Part shown: positions 1 through 64,000 of the stretch, one piece after another | How positions within the stretch are numbered: the first letter of the stretch is position 1 | Layout: every line of letters starts with the position of its first letter | Assembly: GCA_028534125.1 (NCBI GenBank) | Contig: CM052851.1 | Span: 1,178,001-1,242,000, forward strand | Origin: Lama glama | Taxonomy: Eukaryota | DNA: 64,000 bases | Direction: 5' to 3' | The notes under the pieces: generated by a model | What the model was told of the DNA's origin: nothing | What the model saw: only the letters and a program-made list of their open reading frames with translations | Databases searched by the model: none | Program-made: the position numbers and the translations under genes

Positions 1-134
1 CGGCCCAGGGCGTGCCAGGCTGCCTGCTGCGGACCATAGGTCCCTGTTTGCCTCCTTGCAGAAAGTGGGTTCCTGGATTAGTGGGACTGAAAACTGTGCT
101 GAGGGGGACGTTTTTTCTCCCCACTTTCCGACAG

Positions 135-208
135 GTTCCAACAGGAAGAGGGATCACAGAAACATCAGGGTGAAGAAACCAGACTACAAGGTGGCCTACG
201 TGCAGCTG
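135..208 (+). CDS. MRPL23: MRPL23 (mitochondrial ribosomal protein uL23m), penultimate coding exon, 74 bp
   Basis: Encodes (G)[24 protein letters not shown], the L23 KK-YK-AYV-L motif matching mammalian MRPL23. Flanked by a polypyrimidine tract with CAG acceptor (132-134) and a GTGAGT donor (209-214). Confidence 0.96.
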
Positions 209-933
209 GTGAGTGGCTGCGGAGGCCCGAGTCCTGGCGAGGCTCACCCCGACCGCAGCCTGGGGGCGGGGACAGGGCCCCGGGGCCCTGGGCTGCCGCT
301 TTGTTCTAGTCCATGTGGAACCCCCGGGGAGCTGGGGCTGGGAGCACAGAACCCCTGGTGGGGGCAGGCCCTGGGGAGCTCCTCCGGGACCAGCCATGCT
401 GTGCTTTGAGCCGCCCTGAACATGCCGTGGGCGAAGGCAGGCCCGCTGGGCCCTGGGTGTGGGGTTGGGACAGAAAGCAGAGGCGGTCAGTGCCTGGATG
501 CCGTGGGGGCGGAAGTTGCTGCAGGGGCCTTGGTCTCAGCCCGGACCGGCGAGGGTGTCCTGGGCCCTGGCTGACCTCCCCGCCGGACGGGAGTTTGGGG
601 CACAGCACAGCCAGTAGGTCCTCTTGACCGTGTGCCCTGCCTGAGCCTTTGCTGACCAAACTCAGAGCTGTCTAGAGTAAGACCCGGCTTCAAAGCCCCT
701 TTTCCGGGCTCCTCCTTTCCAGCCCCGGGTGACCCCTGACACGCTCTCTGCTGTGCTCTTGACCCAGAGTCGACGGCCTGGCCCCAGCACTGAGGCCCTG
801 TGGGCTCCAGGCGGGCTTCCGCTGATGGGGCAGGTGACCTTGGGCCTCAGGCGTCGCCAGGAGTCTAGCCGGGTTGGGGGTGGGGAGGATTTGCTCTAGT
901 TTCGGGTAAACAGCCCGAGCCCGAGCCGGCCGG

Positions 934-947
934 CCGCTAGATGGCAG
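934..947 (+). promoter_or_regulatory. Candidate CTCF site in the last MRPL23 intron (downstream anchor of the H19 domain)
   Basis: CCGCTAGATGGCAG closely matches the CTCF core. CTCF sites near MRPL23 are known in human and mouse. Confidence 0.6.
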
Positions 948-3095
948 TAGAGCTATTGCAAACCGGCCGGCATGGCGGGCTGGCCCTGGGGCTGGGGAGG
1001 CAGTTTGCTGGGAGCCCAAGTTCACATGACAGTTTTTCTGGAAAACAGTCACAGTTGTTCTCAACTGGGCCCCCCCCCAATTATTTGGCCTAATATTTGC
1101 TGCACATAGAGTCGGCCAATCCAGGCCGAGAGCACGGCCGTTCGCCTTATAAAGACGCCTGTGTCCCTCGTGCCGGCAGGCCATCTGTCTTTGTCGCGGC
1201 ATTCGCCACCAGCCCTTCGGCAGGAGCTATAGTTACCGGTGGCTTTTGAGTCATCTGAGCCCTGGCGTTTCCCGGGCCCCACCCCGCCCTGGAAGCCGAG
1301 CTTTGGGCCTGGGATCTAGTGTCTGCAGCTGCCACTCGGCTGCCCCCCCTGTGAAATCGAGGCGGCACAACTGGGGCACACAGCGTCCCTGCCGGGCATG
1401 CTTCCCTCCGCTTCGAAATTAAATTTGTAACGGACCCCCCCCCAACTTCCCGCCTGGCTGCAGCAGACTTTTGCCTGGAAACCAGCCGGGAGGTTAGGCC
1501 CTTGCCCCCCGAAGGGGTCCCTTCTCTGTGCCCCATCTCAACACACCTCTCTGTGTGCCCCTCGGGGCCCCGTTCCGTTCCGGACTTCTGATCACAGAGG
1601 TGATCGTAAAGCCCTCGGAGGGTCGATGGGAAAGACAGCTAAATTCCCCAAGTTGTCTGGGGTAGGCAGCGCACGCGGTGGGGGTCCCCGGTTCCCGCCG
1701 CCCAGAGTCTCGCCAGCCTCAGTCGCCCGCACTGCCGAGATCCTCGGGTCGCGGGCTGCACGGAGCCTGCTGGTGACCCAGGTCCACTGTCCCTGGGGCT
1801 GGGCTCTCCACTTCCCATCGTGACACTGTCCTCCCTTCCCGTCCTTTTCCTTTTCTGATCAGCTTTGGGAGGATGAGGGCTTTGTTTTCGAAAGCAAGAG
1901 GTGCAGGTCTCCGGAGAGGGAGCCTTGGAGGCCCCGCCCGCACCTGCACGTGGCCCTCGCCTCCGTAAGAAGCGAGGGGTTTCGCCAGCGTCCTCCGTTT
2001 TTGTGGCTCGCCATCTTTGTATTTGTATCTCAGAGTGTCGCTTCGGGTCTCCCCCACCTCAGAAGACTAGCAGAATCACCTCAGTACATAAAGCATAACC
2101 CCCCATTCTGGGCAGTCAGCCCTGCATGTAAACTATTGCCCTTTGGTGTTTTGAAAAAGGAGGAAAAAGAGTTTTGAAGCGTGTGAGCAAGTCCTCCCGC
2201 AGGCCGGCTACCGAGCACACAGCCGCTGCCTTTCATCACGCGGGGCCTGCGCGCCGCGCCACGTGACCAGGATTTATAAGCCTTCCACTCAGGGCGGAGT
2301 ATGTGGGCTGCTTCAGGTCATACTTGGCCGCCTGCCCAAATCCAAATTTCTTTACAAAACAAGGGTCTCTGAGAACCAAGCGCCCTTCACTGACTTTGCT
2401 TATTAAAACTTTCCAGGTCGGGGTGCTGTCCTCCGCCCCGCCCGTCTGAGCACAGGGGCCGTGTCCCCCACCCCAGCCCCCCATCTCTGGGACTGTTCGG
2501 GATGTGATGTGTCACACGTGGAGGTGGGACTTCACCTCGTGTTCGGGCCCCGGGAAGGAGCGTGGGCCTGGCGGGGACCCCGGCCACGCATGGGGCCGGC
2601 GCTGGCGCTTGGCCGACACTCGCATTCTGAGCTTTGAGCGAGAGATGTAAGCAAAGCTGGTCTTGATTTATAGACTGCTGCACACGCATGTTTCTCTGTG
2701 CGTTACATGAGTTTTATTTGCCGAGCTCTGAGCCAGGGGGAGGGGTGGTCTTTAATGTAGGCAGAGGCCGTTAGGTATTTTGGGTGGAGAGGGTTCCAGC
2801 GAGGCACCAGACGTCATTTGTGCCATGTTTCCTCGCGCCTGCCCCAGTCCGGCCGGGCTGCTCCCCGCCGCCCCGTGTGAAGTGCTGACCTCGGTGAGGG
2901 GGGCATTGTCTCCGCCGCTGGCGTTCCCACTGCACCTGGGCTGCTGGCCGGGCGCCCTCCCTGCAGGCGAGGGGCAGGAGGATCCTGTCTGTCCTTGCTC
3001 CTCTTGGGAAGTGTGGCTCCACGTGGCGGCCCGTGGATGTACCCGCGGGAGCCCCAGGCCACCCTCTGGGCTGAGCCTTCATCCTTCCTCCCCAG

Positions 3096-3263
3096 GCACA
3101 TGGACAGACCTTCACGTTCCCAGATCTGTTTCCTGAGAAGAAGAGCCCTGAGGGCAGTTCTGGGGACCATGATGACATCAGGGACCAGCTCCTGGAGGAC
3201 CAGCGGCAGAGGCAGATCCCCGACCCCCGGCGCGGGGGCGTCCCCAGCTGGTTCGGCCTGTGA
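3096..3263 (+). CDS. MRPL23: MRPL23 last coding exon
   Basis: Acceptor ttcctccccag|GCA, in phase with the previous exon. Encodes [55 protein letters not shown], the typical MRPL23 C-terminus ending [12 protein letters not shown] at 3261-3263. Confidence 0.96.
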
Positions 3264-3290
3264 CGGGCAACCGTGACATGTGAAAGTTCG

Positions 3291-3296
3291 AATAAA
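3291..3296 (+). terminator. MRPL23 polyadenylation signal
   Basis: AATAAA 27 nt after the stop codon, with a GT-rich tract (gctgtgtgtg) further downstream. Confidence 0.85.
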
Positions 3297-6074
3297 AATG
3301 CCGCTTATGCAGAACTGGCCCCGGCTGTGTGTGCTCGCCCCCGTGCCCTGCCGCCCACGACAGCTGCCTCTACTGAAGCCACTGTGCACCGTGCAGGGGC
3401 CCGAGTGGACCGTGGGGGCCGATGGGCCTGCAAGGCGGGCAGGCCGGAGCCCCCTTGCAGTGGGGCAGGGAGACAGGCCTGTGCAAGGCCGCCAGGAGGT
3501 GACCCTGAGCAGTTCCGCTTAAAGGCTTGAGTTGGGGTGGCAAGTTGAGGGGGTTAGAGTGACGCTGAGAACAGGGGCCCTGGGAGCCCATCCAGGCTGA
3601 GGGTCCACTTTGGCACAGTTGGTGGTCTGGAGGGGGAGGGATCCAAAGGAAATGGTATTCAGGAGACTAATCCAGGGGGAGGCTGTGGAGCAGGAGGCAG
3701 GAAACAGACCAGATCTGGAAAGACTGCTGGTCTGAAGTCTTGAAGATAGGAAACAGAGGGTGGTCAGGGGGCATCAGCGCTGGGGGAGGGCCGTCGGAAG
3801 GGAGGGCGTCTGGTGGCGGGGGTGGAGGTGGCCGCGGCCCCAGGGGTCGTCTCTGAGTCAGGCTCTGCACTAAAGGTCCCCCAGTCCCCAAGAAGCTGGC
3901 GCAGCGTGGACCCAGCCCAGCCCATCTCCGTGTCTGCGAGGGGTCCTGATACTGAGAGCTCGGGCCCGAGATCGGGAGCACCAAGAGGGCCTGGTCAGCG
4001 TGCTCGATGGCCTAGGCCACGGTGATCCTGGGCTGGGATGCAGCACCGCAGGGAGCCTGGGGACTCCCAGGCCCTGAACGCCGTTCTGGAGCCTTGGCAC
4101 TGAGGGCCGCCTCCGGGGCCTCACGAGGGGCGCCAGAGCGTGGAGCTGGCTGGGCCACCCCCTCCACCCGAGGGGCCCAACACCAGGCCTGTGGGCCTTT
4201 GAAGCTCCCTTGGCCTGGAGGGTGACGGTTCGGGCAAACTCCACCCCACAGCCTTGATTTAAGTGACGGGGAGTTTCGGGAAGGAGGTGGGAGTGGGGCC
4301 AGTGGTATTTTCCTTAGAGAAATAATTCATGGGGCCCGCGGCCCCGAGGACCCCGACTCAAGGCCAGGAGAGAGATCTCACTGTTCATCTGCCACACGTC
4401 CCCCAGACTCCCCCAGACGGCCCCCGTGCCTCTGCCGGCCTCGGCCTTCGGACCCTCCCCGCCCACTGGCCCTCCACTGCCCTGCCTGGGCCCCCAGCGC
4501 CCCCACAGCAAGGGTGTCTGCTGGTCACTGCTGGGGAGGAGGGGGGCCAGTGGCAGCATCCTGACCCCTCAGCCCCCCAGGGCTGTGGTCTCAGAGAAGC
4601 TCCAAGACAGGGCTGGTGGGAGGGGAGGCAGAGCCGGGAGCACAGGGCAGGGGAAGGGGTTGTCTTGCAGGACGCCCAGGAACAGGCAGTGGGCCTGCGG
4701 CTGGGGGACTGCCACCCCCACCCCAAGGCACGGAGCTGCTTGACACCCCTAATGCCCAGAAGGCCTCTGCCCCCACAGCTGTCTTCCCTGAGACTTCGAC
4801 TCCCCCTCCATGGACTTCTGGGAGGTGGCGGTCCTGGCTTCCAGTCCCAGCAGCCTCGTCCCCGCTGCACCCCGGGGCATGGGGACCGGAGAAGGGGGCT
4901 CCATCCTCCCCACTGAAGCCTGGCCAGCACCTCCTCTCCACCCCACAGCCTGTCCTCTCCTGCAGGGACAGGGATTGCCCATGGGCCTGGCTTTGCTGGG
5001 CAGCCTCACGTGGGGCTGGGCACAGGGGAGGGTCCTGACCCAGTGGGCTTGCGGCTCCCTTCCCTGCAGGGACAGTCCTGTGGGGAAGCCCCCGGGCCAG
5101 TGCTCAAGGGAAAGTAAATGGCCCAAGGGGGCAAGTCAGAGGCCACAGCACTGCCCCCTGGAGCCCCCCGTCATCCGTACGGTCACGAGTCAAGGCGCGG
5201 GGGAACGTGAGGCCCAGGGTGCAGCCGGCGGAGCCTGTGAGGGGAACGGCTGGGGGCTGGGGCCAGCCAGCCGCCTTCCCGGCCCCTTGGGGTTGCGCCC
5301 AGCCCTGCTTGGAGCCGGCGGGCCTGTGCCGGTGAGTTATAACTGCAGCAGGCCTGGCCTGTGGCCCCTGGGGACACATCCCAGACCCCCCAGCAGCCCC
5401 AGGTGAGGCCTCGCCGCCAGGGCCTCCGGGATGGAGCGGAAACCCATCTGGCCAAAGCCTCTCCATCCGCGTCTGGTTTTCCTCTTCAAGGGCCAGAAAG
5501 TCTCCCCGGGGCTGCATCGCGCTGTCATCTCTACTCCAAGCCATTGCTTAAGTAACTGACTGCAGGTGCCCCACCGCCTGGCCGGGCCCCTCTGCTGGGG
5601 GGAGACCCACTCATTTCTGTGGCCGGGACCGACCCCCGGCTGAGTTGCAGGTCACTGCCTACTGGGGGCCCCTGTCTTCTGGCCTCTGCGCACCCTCCCC
5701 GGCAGCCCTAGCAGGGGGCCTGGGCCCAGGGACACAGTGCTTCCTCCCACCCCCCCACCCAGGTCTTAAAACACAGAGGAACCTGAAGAAATCAGGGATC
5801 CCCGCCCCACTCCAGACTCTCATGGGACCCTAACCCTGGGAGTGAACGAGCGAGCGAGCGTGCGTGAGGATAACCGGTGACCCCGAAGCCCGGCTCGTCA
5901 GCTGGGCCACACAGGAGCCCCCCGCCGTCCTGTCCCGGGAGTTTGAGGCAGGGAGGGGGGGTCCGGGTGAGGCCCAGGCACCTCTGGCACCAGCCGCTGC
6001 TCTCGCTGGAGCTGGCGGCCGCCGGTCCTGACTTCACACAGGGCAGAAGAGCTGGTCGAGGGGCATTCTTTCCT

Positions 6075-6490
6075 GTTTTCAGACAGCTTTATTGGGATAC
6101 AGTTCACATGGCCGACCATCCCCATTGCACACGTGCCTTTCGGTGTGTCAGTATTTCTGAGGTTGTCTATCTCTACAGTCAATCTTAGAGCATGTCCTTG
6201 TCCCCCGTACGGCCCCCGCACCTGACTGCCAGCACTCGCCACCCCTGCTCCCCGCCCTGCCCCCGCCACCCCCAGGCTGCTTTCTGGCTCTGGATCTGCC
6301 TGCTCTGGGCATGCCGCGGTGCTGGGGTCTGCAGCGTGTGGCAGTCAGTGCCTGGCTTCTGTCACTCAGCGTCATGCCCTCCAGGTCCACCCGGGCTGCA
6401 GCCCGTATCAGGATGTCCTTCCTTTTTAAGGTTGAGTAATACTCCATTGCGTGCACGGGCCGCATGCTGTGTATCTGTCTGTCTGTGGAC
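6075..6490 (-). mobile_element. Old LINE-1 (L1M-type) 3' fragment
   Basis: Minus-strand translation MEYYSTLKRKDILIRAAARVDLEGMTLSDRSQ resembles the L1 ORF2p C-terminus (MEYYSAIK..WMDLE.IMLSE.SQ), followed by L1M 3'UTR-like sequence. Confidence 0.8.
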
Positions 6491-9400
6491 AATGCTTGGC
6501 ATGTGTGTTATCATCGCTTGGGGAGGCCCGGTGCTTAGTCTGGAATGTCTCATGTGCGGCCGGTGCTGCCTCATCACCACAAGGGTGTTTATCAGTCCCT
6601 GAAAGTCCCTGAAGGCTCTGGAGAGATGGAGCCATGTCCACAGACCGTCCCCACTTCTGGGGCCCCAATGGGGACGCCACCCGTGGTTGGCTCCTGCAGG
6701 GCCCCGGGAGCTCTGCTGGAGTCAGTGTCAGGCTGGGGTTGGGGGCTTCTCTTCTGTGAGGCTGGCACAGGAAGGAGGCCTTCAGCCCCAGGAACCCCCT
6801 CACCTTCCCTAGATGCTGCACCCCAGGTCCCAAGGAGACTCAGCTCTGTCCCTGGGACATCCTCTTCCCAGACGTGGGGGCCAGCACGCATGTACACGGC
6901 TCCCCAAGTCGCCGTGTGTGTGGGTGCCTGTCCCATCTTTGTCACTGACTCTGAGTCCTGTCAGGACAAAGGTCTCCGTCCCTCCCAGAGCTGGGGGGGT
7001 GCCCCCACCTCAGGGAAGCCCTTGCATTTCAACCAGCGCCCTGCTCTGGCCTCCCCGGCCCAGCCTAGAGCCATGGTCTCCCTCCCAGGTTCTGACCCAT
7101 CCAGCCCGGAGGAAGCTGCGACCCTCCAAGGCTTGGCCTGGCTACCCCGAGGCAGACTCAGGGACACCAGGGCTACTAGCCAAGCATCAGCCAGGACCGC
7201 TCCCCTGTGGGCCAGCACCTGCCCTGCTCCTTCCCGACTGAGACTGTCCCCAGCACCAGTCCCCACAAATCACTTCATTCTTTCTTTGTAAATAGGGCTT
7301 TGCCTAGTCAAAATAAACAGCGTTTTTTTTTTGACTGGTCCCACATCTGGCTTTGATCAGCCGCTGCCTCCTGGTTTTGGGGGGGGGGGTGCAGCCCTGA
7401 TGCTATGGCGCTATGGCGAGGAGACCCCTGTCCTCACTGGGCACAGTGCACTCCTGTCTGGGCCTGGCTCTGTAGGCTGCATCCCTGGTTCTGCCTTTGC
7501 AGGGTTGGGTCCTAGGGGCTCCCCCCATGGCTAGATACTCCCCCCCGCCAGGCTCCCCTAGCCTCCACAGGGGCCCGGCAGACACAGGGCGTGAGAGTCA
7601 CCTGGCTGGTGTTCCTCCCCCTCCCATGGGGGCACTCACATCTCCATCAGGGGCCAGAACCCAGTGTCTTCCCACAGCCCTCAGGGCTCTCCCAAGAGTG
7701 TCCCGGAGCACAGTCCTGGTTGGGGTCCCCAGCAGGCCGCCTGCAGGCCGAGGTCAGCCCCTCCTTCCTCCGGCCCGCTCCTCTGGGTGTCCTGTCCCTC
7801 TGAGTCCTGGAAGGCCGCTTCCCTGCCCCCGACCCTCTGGCCTAAAGCTGGGGTCCTGGGCCGGGTCCTTGGGCACTAAAGCCAGAGCAGAGAGGGAGGC
7901 GCTGCCCCGGTGCCCAGGGCTCTGCTATTTGGACAGGTTTGGAAGGGCTCCAGTGCGCCCACGATCAGCACCCAGCATGTCTGTGAGTTTGTGCCAGTGC
8001 GTGGGGGGCGCCTCCCGCCGCCCCCTCCAGATGGGCACATGTGAGCAGCTTTCCAGGACACGGAGGCGGGTGCCCTGGGCTGTCCACCGCGCTGTTCCTG
8101 TGACATTCTTTCTGGCCACTGGGTGACAAACATCGGGACAGTGGGCGCAGGGAAGACCCCCGCCGGCAGAAGTGTGCCCGCTTATGGCTGAGGGGGGCCT
8201 GAGGGTACTCCTGAGGGACCTCGGGAGACCACTGAGAGGGGCTGGGCCTCTGAGTCCCCTCGCGGCGGGACGGCGCCTCCCAGTAGCCTGCGGGTGGGGA
8301 CAGGGCAGGGGAGCCACGTCCCCATAAGCAGCACAAGGAGCTGGCCTTCTCACGCCTTGTCACACCTTCCCTCTGGGGGGTGTTTGGGATTCCGACAGCC
8401 CCAAGAGCTGATGTTCGCTGCCAGGTCCTCCCTGGGACTTCCCCGGCAGCCAGGGCCCTAAATAATTCTTATAAAAACCATGTCAGCCCCAAACTGTGTG
8501 GTACCTGATTTGTAGCCCTAATAAAACCCCATGCCTGCTGGTCAGAAGGGCGGGGGTGTGAGCTGGGCACTGCAGAGCCTCACGTCCGGCTGGTGCATGT
8601 GCACACGTGTGTGTATGTGTGAGTGTGTGAGCGGTGCCCGGAGGGAGCTGGGGTCCCGCAGCTCTAGGGACCCCCACCTCGGTTCGTGGCTCCACCGGCC
8701 CCCGCCATAGGCACCCTCCACCCTGCTCCCTGCAGCCAGAGGTGTCACAGGCCTCAGCGGCAGGTCATCCTCGCCGTACAGAGCGGCTGGCGGCGGGGTG
8801 CAGCCCCTTCCTGCCGGGCGACCATGGGGAGGGACCTGGCGGCTGGGAGACCAGGTTCTGCTGACCAGCGTGCCTGCCGAGCGGAAGGCCGGGGTGCCCG
8901 GAGAGGGACGCCTTGGGCCACCTGAGCACACACAGCCCAGCCGTGCTCAGGATCTGGCCCCCAAGCCGAGTGGCAGGGTCAGTGCCCCTGGCCCTCAGGG
9001 TGGGGCCACAGCTTGTCCTTCTCTGGGGGCTCCAAGCTGGCCCCACTGATGAGCAGTAGGGGGCCCCCCTTTGAACATCAGTCCTGGGAGGTGCCCAGGA
9101 GACCCCGGGACGCCTGGCCTGGCCACATCGAGCCCTGACACCCCTAAGAACACCCTCCTGCCCCCTGAGCGTGACCGTGAGCCCACAGCACCCAGCTCAG
9201 TGTGTCCAGGGGCACTGGGTGGGGCGTGGCCACTGACAAGCTGGTCATTGAAGGCCAGATTCAAGGGCCTGCAAAACACGCTCATTAGATCTAGAGGCCG
9301 GCCGGAGCGGGCAAGGGGTGCAGGTGGGCGCCGGGGCCCAGGCCATGGCAGGCAGGGTGGCAGGTGGCCTTCCGAGGCTGTCCCGCAGTGTTTTCTGAAG

Positions 9401-10339
9401 CCAGAGCACCGAGTGATGGCAGGCCATGGGGACCTCAGACATGAGAGGCCCATCTGGGGATTTAGGGGGACACAGGCACCCCACTACCCCGCTCTTAGTG
9501 GCCAGCAGACAATGGCCAGCACCTGGGCAGGGGGCTTCTCACTGCTCTGGGGTGTCGTGAAAGGCCTGGAGCCCCCCTGCCCAGCCCAAGTCTCTGTCCC
9601 CATGGCTGTCTGTGACCACGCCCTGCCACCTGTGCGGCCTGCCACAGCCTGTGTCCCTGCTGGGCGTGGCGCCCTGGTCCAGGGTGAGCTCCCTCACACA
9701 CCAGGGTGGAAAGTCTCATGGGGCGTCTAGCCCATGGGACTGTCCAGGCCGGAGGGCATTGCCGGAAGTGGGCCCCTCGTCACTGCCAGGTGTGTCATGT
9801 CGACCCACATCCTTGGAAGTGCCTCCAGTCCTGCTGGTCTAGGTTAGAAACCTTCCCTCATCAGGCCCCCGACCATGGAGGGGACAGTGGCAAGGCCAGC
9901 AGGTGGCCAGCAATTCCAGGGAGTCTCTGCTCATCCAGACCCTGGGCAGGCGTAGCTGAGTGTGTGAGTCCCGAGCCCTGAGGCTCTGGCCTCTTGTCCC
10001 CAGGGCCCAGGAACAGGAGGTCCCCCCGCCAGGACCCTGGGGCGCCCTGGGGCGTGGCCACACTGGGCTGGTCCCGGGCCCCCTGGAAGAGGCAGCACAG
10101 TTCCAGAAAGCGCCTCCCCCAAATAAGAACGAGACCCAAGGCCTGGGGGCCCGTCCTGAAGGAGGCCAGTGGTGTCAGGACCAGCGGCCGCTCCCATCCT
10201 GGCCTGTCCTCACCTCCAGAACATCCCCTGCTTGTCCCGGCCCCCAGGCTCACCCCGGCTAAATCCGCCTGGGCCCCTCGGCTGGTACAAGACAGGAAAA
10301 CTGTGTGTTCCGAGCCTCCTTTGGGGCTTAGAGAGTGAG

Positions 10340-10510
10340 GGGAGCCGGCAGCTGCCCAGGGAGAGTGATGAGCGATGTCCTTTATCTGAAAATATCGTGT
10401 TGCCCGCCTGGAAGCCGGGGGGCCCGCGTGCCAGCCCTCCTGACTCCTGCTAAAACCGAAATAGCTTTGGGAGGTGGGACACAGCTGTGCGCATCGGTCA
10501 CAATGGCCCC
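10340..10510. promoter_or_regulatory. Candidate skeletal-muscle (mesodermal) H19/IGF2 enhancer
   Basis: Two RCAGCTGY myogenic E-boxes (10349-10354, 10482-10487) flank AT-rich MEF2-like segments. Lies about 26 kb downstream of the H19 TSS, the region that holds muscle enhancers in mouse. Confidence 0.35.
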
Positions 10511-13500
10511 AGCCAGAGCGGCGAGTCCCAGTTCCCCTGACCTCAGGCTCTTCCAGGGCTGCTGACCAGGGGTCTCCAGACCCCAGGGCCAGGGAGGATG
10601 AGAGGCCCCCAGGAGAGGGGTGAAGAGTAGCCACTCAAAAGCCATTGCTGCGGCCCTGGCCTCCGTTCCTCACATTGGCCTGGACTCTCCTCCCCACCCA
10701 GGGCCCCTCTGCAGGCTGGAAGTCGCCGGTCAGCCGCTTGTTCCCTGAGAAGCAGGACAGACTGTGGGGGCGGCTGGGGGACCAGGACCATGAGGGACCC
10801 ATGGAGTGTGGGGCGCATTGCAGGGCAGGCGGGACACAGCATAGGAAGAGTGACCAAGGGTCTCTCTGCAGGGACACAAAGGAAGGCAGGGGACGCGGAA
10901 GGTCCTTGTACCAGGAAGACAGCAGCAAGGAGGCTCCAGACGGGCAGGGTGGCCGCAGCCGGAAATCTCTGGGCCTGGTGGTGACCCTGGGGCCGGAGGG
11001 GAGCAGGCGCCGGCCGGGCGTGCTTGGCCTGGCATGCTGGGCCACATGCTTGCCCACGGGGCTCATGGAACATTCTTGCGGGGGGCCAGGTCCGGGGCCC
11101 GAGGTGTGTGAGTCCCGGGGGGGCGCCGGGCACTATAACGCGGCACACGGCACACTTAGTCACCTCTGAGGTATGGCTCCCCGGCCTCGCCCCATATTGC
11201 CATGACAACGCCGGGAGGGGCCCACAAACAGCCCAAAACAGAGTGGCCCCCTGACTCCTGGTTGTCCCCTCGAGGGGGTGGGACAGGCTTGGAGAGACAC
11301 TGCCAAGTTTGGGAGAAGGAGCTTGCAGGCTGGCCTGGCTCCAGCCCTGCCCCGGGACGTGTGCACCCCGTCCCATCCCTGCCCCGCCGGGGCCCGAGCC
11401 AGGACGCCATGCAGGAACCTGTGCACGGGGGCTAGGGGGCTGGGGCGAGGCAGCCAGGTCCCCCGGGCTTGGGGGACCCCAGAATGTTGGGGTTTGTCAC
11501 AAGAGGGGCTTGGACATCTTGAAACCATGTTCTGGGGGCTCTGGGGCTGTCTGCTCATAGACGGACGCCCCCTCCCAGCAGGCCTTCATCTCCTTCTGCT
11601 AAAACGGGGACCCAGGGACCCTGCCGCAACTCCCCTGCCCCTCAGGCTGGCAGGGTACCCGGACCCCTCAGAGCAGGGCTGGGGGAGGCCACCGGGATGG
11701 AGCCCCGAGGGTGGCCGCCTGACGGGGGCAGTAGCGTCACATGGTGAGAAGGCCGTCTGCTGACGGTCTGCAAGGGCCCCTGCCCCCAGGAAAGGCACCC
11801 TCCCGCCACCCCCTCCCCAGGAACGCAGGCCCAGACTCGGGCCTGGAGCCCTGCAGGCTCCAGGGGCACCCATCTTTGTTTCGGGGTGCCTGTCCAGTTT
11901 GAGCCATGCTGGGCAGGCAAGGCCTGGGCGTGGGGGTCCGGGAGTTCCCTAAGGGCCCGGGGGAGGCTCCATTCCAGGTGGAGACCCCTGGGGACCACCT
12001 AGAGGAGTTTTGTCTGTATCACCAGGGGGAAGCCCAGGCAAGTTTCAGTCTGGGGTCTTTTGTGCACCTTCCCCCAAACCAGGCTAACGTGGGGGCCAAC
12101 CAGGGCAGTCCCAGACTGCCAGCACCCGCCCCCAGGCCCAGCCCCTGGGGGCTGGCAGCTGGTGTGGACCCAGTGCCAGAGCCTTGGACGGGACAGTGTC
12201 CCCCACAGCCTCGGGCTTAGGAGCACCCTCGTGCACCCCTCATGTCCCTCAGGGGCGGCGTTGCTGGCCAGGATGGGGTCCGGGTGTGGCTTGGAAAGGT
12301 CGTGTGCGGTGATGGCCGCACTGTCCTTCCCGGCTCAGCTGTCGGCAACCCGAAACCTCTGTGCTGGCCGGGAGCCTTGGGGCCAAAATTAGGGTCTGAG
12401 GAAGAGGCTATGGCATCACCGGGACATCTGAGCCTCCAGGGCAGCAGAAATATCCGACCCTGATGCCAGAGAGGCCAGTGCCACCCAGAAGGGCAGCTGG
12501 TGACAAGTTTTCAGAGAGCTCCAGGTGCCCCCAGGGAGGACGCCCGGGGAAGGGGAGGGGTCCGGGTCTCAGCTGCCCCTCCTCCGCCAAGGCGGCCCCC
12601 AGGCCCTGCCTTCCGGCTGAGTCTGCTCTCTGGGTTAGAGACCCTCCCCATGGGGTTGTGTCTTATCTCTGGGAAAGAAATTATGCGGTTTCTGACATTA
12701 AATTTTCATGCTGAAGTTTTCAGCATGCAGTTTGAAAAGTATTTTTCTTTTCCAAATAACACCTGGAGGGGAGGACTAAAGGGATGTTAAGTCGCTTGCA
12801 CAAGACTTTGAACGTGGGGGTGGGAGGGACTCTCCATCCCTCAAGCAACACCCCCCCAAAACCAGCAACGCTGGGGGTGCCTCCCCCTCCCAGACGTGAG
12901 TTACGGATCCCGGCCACGTGAGCCTCCTCACTGGGGCTCGGCTCTGGCCAGACCCCCTCCAGCTGCCAAATCCTGCCAGCTGCCCTAGCCCCTGGACCCC
13001 GTGGCGGGTGCCGAGGGTGGCATGGGGCCACACTGCATTTAGCACTCCAGCATACATTGTTCTTTGTCTCGCATGCCGGCTCCAGGCAGCCCTGCTCACA
13101 TCTGTGGGGACACGGGTGGCCAGCGGTCCTAGCCTCCTGTCCAGGAGCGGTGAGCCAAGGGAGCAGAGGGCTGGGGACGGCCCTGTGCGTGCCCCGGTGG
13201 TCCTGGGGCCCCAGCTGCGTTGCCGTCCGCAGGCCGCGGTGATGGAAAGGGCCTGTCCACTTGTGCTTTTGGTGACTGAAGGGACCCGCTTGGAAAATCT
13301 AGTCTCAAGCTTGTCTGTTGGGTCGTTTTGACTTGGGGATTTCCAAACCGCGGGGCCACAAGAGGTCACCCCGCCAACCCCGGCCTGCCTCATTATGTCA
13401 CAGCCAGATTGCTGTGACACCTGATGGAGTCCAGAAGGCTCCCAAGTGGGCGGCGGGCTGGAGGTGGGGGGGGGCGGCTGGGCGGGGGGCTGCGTGCTGC

Positions 13501-16500
13501 CGGCTCACTCACTCCAGTCCCACCGCACTCTGGGCGAAACCGGTTCCTCTCATCCCCCGCTGCCCCAGCACGCAGCCTGGGCCTCCGCACTGACTCCAGC
13601 CTGCTCCACGTCCTGCTGACTGCTAACGCCAGCCGGGCCCACGTGTCCACCCTCAGAGGCCTGATTCCACGCCAGACACTGCCCCCCACTCCCCACCCCC
13701 CGCGACAATGTGGCCACTCCCTGTTGCCAGCCTCATGTCACCCCCTCTTGCCCAGCCCCACTGTGCCCCACGTGCCCCCCATCCTGGCAAGACCGAGTGG
13801 GTTCCTGATGCTGCCAGGGCCCTGTGTCCTCCCTCCTTCTTCACGGCCGGGGACCCCCTTGGGCCCTTCCCTCTGCCTCACGTTGCATCTTCCTTGGGGA
13901 ATGGAATTATTAGGCTCAGGTCCGAGACCCCAGCCCCTTTGTGATCTCCCCGGGGCCCGGAACGAGGCCAGCGCTCATTTGGAGCGCCCCTGGGGTACAG
14001 CTCTCAGCCCCACACCAAGTTCCCTGGCCTGCCTCTGGCCCCATGCTTCTCCCAGCCCGTCTGCTCTTTCTCCCTCAGGGTCCCTGTCCGGCCCCTGCGC
14101 GCACCGGGCAGACAGGCCCTGGCTTGCTCTTCTTCATCTCAGCATTGCCCACTCGTGTCCCCTGGGACCCACAGAGTGACCACAGGGTCAGAGACCACAG
14201 AGATGGCACACCTGGGTCCTCCCCGGGCCCTCCAGGCCTCCTCCTTCTAGGAGGCTCCTGGGTTTCCCACAGCACTGCTCTCCGAGACCCCTCCCTGCAG
14301 CCTGGGGCCCCCCAGGAGCGGGCAAGAGCTAGTTAGCCTGGAGGTCAAGCCTTCCTCCATCAGGAGTTGGGCCCCGTGAGAACTGGGGGCAGAGGGCATG
14401 CAGGCAGGGTGGGGGCACGTGGGAAGGTGCCCGCAGGGGCCGGCAGGGTCACTGCCTCCATCCGCCTTCTCCTCCTCCTCCCTCTGCTCCCAGGGGAAAG
14501 GTGGGCGGTCCAGGGTCTTGGAGAAGGCACTGGGTGGGGGGTGGGCAGGAGCCTTGGTTGACGGGTGGATGTTTAACCCTCTCCCTGGTGATGGCCAACA
14601 GCCCGGCCTTGAGTGGCCAGGCAAGCCCGTCCACGGGCACAGAGCCGACAGATTTGGTGGCTCCGGTGCCCTGGAAACGGGAACTGGGTCGGCAGTGCCC
14701 AAGGCCGGGCAGCAAGCTCCCTCCTGTCCCCTCTGAGCCTGGCCTGTGGGCTCAGCCGGTCAGCACTTTCTGCAAACCCTGCACGCAGCAAGCAGAGCCT
14801 AGCCAGGTGGCCCGAGGCACGCCCCCGGAGGGACGGGCGGCCAGGCCCCACTGTGAGCCAGGGCACAGCCATTTTCCCCAGCGCGCACCCCACCACACTG
14901 CTGCCTCCTTGAGCCAACTCCTCTGGGGTCTGTCGTCTCCCCAGCCCTTCCTGCCTGCCCCGAGACCCTCCTCAACTTCCAGGGGCAGCATCGTGGCCTG
15001 GGAACCCTCTTCTCCCGGCCCAGGGGGCCGTGCGTCCTCTTCCTGCTGCAGAGAGAGGCGGGTGAGCCCCAGACAAGGGCACCCCGGACCCGCGTGGGCA
15101 GCCACGGCCCCAGGGGGCTGGAGCCGGATGACTGGCCAGCATGTCTCTCAGGACAGGAAGCGAGAGAGCAAGTAAGGTGTGGGCTATCTTGGTCTGGCTG
15201 TTGGGTCGCTTCTGGATCCCCAATCCCCCAAACCCCATATTTCTAATGGCTCCAAGTTCAGTCCCGCTGGGGTTCTGTGGGGCCTGGGCAAGGTCCAGAT
15301 TGGCCTGAGGGTGGCATCGGGGATCCCACGGTCACACCGTACGGTGAGCAGCAACACGCATGGGTCCAGCGCTATAAGGTGGTGGCCCCCAGCTGAGGCT
15401 GTGCGTGGTCCCCGCAGCAACCGGTGTCCCACCACTCCATGCCAGGCCAGGACACACAGACACCGAAGGGGTGACCACAGAGTCGCCAGGCCAGACCTCC
15501 CCCAGGCCCAGGATGGGCTCCAGCTGCCCCTGGACTGGCTCCTCCAGCTGTTCCTGCAGAGACTGCAGAGAGACACCCTGACCCCCGCCCTCCAGCCCAC
15601 CAACCCACCCACTCACCCGTGTGGCTTCCTTGGGAGCCACGGGCCACCATCCCACAGCCCGAAGTCCCTCTGAGCCCGGCCCCTCTGAAGCGGGAGCAGG
15701 AAGCAGATGGACGTTTCTGAGGGTCAGGAGCAGGAGAGAGGAGTTCGTGGGGAGGATGGGGCGAGACCTGAACACACGTGAGAGAGAACGCAAGAGGGGT
15801 GGGCGGTCTCCAGTGGGGACAGGGTGGACATTCCGAGCAAGAGGCAGGACTTGGGGGAGGGAGTGAGGAAGACGGTCAGGTGGGGGCCCTGGGGAAGGGG
15901 CCAAAACACGAGACTGGCGGATGGAAACTGGGGGTTGTAGCCCCTGGGGCCGGAGGGAAGGGGCCCTGATGGCCGCTCCTGGAGATAGAAGAGTGCGCGA
16001 AGCCGGCAGGGGCTGGAGGCAGAGTGAGCGGTGCCCGAGGCCCAGGAGCAGCATCTTCCCTTCTTGCTGAGGGGGGCGAGACGGGTGCCATTTTGCGCGG
16101 CCCTGTGTGCCTGGCGGGTGCCCCCGGTCTGCGTGCCCGAGAGCGAGAGCACCCTCCAGAGGTGGACGCAAAGCCAGAAGGACGAGCGTCTGCGTCTTGG
16201 AGGCTGTCGGGCTGGGAGGGCCTGGGGGGCGCTGGGGCTCCCGGGCCACATTCTGCCCCTGGGGCAGCCCCACCGAGAGGCCAGGCATCTTCACCGGGAA
16301 CAGGGAGAAGGGGGTCTGGAGAGACAGTTGTCCCAGAGCAGGCTAAGTGCCCCCGCACCAGCTGAGGGCTGGGCGCTGGGCACTGGGGTCCAAGGCAGGT
16401 GCTCTGCCCAGACGAAGCGGCCCTCGTCTGCTCACTCCTGCTCCTTTCCCGCACGCTCCACTTGAGCAGGATGGTGGTCACTCCGCTCGGGGACCCCTGC

Positions 16501-19500
16501 TGTCCACTGTGGACCCCAGTGGCCCACTCTGTCCTCTCTGGGCTTCTGTTCCTTGCATGTTGGGATCACAGCCCCATTGCCCCAGCTCCATGAGGCCGGG
16601 GCTGGAGGGTGTCTGGGGAAAGCCCCCTAGTATGCAAAGCCCCGTGGAGTTCAAGGCCTGCGCAGTGGGAGGGCAGTGGGAGGGGAGGGTGAGGACCAGA
16701 CTCCTGGTGCGTGATTTAGCTGGTGCACATTATTTGCTTAAGTCAAAACTCCCAGCCCAGTGGGGTTGGGGGCTGGGGAATTAGGGTGAAGGACACAGGG
16801 GCCTTTTCCTGATGGGGTCTGCTTATCCCAAAGGCCCCTTAGGCTGCAAGCATGGCCCCCACAGCAACTCACTTAGTGTGACACCTGCTCAGAGGACTCC
16901 CTTCTGGGACTCGGGGAGCCTCCTGAGGGGCCGGCTCTGCTCCTACCTCCTGGGAAGCCAGGATGCGAGGGAATGGGCTGAAATCAGATGGGATCAGGGA
17001 TACTTCCTGATTTGGGGTCGGGAGTAGCTCCTCCCAGGAGCCACGGCCACTTGGGCACCAGGGTCCTGGCCGGGTGGCTGGCAGAAGGGGCGGCCGTCTC
17101 CAGGTGGGACTCGGTACCCTGCAGCCCACGGAGCTGGACTCCGGGAACCTCCTTTGGTGAATGGTTGCCAAGGGGAGGCATCGCCCCCCACTCCAGCTCA
17201 GGCGCCCCCGCCAGCCCCTGGTCGCATCCTTACAGCCCACACCGGGCCCTCACCGGGCCCTCCTGTGCCAGGCTGGACCCTGAGGCTCTTCAAGGACTAG
17301 CTCCAGCCCGGACGTCCGGGAACTGACCTGTCCCAAGCTGCACGGCCGAGGTGCGGAGGCGGCCGTGCTGGGCTCCGGCCCAGGGTGGTCTCCGGGTTGG
17401 TGCCTGGGGCTCGGGGGAGAGGGTTGCTTTTCATAGTTTGGCTGAGGGGACGGCAAAGATGTGCTCCGTCCCGATCTGCGTGCCTCCTTCACCCACGGAC
17501 ATGGCCGCACGCCGGTCTCCATCACGGCTCCATCCTTGGCCATCTCACCGAGACTCGGGGACCCACGGTGGCTGCTCCCCCGCTGGTCAGCTGAGAGACG
17601 GCCCTTGACGCAGGGCGCACGCCAAGGAGGCCAGGGGTTGGTCACTGCCTGAATGTCCCCGGACTGATGCCCGTGTGCCCTTGGGCAGCCTTCCCCTCCG
17701 ACAGGCTGTCCAGGCCGGGAAACCCTAAGCCAAAGGGATTAAGAAGAAAGGACAGAATCGGCCGTTCCTGTGGCTGTGCCCGTCTGAGCTCCATTTAGTG
17801 TATATTTGCTCAGTGGGTAAAAACACAGAGGTGATGAAGCCAAGAGCCCGGACGTGCTCCCGTCCCTCAGGTCAGCCTGTGCGGAGGCCCCCCCACCGCA
17901 TCCCGCCCCGCCCCGCCCCGCCCTGCCCGGCCTCCCGGGCAGCCATCTTGCACATTCCTGTGGTCAGCAAGGAGGGCTCTGGGATAAAGGGATGGGGATG
18001 AGTGTGGAGCCCTCAGCGTGGGCACCCCAGCCAGTCCCTTGGACCCCAGGGCCCTGCCCAGCCGCCCAGCCTCCAGGCCGGCCTTGCCCCACCCCGGCCC
18101 TGAGGGTCCTCCCCCGAGGCCTCTGCTCCACGTGGGCAGGAGCTGCAGGCCCCACTCTGGCCTAGGCGGGGGGCCCCTCCCTGGACCCTGCCCCGGTCCC
18201 ACCTGGGGCCAGGCGCCTGCTGTCAGGTAAAATGCACCTTGAGCAGGGCCTGGGCGCCTGAAGCCCCTGTGCCCACAGGGCTGGGATCTTGGGCTCCCTG
18301 GGTGGCTGCTCCAGGGCCCCCTCGGCACCCTCCTGGCTCCATCACCGTCTGGAGACTTCCTGGGGTGTTGGGAGGGGGTGGAGACCCAGGAGGGTCCTTC
18401 CCAGGGTGGGGCTGGTAGGGGAGGCACTCCGACCCTCCCACCTGTCAGAAACGGCGTTGACAGTGACCTTAACTGCAGGTAATCCAGGTCATCTTCAGGG
18501 AGGGCAGAGGGACCCCGAGGGGATGGAGAAGGACCAAGATCTGAACCCCGTCCTCCCGAGTCCTCCCCGGCCCCTCTCTGGTCTCCTCCCCGGCTGGGCT
18601 CAGAGACGTCCCTTCCGGGCTCTGGAGTGGGCCCAGCTCAGTCCCACTCTGTCGTGGAGCCCCCGAAGTGCGGGTCTGGAGGGGTGGGGGCGGGGGGCAG
18701 GCCTTTCCTTCCCCCAGCCCTGCACTCGCAGACCCGACCACTTGAGTAACGAGGTCCAGGTGGCCCCTCACGAGGATCCTGGCGGGCTGCAGGGCCCACC
18801 TCGCGCCTGGGAGCAGCTAATGACAACCAGAGGCTGGAAGGTGAGCCCTCTCCTTTGCTGTCAGGGCGGTGCCGCTGACCCTCCGGCCGGCAGGTGGGCA
18901 GCAGGGCCTGGCCCTGCCGGCGACGGCTGATTCGGCCGCCGCCTTGGGGCGCAGGCCCTCCGCCGCTTCTCTGTCTCTCCGCCCAGGGCCCTGCTGCCAT
19001 GAGCCTTCCATGGGACCGGAGGGGGGCCCGCCGACGTTTCTGTGTCTCGGGTGGCCCCTTGAGGAGAGGGGTGTCACGGAGCGGCCTCCTTGTCCACCTG
19101 CCTCCAGGGTGAGGGCCAAGGAGGCCAGGCGAGCCAAGGGGCTTCCGTTCCGGAGGAGGAAGCGTTACAGAGAGGCGGCGAAGGCTCGCAGCAGTGGCAG
19201 GTGCTTGCCTTCCCTGCCCTGTTCCCCAGTGGAGGGGTCCAATGGCGGTTTCTATGTCACATGTATTTTACCACAATAAAGCAAAAACTGCCCAAGGAAC
19301 TGGAAAACTCTGAGCTCCGGACTGCCTGCACTTGCCAGATGGCAGCGTCCTACTCGCCGTCCCTCTCCCGGTGGGCCTGCCAGCCTGGCTCTGGCGCCCC
19401 GCACCCACTGACACCCCCCTCACAACCAGGAGACTGTGTCCTCTGACCCACCCCTGACCCCCGGCTCCCCTAGCCCTGCCCTGCACTGCACAGAGTAGTG

Positions 19501-22500
19501 GAGGCTGGACCTGAGCCAGCTGTGGCCGCTGGTGGGGAGCTGTGGGGACAGCAGTGTGGGAAGGCACACAGGCCCCAGGCACCCTCAGCATGTCCCCAGG
19601 GAAGTGCCAAATTCATCCCCAGGAAGGTGGCCAGGCGCACCAGCCCGGTCTGCAGGGTGGACGCCAGCGGGGTGGGCAGCGTGGGAGGCAGGGGGCATTT
19701 AGAGACTGGGAAGCTTGAGAAAGGTGGTGGGGAGAGGGCCCCCGCACACGAGGGCACTAGGGAGGAATCATGGGTGCACGTCTTCAGGTGGCCGGCCGCA
19801 GGGAGAAGGCTGCAGTCAACCCACATGGACCCGGGGCCAAGTGCCTTGGGGTCCTGTCGCAGTGGGTAGGAGACAGAACTCTGATTTTTATTACAGAAAA
19901 GAAAAGGGGGAACTGTTGCTGAAAAGTGTGGAGTTGGAGCTATAGGAGGGCGGGACCCGAGCTGCGTGCACGCTGGCCAGCTTGGGGGAAGGTCCAGGTT
20001 CAAGGCCCTCGAAGGGACCGCTGACCACAGCCCTGAGACCTGAGCATTGGTGCAGACCACCCCAGGCCGCCGTCCAGCGCAGACGTGCTGGCTGTGCACT
20101 TTTGGAGTGACTGAGACCATTGTGCAACTCTGGTCTGATGGAGAACAGGGTGGCCTGAGGGGTGTGCTGGGCGAGGCCCAGGGTCTATGGTTGGGACCCC
20201 CCACCATCAGCATCAGGGAGCCCACCAGCTGTGCCCGCGAGAGTCTGTTCTCTGGGCTCCTGGACCTGTGGGGGTCACAGCCCCTGCTGACATCTGCCCT
20301 GTGCACACCTGGCTGGGGCGGCCCCTGCCTCTCTCCTGGCCCAGCCCACACTCTCGCCCCTTCCAGGAGGGAGCTTTGCCCTTTGGGAAGCCCCCAACCC
20401 CAGCCCGCTATGGTCATCTCGGGCCCCATCTGAGGAGCCTGCCAGCCCGCCCAGCGGGTGTGCTGGGGTTGGCCGGCCCATCACAGGGAGCAGGTGTCGG
20501 TGGGTGAGCTGGTCCCCGAGCTCTGAGCCAGGTAACTGGGCCCAGGCAGATGGACATTCCTGGCAGAGCCTGTGGCCCGCAGGACACAGTGGTCCCTGTT
20601 GGAGCCCTGTCTGCCTCCCTCCAGGGCCACTTGGAGCCCAGAACTCCAGACGGGGAGCGGAACGGGACGCCGGCAGGGGGGGCTCTGGGTAGCGTCTCCT
20701 CACAGCTTTCCCATGACGCCCCCGTAATCTGGGCTCTGCTCCTTGGCACCCCCGGACCTCACAGCTGCTGGGCCCGGCCAGCTGCTCCTCCCCCCGCCCA
20801 GCCCGGGACCGAGCAAGTGTCGGGGCATCACTGCCTTTTCCCATGGCGAGGCTGGGGCCGGGGGGCAAGGAATTTGAGGAGGAAGCAGCAGCGACCGAGA
20901 ATTTGGAAAATGCATCCCACTGCTGGGAGCACTGGGCAGATGCCGGCAGGGGGATTAGGGGAAAGAAAGTGTGGACACACAGTCCTGGGTGGGCCGTGAC
21001 GGATGGGGCAGCCGGGGGCTCTCCTGCCCATGCGGGTGAGGCTGCGGGAGCAGCTGTCCCCATCCGTCAGCCTGCCCCTCCTTCCAGTGTCTCATCGAAG
21101 ACCTTCGACCCCAGGCAGGGGGAAACTGGATTGGAGACCCTGCCTACACCCCCAGCCTGTATCACCAGCCTGCACCCCCAACCTGCACGGGGACCTGAGA
21201 CAGACGATGGGGGTTCAGGGTGCAGGGCTCCCCTGATGTCAAAGTCTGGGCCTGGAGGACCACCTCTTCCGCTGGCTCCATCCTCTGTCTCTTGCCCTCG
21301 CCTCTGGGGGCCTGAGTCCCTCAGTTTGGGCCCTCAATGGGGGTGCCCCTAGGGGAAGAGGGGTTAAGGCTGCTGTCTGGTGGGTCTGGCCCCTGGGAAC
21401 CCTCCGGAATAGCAGCTGTCCCTGCCGCTTGGAGCCGGCTGACAGGTCTGCTTGGCCCCCTGGGCTAAGGCCTCTGTGATTGATTGTGGTGGCTATTCAC
21501 ACCGGGGCAGTGAGCCCTGCAGCTGCTCGGAGGGGCCGAGGGGGCCGAGGGGCGCCTCCTCCACCCCCACACCGCCCCTCCTTCCCCCCTGCCTGCTTGG
21601 GCTGGCTTCACCTGCCTGGCTGGCCTGGCTCCTTCCTCTCCCGGGGTCTCAGGAAGGCAGCCCCCACCCCCACCTCCCCAAACCCCGGCAAAGCGACCCA
21701 AGCGTGGCGGCCAAGGCTTTTGGTGACCTTAGAGAAACCAGGTCGCCTCTGGCCCAGCGGAGGCATGATTGGGGACGATGAGATTACAGCTGCCCCCTAC
21801 CAGGTCCAAGTCAATTTGCAGCACCAGAGAAGCAGAAAATTATGCTGCCCACGCAGGGGAGGGCTCGGCTCGAGGCGGGGGGGTGGGGGGACTCAGGGAC
21901 ACTGCAGGGGGAGCCGTCCCCAGGGGAAGAAGGGCTGGGCCTCAGCACCGGATACCCGGGGTGGGACGTGGATGGGGCTGCTGGGACCACCGCCGGGCCT
22001 CCTGGAACATCAGTCCCAAAGGGGGGTGGATCATGAGTTGGAGTTTGACCTGAAAAACAAGGCTTGGGGGAGGTGGGCGGAAAGGGGGCCGTGGGGGCCC
22101 CGCCAGTCACGTCTCCCTGACACTCGGCGTTTGCTCAGCCAACTTTGCAGAGACCCGGGCCGACAATCCCCTGGGTCATTGACTCCTGGGCCCCCTTCCT
22201 GTGGCCTCCTCACTGGCCTCGTCTCTCTGCCCACCCCCAGCCCCCCGCCCCCTCCCTCTGCGCTGTTGCCTCACTCCCTCCGGGGCCTCCAGGGTGCATG
22301 GGAAATGACACTGCCCACCCGGCCGAGGAGGGGAGCAGGAGGGGTCTGTGTGGCGGCCTGGGGCTCCCACAGCTGCACCCACCCCCCACTCCCCACCTAG
22401 CAGGACTTCAGGGGCAGAGTGCCCAGGGGCTGGTGCTCCTGCTCTGTCTCCGGGGCATGCGTGCTGGCCACTGCCCTCAGACCAGGGTAGAGAACGCCAC

Positions 22501-25500
22501 GTGCGAGTCCTCAGGCCACCCTGGGCCCCCAAGGGCGCTGAGCCCCAGGAAACCTCAGTGCGGCCAGCCTGGCAAGCCGAAGGGGCTCGCGTGTGGGCTG
22601 CCCCTACCCTAGTCCTGGTTCCTGGTCCTTTCTCTGCGGATCAAAGTGGGGTCCACCTTACGGGCTTCTTTACACCCCGGCCTGGGCCTCCCCCTGTTGC
22701 CTCGGGGTAGGGAGGGGCGGGGGGGGGGTGCTGGTTCCGGAGGGCGGCTCTGTCCCAGGCCCCTCCGGCCCACCCTTGCCCGAGCCACCCCCACCCCCGC
22801 CCAGAGCAGGGGTAATTGTGGGAAATGCAAGCCACAGGCCTCGGGCTCATTTACACCTAACTCAGTGGGATGTGCAGCCGGGGCCTTTGATGTCCAGGGC
22901 CTGCCGGCCTTTAGGGCTTTGTGGGCTGTGAAACAGGAAGCCCAGGGGTTTGGGGGCAGAGCCGGCGCCTCCTCCCTCCACAGTGGGCTGTCAGGGACCC
23001 AGGGGCTGTCCCCTCCTGGGGGAGGGGAGGCTGGTTGCCAGGCAGCCCTGGCGGTGGCACAGGCACCCCCTCCTTTGCCCGTACCCCTGCCGGGCAGTGC
23101 GGGAGCTGTTGGGCCCGGGCAGTGGGATGGAGTGGGGTTTCTCTACACCTCCCCTGACCAGGAGCAAGTGCAGCCATCTTCCAGGAAGAGCTGGGCACCC
23201 CAGGGCAGGAGGGGCCGAGGTGGCCTGGGGAGAGCAGGAGGCCAGATTTGGAAAGCTGGTTCCAGGGATAGGTCAGCGCCCAGGTCAGGAGCAGCCCCGG
23301 GCCACCTCACTGCTGACTTCCTGACACCCAGTCAGCCTCCTGGGCTGTGGTCACGCCAGAGGGGCAAGGGCCAGCCGTTGCGGCTGGGAACAGGCTCCAG
23401 GAAATCATCCAGGGCAGGGGGCATGGAGCCCGCTGTCCCCCTATGGGGGCCACTGACCCAGCCTCTGCCTGAAGGCCTGTGGGCAAGAGGGCACGGGACC
23501 CTCACTCAGGCGGGGTGCGGATGGGGGCCTGCCAGTTGCCCATCAGGACCAGGCTCCACTGAGGTCTTCTGGAGGGCTTCCTGGAAGTGGCAGCTTGGAG
23601 GAAAGCCGAGAGGGTTGGGGCAGGCTGCAGGCCGAGGTGGACACAGGCTGGAGTCCAGTGGGAGCAGAAGCACAGGGCTGCCCCGGGGTGTGTTGTGTGC
23701 ACACGGGAGCAGGAGCGAGTGTCTGAGAACTCCAAGCCTGGAGCGATGGGGCCGGCGGGTTGGCCAAGACAAGCCGGCCCTGCTGGGTCTGCAGGGATGT
23801 CAGGGCCACGCTGGGGCACAGGAGACACAGAACAGAGCCCAGAGCCAGTTTCCTCACCCTGACCGTGTACAGCCAGTGTCCCCCAGGGTGCCCCCAGCCC
23901 CTACCCCCAGCCAGAGGGCTGTATGTGCTGGTGGGGCGGCGGACAGCTGTTCGTCTCTCCACATTCCAGACTCAGGGCCAAGCATTTGGGTGAGGCTGTT
24001 TTTCTTAAAAAGTGTCATTTGAAAATAAACAGAGTTGCTGGTGCTTCTCTGATTGCCTTGGATCCCCAGGGAGCCGCCGCAGGCAGCGTCTGAGGGTCCA
24101 GGTGGGGGGGTCTTCCCCTGCCAGATGGCTCTGGAGGCTGGGCACCCGGAGATGGGGAAATCGCTTCCTGGCCTGGTTGATGGGTCCAAGAGGTGGCCTT
24201 CCTTCCGCACGTGGCTCTGTTCCCAGGGCAGGGCCAGGCCCGGCTGGGTCTCATTGCCGGGGAACGGTGTGGGGTGACTGAGGGTGGCTGGGGGGATCTC
24301 CCGCACCTCTTGGCCTTACTCCTACATGCCTGGGGCTCTGGGGGGCTGAGGCCCTCACCCGCTTCCACCTCTGCTCTTTGCTTGGCAGTGGAGGGAACAG
24401 GCGCCCCTCCTTAAGCCCCACATCCCCATGGAAACCGAGGTCTCTGGGGCTTCCTGGGGACCCCCGCTCCGTGCCACAGCCCCGCCAAGGGAACTGGCAC
24501 TTTCTCCTCCTGGAGCAAAGCCCAGGCCCCACCTTCCCAGGGGTCCTGTGGGCCCAGGCCCGACCGTGACCTCTGGGGGGCGACGGGGGAGGCTGGAGGA
24601 GGCTGTCTTCCACCTGCACGCTGGCCCCTGCCCCTAGGGCTGAGGCACCCTTGGGCCCCCAGGCAACAGTGAGCAAGGCCTAGACCCCTGCCAGCCTGTG
24701 GGCTTGGAGTTCTCATGTGGCCCCAGCAGGGTCTAGAAACAGGGATGCAGGCGCCTTGCCCACGCTACGCACCCCATCTCTTCCCCTGGCCTGGCGGGCT
24801 TCTGGGCACGTGCTCACACCAAGCCTGCTCCCAGGCTCAGCAAAGCCTCGGGAAGGCGCCTGGGGTAGGAGCTTTCAGGGGGCCTCCGTGGCTCCTGGCA
24901 CTTCGTGCGTGGAGAGGCCCCACCTGTGTCTGTCCCCACGCCAGGAGCAGCAGGGACCCGTGGCATTCAGGGGACTGGGAACCCAGGTGCGAGGCCCTCC
25001 CAGCCCAGAAGGAACCTGGGGACCCTAGGGAGGTGTCTGTGAGCAGGGCAGGAGGTGTGCGTGAGTCCCCAGGAGATCCTCAGCCTTGTCCCAGAGACGC
25101 CCCCAGGGCCAGGGCAGCCTCAGAGAGACAGGGTCTTCCTGGGTGGGCATTGCGTGGGGTGGCCAACCCCTGTCCCCTGCCAACAGGACCCTGCAGCACC
25201 GTGAGATTGTAAAGATGGCCTGCACTGGGGGTGCAGGCAGCAGGGGGAGACCCCAACGCCACTCGAGGCAACCTTCGGGCTGGACATGGCATGAAAACAG
25301 GGCGGCATGAGGCCTGCCGAGGGGCTGCCTGCTCCCCCCGACACACCGCCCTTTCCCTCGCTTCGTGCACACCGACCCTGACCCCCGTCCACCGGGGGTG
25401 GGCCCAGCCCCGCCGGCCCTGTTTGAGCTCGGAGGTCAGTGCCTGGGGACTTTGCCTTGGGGATGCATCCCGGAGCCCACGTGCTCAGCATCCCTCCGTC

Positions 25501-28500
25501 CTGCCCACTCTGCCTGGGCTGGGGAGTGGGCGGTGGGAGGCGGGGTTAGACCGAGACCCACCTTCCTCTTCTGGCTCAGCCTCGGAAGCCTTTCACCTTC
25601 CAGAAAGTTCCTCCGATTTCTTTGCATCTGCCCCTCACCCTCACCCTCTAGGGCGGTCTTCTTGCTGGTGGACGGCCCCCTGTGGATGGTGGGCAATTCT
25701 GCTCCTGGGGACCTCCAAACACCCCCGACCGTCAGGGGCACACCAAGCCGGAGGGCGGTCTAGACAGTGGGGGTGAGCCTGCCGCCGCAGCCGCGTCCTG
25801 GCTGGTCCCTTCAGTGGCTGAGGGAGCTCGGGGACCCCTCCCGCCTCTCTGTGCGATTCAGGGGAGCGGCGTGTGTTTCCACCAGAAGGTTCCTGGGGTT
25901 AGCCGGGTCTCCCTGACGCCTGCCGGCAGTGCTGGTGGAGGGGGCCCCCGGTCGGCGCTGGAGGCCAGAGAGTCCTGGGTTGGGACCTTGAGCCCCGTCT
26001 CCCAGGAAGCTTCCTCAGACCACCCAGCTGCACCTCTGCCCATGGCAGGGTCCTGTGTCACCCCCAGTCTGGAAGAACCCAAATCCAGAAAGGATAGCAG
26101 ACTCAGTTCAGGCCGAGTGGCCGCTCCCGCGGGGCCCGCTGGGGGCAGCGGTGGCTGGGGCTCAGGCTGCAGAAGCTGGCTGTCAGCTTCTGCTCCCCGC
26201 TCAGTTGTCCGGCTCAAGTGTTAAAATAAAAAGGGGGAGAGTGTGTGTGGTGGACGAGGGGGTGAGGGCTGAGGGAGACAGGAAACCAGACCAGCTCGAG
26301 GCCCGCAGGCGGGCAGCCTCCTCTCCCGGGAGCGAGCCCACAGGCCCGGGGGGCAGCGGGGGGCTTCCAGCCTTTCCAAGGAAGTAGCTCCTTCTGGGAC
26401 GCGAAGTCCCAGGCGCCCCACGCTCCCCGGGGGCCTTTCATCCGTCTCTCTCACCCCTTCCCTCCTCTGTTCCTGGGCAGGGCTCCTGGCAGAGGCAGCC
26501 GCTGTGGGGACCAGACGTGGGCCTCCTGCAGCTTGACCCAGCTCCCCCCGGCACTCCCTGCCCTGAGCTGGCCTGTGGGGGGCAGAGCGGAAGGTCTTCT
26601 CCAAGCGCATTTTCACCCGGCCTGGAGCAGCAGGAACCCCGGCCACCTGTAGAGGCCTTGCCGCCATTTTGGAAGTGCCGGGCCATTTGCTGTTGGCTGA
26701 GACACGCTGGGCTGCCTTCCCGTGAGACCCGAGGGGCATGGGCTGGATCATGGGCACCCCCTCTCAGAGGCAGCCAGCAAGCACAAAAGGGCTGCGAGGA
26801 GAAGCTGCGGCTCCTGGAGCTGGTGTCTTTGGGGACGAGTCAGGACAGATGTGCACAGGCTGTGCCCTCCACCTCCAAGTGGACAGCCACAGGCCCAGGC
26901 CAGGAAGGGGGTGTCCCAGGGCCGTGCGGGCAGTGGGAATCAGGGGCCCCTGGATGACGGTGGGGTGTTCGCAGACCGTGGGTGTTCTGGGGGGGCTGGG
27001 GCTGGGGTCTGGATCCTGCACGGGGCCTCAGTGGGAGAGGGGGCACGTCTGGGACAGGTTCCTGGGTGACAGCTCCGTGACGGATGGCCAGGGAGCAGGG
27101 AAGTCTGGGGCTCGTCCTGACCTGTGGGCCCGCTCCAAGCTGGGCGGCCAGGGCCCTCCGGCCGGCCTCTTTGTACCGACCCCGGCCTCCCGGGGAGGTC
27201 TGAGCATGGCGTCCAGCCCACTTGGCTGGGCCCAACACCCAGCTTGGAACGGGAAGTCTGGGTGGCTTCTCGGGGGGCCCCCTACAACACCCACAGAGGC
27301 CCGGGTAGGCAGGCGTGGGGGTCTGTTTCCTGGCCCGAGGCCTTCTTGCCGCTCCAAGAGGCTGAAAGGCCAGCAGAGCAGGCAGGGGTGGACCTCTGAA
27401 TTCCATTTCCTCCAGACCCCATCCTGCTGCCCTTCCCACCCAGCCCCCACCGTCCCCTCCTCCCCGTAAGCACTTACCCGTGACAGGCATATCATGTCAA
27501 CCCTTAATCCCAGGGTCCCAGCCTCCCTCCTGTGGTCTGTGAGACTCCCACTCCCCTGCCCCTGCACTGGCCCCACCGTCTGAGGCTCACAGCCCCTCCA
27601 GGCAGGGGCCGTGCTCACCCAAATCCAGGACCCATGAAATTTGGCCTTAATTGAGTTGTCGCATGACAGCGTCCCACATGTGGGAGGCTAACACTCTGGG
27701 ACCCTCTTGGCCGCCTGTGGGGCGGGGGCGTCCTGGGAACCGAGGGAGAACTGTCTCCCGGGAGGCGGGGGGGGCTGAGCCTTGTCCCGGGCACAGGCCG
27801 CTGACTGGGGGGCTGGTGTGTCACTGTCCCCCTCCCCCCGTGCTCTGGGCCCTGGCCTGCGGGGAGCCTGAGGCAGCAGCCTGGCCTTGGCTACGGCTGC
27901 CCCTCGGCCCCCTCTGGCTCTGTGCCCACTGGGAAAACAGCCACTGTATCTTGGCCACCTCCCGAACTGCAAACAGCCACGTGTCCCTTGGGGGCCACTC
28001 TTGGCACACATGCCCTCTGCCCCACGTCCCAGGTGAGGTCGTTCACCCTCGGAGGGGGCACCGGGGTCGGAGGCTCTGGGCCCACGGCCCCCCTCAGGCC
28101 AGCATGAAGGGAAGGCATGGGAAGGGTGGGCGGCCCGGGTCCGGGGTCAGCCCCAGAAAGGGCTGCGGGGAGGGAGGGACACGGCGGAGAGTCAGGGGGA
28201 TATAGGCAGTTAAGTGGAGTTCAGCCTGGATGGTGAGAGCTGGCAGGGACCCTCCTGGTGACACAGGGCGCTGTCCCCCTTCCTCACCCCTTCCTCGGTG
28301 ACAGAGGGCCGGGGGCCCCTCTCATCTCTCCCACCTTCTCCTCCGCTCCCTCCACCACCCCTCTGTCCACAGGCCACAGGCCAGGGGCTCTGGGGTCTGT
28401 CCCAGACCAGTACACAGGGACCCATGAGCTCTCAGGGCATCCCACGGGCTTCCGTCTCCCCAGGAGTCGGGTCCTAGGAGGGGCGAGGTCCCCCCTCACT

Positions 28501-30354
28501 CTCCTGCCGTCACTTCCTTGGCCATCCTAGGCTGACTCATCCCTTCGGGGCCTCAGGAATCTCTCTGGGGGGGCAGTAGCCTCAGGGTGGCAAAGTCTTG
28601 AAAGTAGAACCCCTAGCAGGCCAGTGGACATGGCAGTGAGGCCATGGGGGCTGTTGGGGGGAGCAGTCCCCCCAGCTGGCCCTGGGTGCTAGTGGAGCAC
28701 GTGTCCCACATCCAGAAACTTGGCCTGGGCCCTATGCCAGGCCTCAAGCCCCTGGGCCTCTCTGGGGTCCCCACAGCCTGGCGGAATCTGGGGCTCCTCT
28801 GTTGAGGAGAGGACCCTCTTGGGTCCCTGTCACGTGCAGAGGTTCTGGGAAGCAAGGCTCTCGGGCCATGTCCTGCCCTGGCCCTGTCCTAGGCTTCCCG
28901 CTACCCTCCCAGAGACGGGGGCTTGCGGGGCCTAGCTGCAGGGTGCAGGCCAACCACTAGAGGAGGCCCCAGGAGGTCCCCTTTCCTCAGGGTGACCCCG
29001 GCTGGGTGGGCAGGGTGTCACCATGCTGGGTCTTCCCATCCTCCCATGGTCCCAGGGTGGCAGTCAGCCAGAGCTTGGGGCCAGCAAAGGGGAGCCCCTT
29101 CTGGCTTCTCTGAGATCCGTGGGGGGCTGGCCCGAGTTCTGAGGGACCCACTGGAGCCCACTGTGCTGCGCTGGGCCTGAGACCCATCCCAGAGGCCACC
29201 GTGTGCCCCGCAAAGCCACAGGCCTCTTCCAGAGGGATGAGGAGGTGGAGGCCAGGCCCGTGGCCCCCATGCTCTCCGATGGGGACACTGGGACTCGGGG
29301 TGGGTGAGGGAGGAGGCCTCCACCCCAGACCCCAGAACAGTGGGCCAGTGTGTGGGCCAGGGGTGGGGGGCAGGGTGCGGGAGGAGGCCCGAGTGGGCTG
29401 GGTCCTGCTTCATAACCCCCCGGCGGGAAGCTGCCGACTCCTGTGCACTGTGTTGACACAGGGGTGATGTCACCACCGACCAATGGGGAGCCCGTCGGGG
29501 GCTCTGTGTGTGCTCCTCTGCACTCCGTGGGCCCCGCAACGCACGGGGCGCTATCTGAAAGCCACCTGAATAAACCCAAGGGGCCCTACTTCCTCCCAGT
29601 CTTGTCTCCTGCAAGTCCCACCAACCCTGCTGCCCAGACAAGAGAGGCGGGCGCAGGGAGGGGTGGGGTGGGAGGAGGCCTGAGCCCTGGGCCTGCACTC
29701 CGCTCAGATGTGTGGCCCCCAGAGCCTCTCCCCCAACACCCCTAAACCTCCTTGGCCACTCTTCCACACATCGGGGTTCCCGTGGCAGCCAAGGATCCCC
29801 CCAGGCCACACCCTGGGCCATGTCATGGCAGTGCCTTTGTCCCCACTTCTGCCCAGAGCCCTGACCTGCAGCCCTGCCAGACCCGCTGCTCCAAATGCTC
29901 CGTGTGGTCGATGTTCTGCCAAGCACCCTCTGGCCCACCGCTCGCCCAGGTCTGGGACTGGCCGCCAGGCGGCTCTGTGCCCCCAGGGTCAGCGCTGGTG
30001 GCCGTCCTGTCTCAGGCATCCTGAACTCCTGACCTCTTTGTTCCAGAAAGCCTCGAACCCAGGGTGCTCTTCCCATGTCGGCGGCCTTCCCTTCCTCCTC
30101 CCCCACCTCCGGGGGACTCTTCCCGCTCCGTTCAGGGTGAACGCTCCTGCCCAGCCTCCCGCCCCCGCTCCTCCGCCCAGTGAGCCTTCCATCTGGGCAG
30201 ATGGGTTTCTGCAAAGTGTGGCAATCCACGGCCTGCAGCCCGCAGGTGCCCCTGCCCCCTTGTTAGCTCTGCTTCCCGGGCCTGCAGGAAGTACCGAAGG
30301 GCCTGGGCACGTGGTGGCATCGGGCAGGAGTGGGACGGGGCCCCCCGCGCTTGG

Positions 30355-30530
30355 CGCCTAGATTGTTTGCTGGTCCAGCCCCGGCCCGCGCCGCTCCCCG
30401 CGGACCCGGCTGCCCGCCTGTGTCCGGCCAGGTGTTCAGTGTTGGAGCGCGGGGTCCCGGAGGACAAGGATCTCAGTGTCTGCTTTATGCAAGCACGGTG
30501 CTGACAAGGAACAGAGTATCCACAGTGACC
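30355..30530. promoter_or_regulatory. Candidate H19/IGF2 endodermal enhancer
   Basis: FOXA-type TGTTTGC (30364-30370), C/EBP TTATGCAA (30485-30492) and a MAF half-site TGCTGAC, about 6 kb downstream of the H19 TSS. Confidence 0.45.
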
Positions 30531-31515
30531 GCTTCCAGGAAACGGCTCCCGGCGGGCGGGGTCCGCCAGGGAGCAGCCCCTTCACAGCAAGCTGGCCTGC
30601 AGGTGGGCTTCTAGGAAGGGGCCCTGCTGGTGCCCTTGCCCCGGCAAAGGGCCAGCCATATCACCAGGTGCAGGCTGGGGAGAGGTGCAGAGAAAGGAGG
30701 GGCTGGGGGAGTAGACGGGCCGAGGGGCCTGGGCCGTGGCCTGGTGTGGATCCCACAGCCTTGAGGGAGGCCCAAGCTGGCCACGCTCCTTCTAGGGCCT
30801 TCTGTTACCCCTCTGGGGGTCATGCAATCTCCACTGGGGCCCCTGGCTCCAGACCTTGTCGGTGCAGCACACGAGGGAACCCTGGACACAGGGAGAGGCG
30901 AAGGAAAGTGCTCCCAGCCCAGGCCAGGGTTGGGTTCCAGCTCCCTGTTGGTGCCGCCCCGCTGGCCTCTGGCCTGGGCCATGGCCCACGGCACCCTATG
31001 TCCTCCTGGAGCCCGGGGTGCAGCGAGGGGCCGCCTCGCAGGCCCATCCTGTTTATTGAGACTTGCCGCTGCCCCAAATGTCACATAGGGCCTGTTTAAG
31101 GGACGTCGTTTCTTTCATGCTGTCGAAACTTTTTCTGTTCCCACTCAGGGGTCATCCAGAGCCGGCCTCCACTCTGCCCCCACTGTCCACGTCCTGCCTG
31201 AAGGTGGGCCTGGGATCATTAAACTGGGCCGAGACCAAACCCACACACACACAAAGGCATGCACGGGCAGGCCCAGAGTCCATGCTCCAGGGGACACTGC
31301 CTCCCCGGGGCCGGGCCACACAAAAGCCAGCAGGCCCCGCAGAGCGCCGCTAAGCAGGACGGGGCCCGCTTCCATGCCTCCAGCATGACCACACGGCTAG
31401 AGACCCGCGCTCACAGCCCCAGACACACGCTCGTGGACACACAGTGCAAGAGAGGAGGCTGGTCAGGGCTGCGAAGCCCGGGAGCACGCAGCTGGCAGCA
31501 CTGAACTCCTCGAGG

Positions 31516-31628
31516 ACACGTGCGCGCACACACACACACACACACACGGACACACACACACACGGACACACACGTGGACGCACAGACATGTGGATGCACA
31601 GACACGTGGACGCACACGTGCACACACA
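31516..31628. repeat. Compound (CA)n microsatellite with degenerate 16-bp ACACGTGGACGCACAG units
   Basis: Directly visible alternating purine-pyrimidine tract. Confidence 0.9.
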
Positions 31629-31764
31629 GTCGTGTTGAGTGCTGTTTTCTGGGCAGTTTGGCGACTCCTTGGCCTAAACCCTCCAAAGCAGCACAGCCTG
31701 GGCAGGGTCCAGGCGTGAAGGCCCAGGCCTCCCCCACCCCCCCCGCCCCCGTCGGGTTTGGGAG

Positions 31765-31835
31765 TGAAATTCAAGCCCCTGTTTGCTTGCTGATATTTAA
31801 CTCAGCACAGGGGCATTGTGAACATGACTTTGGTG
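31765..31835. promoter_or_regulatory. Candidate endodermal enhancer module
   Basis: TGTTTGC (31780-31786), HNF1-like GATATTTAAC and HNF4-like TGACTTTG within an AT-rich island. Confidence 0.4.
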
Positions 31836-34058
31836 GGGGGTCCCGGCCTCTCTCAGAGCCCCCTCTGAGCCCCTTCTCTAAAAGGAGGAATTTGGGCTGG
31901 GCCAAAGTAACACATTCTAACCTGGGGTCCCCAGCTCCACGGAGGGGCAGTTTTCCCAGCCCGGGCAGGGCTCATCCCTGGCTGCAGAGCCAGGCCTAAG
32001 CCGTGGGTCCACGCCCCACCACCATCCTGCCTGCGGGCTGCCCGCACCTCGCCCAGGGACCTCCAGGTGGCTTCCCTCCTGGTGCCGCAGGGAACCAGCC
32101 TTGGATGCAGAGTGGGTGTAGACTGCCCTGTGTGTGCAGACAGGTGTGTGCACGGTCCCAGACTGACCTGGGGAACACGGAGTTGTCTCCCCAAGGTAGG
32201 TGTGGAGAGGAGCGTCCACCCCAGCCTAATGCCCATCCAGATGTGCCCACTTCCCCAGATCAGCCTCAGGGCCTCAGGTGGAAGCCCGGAACAGAAGGGT
32301 GGGTGTGACCGGATAAGGCCGCAGCCCCACTGTACTCGCAGCTGGAATCCGTGGAAGCAGGCAGAGTCCTCTGTGTGACCCAAAGAGGTTTCCAGGCCAC
32401 CCGAGGTGCCCACACCACCTTCCCTAGCCCCTGGGAAGTCAGATGTTTGCCATCTGAGGCCCAGCTTTGAAAGCTCTGGGAGAGCCGGGAATTTGCACTA
32501 AGGGCTGTGGGGAGACCCTGCCTGAAGGACGGGTCCCTTTGTCCCACTGGCAAAACCCCTGTCGGTGAGTCCAGCCAGCTGTGGGCCTGGAGACGGGTGT
32601 GGCCTCGCCCGTCAGCTGCCCCCTGGCCTGTGAAAGCCTCGGGGGCAGCAGCAGGCACTCAGGAGACCCTGAGGCGCCGTCGGCGAGGCCTCCCGCAAGC
32701 ACGCCCACCCCTGCTGCGGAGCGGACCGCGGCCCGGCTGGCTCTTGTGCCCCGGGAGTCCTGCGGCCCCCGTCGGGTGGGAGGATGGGGCCCAGGGAGGA
32801 GACCAGACACACGGGCTCCGTGGGGAGTGCACGGCGGGGTGAGCTCCCGGGGCCCGACTCAGGGCAGCCGAGGGCCACGCGGCCCGGACGCTGGGAAAGG
32901 CCGGAGAGCAGGGTCTCCCAGGACTTCGCTATCGCATCTCGGTCAGTCGGCCCGCGAGGCATTTCCTGTCTGCCCTGAGCTCAGGAAGGGGTCAAGGACC
33001 CGGCCCTGTTTCCAAGGGCCGCTCCCTCGGGCTCCCGCCCTGCGCCAGGCGCCCAGGAGCTGAGAGGCCCACGGGGGCTCAGAGGCAGAGGACGTCATTG
33101 GCTCAGCCTCTGTCCTGTACCCAGACACCGACCACGAACCCCAGGAGCAAACCCAGGCCAGGCGCCGGCAAGACACGGCCCTGGGGTATCAGCGGCAGGA
33201 CCCCAACCACGGGACCCCCGCCACCCCGGGCCCTCACCTCCTCCCTCACCCGCTCTGCCCCCATTGTCCCTGTCCTCTGCCCACGGAGAGCTCGAACTCA
33301 CCCCGGCCTGCCCGCCCCTTGCTGCAGCTGAGTGGACTCCCTGGAGCCTCTCCCTTGTTGCCCCCCGCACCCCCCGCACCCCTCTGCGCCCCCCTCTCCC
33401 TCCACAGCGCAGTGTGAGGGGAGGGGACATCTCTGTGTCCTTGAGTCTGGGCTCAGCACCGGCAGGGCTGTTGGTGGGGCTGGCCGGGCCGCCTGGCCTC
33501 ATGGGCCCACGTCAAGCCCGCTCCCCTCGGATGACTCCACAGACCAAACCCCCAGGTCGGGATTCTGGGGCCTGGGGCGCAGGCTCGGGGAGGCTCAGGT
33601 GTCACGCGTGCGGGCAGTGATTTGCGGGGCAGGGCGGAACTTAGAGACATTCGGGTGGCCCCCACCAGGGCCGACGACCCTCTTCGCCACCTCAGCCCCC
33701 ACCTCTCCCTGCAGGGGCCCCCCGGGTCCCACAGCAGCACCCTCTCCCTGTGGTGCTTGCCCTCCACCTTGTGTTCCCTCTGCTGCCCCAGCCCACAGGC
33801 CACAGCCCCCCAGGCCGTGATCCCACCTCGGCCCCTCCCCTCCTGTGTGCCTCAGTCCACCCCCGACACCCCTGCCCAAGCCCCATCCCCACCCCTTCTG
33901 CCCGCTTTGCTCCCATGTGCCCCGCCCCGCCCCTCAGGTTCCTCCCCGGTCCCCTGTGTGCTTTGTGTGTCCCCCATCTACGTCCCAACCTCCCCGTCCC
34001 TGTCCCCCCAGCCCAACGGTCCCAATCAGAGTCCTGGAGACAAATTCCTGTGACTGAG

Positions 34059-34064
34059 TTTATT
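34059..34064 (-). terminator. H19 polyadenylation signal
   Basis: AATAAA on the minus strand in the context GGACTCATCAATAAAC, as at the H19 3' end. Confidence 0.9.
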
Positions 34065-35544
34065 GATGAGTCCAGGCCTTCTGGGGAAGTCCTGGTGGGG
34101 AGGGGCACGTGGCGAGAGGGCCGCGTGACGGAATGCTTCAGGGCTGGCTCGGTGTTTGGAGCCTCCAGACTAGGCGAGGGGAGGGCGGGGCCTCACACAC
34201 TCAGGCCCCAACCCGGTCACCCCCAGACAGAGATGAAGGACAGGTGGGCGCTGGGCGGGGGCACGCAGGCCAAGGAGGCCGGGCCACTCAGCAGTTTGCT
34301 CAGACACTCGCTCAGAGACTCAAGGCTGGTTCCAGAACCCCAAACCAGTGCAAACGACTTAGTGCAAATTAATTCAGGAGGGACGGGGAAGCGGAGTCCT
34401 GGATGCTCTGGGTCCTCTGAGCAAAGGATAGAGGAGAGAAGAGTAGAAAAAAGTCAGAGAAAAGGATGAAGAGGAGGAAGGGAGGGTGCTGATGGTCTCC
34501 TGGACGTGGCGGGGTGGCCGCAAAGATGGAATTGCCGGGCGGGGGGTGGGTGCGGCCGCGGGTGCCGCTGGTTTGTCCGGTGTTGTGGGTCGTCTGTTCC
34601 TTTGGCTTGACCTGCAGGCAGAGACTGACATGAGGGTGGGGCAGGGCAGGCAGGCCAGGGGACCTCGGGCGGGTGCCTGCGCCCACCTTCCAGAGCTGGT
34701 TCCTGAGTCAAGTGGTGTAGTGGTTCCAGAATGCAGCATATTCTTGGATCAGAGCTAGAAGGACTTGAAGAAGTCCGGGTTCCAAGGCCCAGGCATGAGC
34801 TGGGTAGCACCATTTCTGCGGGTCGGGAGAGAGTGAACGCTCGTCTTTTGGCCCCACCCCTCCCTCCCCCGTGGGAGGCGGGGGGCCCCTCACCTTGTCG
34901 TCTTGAGGGTTCTGGGGTCTAGAGAGCAGCATAGTGTATTGGCTCCTTCAGGAAAGCAAAGGAACAGAGATGCTGGTGCCCAGCTCCCCGCGGGGCCAGC
35001 CAAGGATGTTCTGCGGGAAAGAAGACGGCGTGAGGGCCGGATGCGGCTCAGTCAGCCTGGGGGCCGTGGCCTGTACACACACTTACCAGGGAGGCTGGAC
35101 GGCGTCCTGTCTGTCCTCGCCGTCACGCCGGACCATATCATGTCCCTCTGAGCATGTCCTACCTACCGCCCGGCCTTCGGTGGCTGGCAGACACGTCCAC
35201 CCCTGCCGGAGACGTGACTGCGAAAACAGGAAGACGCTGGTTGAGTGGGCAGAGGCGGCGGTGGGGGTCGCGGGGGAGGCGGGCTGGACACTCACCCTCG
35301 TCTCCGGTCCGAGCGCAGAGGCACCGATCTCTGCTCCATCATCACCCGCAGAGGCCCGCTTGGCCACGGGCTCGGAGGCCAGTGCCCCCTGGCTCCCCAC
35401 CAGGCTCCGGCTCCTCACCCCCGCCTGCGCCCCAACCTCCCCCCCCCCGAGAACTCCCACTCACTCCGCCCCGCCCGCCTCGCCTAATCTGGTCTCGCCA
35501 GTGCCCTTGACTCCCCTGGGTGCTGTCCTGTCTACCATGCCAGT

Positions 35545-35613
35545 CCCAGAGGTGAGCGGTGAGGGCGTACAGTGTCCCCAAGTGCCGGGGGCCCTCCCGC
35601 ACCAGCCCCTGGG
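35545..35613 (-). ncRNA. MIR675: miR-675 precursor hairpin in H19 exon 1
   Basis: Minus strand reads CCCAGGGGCTGGTGCGGGAGGGCCCCCGGCACTTGGGGACACTGTACGCCCTCACCGCTCACCTCTGGG. The 5p seed GGUGCGG and the 3p GCCCUCACCGCUCA match miR-675. Confidence 0.92.
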
Positions 35614-36666
35614 CCGCAGTGCCTCGTGGGAACGGCGCGTCCGCAGGCCAGGCCCCCAGCAGCCTCCTTGCTGCGGGAATCTCTCAGGGGCCCACCCTGC
35701 GGCCACCGCTCCCTCCAGGTGACAACCCGCTGCGGTTCCCCGCGCACTGCTCCTTCTGTCCCTTTCTCCAGCCCTCGAGGCTCCGGCTCAGGCCGTGGGA
35801 GGCCTGGACGGAGCCGCTCCTGTACCTTCTCCTAAATGAATTGCAGTGGGTGAGGTGGCGGCTGGGGACCCTGCGGTCCTGAGTCCCCTGCCTCGTCCTG
35901 TCCGACCCGGGCCTGGAATGCCCCCGCAAGTGCTGGATCTCTGCGGCCCCCTGACACCTCCCTCGCTGGCAGCCCTTCCTCTTCTCCCCGCTACTCTCTC
36001 GAAATGCTCTTCCTGCCTGGGACGGCCTGCGGCCCCCAGCCTGCCTGGTCTCAGCTCCCCCTGAGACGGTGTCCCCTGTGCTGCCTGCCCTGCCATCATC
36101 CCCGCTCTGCCGGGCAGTCTCCCGCTTCACCTCGCCGGCCTTGCTCCCAGAGCCTCCTGGTGCAGAGGCCAGTGGAGCAAGGCCCAGGGAGGGGAAGGGG
36201 ACTCACCTGGCCCGGCAGACCGCTGTCTCCACCTGCCCACGGCTGCCAGCTACACCGCCACGGCCCCTGGCCCCGGGGCGCACCACTCTCCAACTGCCCC
36301 TGTCCACCAGCCGCCACGACCTGAAACCAGAATTGACCGGGATGAATGTCTGGCTCCCCCCTCTTCCTCCTGCACCCCCGGCTTGGGCCCCTCACTCTCC
36401 AGCCGATGCTATCCTGCCTCCTGGGCACCTGGGAGCCCGCACCTCGTCCCCACCAGGCTCCCAGGTGCCCGCCAGCCCTGCCCAAGCCAGCCCCTCAGCC
36501 CCTCTCCGCTCCTGCCAGACTCCAGATTCCAAGGTGATCCTTGGCCCACGCACACGTCCCTGCACCCCGCTTCCCCACGCTTCCCTGGTTACCCCTCGGC
36601 TCCCCCGCTTCCCCAGTTTCCCCCGAGCCCCCCCATCCCTCCCACCACCCCCCTCCCACACCCTGC

Positions 36667-36750
36667 TGCCTGGGCCCTAGCCCGGGCTTTTTCTAACTGG
36701 AGTAGCCCCGCCCAGAGTTCCCGCCCCTGCTCCGCCAGCCAATCAGAGCG
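36667..36750 (-). promoter_or_regulatory. H19 core promoter
   Basis: TATA-like TTAGAAAAA (36688-36696), GC boxes (36706-36713, 36720-36727), E2F-like GGCGGGAA and CCAAT (36739-36743). Matches the human CAGTTAGAAAAAGCCCGGGCTAG promoter sequence. Confidence 0.88.
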
Positions 36751-37722
36751 GGGACCGTGCTTGGGGCCACCACAAAGCCCACCTCCGCCGGCTCGGTCTA
36801 GCGCACGTTCCTCGCCTGTCCTGGAATTCTCCAAAGAGGGCCTTCCCCGCACCCCTCCTTTGGCATCCTGTACACAGGGCTTGGCATTGTCCCCAAGCCT
36901 CCCCTCCCCCCTTCCCCGGGTTGAAACGGTCATGTCCCCTCAGGGCGGACCGTGCCGTGCAGGCGGCTCCCCGCCCAGCCCCCACCGGGCGCACACTCTG
37001 CCCTTGGATGGAAGTCCTAGCTGGGGCCCCAGGGGCTCAAGTGAGACTTGGGGACGCCTTCTGCCACCACCACGGCTGAGACCGCATTTTACCCCAAGGT
37101 CCCAGGGTCCACGGAGAGGTCCCGCGGGGTGCGCTGGGGGGTCGGGGCTCAGGCTGGGCCCGAGAAAGTGCCCGAGGTCTGCCTGTGTCAGGCGGGCGCC
37201 AGCGCCCAGCTCCAGGACCGTCTAGTTGATGGTGCCTATCGCAAGCACAGCAGGTTTTATGTGGTGGGCTCCCCGTTGTGGCCGGGGCGCCTCGTCCCCT
37301 CGCCACCGCGGTCCGTCGTCTGGACGCGGCACCCCTGCCGTGTCCTGCAGCTCACGGGTGCGCTCTGGTGACAAGCCGTGCAGCCTCACAGCCCTGCCGT
37401 GGCCGCCCTATGCACCGCCGCCCGGAACACGCTGCCGTTCAGTCAGAACAAAGACCTGTGAGCTTCGAGCCCGCCCAGCTACCCCTGGATACCCCGTCCT
37501 TGGGGCGGTCACCTTGGCCTTGAGGGGGTGGGGGGAACTGGGACCCTACAGTCCAAAGGGCTGGGCCACCAAATCTAGGGTGCTGCTGCCATTGGGTGAG
37601 GTCACATCTAAACAAGGGACCTCGAGCTTTACAGGGTCCCCCGCACCTCGGAGAGAGCCTTGGGGAGACCCTGCTCCTGGGAAGCGCGTGAAGTGCTGCG
37701 TGTCCCCTGCCAAACCTGAGAG

Positions 37723-37886
37723 CCAGCTTTTGCCATGGGTGAACCCCCAAGTTTACAGTGGAAAACCCAGCCTTTGCTATGGGTGAACCCCACATTTACA
37801 TTCGGAAAACCCCAGGCTTTGCTATGAGTGGACCCCCAAACTTATTGTGGGAAAACCCAGCCTTTGTCATGGGAGGAGCCCCAAGC
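37723..37886. repeat. 44-45 bp tandem repeat, about 3.7 copies, between the H19 promoter and the ICR
   Basis: Units start at 37723, 37767, 37812 and 37857. Consensus is approximately CCAGCCTTTGCTATGGGTGAACCCCCAANTTTACANTGGAAAAC. Confidence 0.9.
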
Positions 37887-37965
37887 TGGGAAGAGGTAGA
37901 CCCCCACGTCTGGCCGTGAGCAGACCGCAGCCTCGGCCAACCTGGCAGTGATGTCCGAGCCTGCG

Positions 37966-37980
37966 CTGCCGCCTCGCGGC
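37966..37980 (-). promoter_or_regulatory. ICR CTCF site (proximal)
   Basis: GCCGCGAGGCGGCAG on the minus strand fits the CCGCNNGGNGGCAG H19 consensus. Confidence 0.92.
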
Positions 37981-38389
37981 CGCCTCTGGCCCCACACCCA
38001 CGGCTGCTTGGTGCCACTCGGTGCGAACGGCCTGTGGTACTGGCCCAAGGCGAGGAGAAGAGACCCCCACAATCCTCTTGCGCTCGGCAGGGCAGCACCC
38101 AATACCCTGCTGCTGGAGGCCCGTGGGAAGGGTCTCCCTCTGAAGCCGAATGCACGTAGCCCGAGGTGTGGGGAGGACTCATTGCTCCCAAGTGCCCCCT
38201 CTCCTCTCCGTAACTTCAACAGTGCAGCCGAGGGTGACTCAGATGGGGTGACCTGGGATGGCTCGGATGAGCGCCCCATCTTGCTGATGGTCCTTGTGAA
38301 CCACGCGGTATCCGGCCGGGTTGGACCCGGCACGCCGTGCAAGTGGATCCCGGTCACGGCCACCCAGGTCAGAGATGTCCGAGCCTGCA

Positions 38390-38404
38390 CTGCCGCCTGG
38401 CGGC
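38390..38404 (-). promoter_or_regulatory. ICR CTCF site (middle)
   Basis: GCCGCCAGGCGGCAG in the same repeat context (GATGTCCGAGCCTGC on +). Confidence 0.9.
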
Positions 38405-38921
38405 CACTTCTGTCTCCTCACCACAATTGCTCGGCACTGTTTGGGGGCGCGACCAGCTCACAGGGTGGCCCCTCGTGCAGGGGGCGGCTCCCAGGGCCCA
38501 GTACTGCCGGTGGCCTGTGCGGCAGGTGTCCCTCCGGAGCTTGGGCTGTGACTCTCGGGTCCCATCGTGTCCTCATCACTCCAGGACACGGGGCCCCACT
38601 ATTCCCGTATCCCCTCTCACCCCATGGCCTTGGACACACGGGGCCATGACCCTAGCGGCAGTGGGACCCACCCCCAGCAGCACATGGGCTCCAGGGCAGA
38701 CCCACGGTGCTCTATCTGGGAAACGCACCTCCACGGGCTCGTGAGGTCCCGGAGCACAGCGTGAGGAAGTGACTGGCCACAGAGCACGCTTGCCCGTCGA
38801 GATCCCCACCTTTAACGGTCCCTAGGCACTAGGGTGCCCCTGCACCCTACATTGGTGGCGGCACTTGCGCGAACCGCCGCCCTGCCGCGGCAGAACCCGG
38901 AGGCAGCGGCACGCCCAGATC

Positions 38922-38961
38922 TTTAGCATCTCAAACACCAGAACTGCATGGAGATGTTAAT
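38922..38961. promoter_or_regulatory. Dyad OCT4-type octamer element of the ICR
   Basis: TTTAGCAT (38922-38929) and ATGTTAAT (38954-38961) are inverted. The minus strand CATTAACATC...TTTGAGATGCTAAA resembles the human ICR A-repeat OCT element. Confidence 0.8.
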
Positions 38962-39293
38962 GACTGGCTGTTAGGGTCTGAGGTTCACACTGAAGGCAGA
39001 TTTGGGCTCAGTAAAAAGCCCGGAGTTCTGGAGGACCGCCTTTGGTGTGCCGCCGTCCTCGTACCTGGCAGGCGTGACGTGGGACCCACACCGCGGGACC
39101 TCAGACGGGGACCCATGGCTGAAGCTGCGATGTGGCCCGACCTGGGGACTGGGGTGGCTCGGACGAGTGCCTCATCTCTCTGATGACCCTCGTGGACCAC
39201 TGCGGTATCTGGCGTGAGCGGACCCGGGATGCCGCTAGCGTGGACCCCGGACGCTGTGTGGGCGAACCCCGGTCGATGATGTGTGAGCCAGCA

Positions 39294-39308
39294 CTGCCGC
39301 CTCGCGGC
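39294..39308 (-). promoter_or_regulatory. ICR CTCF site (distal)
   Basis: GCCGCGAGGCGGCAG, with flanks homologous to the other two repeats. Confidence 0.92.
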
Positions 39309-42294
39309 CGCTGCTGTCTTTACACAGACAACAACCCAGCACCTTTCAGAGGTGCAGTGGGCCAGTGGGGTTGGCCGAAGACCAAGGGGAGAGACCCTGA
39401 AATACTTTTGCATTGGGCAAGGCAGCCCCCAGGACCCCTGGGCTGCTGGAGTCCCTGTGGGAAGGGTTTCCTTCTGGACCTGGTCTCCTGTCCCTGGACT
39501 TCCATCCCCTGGGCTCCCAGCCAGGTTCACTCCAGGGCAAGGGGACCCCTTGTGCCTCCAAGCATCTGCTGTCACCTTACTGTTGACCCAGGTGACAGGG
39601 AGCCGAGTCAGGTCCCATCCCTGTGGTCAGGCTCCCTGTATTGCGTGGGCTCCTGGGCAGACCCAGAGCGCTCCTGTTGGTTCTGTCTGCTCGGGCCACA
39701 GCACCAGGACCCGGAAGTCCTCCCGGTTCAGATCCGCACTCTGCTCGTGCACCTCTTCTCTTTACTGACTCTCGGCTGGGGAGGATTTGGGGATATTTGG
39801 TGACAGCCCGTGACCTCAGGCTGTTTGCCTCCTGATGGGATATTTGCATTCTATGGACGGAGTGGAGGAGAGGTGGGCGGCAGCTTCCACTGCTGGAGAG
39901 GACTCCCTAGCGGAGGGATGGCCAGGGCTCCCCAGGGCTCCCAGCACCCGGGCCAGGTCTGGTCTTGGCTGCAGTAGAGTGGGTGGCTCGGGGCTGTGAT
40001 TCCCAGGCGGGACAGCACCAAGACGAGCTGGGTAGAGCCCCCGCCCAGGTGCCCAGAGCCTGCAGATGTGGGCGGGCCAGGGAGGCGGGCTGTCGTGGGC
40101 AGACCTCTTCTCCCACAGGCACTCTCGGCCCTTGTGCTGCGGGCATCTCCAGCCCTGCACGGCTTGACCGGCATCTCACTGCCTCAGCCTCCATCACCCC
40201 CACACCCCCAGGAGCAAGATGGAGAGCTCTCCGGAGACACAGCCCTAGGAAGGAACCCTGCCACACAGAACAAGGTCGCCTCCCAAGCGTCTGCCTGCTG
40301 CAACTCATGGGAGAGCCCGGCCCAGTAGCTGCGCCCCCCTCTGGCCCTCACCTGGGCACTGGGCCACCTAGGGCTACCACCTGACACTGTGCTGCTCCCG
40401 TCCAACTGCTCAGCCCTCAGAAAGGTACTCAGACGGCAGGCACCGCGCCCAGCCCCGGGGACACGGCGTGACTGCCTCGGCAGCTGGGCTGGGGTGCGCA
40501 GTGGGCTGTCCAGCCCTTCCGGGCAGGGTCAGCTCCAGGGCAGGTGCCCGCGGGAAGGGCTGCTGGCGTTTGGAAGCTAGAGGAAAGTGCTGGCTGGTGA
40601 CGTCTGAGAAGTCACTCTGCAGTCCCCTGCTGGCTTAAGACTGGGTGATGAGGGCCTCCCAACGCGAGTGACTAGAAAGGGTGTCAGAGCAATGCCCTTC
40701 CTCACCCACTGGGGTGAGGCCGGAGCACAGGGGGCGTCTTCGACGCTGATGCCCGGCAGGCACAGGGGTGACAAGTTGGGTCACCTTGCAGACTTCTCTG
40801 ACGAGCTGGGAATGACTCCCTGGAGTTCCAAGTGGGGGGCCCGGGGCTCCATTTAGGCCCACGAGGACATAAGGCCATGGTCACATGGGCTGTCCTGGAA
40901 GGAAACTGCAGAAGGCCCCACCCTGAGCCGGGCAGAGGTCCAGGAGCATCACTGCGTCCGGAGGGAGGCAGAGACAGGAGCACGACGGGGGACAGCCAGG
41001 CGCGGCAGAGCCTTCAGGGTAGGGTGATGAGCCGGTGTCACGTGCTGAGGACAGCCGAGGCTGCGGCGGGCAGCCCAGGTCCTGTGCCACGGAGAGTGCG
41101 GACCGGGGCGGCAGGGCACAGGCCGGCTGCCGTCACCCGTCTGTGCTCCTCGGCCCACGCCCGGCCCCTGCCAGCGCTTGTGCCCTGATCCCAGCCCATC
41201 AAACCCTTGGAGGCTCCAGTCGAAGAACTAACGCGTCCCCAGCCTCTGTCCCGGCAGCCCCACATGTGCCTCTAGGCCCCAAGCCCAGCCACTGTTCCCT
41301 CTACCTTGCCTCCCCCACGTTCCTTTCTTAGAGGTGGCCTCATCACCCTGTCCCTTGCTCTCTCCCAGCCTCCAAATCCAGTCAGTAAGAAGTTAGTCAC
41401 TTCTACCTCCATGAGCTGGTCCATCTCCCTGCCCTTCCCCTCCACCCTGCCAGCCCCAGGGCCAAATTCATCAGCAAGACTCAGTGATACCTCCACGGGG
41501 TACCAGTCTCCCACCAGGGTGCCAGCCCCCCGCCTGAGTGCCGTACAGCTTTCCACCAGACTAGCCTCCCACGCAGTGCCAGCCTCCTACCTGGGCATCA
41601 GTCTCTCGCCCAGGTGCCAGCCCCTCTTCTGGGTACCAACCTCCCACCCAGCGCTGTGTCCAGGCCCAGCCACACCAGCTGACCGTCCGCCATCGTCTGA
41701 ACCTGGATCTGCCACCTCCCCTGAACCCGGCCGGCACAGACTCTCCCCTCCCTCCCTGTGTGGCCCCCGTGTCCGGGTACAATCGTGTGGCCATCCTAAT
41801 GCCTCTGGGGGCCCTGGCTCCCGCCTCCTCCTCCTGCTGAAGAAACTGCTCTCCTCTTCCTCAGCTGCTGCAGGACAGGTCCTGGTCCTGGTGCCCGTTA
41901 GACCGAACAGCAGCCCCCCTCAGCCTCCTCGCTGCACACCTGGCCCCTCCTTCCTGCAGTGCCTCTGGGTAGCACACACATTTCACACTGGAAACTTTGA
42001 GAGCTTTTTTAAGCAAACCCAAGTCTTCTCATCTGACACTCAAAACCTCAGTGTGTGGGCGTCAGGTCACTCCCCTGCCCTCCCCAGAACTGCAGCGTCC
42101 CCTCTGCTCCCCAGACAGGGCTGGATGCCTCGGGCCCCACTCCGGGGGCGGCAGGGCTGAGGAGCAGGAGCCTGTTGGGTGAACCCCTTGGTATTTGTTC
42201 CAACCGCATACACCATGCACGGCTAATTGCCCCCCACTTCCTTACACACCCATCAAATCTGTTATTAGAAGCTTCTAGTTGCTGTATTGTTATG

Positions 42295-42360
42295 GTGTTA
42301 CACTTACCAGCCTCCCTTGCAGCTAGGTGTGCCCGTGGGACTGGTTCCTGACCTCAGGGA
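42295..42360. mobile_element. Probable ERVL LTR16-type fragment
   Basis: CCAGCCTCCCTTGCAGCTAGGTGTG is a hallmark of LTR16-family LTRs. Confidence 0.5.
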
Positions 42361-42437
42361 CGTGGCCATCCTCCCAGAGGTCCGGACCTCTGTGGCCCCT
42401 TCCCCCTGGCTCTGATGTGCATGGATAGTCAGACCCT

Positions 42438-42886
42438 GAAGTTCCCTGGGGCTGCTGTATCCAAGTCCCACAGACTGGGGGGCACTAGAATAACAGGAAT
42501 TTAATCATTCACAGTTCAAGAGGCCAGACGTCCAAGATCAGGGTGTCAGCAGCAGAGGTCCCCTCTGCGAGCTCTGAGGGAGAATCTGTTCCAGGCCCCT
42601 CCCCCAGCTTCTGGCCGTGACCCACGGCCCTTGGGGGTCTGTGGCTGGTGGCCACAGCACTCCCGTCTCTGCCCGGGCCTTCACGTGGCCTTCTCTCTGT
42701 GTCTGTGGTTCTCTTTTGACAAGGCGCCAGTCACACAGGCCGCAGGGCACTTCCTGCTCCAGGAGGACCCCGTCAGTGATCTCTGTCACGACCCTGTTTT
42801 CAAATCAGGTCCCATTCTGCAGTGCGGGGGTTAGGGCTCCGACCTCTGCATCCGGGCGAGGGAGAGGGACAGAATTCAGCCCACTG
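42438..42886 (-). mobile_element. ERVL-MaLR solo LTR (MLT1C/D-like)
   Basis: Contains GGCTGCTGTA..CCACAGACTGG, CACAGTTC..GAGGCCAGACGTCCAAGATCAGGGTGTCAGCAG and terminal GGGACAGAATTCAGCCC. Confidence 0.8.
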
Positions 42887-43674
42887 CACACCCAAGGTGG
42901 AGACCCTGTGTCAGGGGCAGAGCTGCCAGACTGGTGGCGGGCCTGTCACTCTCGGCCTCATGACCTCACCGCACAGGCAAGCCAGTTCGGCCGGCTCGGG
43001 GCCCCGCTCGTGTTCCTTGCTGCCCGGCTGCACCTCCATCCACTCTGATACTTGCCTGAGACCAGGCGCCGTGGGCACGCAGAGGTGGCCAGGCTCTGGG
43101 TGCGGGCGCAGGTGCAGGTGGGGAGCTCCGGGGGAGCTGAGCACAGACAGCATCCAGGCAGGGCTGCTGGGCTGGGAGGAGCCGGCGTGAGTCTGGGAGC
43201 CAGCGAGCAGGTGGACTAGGGACAAGGGAGCCGCACTGAGACCTGCTCCCCTTGTTTGTCTCAGGTTGCTCTGCTCTGGAGCTGAGGCTCTGCTGACAGC
43301 TGGAAAAGCTGTACGTTCTCACCTTGGGAGGGCACCTCTGCTGCCCAGCCTGGGTTGAGCGAGCTCACCCCGGGGAGGTTGGACACCCGAGCTGAGCGGC
43401 CGCATCCGTCGTGGCGCAGATCCCCTGGGGCCCTCCCCCAGGCTGCCAGCCCCACACCCCCGACCCTCCTCTTCCTCCCTCTGCGACCCACCCAGAGACC
43501 CACCGGACTCGGCTGTGAGGGGTAGGATCCCAACCCCAGCGGCTTCAGCTGGATCCCAGAACTGCGTCCCCCGGGTAGGTGTCCCTTGGCAGCCCTTGGC
43601 CCTGATGCCTGTTTATTCTTGCTTCTGGAGGGTTATCCAAGCAGCCCCAGGACAGCAGCCTTCCAGTGCAGCAC

Positions 43675-44085
43675 CTGTAATGCGCTGACGGTGGCCCCCC
43701 TAGAAGGTATGTCTCCGCTTCCACCCTCAGCCCTGTGAAGGAGGCCTCAGTGGGGAGAGTCCTCACAGCTGTAACGGCTTCTTCTGGATCGCCTCGGTGC
43801 GCCCTGAATCCAGTGACATGTGTCCTCAGAAGAGAAAGGCAGAGCGACACAGGGAGAGGAGGAGGACACTTGCAGAGGCCGGAGGGATGTGGCCACCAGC
43901 CGAGGGATGCCTGGGGCCCCCAGAAGCTGGAAGAGGCAGGAAGGACCCCTCTCCAAGCCTTTGGAGGGAGCCCCGCCCTGCCGCCTCCTTGACCTCAGGC
44001 CTCCGGCCTCCAGGACTGAGAGAGAAGGAGGGCCGGTTGTGGAAGTCACCCAGTGTGTGGCCACGTGCATAGCTGCCCCAGGAGC
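43675..44085 (+). mobile_element. ERVL-MaLR solo LTR (MLT1C-like)
   Basis: Contains GCCCTGAATCCAGTGAC..GTGTCCT, CCAGAAGCTGGAAGAGGCAGGAAGGA and GGCCTCCAGGACTGAGAGAGAA. Confidence 0.8.
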
Positions 44086-44532
44086 TCGGAGGCAGGCTTC
44101 ACCGTGGAACGAGGGCGTCTCCCCTAATGCTCCCAGTGAAGGTCCCAGAGATGGGTCTTGTGGCCTAGCGCAGGTCCTCGCCCAGCCTATGTCAACCCCT
44201 GGGCCCCAGAAGCCCGATTCTCACACAGCAAGGGCACCCCACAATCCTGGGCACGGTGGACACAGCCAGCCCCCCCGGCAGAGATGGAGGAGGGGTCCTG
44301 GGCAGGCAGAGATGGCCGGCGCCCAGTGCGCCCCAAGACAGGGCTCAGAGCGTCCTTCCTGCAGACGCCTTCCTGTCTTCACGTCTCACAGTGTCCAGGT
44401 CTGTGAGCTTTGACACAGCACAGGGGTCACGGAGCCGTGGCGGGGGGCTGGGTTGTGCTCTCCATTGCCGCGTCCCCGAATCCCCTTCCCCAGGTGGATT
44501 GCGGCTGTTGACCACGCGAGGACACTGCTTGA

Positions 44533-44877
44533 TGTCATGGCTGAACTGTGTTCTCCAATGTCCCTGCACTAGAGTCCTGAGCCCCAGAACCTCAGAGTCA
44601 GGCTGTGTGTGGAGAAAAGACCTTTAAAGGGGTGATTAAGGTCAAATGAGGTCACTGGGGTGGGCCCTAATCCCGTAAGATCAGTGTCCTTACAAGAAGA
44701 GGAGATCAGGACACAGACACACGCAGAGGGACGACCATGTGAGGACGTGGGAGAAGACGGCCGACTCCAGCCGAGGAGAGAGGCCCGTGGGCGGAGCCGG
44801 CCCCGCCCACGGCTGGGCCTCGGACTCCCGCCTCCAGGGCGGGTGACGGTGACTGTCTGTTGTCCAAGCCACTCAGC
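44533..44877 (+). mobile_element. ERVL-MaLR solo LTR (MLT1B-like)
   Basis: TGTCATGGCTGAACTGTGT start, then GGTGGGCCCTAATCC and GTGTCCTTACAAGAAGAGGAGATCAGGACACAGACACAC. Confidence 0.85.
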
Positions 44878-45225
44878 TTTCCTGTGGCTGCCATGACAAG
44901 CCGTCATAAGCCGGGCAACTGAAATCAACAGTAAGTCATTCTCTTAAAGTCTGGAGACCGGAAGTCAGAAATCAAGGTTGCAGGGCTGGGGTCCCTCCTC
45001 AGGCTCCAGGGGTGGGTCCTTCCTACCTCTTCCGGCTCTGGGGGCTCCAGGCGTCCCTGAGCTGGCGGCCGCCTCCCTCCAGCCTCTGCTCTGTCCTCAC
45101 GTGGCTTCTCCCCTACATGTCTGTGTCTCCATGTTCAAGGCTCCCTCTTCGTACAAGGTCACATGTCACTGGGTTGATGGCCCACTCTGCTCCATCGTGG
45201 CCCCATCTTCACTTGACTGCAGGGA
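44878..45225 (-). mobile_element. ERVL-MaLR solo LTR (MLT1C/E-like), tail-to-tail with the previous LTR
   Basis: Contains TTTCCTGTGGCTGCCATGACAA and TCTGGAGACCGGAAGTCAGAAATCAAGGT, and is reverse-complement similar to 43890-43950. Confidence 0.75.
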
Positions 45226-46374
45226 ATTCCTTTGGTGTCAGTTGTTTGGACTCGGTGACACTTGCCACATGGGTCACTCCCGTGGAACCTGCTTTTCCGT
45301 GGCACTATGCACACAGAGCTCATTTCTAGTTCTTGATAGAACTGTGCTTAATTCTCAGCATTAGTCTGGGCTTCTAAGGGCTGTGCTGTAACGCGATACA
45401 TCCTGTCGTACTGTTCAAACCCGAGCGCGTACACTCTGTCTTCACGGAAGCATTGTCAGTTAGTCTGTCACCCCTGGCATGCAGCGTGATGTCCCAGCCA
45501 TGCTAATGACTTATACTTCAGAATTTTCCAAGGCAGTTCTTTGGATCCTATAAATGTGAATTTTGATGTAATAACTGCAAATGAAATTACACTGAAACAG
45601 TAAAAATAAGAAAGATCAAGTGTGGGCCCCGCTGGCCTGTGGGCTGTCTGTCGGGATGTCCTGCAGTTGCCACTCCCTGCCTGCATCCCCAGGTCCCTGG
45701 CCTCCCCCAGGCCCAATTTCTATTCCTTTCTTCAGGATGCTTCTCTCTCATTCTCAGCACTCACAGGTCTGAGACCATGGAGGGGCACCCCCCCTACCCC
45801 ACCACTCTGGAGCCTCCATCCCCCCCAGCTTTCCTCACGTGGTCCCCTGGCTGCCCCCTTTCTGACTCGCTCAGGAAGACGATTCTCAAACAGCTCAGCC
45901 CTGTCTCCAGGGCTCTCACTGCCCTGACCCACTCACCCTCGTGGGAACTGTCAAGACTCTCCCCAGACAAACATGGTCCACCACCCAGACGACCCCTCAA
46001 AGGCAGTCTGGGCTCCGGGCCTCCTGCCCCTCCCCCAAAGGCTGGTCTGGGGGTCCTCGTCTCCTTGACCCCTGTCCTCCACCCACGGGGACCTCGAGTC
46101 TCAGTGAGTGCCCCAAATGCTGCGGGCCAGACCGCGGAGGCTGGAGAGCTCTCCGCACGGCAGCTTCATGCAGGAGGGGTGTCCAGCTCTTACCTGCGTT
46201 GGAGATGGGAAGGGAGTGAGGGGGTGGCCCAACTCCATCTGTGGGAACGGGTACCAGGGCGCACAGCATGCGTGTGAGGGAGGCTGCAGGAAGAGGGGAG
46301 CGGCGTGAGTGCCGGGGGCAGGAGGGGCCTGGGCCGGGGTGGGGTCTTGAGCCCTGGCCGCAGGTCTGGGTCAT

Positions 46375-46422
46375 AGCAGACGTGTTTACTGAATAAATGA
46401 ATGAGCGAGTGAGTGTATGAAC
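46375..46422 (+). mobile_element. L2 3' tail remnant
   Basis: GTTTACTGAATAAATGAATGAGCGAGTGAGT is a degenerate (TGAA)n L2 tail. Confidence 0.55.
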
Positions 46423-48781
46423 AGGCTGATGCCAGGAGAAAGGAAAAGAACGTGGCCTCATCCTTTCAAGGTACAGAGGTGCCTTCCTGGCCCGGATTCC
46501 AAGAGGGGAATGAGGGCCTTCCTGCTCTCACCGGGGCGGTTGCTCCCAGCCCCTTCTAGAATCATCTGGAAGCGAATCCCTTCGAAAACAAATATTTCAG
46601 ACATCTCAACACAGGCCCTCAAGTGGGAGCCTCAGCAGATGGCCGGAGGCCTGGACACTCTCCCACAGCCCCAGATGCATGAGCGCACCACCGCCTCTCA
46701 GCAGCATCCACGGGGGACACAGGCCTCGGCCAGGAAAGTGTCAGAGCCGCCAGCCACCTGCCTGGGCCCCCGCCCCTGGGCCCCGTCCATTTTCCTTGGC
46801 AGCTCCGGCCATGGACAGGACATTCCTGAAGACTGAGGCTACACGTCGGGGGCTGGGGGCTGGAGAGGCCTTGCGGGTCCATGGTCACCACATGGCCGAG
46901 CATCACTTCTGTCTCTTCTGCCCCATCTTCCTGGTCCCTGAGGTTGACCCGGGAGATGGAGCGCTCTTCCGACATCCCCCGCACAACCAGGCCGGGCCTG
47001 CCCGCCCTGGTCTTCGCCTGCTGAGGGCCCTCTCTGCCCAGCGCCCACGACACACAGGGCCAGATTTGGGCAGGCCTCGGGCCCCATCACAGCGGCCCCC
47101 TGTGGTGGGGGCGGCCTTCTGCGATCCTTATCTTCTGCTCAGGGCCTGGAAGAGGCCTGCTCTGGGCACCTCAACGTCCCCATTTGAGTCTTTCTCCCAC
47201 CCAGATTGCAAGCTCCCTGAGGACAGACTGGTCGGCAGAGCCGGCCCATTGGGGAACTCAGGCCAGTGGGCTGAGCGCCGTCACGAGCCCTGGGAGGGGT
47301 CCACCCAGCCTACAGAAGACCAGGGAGCCGCATCCTGAGGCCGTGGGGACGGCAGAAGGGCTGGTCAGGGAGCGGAGGGACAAGAGCCTGGAGGTGGACG
47401 GGGTGCTGCCAACAGGCGTGGGAGGACCAGTCTTGGGAGGACGTCTTCCAGCACCATGCAGGGCGGGCGCCAACACGCGCAGGAGCCTGCCCAGGGCGTG
47501 TGAGTGGGAGGGATTGTGCCCCTCTGGGTCTGGCCCATCAGTCTCCGTAAGGACCCTCTGCTGGCTCTTCTTCCTCGACCCCCAGCTGGACGGAGAGGAC
47601 TGCCCGCATTCCCAGGAGTGCGGAGCCACAAGACAGCAGGAACCCGGGCCCTGCAGACGCCTGGAGCAGAGTGCCTGCCCTCCGTGGACAGGCCACCTCA
47701 CTGAGCGGAGACCCACGGCTCCCACTGGCTCGGGAGGACACCGTGGGGACGGGACAGGATCACAGGGTGGTGATGGGAGAGGCGGCGGGGTTGGGGGGGA
47801 CCAGGCTTGGAGGTCACCCGGCCTGTGGCTCTGATGGTCTAGGGTGCAGCCAGCCCACCCAGGACTTGGGCTTGGACCCTCCAACCCATGCCACCGAGAG
47901 TTGGGGCAGCCAGGAGTGGGGACGGGAGGAAGCTGTGAAGGTGAGGGTCTCGAGGAAGAGGGGCTGTTGGCGGGTGGAGACCCCCGCTCTGTCTGAAGGA
48001 GCACCAGGGCCTGTCCTTTCTCTCACCCCTCACACCACATTTTCCGGGAAGAAAGCACTCCCATCTGCGCAGTGGCCCCCGGAGGCGGGCGTCTCCATCT
48101 GGGCTGCGCTGATGACCTCTGCTGGAGGGGACTTCCGCGTTGACTCACTTCCCGGCCAAGCTCACGCGGGGACGTGCAGGGGAGGCAGAGGGACAGGGAT
48201 GCATGGGAGGGAGCTGGCCGCTGGGCAGGGGCTTGGCAGCCTACGCTGGGCCTGTCCCCACCTGCGGGGGCGGGATGCTGGCGTGACTGTGAGTCGAGGG
48301 CCTGCATTCCCCGTGGCCGGGGATCTGGGGGCGGGGGCCGTCTCTGCAGCGCGGCCCCTCCGGACTCCTCCCCAGGGTCCTCTCGCACAACTGCTCTGGT
48401 ACGCCGGTTCCCACACTGTGCTTCCAGCCGCTGGGCCCCAGCTCCATCCATCACTCGGCTGAGGAAATGTTCACTGCTGTCATCCACCCGGACCTGGGGC
48501 CTCTCTGCATCCCTGGACCTCACTCGGGGCAACGGCCCAACTCGAGCCTCCCCCACTGCTCTCCTCTCCTTGGGCTGCGCACCTGGGCTGGGGCTCCGTC
48601 CTGGCCAGCGGGACCCATGACCTGGCTCAGGGCCCGACCCCTTCCCTGGCCCTGCTCTGGATCTCCCACCCTGCTCTGCTCCAGGCACGTCCAGGCTCCC
48701 CTCTTCCCAAGGATGTGCAAACGTGATGCTCTCTCCTCTTCCCGTGTTCCTGCCGCAGCCTCTCCCGCCTTTTCTGGTGGC

Positions 48782-49110
48782 TGTCAGGGGCCGAACTGTG
48801 TTCCCCAAATTCCTAAGTTGGAGTCCTGACCCCCAGTATCTCAGAGAACTTGGAGGTGGGGGTCTTTACAAAGGTGAATAAGGTAAAATGAAGCCACTGG
48901 TGTGGGCCCTAATCCCAGGGGACGGGTGTCCTTACAAGACGAGATCAGAACGCAGACACACACAGAGGGACGACCACGTGAGGGCCCGGGGAGAAGGCGC
49001 CGTGTCCACGGCGAGGAGAGAGGCCCCGAGGAGCCGGCCCCGCCCACGCCTGGGCCTCGGCTCCCGCCCCCAGGACAGGACGGTCTGCGTCCGCTGGTTA
49101 AGCTCCCCTG
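48782..49110 (+). mobile_element. ERVL-MaLR solo LTR (MLT1B-like)
   Basis: Contains GAACTGTGTTCCCCAAATTC, GTGGGCCCTAATCC, GTGTCCTTACAAGA and CAGACACACACAGAGGGACGACCA. Confidence 0.85.
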
Positions 49111-52100
49111 CAGGGCTTTGTCAGGGCAGCCTGAGCCGACAGCGACAGTGACATTTCTGCCCTGCTGCAGTCTCCCCACCACCTTCTGGCCGGTCTGCTT
49201 GATTTTCTGGGCACATCGCTCCCCCTTCCCAGCAGTTGGAAAGGCCCCCTCTGCAGGACTCACCTCTCACGGGCAGACCTGTCCTCGGGGGTTTTGGGGA
49301 GACCAAGAACAACCTTCGGTCTCTCAGGGCACCTCCATGCTCTGATGCCCGGGCGGCCCCCTGACCACCCACCACCCAGGCGCAGCACCCACAGGCCTGC
49401 CCTCTGAGCCCTCCCTGTTCTGAGGTGCAGGACGCCTTGGGGTCCCTTGCCTGGGCACCCTGCTGTGGCCTTTCTGGGTCTGGACAGGGGCAGCTTTGGA
49501 AGCTGAGGCCCTTCCAGAGTCAGGCCCTTTGCCATCCAGACAAGGACCCCAAGGCCCATGGCAGGTGGGGGAGCACAGCCAGGTCCCCCATGCCAGCAGG
49601 TGGCAGGTGAGCTGCCCCCCTGACCTCACTGAGGGGCAGGGCCTGGCCACCTGGGGCTCAGGATTCTGTCTCGTCACCTGTGCTGGAGGGACAGCCCCTC
49701 CTGGGAACTGACAGCGGATGTGAGGGCAGCAGGGAATGGCTGAGCACAGCCTCCCATGTTGGGTGGAGCTGGTGGGGGGCTGCCCTGCAGTGGCCGTGAG
49801 GGGCCCGCCAGCCTGGGCCCAGGTCTCCCTCTGACGTGGGGCCTAACCTTGGTGACTCCCAGACCCTCAGCCACCACCCGCCACCACCCGCCACCACCAG
49901 CTGCTGTGTTTCTGGTCGAGTCTGCCTGCCCTGTGCCCCCACTGACACCCTGGCCTGCCTCAGTCCGCCAGGCCCGAGCCTTGGTTTCACATGGGAGATG
50001 ATGGGGATGGTCAATCCGCCGCCACTGCAGAAAACCACCTCCTGCCTCGCAGAGAAGCCCAGGGGGGTGGGTCCCGTCCCGAGCCCGGGCCTGGCGGGGC
50101 TGCTGCCTGACTCCGTGCTCCCGGACCCTCCCGAGGGTGTGCTTTGGGGCTTCCAGGGCTGCCTCGGGGCCAGAACCCTGGCCAGCGGCCCCGGCCCCTC
50201 ACGGCTGACCATGGAGACTTGAGGGGCTGCGGTGGGCGACCTGAGGCCACCCTGTTCTCTCTCGCAGGAGCTGCCACCTCCTGGGCTGTAAATGGTGGAG
50301 AAACACTTGCCCCGGTGAGATCCTCTTGGCATGTGGGTTTCACGGTTGTGGGCCCCCTGGGAGCGTGCAGAGTGGGTCACTGTGGGGCCCAAAGGGGCAC
50401 TGACTGGCAGGGTCCTGCTGGCCAAGGAGCCTGGTGTCTCCAGGCAGAGGGCAGGCTGGGCTCTGGGCCCCTGGAGGCCCTCCCGTCCACTCCCACCACT
50501 CTCACCCCCTCCCTGTTGGCCCTCTCCCTTCTCCCTGTACCTGAGGGGTCCCACCTGGGGGTCCCACTCAGCCCAGACTCGGGGGCTGGACCGGGCTGAG
50601 CAGGTGAAGCTCCCCACTGCTTGCTCATGGCTGCTCCCTTCGCGGCTGTCCACACTCCCCCAGTTCACTCCACGCCTGCCCCACTGTGACCGAGGGCGCG
50701 CCCCTCCCAAAGGAGACTCGGGGTGCTGGGGGCCCTGCAGGGGCGGGGGTCTACTTCTACCATGTGTCTTCAAAGCACCCAAAGGCCCCACACACTGCCC
50801 AGCACCCCCCAAAAGGGACAGGGTGGAGGTTAACTCCCAGAGCCCACAGAATCCCTGAGCGGTGGTCTCCCGGCCTGGCCCCTCCCCCAGGGATGCCCCC
50901 AAGAATCTGGGCTGCTCCACCCATTCCCGCCAGATGGCCTTCGGGGGTCTTCACAGCCCACTCCCCCCTGTCCCATGCACAGCGCAGGTGCGCGGGGCGG
51001 CGGTGTGTGAGCTCCCAGCAGCCAGGGCGTCGGCTGGCGCCGCCCCCCGACCTCGTGCTCTGAGCACCCACACCAGATGCATGTTCCCAGCTCAGAGCTG
51101 CGGGCGGGACCAGAGGGACGGCCTTCAGGGGAGGCGTGGGCTCGGGGCCTCCAGTGGCCCTGCCCGTTCTGCCCTGGGGATTCCGGCCTGGGCTGCAGGC
51201 AGTTCAGCCAAAGACTCGCCGGAATGTGTGAAGCCCAGCCCTGCCTGGGAAGGTTCCTAGGGTGCACAGAGCCCCTGGCCACCACAGAGGAGCCAGGCTC
51301 CCCCTCTGCAGAGCTCCTGCTGGGGGTCTTCAGGCTCTGGCCTGGTCAGGCCCTGAAGGAGCTCTCTACACTGAAGGCCAGTGGGCAGCAGCTGGGCTGT
51401 GTTCTGTGCAGGTGTCCGTCTGGGTGCCCACGCGGCCTGGGGCCTAGGGGTGCCAGGCCGGGCTCAGGCAGGGACCCCATCCTCACGGGGCATCTGGTGT
51501 GCAGGGCTGGGGAGGAGGCTGCTGCCCCTCCCGCGGGTGTTCTCCAGCTGGGCAGGGTTTAGAGCTGCTCGTGGAGTGAGGACATACAGGGAGTGACTCC
51601 CCCTTAGAGGAGACCCCTGCCCATCTATGTGGTCCTTGTACCAAGAAGAGAGATCCTTAGACCCGAGGCCCCCGACCATCCTGGCGACGCCTAGGTGGCT
51701 GGGACCACTCAGAGGTCCCCCCTCCAGCTCCCTCTGGATCCCACTTTTGGGCCCAGTGCCAGGCAGCTCCATTCCGTCCCAAAGACCCCCAGCTGCCCAT
51801 CCAGCTCAGTCCCTGTCCCCCGGCCTACCCCTGCTCTCTGGCCCCCAGCCCCGTCTCCATGTGCCCTCTGGAGTGTGGTGGCCCCTCCCCCGCAAGGTCT
51901 GTCAGGCCCAGGGCCAGGTGGGCAGCCTTGGCTCCTGTCCCTGCTCCTCTGACCACCCCGCCTGGCCTGGTAGTCCTGGTGGGTTTCCTCCACCGTGGGC
52001 TTCAGGCTGCTCGTTGGGCCGACACCAGCTTAAACGTGCCGCTCATCCCCTCCTCTCCCTCCTCCTCCTTCCTGCCCGGCCAGGCCTGAGGCTCAGGGGT

Positions 52101-54789
52101 AGGCGCTGGGGTGAGGACTGGGCTGGGGCCTCGGGGCCCAGTCCAAAAAAGACCTTTAAAGGTTGAGACGGGAAATAACAAGACAGCCTTTCCCAGTCTC
52201 CCTCCCTCTCTGTGTCTCTGTGCCCCTCTCCCTCCCCTCGCATCATAAAACAAGGAATTTATTTTTCACTGCGCCTGGGGTTGCAGACGGCTGTGGCTGT
52301 CCTGCTGTGTCGGGCTGGGTTTATTTGGGGTGGGGGCGGGCAGGGGGTGCTTTCTGTTTTCTTTTGCTTTTGCAAGGAAAGGGCGGGCAGGGGCTGGTGG
52401 ACCCGCAGGGCGCCCCTCCCTCCCCCACTCCGAGGGGGGCTTTCCTTCCCCCTTCACTTCCCTTTTCCCTTTTGGGGGCTGAGGTTAAACAGAGGGCGCC
52501 CAGGGCCCGTGACCTTTACCCTCTGACATCTTTGAGCTCAGGAGGGCTTTGATGTCTTAACTGCCTGCCTCACACCAGTCACTCTCTCCCCCCCACCAGG
52601 AGCAGGACCCTCTGCAGTTGCCCTTTCTGGGCCCCCCAGGTCCCAGGAAATTGGCCTCACAAATAAAGCCAGCGAGGGACTACCTCGTCCAGGTGGCCTG
52701 GAGCTCGGCCACCTCCCCTCCTTCCTCGCTGTCCCCAGAGCCCCCGCCTACCGTCCCTCCTGCCCACACATGGCCTCACGTGCCCCCCTGTTATCCCACC
52801 TGTCCAGCCTTCCTCTGCCCATGGGCTGCCACCTCCTGGGACCTTCTCAAGGAGGCACACAGCCCCAGTGGCCTCTGGTCCCCAGCCCCAGAGCCAGCTT
52901 GGTGGGCACCCTGTTCTGCCCCGTTTCCCTCCAGTGGCAGGAACCCACAGCGGTACTCAGAGGTCAAGCAGGCCGGGGCCCAAGTCGCTGATGTGACCAG
53001 GTGGAACACTCAGTGGGAGAGAGGCTGAGGCCCAAGAGGGGACACCCCGGCCTTCTCACCTGTGGCTCCAGGGAGCAGAGCTGGCCACCAGGCTGGGCTA
53101 AGGCCTGCCTCTGCATCCTGCGTGCCTTCCTGGGCTGGCCGTGCGGGATGCCAGGTGGGCACTGGGCACGACATCGGGCTGCCCTCTGCCCTCCGCTGCC
53201 CCTCTCCAAAGCCAGAGCTCCCCCTGGCCCCAGTTACCCCTCAGCCTGGCCACCACGAGGCCCCTGAGGTCCAGAGGTCCCTCCTCCACTTCCCCAGGGA
53301 ATGCTTGGAGCCCTCAAGGATGCTGTGGGGTAGCCTTTCTGGGTTCCCCCATCACTGCCCACAGCAAGGGCCACCAAGCCCCTCGGGAGCCCGGCCCTGC
53401 TCCCCAGCACCAGCACAACTGCCTGATCTGGGCTCATTTTCCAAGGGTTTCCTCTGCACCCCGCCGAACGGGCCTTGTGTGCTGGGCTGGCACCTCGGCT
53501 GGCCTCCCTCCATGCCTGTCACCAAGCGGTGGGCTCCAGGGGTCTAGGGAGAGTGTGAGGGGTGGAGGCCCTCTGGCCCCTAGAAATGACCTGCATCTGT
53601 GGTCTTGAGACCAGGGTGCAGGTGGGACCCCTCGTTTCCTTGGGGAGGGCAGGGAACCTGGCTGCAAGTGGGTTTCAGCCCAGACAGAGAGAGAAAAAAG
53701 GAGATAGAAAGGGTAAGCTGATGGGGTGGGGAGAGGGCAGAAGCCCCCGGGGGAAGGGGGCCACTGCCGGGAGTGGAGGCCAGAAAGGGCCCGACAGCAT
53801 CCTGCAGAGTAAGACCCAAGGCAGAGAGCGTGGCACTGACAGGGACACACGCGGCCTCTTCCGATGGAGCCACGTGCCCACATCTGTCCCCAGACCAGCC
53901 CCCTGAACATGCAGCCAGGACCCCCCCCCCGGCCGGCCTCCCCACCTCAGCCCTGCCGGGGGCCTTGGCATATCCGTGTGCGGACCAGAGGTGGGTGCCC
54001 ACGGGGCCAGCTGCCCACATTGCCTGGCGTGGGTGCCCCCTTGCTGCGCCGACCTGAAGCCCTTCACCTCCGTCCTCAGACATGGAGAGAGGGCCGCCCA
54101 GCCCGCCCCAAGCTCGGAGCCCATGGAACACACCAGCAGGGACAGTTCCCTGGGACTGGGGTTCAAGGCTGAAGGCCCGTCTCCCACCGCCTCGGGTGTC
54201 CGCCTTGGCCTGAGACTCGGGCCCCTGGCCTGCCCAACCTGACCCACGCCCGGAAGCAGGGCCGCGTCCCCTGCGTCCCCTGCCTCCACGCGGACGGTGG
54301 CCTCGGGTGGGCTCTGGATCGTGCGTCTTGTCACAAATCCTGTGACCACATTGGTGAATGGAACGAGCTGAGTGGGGCTGGGACTGGGGCCAGCAGGGCC
54401 CCCGGAAGTGAGGGGTGAAGCCCGGACGTGGCCCCAGTCCTCTCAGGCTCTACCCACCTGTCCCCACATGCCACCGCCCCAGGCCCTCCCCTGCCCTTCT
54501 CTTGTGCCCTCCGCGGCCTCACCTCTGCCCCGGTGTCTCCTGGCCCTCTTTGGCCCCTTCTGGCCAGGGTACCTCTGGGGGTGTCTTCCAGGCCGCCCTG
54601 CATGCCCTCCACAACCTAGCATGTACGAGGCACTGGGGTGGGGGCTGGGTGGAAGCCTCCTGGCGGCGCCAGGTGGCCGCAGGGCCTGGTGCATGGGCAG
54701 AGGCTGGGGGCAGGGCCCATTGGGCCCGAGGACGCCAGCGTGGCCCCCTCGCCCTCACCCCCCGCAGTCCAGCCTCTGCCAGGTTTCTG

Positions 54790-54895
54790 AGGGCCATTGT
54801 TATTAATATTATTATTACAGCCGCTGCAAAAACACTGCGCTAAGCCCCGCAAGTGATTTATATAGCGTGTGGCCTTATTGATTAGGCCAACTTTC
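54790..54895. promoter_or_regulatory. AT-rich conserved-looking element, candidate HUC-type upstream enhancer
   Basis: SOX CATTGTT, homeobox TAAT runs, PBX-HOX TGATTTAT and ONECUT TATTGAT motifs in otherwise very GC-rich DNA. Confidence 0.45.
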
Positions 54896-56439
54896 CACGG
54901 TGCTGGGGGAGGCGGCGCCCTGGCTCCGGGCATCTCTGAACCATGGGGGCCGCCCACCGGGTGCCTCTGGGTAGACTCCGAAGTCGCGGCCCCTCCCACC
55001 CTGCCAGAGGCTCCCTCGCTGGGGAAGAAGCAGCCCCTGGCCCTGAGAGGGCCCTGTCTGAGGGGGAGGCAGCCCCTGTGCCAGCGAGACCCTCATCTGA
55101 GGGTGGAGAGGCCGCTCTGCCTCGAGGCACGGCCGACGTGCGCTGTGCCTGCGGCCTGTGTCGGGGGGCCTGTGGAGATCCCCTCCCCCACCGAGGGCAG
55201 CCTGGGAGCCCTGCAGGTATCTGTGCTCACCACCCCCACGTGTGGGGGCTCAGCCCAGACCCCTGGCCCCCGGGCTCCTCCACACCAGCCCTTCCTCACC
55301 CACCTGATCAGAGCTCACCCACCCAGGGGAGCAGGCATTTCCTTCCCCCTCCAAGGGGAGGCCAGACCACTGCTTCAGGGCTCTGTGTCGCCCAAGGTCA
55401 TGGGCCCTCGAAGCCTGCTGGCCTGGCCTCCGGCCCCGGGGTCCCCACGACACCTGCCACCGGGGCATCGAGTCCTCAGCTGGCCGCCAAGATGAAGCCC
55501 TCACTCCCGCCCCCTTGCCCCCGCCCCAGGAGGCTGCGCGGAGTCCCCCGGCCTCCTGTCCCCTAGGGCCACCCAGAGGCTCCCCAGCCCCTCGGTGTCC
55601 AGAGCCTGGAGAACCCGGGGTGCTGGGCCTTTGAGAAGCTGGGGCTCAGTGTTGGGATCTGCTGGGGAGAGTGGTGGCGGGGGGCCGGCTGCCGGGCCTG
55701 GACAGCCTCGGCTGCAGGGGAGGCCTGCGGGCGTCTGTGTTCTGGGCTGGCCTCCTGGGCCAGGTGGGTCTGAAGGGTGTGCGGGGCAGTTCGTCCCGCC
55801 TCCAGCCCCAGGCGGCAGGTCCCCAGCGCCCCTTGCTGAAGCGCCAGAGTGCAGGAGAAGGAGGCAGCGCTCCTCCTAAGATGAGGATGGAAGGCCAGGG
55901 TACCTCCCCACCCCGGGCGGGGCTCCCAGGGTCTGACTCCAGCTCTGATGTCTGAGTCCACATTGCGGCAGGGCCGGGAGAAGGGCTCGGGGGTCAGGCC
56001 GCTGGCCCCTGCTGCGGTCTGCGGTACAAGTTAGGGCAAAAGAGACCCAAAGGGAGAGGGCCCCTCTTCAGATGTGGGTCCTGGGGAGCTCTCCTGAGGG
56101 CTGGGGGCTTGGGGGGCTAGGGATTTCCAGCAGGGAGAGATGCAGGAGTGACACAGTGGCCTGGGGCCCGTGTGGTACGGACCCCCAAGTGCTTGGAAGG
56201 AGGTACAGAATAGGGGGTCCCCTCGGGGGTAAAGCCCAGGCCGAAGGGTCTCAGCTCGGCGGCAGACACCTCACAAGCTCTCTGAGGGCCCTTGTCCCCC
56301 TCCACCCAGGTCGAGTCGAGGGGGCCGAGGTGGGGGCCCTGCGGCTCCACATCCCAGTCCCCCGTCCCCCGGGAACAGGGCCCGAGGTGAACATGCAGGA
56401 CACGAGTCCGGGATTCCCGCGGGCGCCTGTCCGTGCTGG

Positions 56440-56590
56440 TGGAGGAGGTAATTGCAGCTCCAGTTCCAACGCGGCTGGAACCCTCTCCACTGCCCTTTTT
56501 ATGACTAATAAAAGGGATTGTAAACTCTGTATGTGTACAAAGTGCACCCTATAAATAGCTCCTGGTAATAATGACATTTGCAGCAGCGAC
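56440..56590. promoter_or_regulatory. AT-rich conserved-looking element with a perfect MEF2 site, candidate HUC-type mesodermal enhancer
   Basis: CTATAAATAG (56549-56558), CDX/HOX13-type TTTTATGA and TAATAAAA, and FOX-like TGTAAAC. Confidence 0.5.
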
Positions 56591-58966
56591 CCTCGGTGCT
56601 CCGGCAGGGCCGGAGGCGGTGGGGGAGACCACCCTGGCCCTCGCCCGGCCCACCCAGGGATGGCGCAGGCTCACACCCTCTCCAGGACCGGCAGGACTGG
56701 ACAAAAGGCCCCCAGGCCAGTGATGCAAGAGGGACTTGGGAGGAGGAGGGGACGGCCCGCACTCGGGCCTCCCCTGGCCCAGGCATCTCGGTTGGAGATG
56801 CTGGCGGCTCCCGTGGCCAGCCTCCCGGGAAGCGGGGCAGACTGTGGGCCTTTGGCCTCTCCCCTTCATGGGGCACGGCCCCTACCTACAGGCTCGAGGT
56901 TTCCTCGTCTGACTCTGGGGACCGCGTCCACCTGGAGGTGCCTCGCTCCAGGCGGCCCGCTCCGGTCCTCCTCCCAGCCCCCAGGTGCAGGCGCCACGGG
57001 CTTGGGCTGGGCCACGGCCATGTATCTCCTTAGCCAAAGCCCACCGGAAAGCCGGGGAGGCTTGTTTTGGGGGTTCCGACCTGCTCCATCTCGTCGAAGG
57101 TGCCCTGGGAGGCGATGGTCACCTCTCGAGGTGAGTCCCCTGTCAAGGCTCCTCTGCAGACAGTACACCAGAGAACGCCTTGTCGCCAAACCCACGCTGC
57201 GGGCCCAGGTGTGCCACCCCGGGGCGGGGCGGGCGGCGGGAGTGCGACTCGCAGGGAGCGTCCCGGCTCCCAGCTGGTTAGCCGTGTGTCAGAGCTCCCG
57301 TCCTTGTTCGACCCGCGGCAAGTACTTCCCCCTGAACACAGTTCTTGGGAATTTATTTTGTTGCCAACTTCTGGTTTTCAGGAGCATCACGGGTGGCCCC
57401 GGCCCCGTGGCTCGGGGTTGCAGGCCTGGCCCATCTCCGGCTGCAAGTGTCCCCTCACACCGGATTTCAAGATACTGTCAGGCGTCACGTCACTGGAAGC
57501 AGAGAAGGGAAGGGATCCGGCCGCCGGGAGCTGTGACCTGGGAGGGGGTGCTGTCCTGCGCCTCTAGCCCCATCCGCGTCCCCCTCCACGTCCAGAGAGG
57601 GGTCTTTGGTTCAGTGCCAGCCTCCTCTCTCCCGCCCAGGCCACCTGTCCTGAGTGGACCTGCTCCAAGTGCCCTGCACCCCGTGGAGACAGAGGAAATT
57701 GGCTTGAATCCACGAGTTCCCCACAGAGAGGGGAAGAAACACTGAGGGAACCGGCTTCCCGACTTCTCAGCATCCTGGGCGGCCCTGAGCATCCCTGAGC
57801 CCAGGTCTGGAGATGCGGGGTGGTTGTGGGGTCCCCCGGGCCCCCGGTGGGCTGGGGTCCCAAGAGTGGCCTGTGGGAGTGGGCTCCGCACTCACTCCCA
57901 TCATGGGAGACGTCGTGCCCGCCAGGCCCCGGGCAGAGCAGCTGCCTGTGTCCCTCACACCACTCTGTCTGTCCACTCTGTCTGGGAAGAGTGTTCTGGG
58001 TCTGCACTGTCCAGCCTGGGAGAAGCAGCCCCCAGCCTCAGGAAAGCGCAGAATGAGGGGACCCTAGGGTGGGGGGCACCAAGGAACAGCCCCCCAGGAG
58101 CTCTGGTCTGACTCTGCTGTGTCCCAGGCTCAGCGGTAGGGCGCAGGGTTGGTCTGGGGTCAGCAGGGCCTTCATCTCCGCTATGGGTAACAGGGGATCT
58201 GCATCTGCCACAGAGATGGGGGCTCTGATGCTTGGAGGAAGAGGCAGGGTGGACACCCGCGTGGCAGGTTTCCCATCTCAGCTCCCAGACATTTCTTCTC
58301 CGTCTGCAACCACGCCAGCACCCGGCTCCCATTAACTCACTCCTGGGCTGTTGCAGCAGCCACGCCCTCTGCTTCCCTGGCTCTGCACACAGTAGGCACC
58401 CTCCATACGGCCAGCCTCGTGGTGGCCCTGGGACAGTCCCTGAGCCCAGCCGTCCTTCCCAACTGCCAGCCAGCTCTAGGTGAGGGGCGTCAGCTTCTAC
58501 CCCGGGGGTGGGATGGTTCCCACTCTGTCCCCTGTGTGTGAGGGGACAGCACGGTGGGGACCAGACAGAGGAGGCTACACTGCTGACCTCCTCAGCGGCA
58601 GAAGCCATCCCATTTCTGAGCCCTCAGCCCTGCCTTGCCGGCCGCAGGTGGACAGGCCACCCTTGTGAGAATACAGTCATTCTGCTCCATCCAGGCCCGC
58701 CCTGAGGAACGCGGCAGTTTCTGCCCAAACCCTCACCGTCCAGCAGAGCCTTCCCGTGATGCAGCGAGCGTTCTGGGTCTGCGCTGTGCCCCCGGGAGGC
58801 CTCCAGACGCTGCTCGCTTCATTGTAATTCATCACAGCGTAAGCGGCCTCATGTGTCTGGAAGTGATTCTGTTGGACGACGCAGATTCGAACCGAGCTCT
58901 TGGGGTCAGAAGTGGGGTCGGGGAGGTGGCCGCCCGCTGGTGGGCCGTTGATCAGGCCCTGAGGGG

Positions 58967-59180
58967 CGGGTCACCAGAGAAGATGCACGATGCCCAGATA
59001 AATCTGAGTTTCAGGTGCAATAATGAATGTTCCTTAGTTATGAATGTTTCTTAACGTGCACCATGCAATGTTCGGGACACTGTTGAGGACACACGTATGT
59101 GCTAAGCATTGATTTGCTCTTTCTCTGAAATTCTGATTTACCAGGGGTCCCGGACTTCTATCGGCTACTCCGGCCGCCCA
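58967..59180. mobile_element. MER53 palindromic hAT MITE
   Basis: GATGCCCAGATAAATCTGAGTTTCAGGT...CCATGCAATGTTCGGGACA...TCTGAAATTCTGATTTACCAGGGGTCC follows the MER53 consensus, with inverted halves. Confidence 0.8.
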
Positions 59181-62100
59181 CAAGTTGCAGGTCGGTCCTT
59201 CAGTAGCAGGACAGCCGGCGTCCAGAATAATCACACGGTGGGCAGTCTGAGCAGGGCTGGGGAGGCCAGCACTGGGCCTGCTGGCCCTTGAAGACAGACG
59301 GGGTCCTGGCTGCGGCCCTGGGAGGCAGCGGACCTGCAGCTCAGACTGCCCCAGGCTGACATCGTGCCCCCAGAGTGTTCCTGGGGTCCTGCCTTCCCTC
59401 TGAGGCCCATCTCTACCCTGATTTCCATCCTCCCCATCAGACACTGTCCTGCTGGTCCAGTGCAGACAGCCGGCTTGAGGCCGGAGTCACCCCTAGCCTC
59501 CACCCCACGCAGCCACAGGGCAGCCCTGCTCAGGGGGCTGGGCCGCTGGCTACAGGAGTGTCCTTTCTGGGCCGGACTGGTGGGCAGAGGCCCCGCTCCT
59601 CCATGGCCTCCCAAGATGCCTGGGGCAGGCAGCCCGGCTCTGGGGTGCAGCTCTGGGAAGCCCCCAGCTCAGGCCAGACTCTGCTTCTGTCCCGTCTCCC
59701 TCACTGGGAGGACTGCACCCCTCTTTGCACTCGGCCTGAGGCCCCTCGTGTGTCTGAGGGGCCCTCAGGGTGTAGGGAGCAGTCTGAGAGGGGATTCGGG
59801 GGGGCCGCGAGCTCTGAAGACGATTCCTTCTTGACTCTCTGCTTGCAGGGCCCCCGCCTGGGAAGAACGTGTGTGTGTGCAGGTGTGTGTGAGGGTGTGT
59901 GTGCAGTTCGCGCTCACGTGTTTTTGAGGGAGGCGAGGCCTGGCACCGGAGAGCCAGCAGGCAGAACCCAGCGTCTCAGGGGCCGGGGCCGGATGAGGGC
60001 TACCCCTCCCGTGAGCAGGACCCTGTCCCCATGTGCCACCAACCTGAGCCGTGGTAAGGGGACAGGGGCCTGTGTCCAGGGCCTGGCCTTGGTCCCCTGG
60101 CTGGGGCGTGGACCTTCTCCCCTCCTCTCCTGGGAGGCAAGGAAGCTGCAGCACTGGAAAGACGGAGGATGGTGGGCTGCATTTTTGGGGGGCCTGACTA
60201 AGGCCGACACAGCTGGGCCTTCCCAACCTGACCTGGAGACAAGGTGGGCACTGTGAGGGTCCTCAGCACCCCGCTTTCCCATCCTGGCTTCTGGGCTCTC
60301 CCACATCGGCGGGCAGCTCGCAGGTTTGGGAGCTAAGGGCCCCCTGCAAGGCCGCCTACTTGCCTTCCCCACGGGCTCCTGCTGCCAGCGGTGGCCCCCG
60401 TCCTGGTCTGGGACACCCCCTGCGTGTGGGCCCCGGCCTGTCTGAGGGTCCCCAGGTGATTTGCAAATGTAGATTCTGTTTGGTTCCATTTAAGAGAGGA
60501 GGGAGGGGAGAGTTTCTTCGGAAACCACCTTGCTGGCCCCGGACCAAGGGTAGGAAGCGAGGGCTTTTTCCTTTGAAAAAGACTTTCCCTATTGAAAGCA
60601 AGTTTTCTCTTTTTATTTTTTTTTTTCAAGGAAAATAATTTCAGATTCCGTTTTTCCTTATGTGCCTTCCAGACAGGGAACCCTCCAAGGCCTGGGGACC
60701 CCAGGCTGGCGGCCCTCACCTCCAGGCAGACAGGTCCCCCCAGGCTCCCAGGGTCACCACTGTCCCTTACGAGGCCACCTGGGCTGTGAGCTGAGGCTGC
60801 ATCTCAACACTTGCTCCCAAGGGCTGGGGAGTCCAGGAGGCTGGGTGTAGGAGCTGGCAGGTGGGGGCATGGGCGGACAAGCAGTCCCTGGGGAGGGCCT
60901 TGGAGGTGGCTCTGGGAGAGGGGCTTGCTGGGTGACCAGCCAGTGACCAGGCTGAGCAGACACCCCAAGAGGAGGAAGGGCTCCCCTAGGCCTTCAGCTC
61001 TTCCCCAGGCCGACCCACAGCAGACAGCTGGCCGCCTTCCAGCCCCCTCCCCAGGCCGGGGTGTCTTCCCCCTCTGCCTCCCCACCTCCAGGCCTCCCCT
61101 GTCCCTGAGATCCCCCTCTGACCTCCAGCCCTGGCTCCCCAGTGTGTGCCAGTGTCCTGGCCCCTGTGGGATGGCATAAAGGATGACAGAGGTCACAGAT
61201 GTGCCCCGCAGAAAGAAGGAAAGAGAAGTCTCTCTGCAGCCGGAGCATTCAGGGCCCGTGTGCGGGGTCCTGGTCACGCCCAGCCCCGTCATCCAGCACG
61301 GGCTCTTCCTGGCCGCTCCCCTCCACCCGGCGTGTCCCGGGCCCTGCAAGGGTGGGGCCGCTGCTGTCTCCCTTTGCCTCGAAGGGCTCCATCCCCCCAG
61401 GCTCCCCTCTTCAGCCAACAGGCACATTCCTGAGGGTCAGCCAAGCGGGCTGAGGGGTCCCAGGGACTCCAAGCCCCTCTGCCAGCTCTGTCCATGTCCA
61501 GGGTGGATGACAGGTCTGCCCGCTCGGCCCCTGCAGACCACCTTCCCCCGAAGGAGAGGTGGGAAGCTGGCTGCTCAGGAGGGCGTGGGGAGGACCGCCT
61601 GGGCAGAAAGCCTCGGCCTCCTGAGGACGACTGGTCCAGGCCGTCCGCGTGCACGCCCCCACCCGCTCGCATCCCTCTGTGCTGCCCACACTGGGTCCCC
61701 TGGGCTGGAAAGAGTGCCCCGCACCTGCTCGCTGCCCGGATTCGGGTGCAAGAGGGCAGGATCTGCCCCTCCCCGCAGCGCCAGGTGGACTGTCATCTCC
61801 CAGGGCAGGCACTGCCCACTGTTGCTGTCTGCCCTACCCGGGCTCCTGCCACCCAGACGGGCCTGAATGACCGCCTCACCCATGGGAGCCCACCAGAGAA
61901 CCCAAAGAAACGTCAGGAACCCTCACTCGCATGCCCTAACTCTTAGCTTCTCAGGGACCACATTCCCGTCCCCTGATGTCTGCTGGTGGGTGGGGCCCTG
62001 TCCTCTCCTGACGGGGCTGTGCTGGGGAGCATGGGTGGGACTCCAGCAGCAGAGCCTGCACCCTGGTGGGGAGCCCCAGACAGCTGCCGGTGTCCCCTTG

Positions 62101-62489
62101 ACTGGCACGGAGGACAGCCGTCGGACTGGGCTGACCAGTGAGGGATGGGTGCTTGATTGCTTGGCACGTGTGGCCATGGAGGGCTTGGTCCCTGCAGAAT
62201 GCCCACTGTGTACCCACCGCAGGGGACGATCCAGGGTGCCAAGGAGAGGACAGGGTGGGACAGGGCCTTGGACTTGGACGTGGGCACTCATGGGCCAGGA
62301 GAGCTGGCCAGGATGAGGAGGACAAGGGCACAGGCTTGGAGCTGGGTCCTCGTGGGCAGGGGGCGTCCAGGGGAGGGGACAGTGAGCAGGGGCCAGAGAG
62401 AAGGGGAGGGGTGGTCAGTACTGGCATGTGCACCCTGGGAGCTCAGAGGCGCCCATCCCCAAACCGAGGGAGGCCCGTCCTACACTGCA

Positions 62490-62560
62490 CTTGACTGATG
62501 GGGAAACTGAGGCCCTGAGAGGGAGCTGAGTCTGCTCAAGGCCACAGAGCCAGGAGTGCG
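62490..62560 (-). mobile_element. MIR core fragment
   Basis: GATGGGGAAACTGAGGCCCTGAGAGGG...GCTCAAGGCCACAGAGC. Confidence 0.75.
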
Positions 62561-64000
62561 CAGCAAACCTCCCGTCCCTGCGCACCTCTCTGGGAGGGCT
62601 CTGGGTGGCTTCTCTTGATGGGAGTCTCCAGGCAAATGGGCGGACGCTCTGGTTGGGCGTCCCACGTGCCACAGAGCCCCAGGGCCTCTCAAGCCGCAGT
62701 CCCTGCTGTCCCCGTGGGTGCCAGCGGAGAGGGGTGGCAGTGGCGGGGCTGGGCAAGGCCAGCGGGATGGCTCCCAGCGAGAACCTGCCAAGTGTTCCAG
62801 GAAGCGCCTTTCCAAGGAGCCAAGCTGCGCAGAGCGGGCTCCCCAGCCGCTCGTCCCGGACCAAGGAAAGCAAACACGGGGAGCGGGAAGCACTTGAAAG
62901 CAAGAAACTTTAGCAAGTGAGAGCGGGTGAGGCCTTGGCCTCCAGGAGCCACGTCACACGCAAACACGGCACGGGGCCACCGCCCCCGCCGGGGGCCGCC
63001 CGCCGCCGCGTTCTTTCCACTGCCCGCAGCTGCTCCTCTCGGCCCCCCTGCCTGGCCTCTCTCCCCGGCCCAGCCCGCGCAGCCTGCCCCGTGAGGCCCC
63101 ACCGTCTGCGTGGGACAAGGAAGCAGGTCCCTTCCAACCGGGGCTCCCTGGGGGAACCACAGCCTCTGCCTGCCCTCCCTGCCCAGCCCAGCCTGCCCAC
63201 AGACCCCCGGCAGGGGGAAAGGGGGCTGAGACAGGCAGGGCAGCGGGTGCAGGGTGATTCCGAGTGCAGGAGCCTCGTGCTGGGGGCAGCCAGCCCCCTG
63301 ACTGCCCAGATGTCCCTGAGGGCCACTTCAGGGCACGGCTATTTCCAGCCCCATGGCTCGGTTCTCCTCTTCCCAAAGAGGCAGGGAATGTGGGCACTGG
63401 GGACAGCTGAGACCCCAAAAAGGGCATGAGCTGCTGAGGTGACAGCAGTAAAAATGGAAGGGCAGTGGCCGTGCTCGGGTTTCCTTGCTCCCCCTGCCAC
63501 CGTGTCCCCTCTGCCTTGCACGCACCCCTCACCCCCAAGCTTCCAGGCCCGATAGGGGAGGTGGCCAGACAGGGGTTGTCACAACAGGTGTGGTGCACAG
63601 AACGAGGTGGGTTCCAGCGGGGCACTGGGGCCTGTACCCCTTTGCCCACGAAGCCAGCGGCTCTGTGCTGGGGCCCAAGGGGTCCCTCCATCCATAAAGC
63701 CAAGGAGACCAAGCTCCCCCTCCTCCGCACTGAGCCAGGACCACCCAGCTCTTATCTGAAGGCTGGGGACCAGAGGGGGCTGGTGGGAGGGGCGTGGGCG
63801 CTGACCAGCCTGGACCTTGAGCGCTTGCACCCCCTTCCCACCCCACGTCTTGTCCCCAGCAGGGGACATCCTTACGGTCCTTTCTGGCCAGCTGTTCCCT
63901 CCCATCTCCACAGGCTGCGAGTGGCAGCCCCAGCTGCTGCAGCCTGCCTGGCCCCGGCCCACTGCCAGGCGCCCCCGCCAGTCCCCTTCCTGGCTCGTGG

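Follow-up and report, generated by a model that had tools for sequence, protein, structure and literature searches.

The hairpin at the miR-675 locus of the llama (Lama glama) is, with a probability that we put at roughly 60%, a decayed and poorly diced relic that likely lacks a working miR-675-3p. It lies in the first exon of H19, within the 64,000-nucleotide stretch of contig CM052851.1 that was analysed (the window). By descent it represents mir-675, yet it fails both the family score and the seed tests. The original prediction had left open whether this microRNA was retargeted or decaying. Poor dicing and decay are supported by the predicted fold, by the lost match at retained IGF1R sites and by the contrast with miR-483, whereas retargeting is unsupported, as no compensatory 7-mer occurs behind IGF1R, IGF2 or three SMAD genes.

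The identity of the locus is given by its sequence and its setting (Table 1). The Rfam mir-675 model (RF00897) aligns over model positions 1-73 with 52 bits (E 7e-8), which falls below the gathering score of 86 bits. A profile search of the llama genome, in which 62 candidates were scored, found no second mir-675 copy at E<=1, and functional rescue by such a copy was rejected, as the H19 hairpin is the sole match. The Rfam models H19_1, H19_2 and H19_3 all score above their own cut-offs in the window (the models match the plus strand), and the exons and introns follow the five-exon layout of H19. IGF2 and then INS lie on the same contig, upstream of H19; the hairpin sits in H19 exon 1, on the same strand and downstream of IGF2, as expected of an orthologue. 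Three CTCF-like motifs 1.3-2.7 kb upstream of H19 probably represent the imprinting control region. The window holds five such motifs against 1.9 expected, and 6 of 100 shuffles reach five, a count that is by itself suggestive at most. The other two motifs are found downstream of H19 (31297-31310) and far upstream (54280-54293). A 45-bp tandem repeat (37723-37884, 3.6 copies, 79% matches) adjoins the first motif of the cluster, and G-quadruplex motifs are dense at the H19 5' end (36470-36917, minus strand); a 5' quadruplex has been described in H19. The insulin exon (exon 2) is 100% identical to Vicugna pacos insulin over 97% of the query, with all others at or below 90% among the 120 matches listed, which marks the genome as that of a South American camelid; in llama insulin, B2 is Ala and A8-A10 read Thr-Ser-Val (L002:1507-1698, minus strand, and L003).

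Table 1. Features of the miR-675 locus and its H19 setting in the window.
Feature	Position in window	Strand	Basis
miR-675 precursor homologue, H19 exon 1	35545..35613	-	Rfam RF00897, below gathering score; only match in genome
3p arm homologue; seed 35571-35565	35553..35572	-	sequence and RF00897 alignment
5p arm homologue, one base less mid-arm, 3' end diverged	35582..35604	-	RF00897 alignment; ncOrtho rows
53-nt core equal to Mir-675 rows of Camelus dromedarius and C. ferus	35553..35605	-	by-eye comparison with ncOrtho Table S2, rows listed
U>C, 3p position 6	35567	-	unpaired in both folds; U in 18/18 non-camel rows listed
New apical helix, 35590-35586 with 35576-35580, 5-nt loop (predicted)	35576..35590	-	pair probabilities 0.83-1.00
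Predicted 9-nt bulge: 3p bases 1-6 and homologous 3p Dicer site	35567..35575	-	unpaired with probability 0.94-1.00, contexts of 69 to 201 nt
Retained central helix between arms, 10 pairs, one bulged base	35556..35600	-	predicted fold
H19 exon 1 (approximate 5' end)	35296..36646	-	holds Rfam H19_1, H19_2, H19_3; donor at 35295
Four short GT-AG introns and H19 exons 2-4	34612..35295	-	introns 35295-35218, 35086-35011, 34893-34816, 34686-34612, by eye
Three CTCF-like motifs 5' of H19	37966..39307 (37966, 38390, 39294)	-	probable imprinting control region

In its position in H19 exon 1, its single genomic match, its recognisable arms, its lower and central stem and the order of IGF2/miR-483 and INS upstream, the llama locus resembles miR-675 of human, mouse, dog and rhinoceros (RF00897; MirGeneDB Mir-675, node Theria). 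It differs from them in 3p position 6, in a 5p arm with one base less, in an upper stem reduced from six to three pairs, in a 9-nt bulge and a different apical helix, both predicted, and in its sub-cut-off score. The 3p arm begins at C35572 and equals the RF00897 consensus except at its base 6, where C replaces U, a seed change that had been read correctly from the sequence. As this base is unpaired in both folds discussed below, the substitution alters targeting and not structure. The alignment also bears out the earlier description of the 5p arm, whose bases 2-8 equal the human-type consensus while its 3' end has diverged. Besides the base absent from this arm, two are missing atop the 5' stem and one in the lower 3' stem; counted by eye, seven substitutions and three gaps separate the hairpin from the consensus in 73 columns. 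The structural damage stems from 35588, 35586 and 35577 together with the two-base deletion: read in the family register, the upper stem of 6 bp is cut to three pairs and the 2x2 loop becomes a 3x3 loop, the human-type state being taken from the structure line of Rfam and from pairs counted by eye. Regions of H19 outside the microRNA diverge alike (by eye, about six substitutions and three gaps in 71 for H19_1, and eight and one in 69 for H19_2), a rough comparison given that consensus sequences are not ancestors. All four firm core substitutions run from A/T to G/C, although A/T now stands at just 15 of the 53 core sites; the trend in H19_1 is the opposite. Our guess is that GC-biased gene conversion could have been the driver, which would fit this stretch of 65% GC, located 1.2 Mb inside the end of its 63-Mb contig.

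The predicted fold departs from the family register. Pairing between CCCC and the loop GGGG gives -42.4 kcal/mol against -37.0 kcal/mol for the family register, which is 5.4 kcal/mol worse, and the respective pair probabilities are 0.99 for the CCCC/GGGG helix and 0.0003 for the family-register stem. Under Turner-1999 parameters the values are 0.95 and 0.016. The possible CCCC/GGGG pairing pointed out in the original prediction is therefore the predicted dominant helix; the weak upper stem of about 3 bp above a 3x3 mismatch, which it also described, holds for the family register but not for the predicted fold of the RNA. Derived camelid bases (35588, 35586 and 35577) take part in three of the five new apical pairs. 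Below them, the lower and central stem is predicted to be kept, with 18 pairs. Canonical microRNAs have at least about 16 pairs between the arms and no large bulge. In the predicted dominant fold, 13 inter-arm pairs precede the 9-nt bulge; 16 are attained in the family register, though at its very low probability. In this minor register the 5p product would measure 22 nt and the overhang on the 3p start 2 nt, and protein-assisted dicing would be geometrically possible. The hairpin is more stable than expected by chance (z -2.5; 2/200 shuffles), and 24 of the 2332 overlapping 69-mers of H19, in three places, fold as well or better. Its lower stem (8 bp) forms with probability 0.9-1.0 in short contexts and 0.24 in a 201-nt context, and falls also in a 361-nt context, in which the hairpin is no longer the dominant fold. 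No CNNC basal motif is present at the usual distance from the hairpin. A G-quadruplex switch through the four-tract motif 35609-35576 was rejected: it does not beat the hairpin in quadruplex-enabled folding, and such motifs occur at 1.9 per kb on this strand.

Comparison with other mammals made use of ncOrtho Table S2 (PMC10359484), in rows up to Delphinapterus; those for Vicugna, Sus, Ovis and Equus fall outside this scope. Mir-675 is represented by 20 of the rows listed, two from camels and 18 from other mammals. The dromedary and wild-camel rows equal the llama core in 53 of 53 bases (by eye), are flagged as seed-not-conserved, and have the lowest score of the 20 listed (42.1; others 50-83.6), barely passing an inclusion cut-off of 50% of the top score. 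U at 3p position 6 is universal among the 18 non-camel rows listed. These include five non-camelid laurasiatherians (cheetah, panda, dingo, dog and rhinoceros), so the possibility raised earlier that the variant is widespread in this group finds no example (0/5) among the rows listed. The camelid 5p-arm deletion is likewise confined to the camels (0/18 non-camel rows listed), and the upper stem retains six of six pairs in 15 and five of six in three of these 18 rows (by eye), compared with three pairs in the llama. The whole 3p seed is kept (flag 1) in 17 of the 20 rows listed. The giant panda (Ailuropoda) row shows an independent 3p seed change, at position 4, which also breaks one upper-stem pair; five of its six upper pairs are kept, against three pairs in the llama. 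At 5p position 4, 10 of the 20 rows listed have C, several of them flagged conserved, which indicates that the table scores the 3p seed; with this position variable, the kept 5p seed is weak evidence.

The 53/53 identity with camels in the listed rows implies that the lesions are older than the camel-llama split, about 16-17 million years ago. On these sequences the change is old and common to Camelidae; it already stands in a supplementary table, apparently undiscussed, and the main text of PMC10359484, in the sections available, mentions neither mir-675 nor camels and offers no analysis of structure, targets or expression for it. Identity over 53 bases would arise by chance with a probability of 0.34, 0.17, 0.07 or 0.04 at an assumed background divergence of 2, 3.3, 5 or 6%, respectively. 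Some constraint on the core, whose four CpGs are unchanged between camels and llama, is possible.

Llama IGF1R was located through its furin-like exon and C-terminus, and the 7.2 kb past the stop codon were scanned. The ancestral 7-mer match GCATACA is present at +1184 and +1790. A very conserved region of the IGF1R UTR has been described with a miR-675 site about 1 kb in (Mainieri and Haig, PMC5887972, as far as available); by its position rather than by alignment, the +1184 match appears to be this site. At the retained sites, the camelid 3p arm has a C-A mismatch. Matches to the new seed, be it the 7-mer GCGTACA or the 6-mer, are absent from these 7.2 kb, so that the compensatory site proposed earlier is lacking behind IGF1R, and no new 7-mer was found behind IGF2 or the three SMAD genes either. 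The 5p arm has a single 7-mer match behind IGF1R, at +2880. The stretch behind IGF2 holds no 7-mer of either kind; the old 6-mer occurs in it five times and the new one once. An AC-rich element there (contig positions 1306320-1306170, minus strand, L023) consists of about four copies of a 28-bp tandem unit; it carries the new 6-mer in one unit, the old in three and no 7-mer, which is chance level. This AC-rich IGF2 element is discussed in PMC7564603, as far as available. New-seed 6-mers were found in this repeat and behind the SMAD genes on contig C2 (+1132) and contig C13 (+7714), a frequency close to the background of 0.06 per kb. SMAD1/5 are targets of miR-675; neither 7-mer occurs in the stretches behind the three SMAD genes (0/3), which does not discriminate. 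On both strands of 189 kb of llama genome, the new 6-mer occurs 22 times and the old one 58 times; the new match, which holds a CpG, is 2.6 times rarer. Metagenome matches to the 3p arm with positions 5-6 left free (30) were discarded as chance, with similarity in the 5p arm or flank in 0/30.

A relic could have arisen as follows. The substitutions at 35588 and 35577 would create the CCCC/GGGG helix, which would displace the ancestral upper stem. In the predicted fold, the homologous Dicer cuts would then fall in single strands, with 5p nucleotide 22 lying in the 5-nt loop and the start of the 3p arm in the 9-nt bulge, the homologous Drosha cut being likewise a projected position. Dicing would be inefficient or imprecise, and any 3p product still made would face the IGF1R sites with a C-A mismatch. 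The microRNA may have come under relaxed selection before the camel-llama split, possibly already in the cetartiodactyl ancestor, with the H19 lncRNA intact. With a changed seed and a predicted new fold, this growth-limiting microRNA has likely lost the action that it has in mice and people, and would work, if at all, unlike miR-675-3p.

The probable decay at miR-675 stands against the state of miR-483, which lies 95 kb away and passes its family cut-off (87.5 vs 60 bits). Its 58-nt core is identical (by eye) in the llama and in the listed rows of three camels and two baleen whales. In the camelid miR-483 (L023:2355-2428, minus strand) the 3p arm is intact and the 5p arm departs from the Rfam consensus as in the whale rows. 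The distance from miR-483 to miR-675 is about 94.8 kb in the llama (contig positions 1213605-1308422) and 99.2 and 99.4 kb in two camel assemblies; the llama interval is about 4.5 kb shorter. Among the rows listed, a Mir-675 row accompanies the Mir-483 row in none of nine whale and bovid genomes and in 12 of 14 non-cetartiodactyl eutherians. This count leaves out the three camels, species with neither row and six with Mir-675 but no Mir-483, and its Fisher p of 7e-5, which ignores relatedness, was given no weight; bovids and whales make up two or three lineages rather than nine. The absences are threshold calls of ncOrtho, the table also misses Mir-483 in the six species with a Mir-675 row, and the listed bovine Mir-483, a confirmed microRNA, is flagged 'seed not conserved'. 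The Bactrian camel assembly has a listed Mir-483 row and no Mir-675 row. Similar sub-threshold relics may be present in bovids and whales, a loss of miR-675 across much of Cetartiodactyla is possible on the listed rows, and the llama relic is perhaps part of such a wider loss in even-toed ungulates. Description of this microRNA as deeply conserved in therians was overstated, given its absence in some eutherians (PMC10133327, PMC10435380) and the lack of a call for it in all nine whales and bovids listed (0/9). Losses of MIR-675 have been reported in the straight-tusked and forest elephant (PMC10435380); these are non-detections in extinct or draft genomes, whereas the relic in the llama can still be read, lesion by lesion. 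Species-prefixed names (bta-, ssc-, chi-, oar- and cfa-miR-675) were absent from the full-text literature searched and eca-miR-675 was present in two papers, a weak negative in view of the confirmed Mir-675 of the dog. An explanation of the loss by placenta type was dropped, as the listed rhinoceros keeps the gene and the horse has an annotated one.

Among the alternatives, it is unlikely, albeit worth weighing, that only the 3p product is gone and that the remodelled hairpin is kept for a 5p-only product or as a structural or protein-binding element of H19. In the former variant, AGO2 would possibly cut without Dicer, using the approximately 18 predicted pairs and the 5-nt loop above the homologous Drosha cut. 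Such retention would agree with the consensus-like 5p bases 2-8, with the place of all three derived bases in pairs of the new helix, with the hairpin being one of the three most stable sites of H19 and with the 5p match in the IGF1R 3'UTR. However, 5p position 4 varies among the rows listed, where the 3p seed is taken as the family seed; G/C-ward changes easily form new helices in a 72% GC stretch; and the identical camelid sequences allow no compensatory change to be scored. Precursors of the miR-451 type are roughly 40 nt long, and the llama precursor, at about 54 nt with a 9-nt bulge, is unlike them.

We consider it rather improbable that the hairpin is still diced and that its 3p arm acts with the new seed UGUACGC on a new, smaller target set. 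The unchanged core in the listed camel rows, the otherwise consensus 3p arm and the workable duplex geometry that the minor register would offer are in line with this idea, and seed substitutions are known in conserved mammalian microRNAs (bioRxiv 10.64898/2025.12.23.696236, as far as available), with another 3p seed change in the listed giant panda row. Against it, the dominant predicted fold bulges the seed out, the CpG-containing new match is scarce, and the genes searched offer no new 7-mer and 6-mers at the background rate. A rebuilt miR-675, in which coordinated G/C changes switched the apical fold and cut the link between 3p and IGF1R while a small RNA, either a retargeted 3p or a Dicer-free 5p, still came from a hairpin unchanged since camels and llama parted, seems to us a long shot. 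If it were true, an imprinted microRNA would be breaking free of the evolutionary tie that binds it to IGF1R, in the sole even-toed lineage with the gene still readable. An assembly error, as had been considered at the outset, or a private variant might be suspected in so fragmented an assembly (1,072,352 contigs), but the same 53 bases in the listed rows of two independent camel RefSeq assemblies refute it to near certainty.

Among the papers listed by full-text searches, none treats miR-675 in camelids or a loss of this microRNA in cetartiodactyls. No mir-675 entry occurs in the supplements of PMC10133327 and PMC10847693, and the main text of preprint 10.64898/2025.12.23.696236, in the portion available, mentions no mir-675, camel or alpaca, although this seed may be treated in its supplements. 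A study of alpaca skin (PMC3508611) was uninformative, the supplements seen giving neither a full list nor miR-483 as a control. Of 24 sequencing runs listed in a run index, 20 share sequence with positions 34800-36700; they come from 9 studies, and 9 of them are marked as a possible source. Five coded organisms contain 0.87-1.00 of the sequence words and six RNA rows 0.35-0.44, figures that were given no weight, and none of the 24 runs is a small-RNA library. The finding is of moderate value: a table already gives the camel sequence, losses are known elsewhere in the family, and the evidence consists of sequence and prediction.

If the relic reading of the llama hairpin holds, it would bear on the biology of imprinting. 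Reviews ascribe a placental role to miR-675 (PMC6346411, PMC3528689, in the parts available). According to kinship theory (Mainieri and Haig, PMC5887972, as far as available), mutations that free IGF1R from a maternally expressed microRNA should be selected against; camelids, in which the IGF1R site is kept and the match lost, would be a natural counter-example to this prediction. If whales and ruminants also lost the hairpin, much of an order would have retained H19 while lacking its best-known product. The lncRNA function of H19 would then be separable from its microRNA function, and caution would be due in carrying mouse H19/miR-675 results to livestock.
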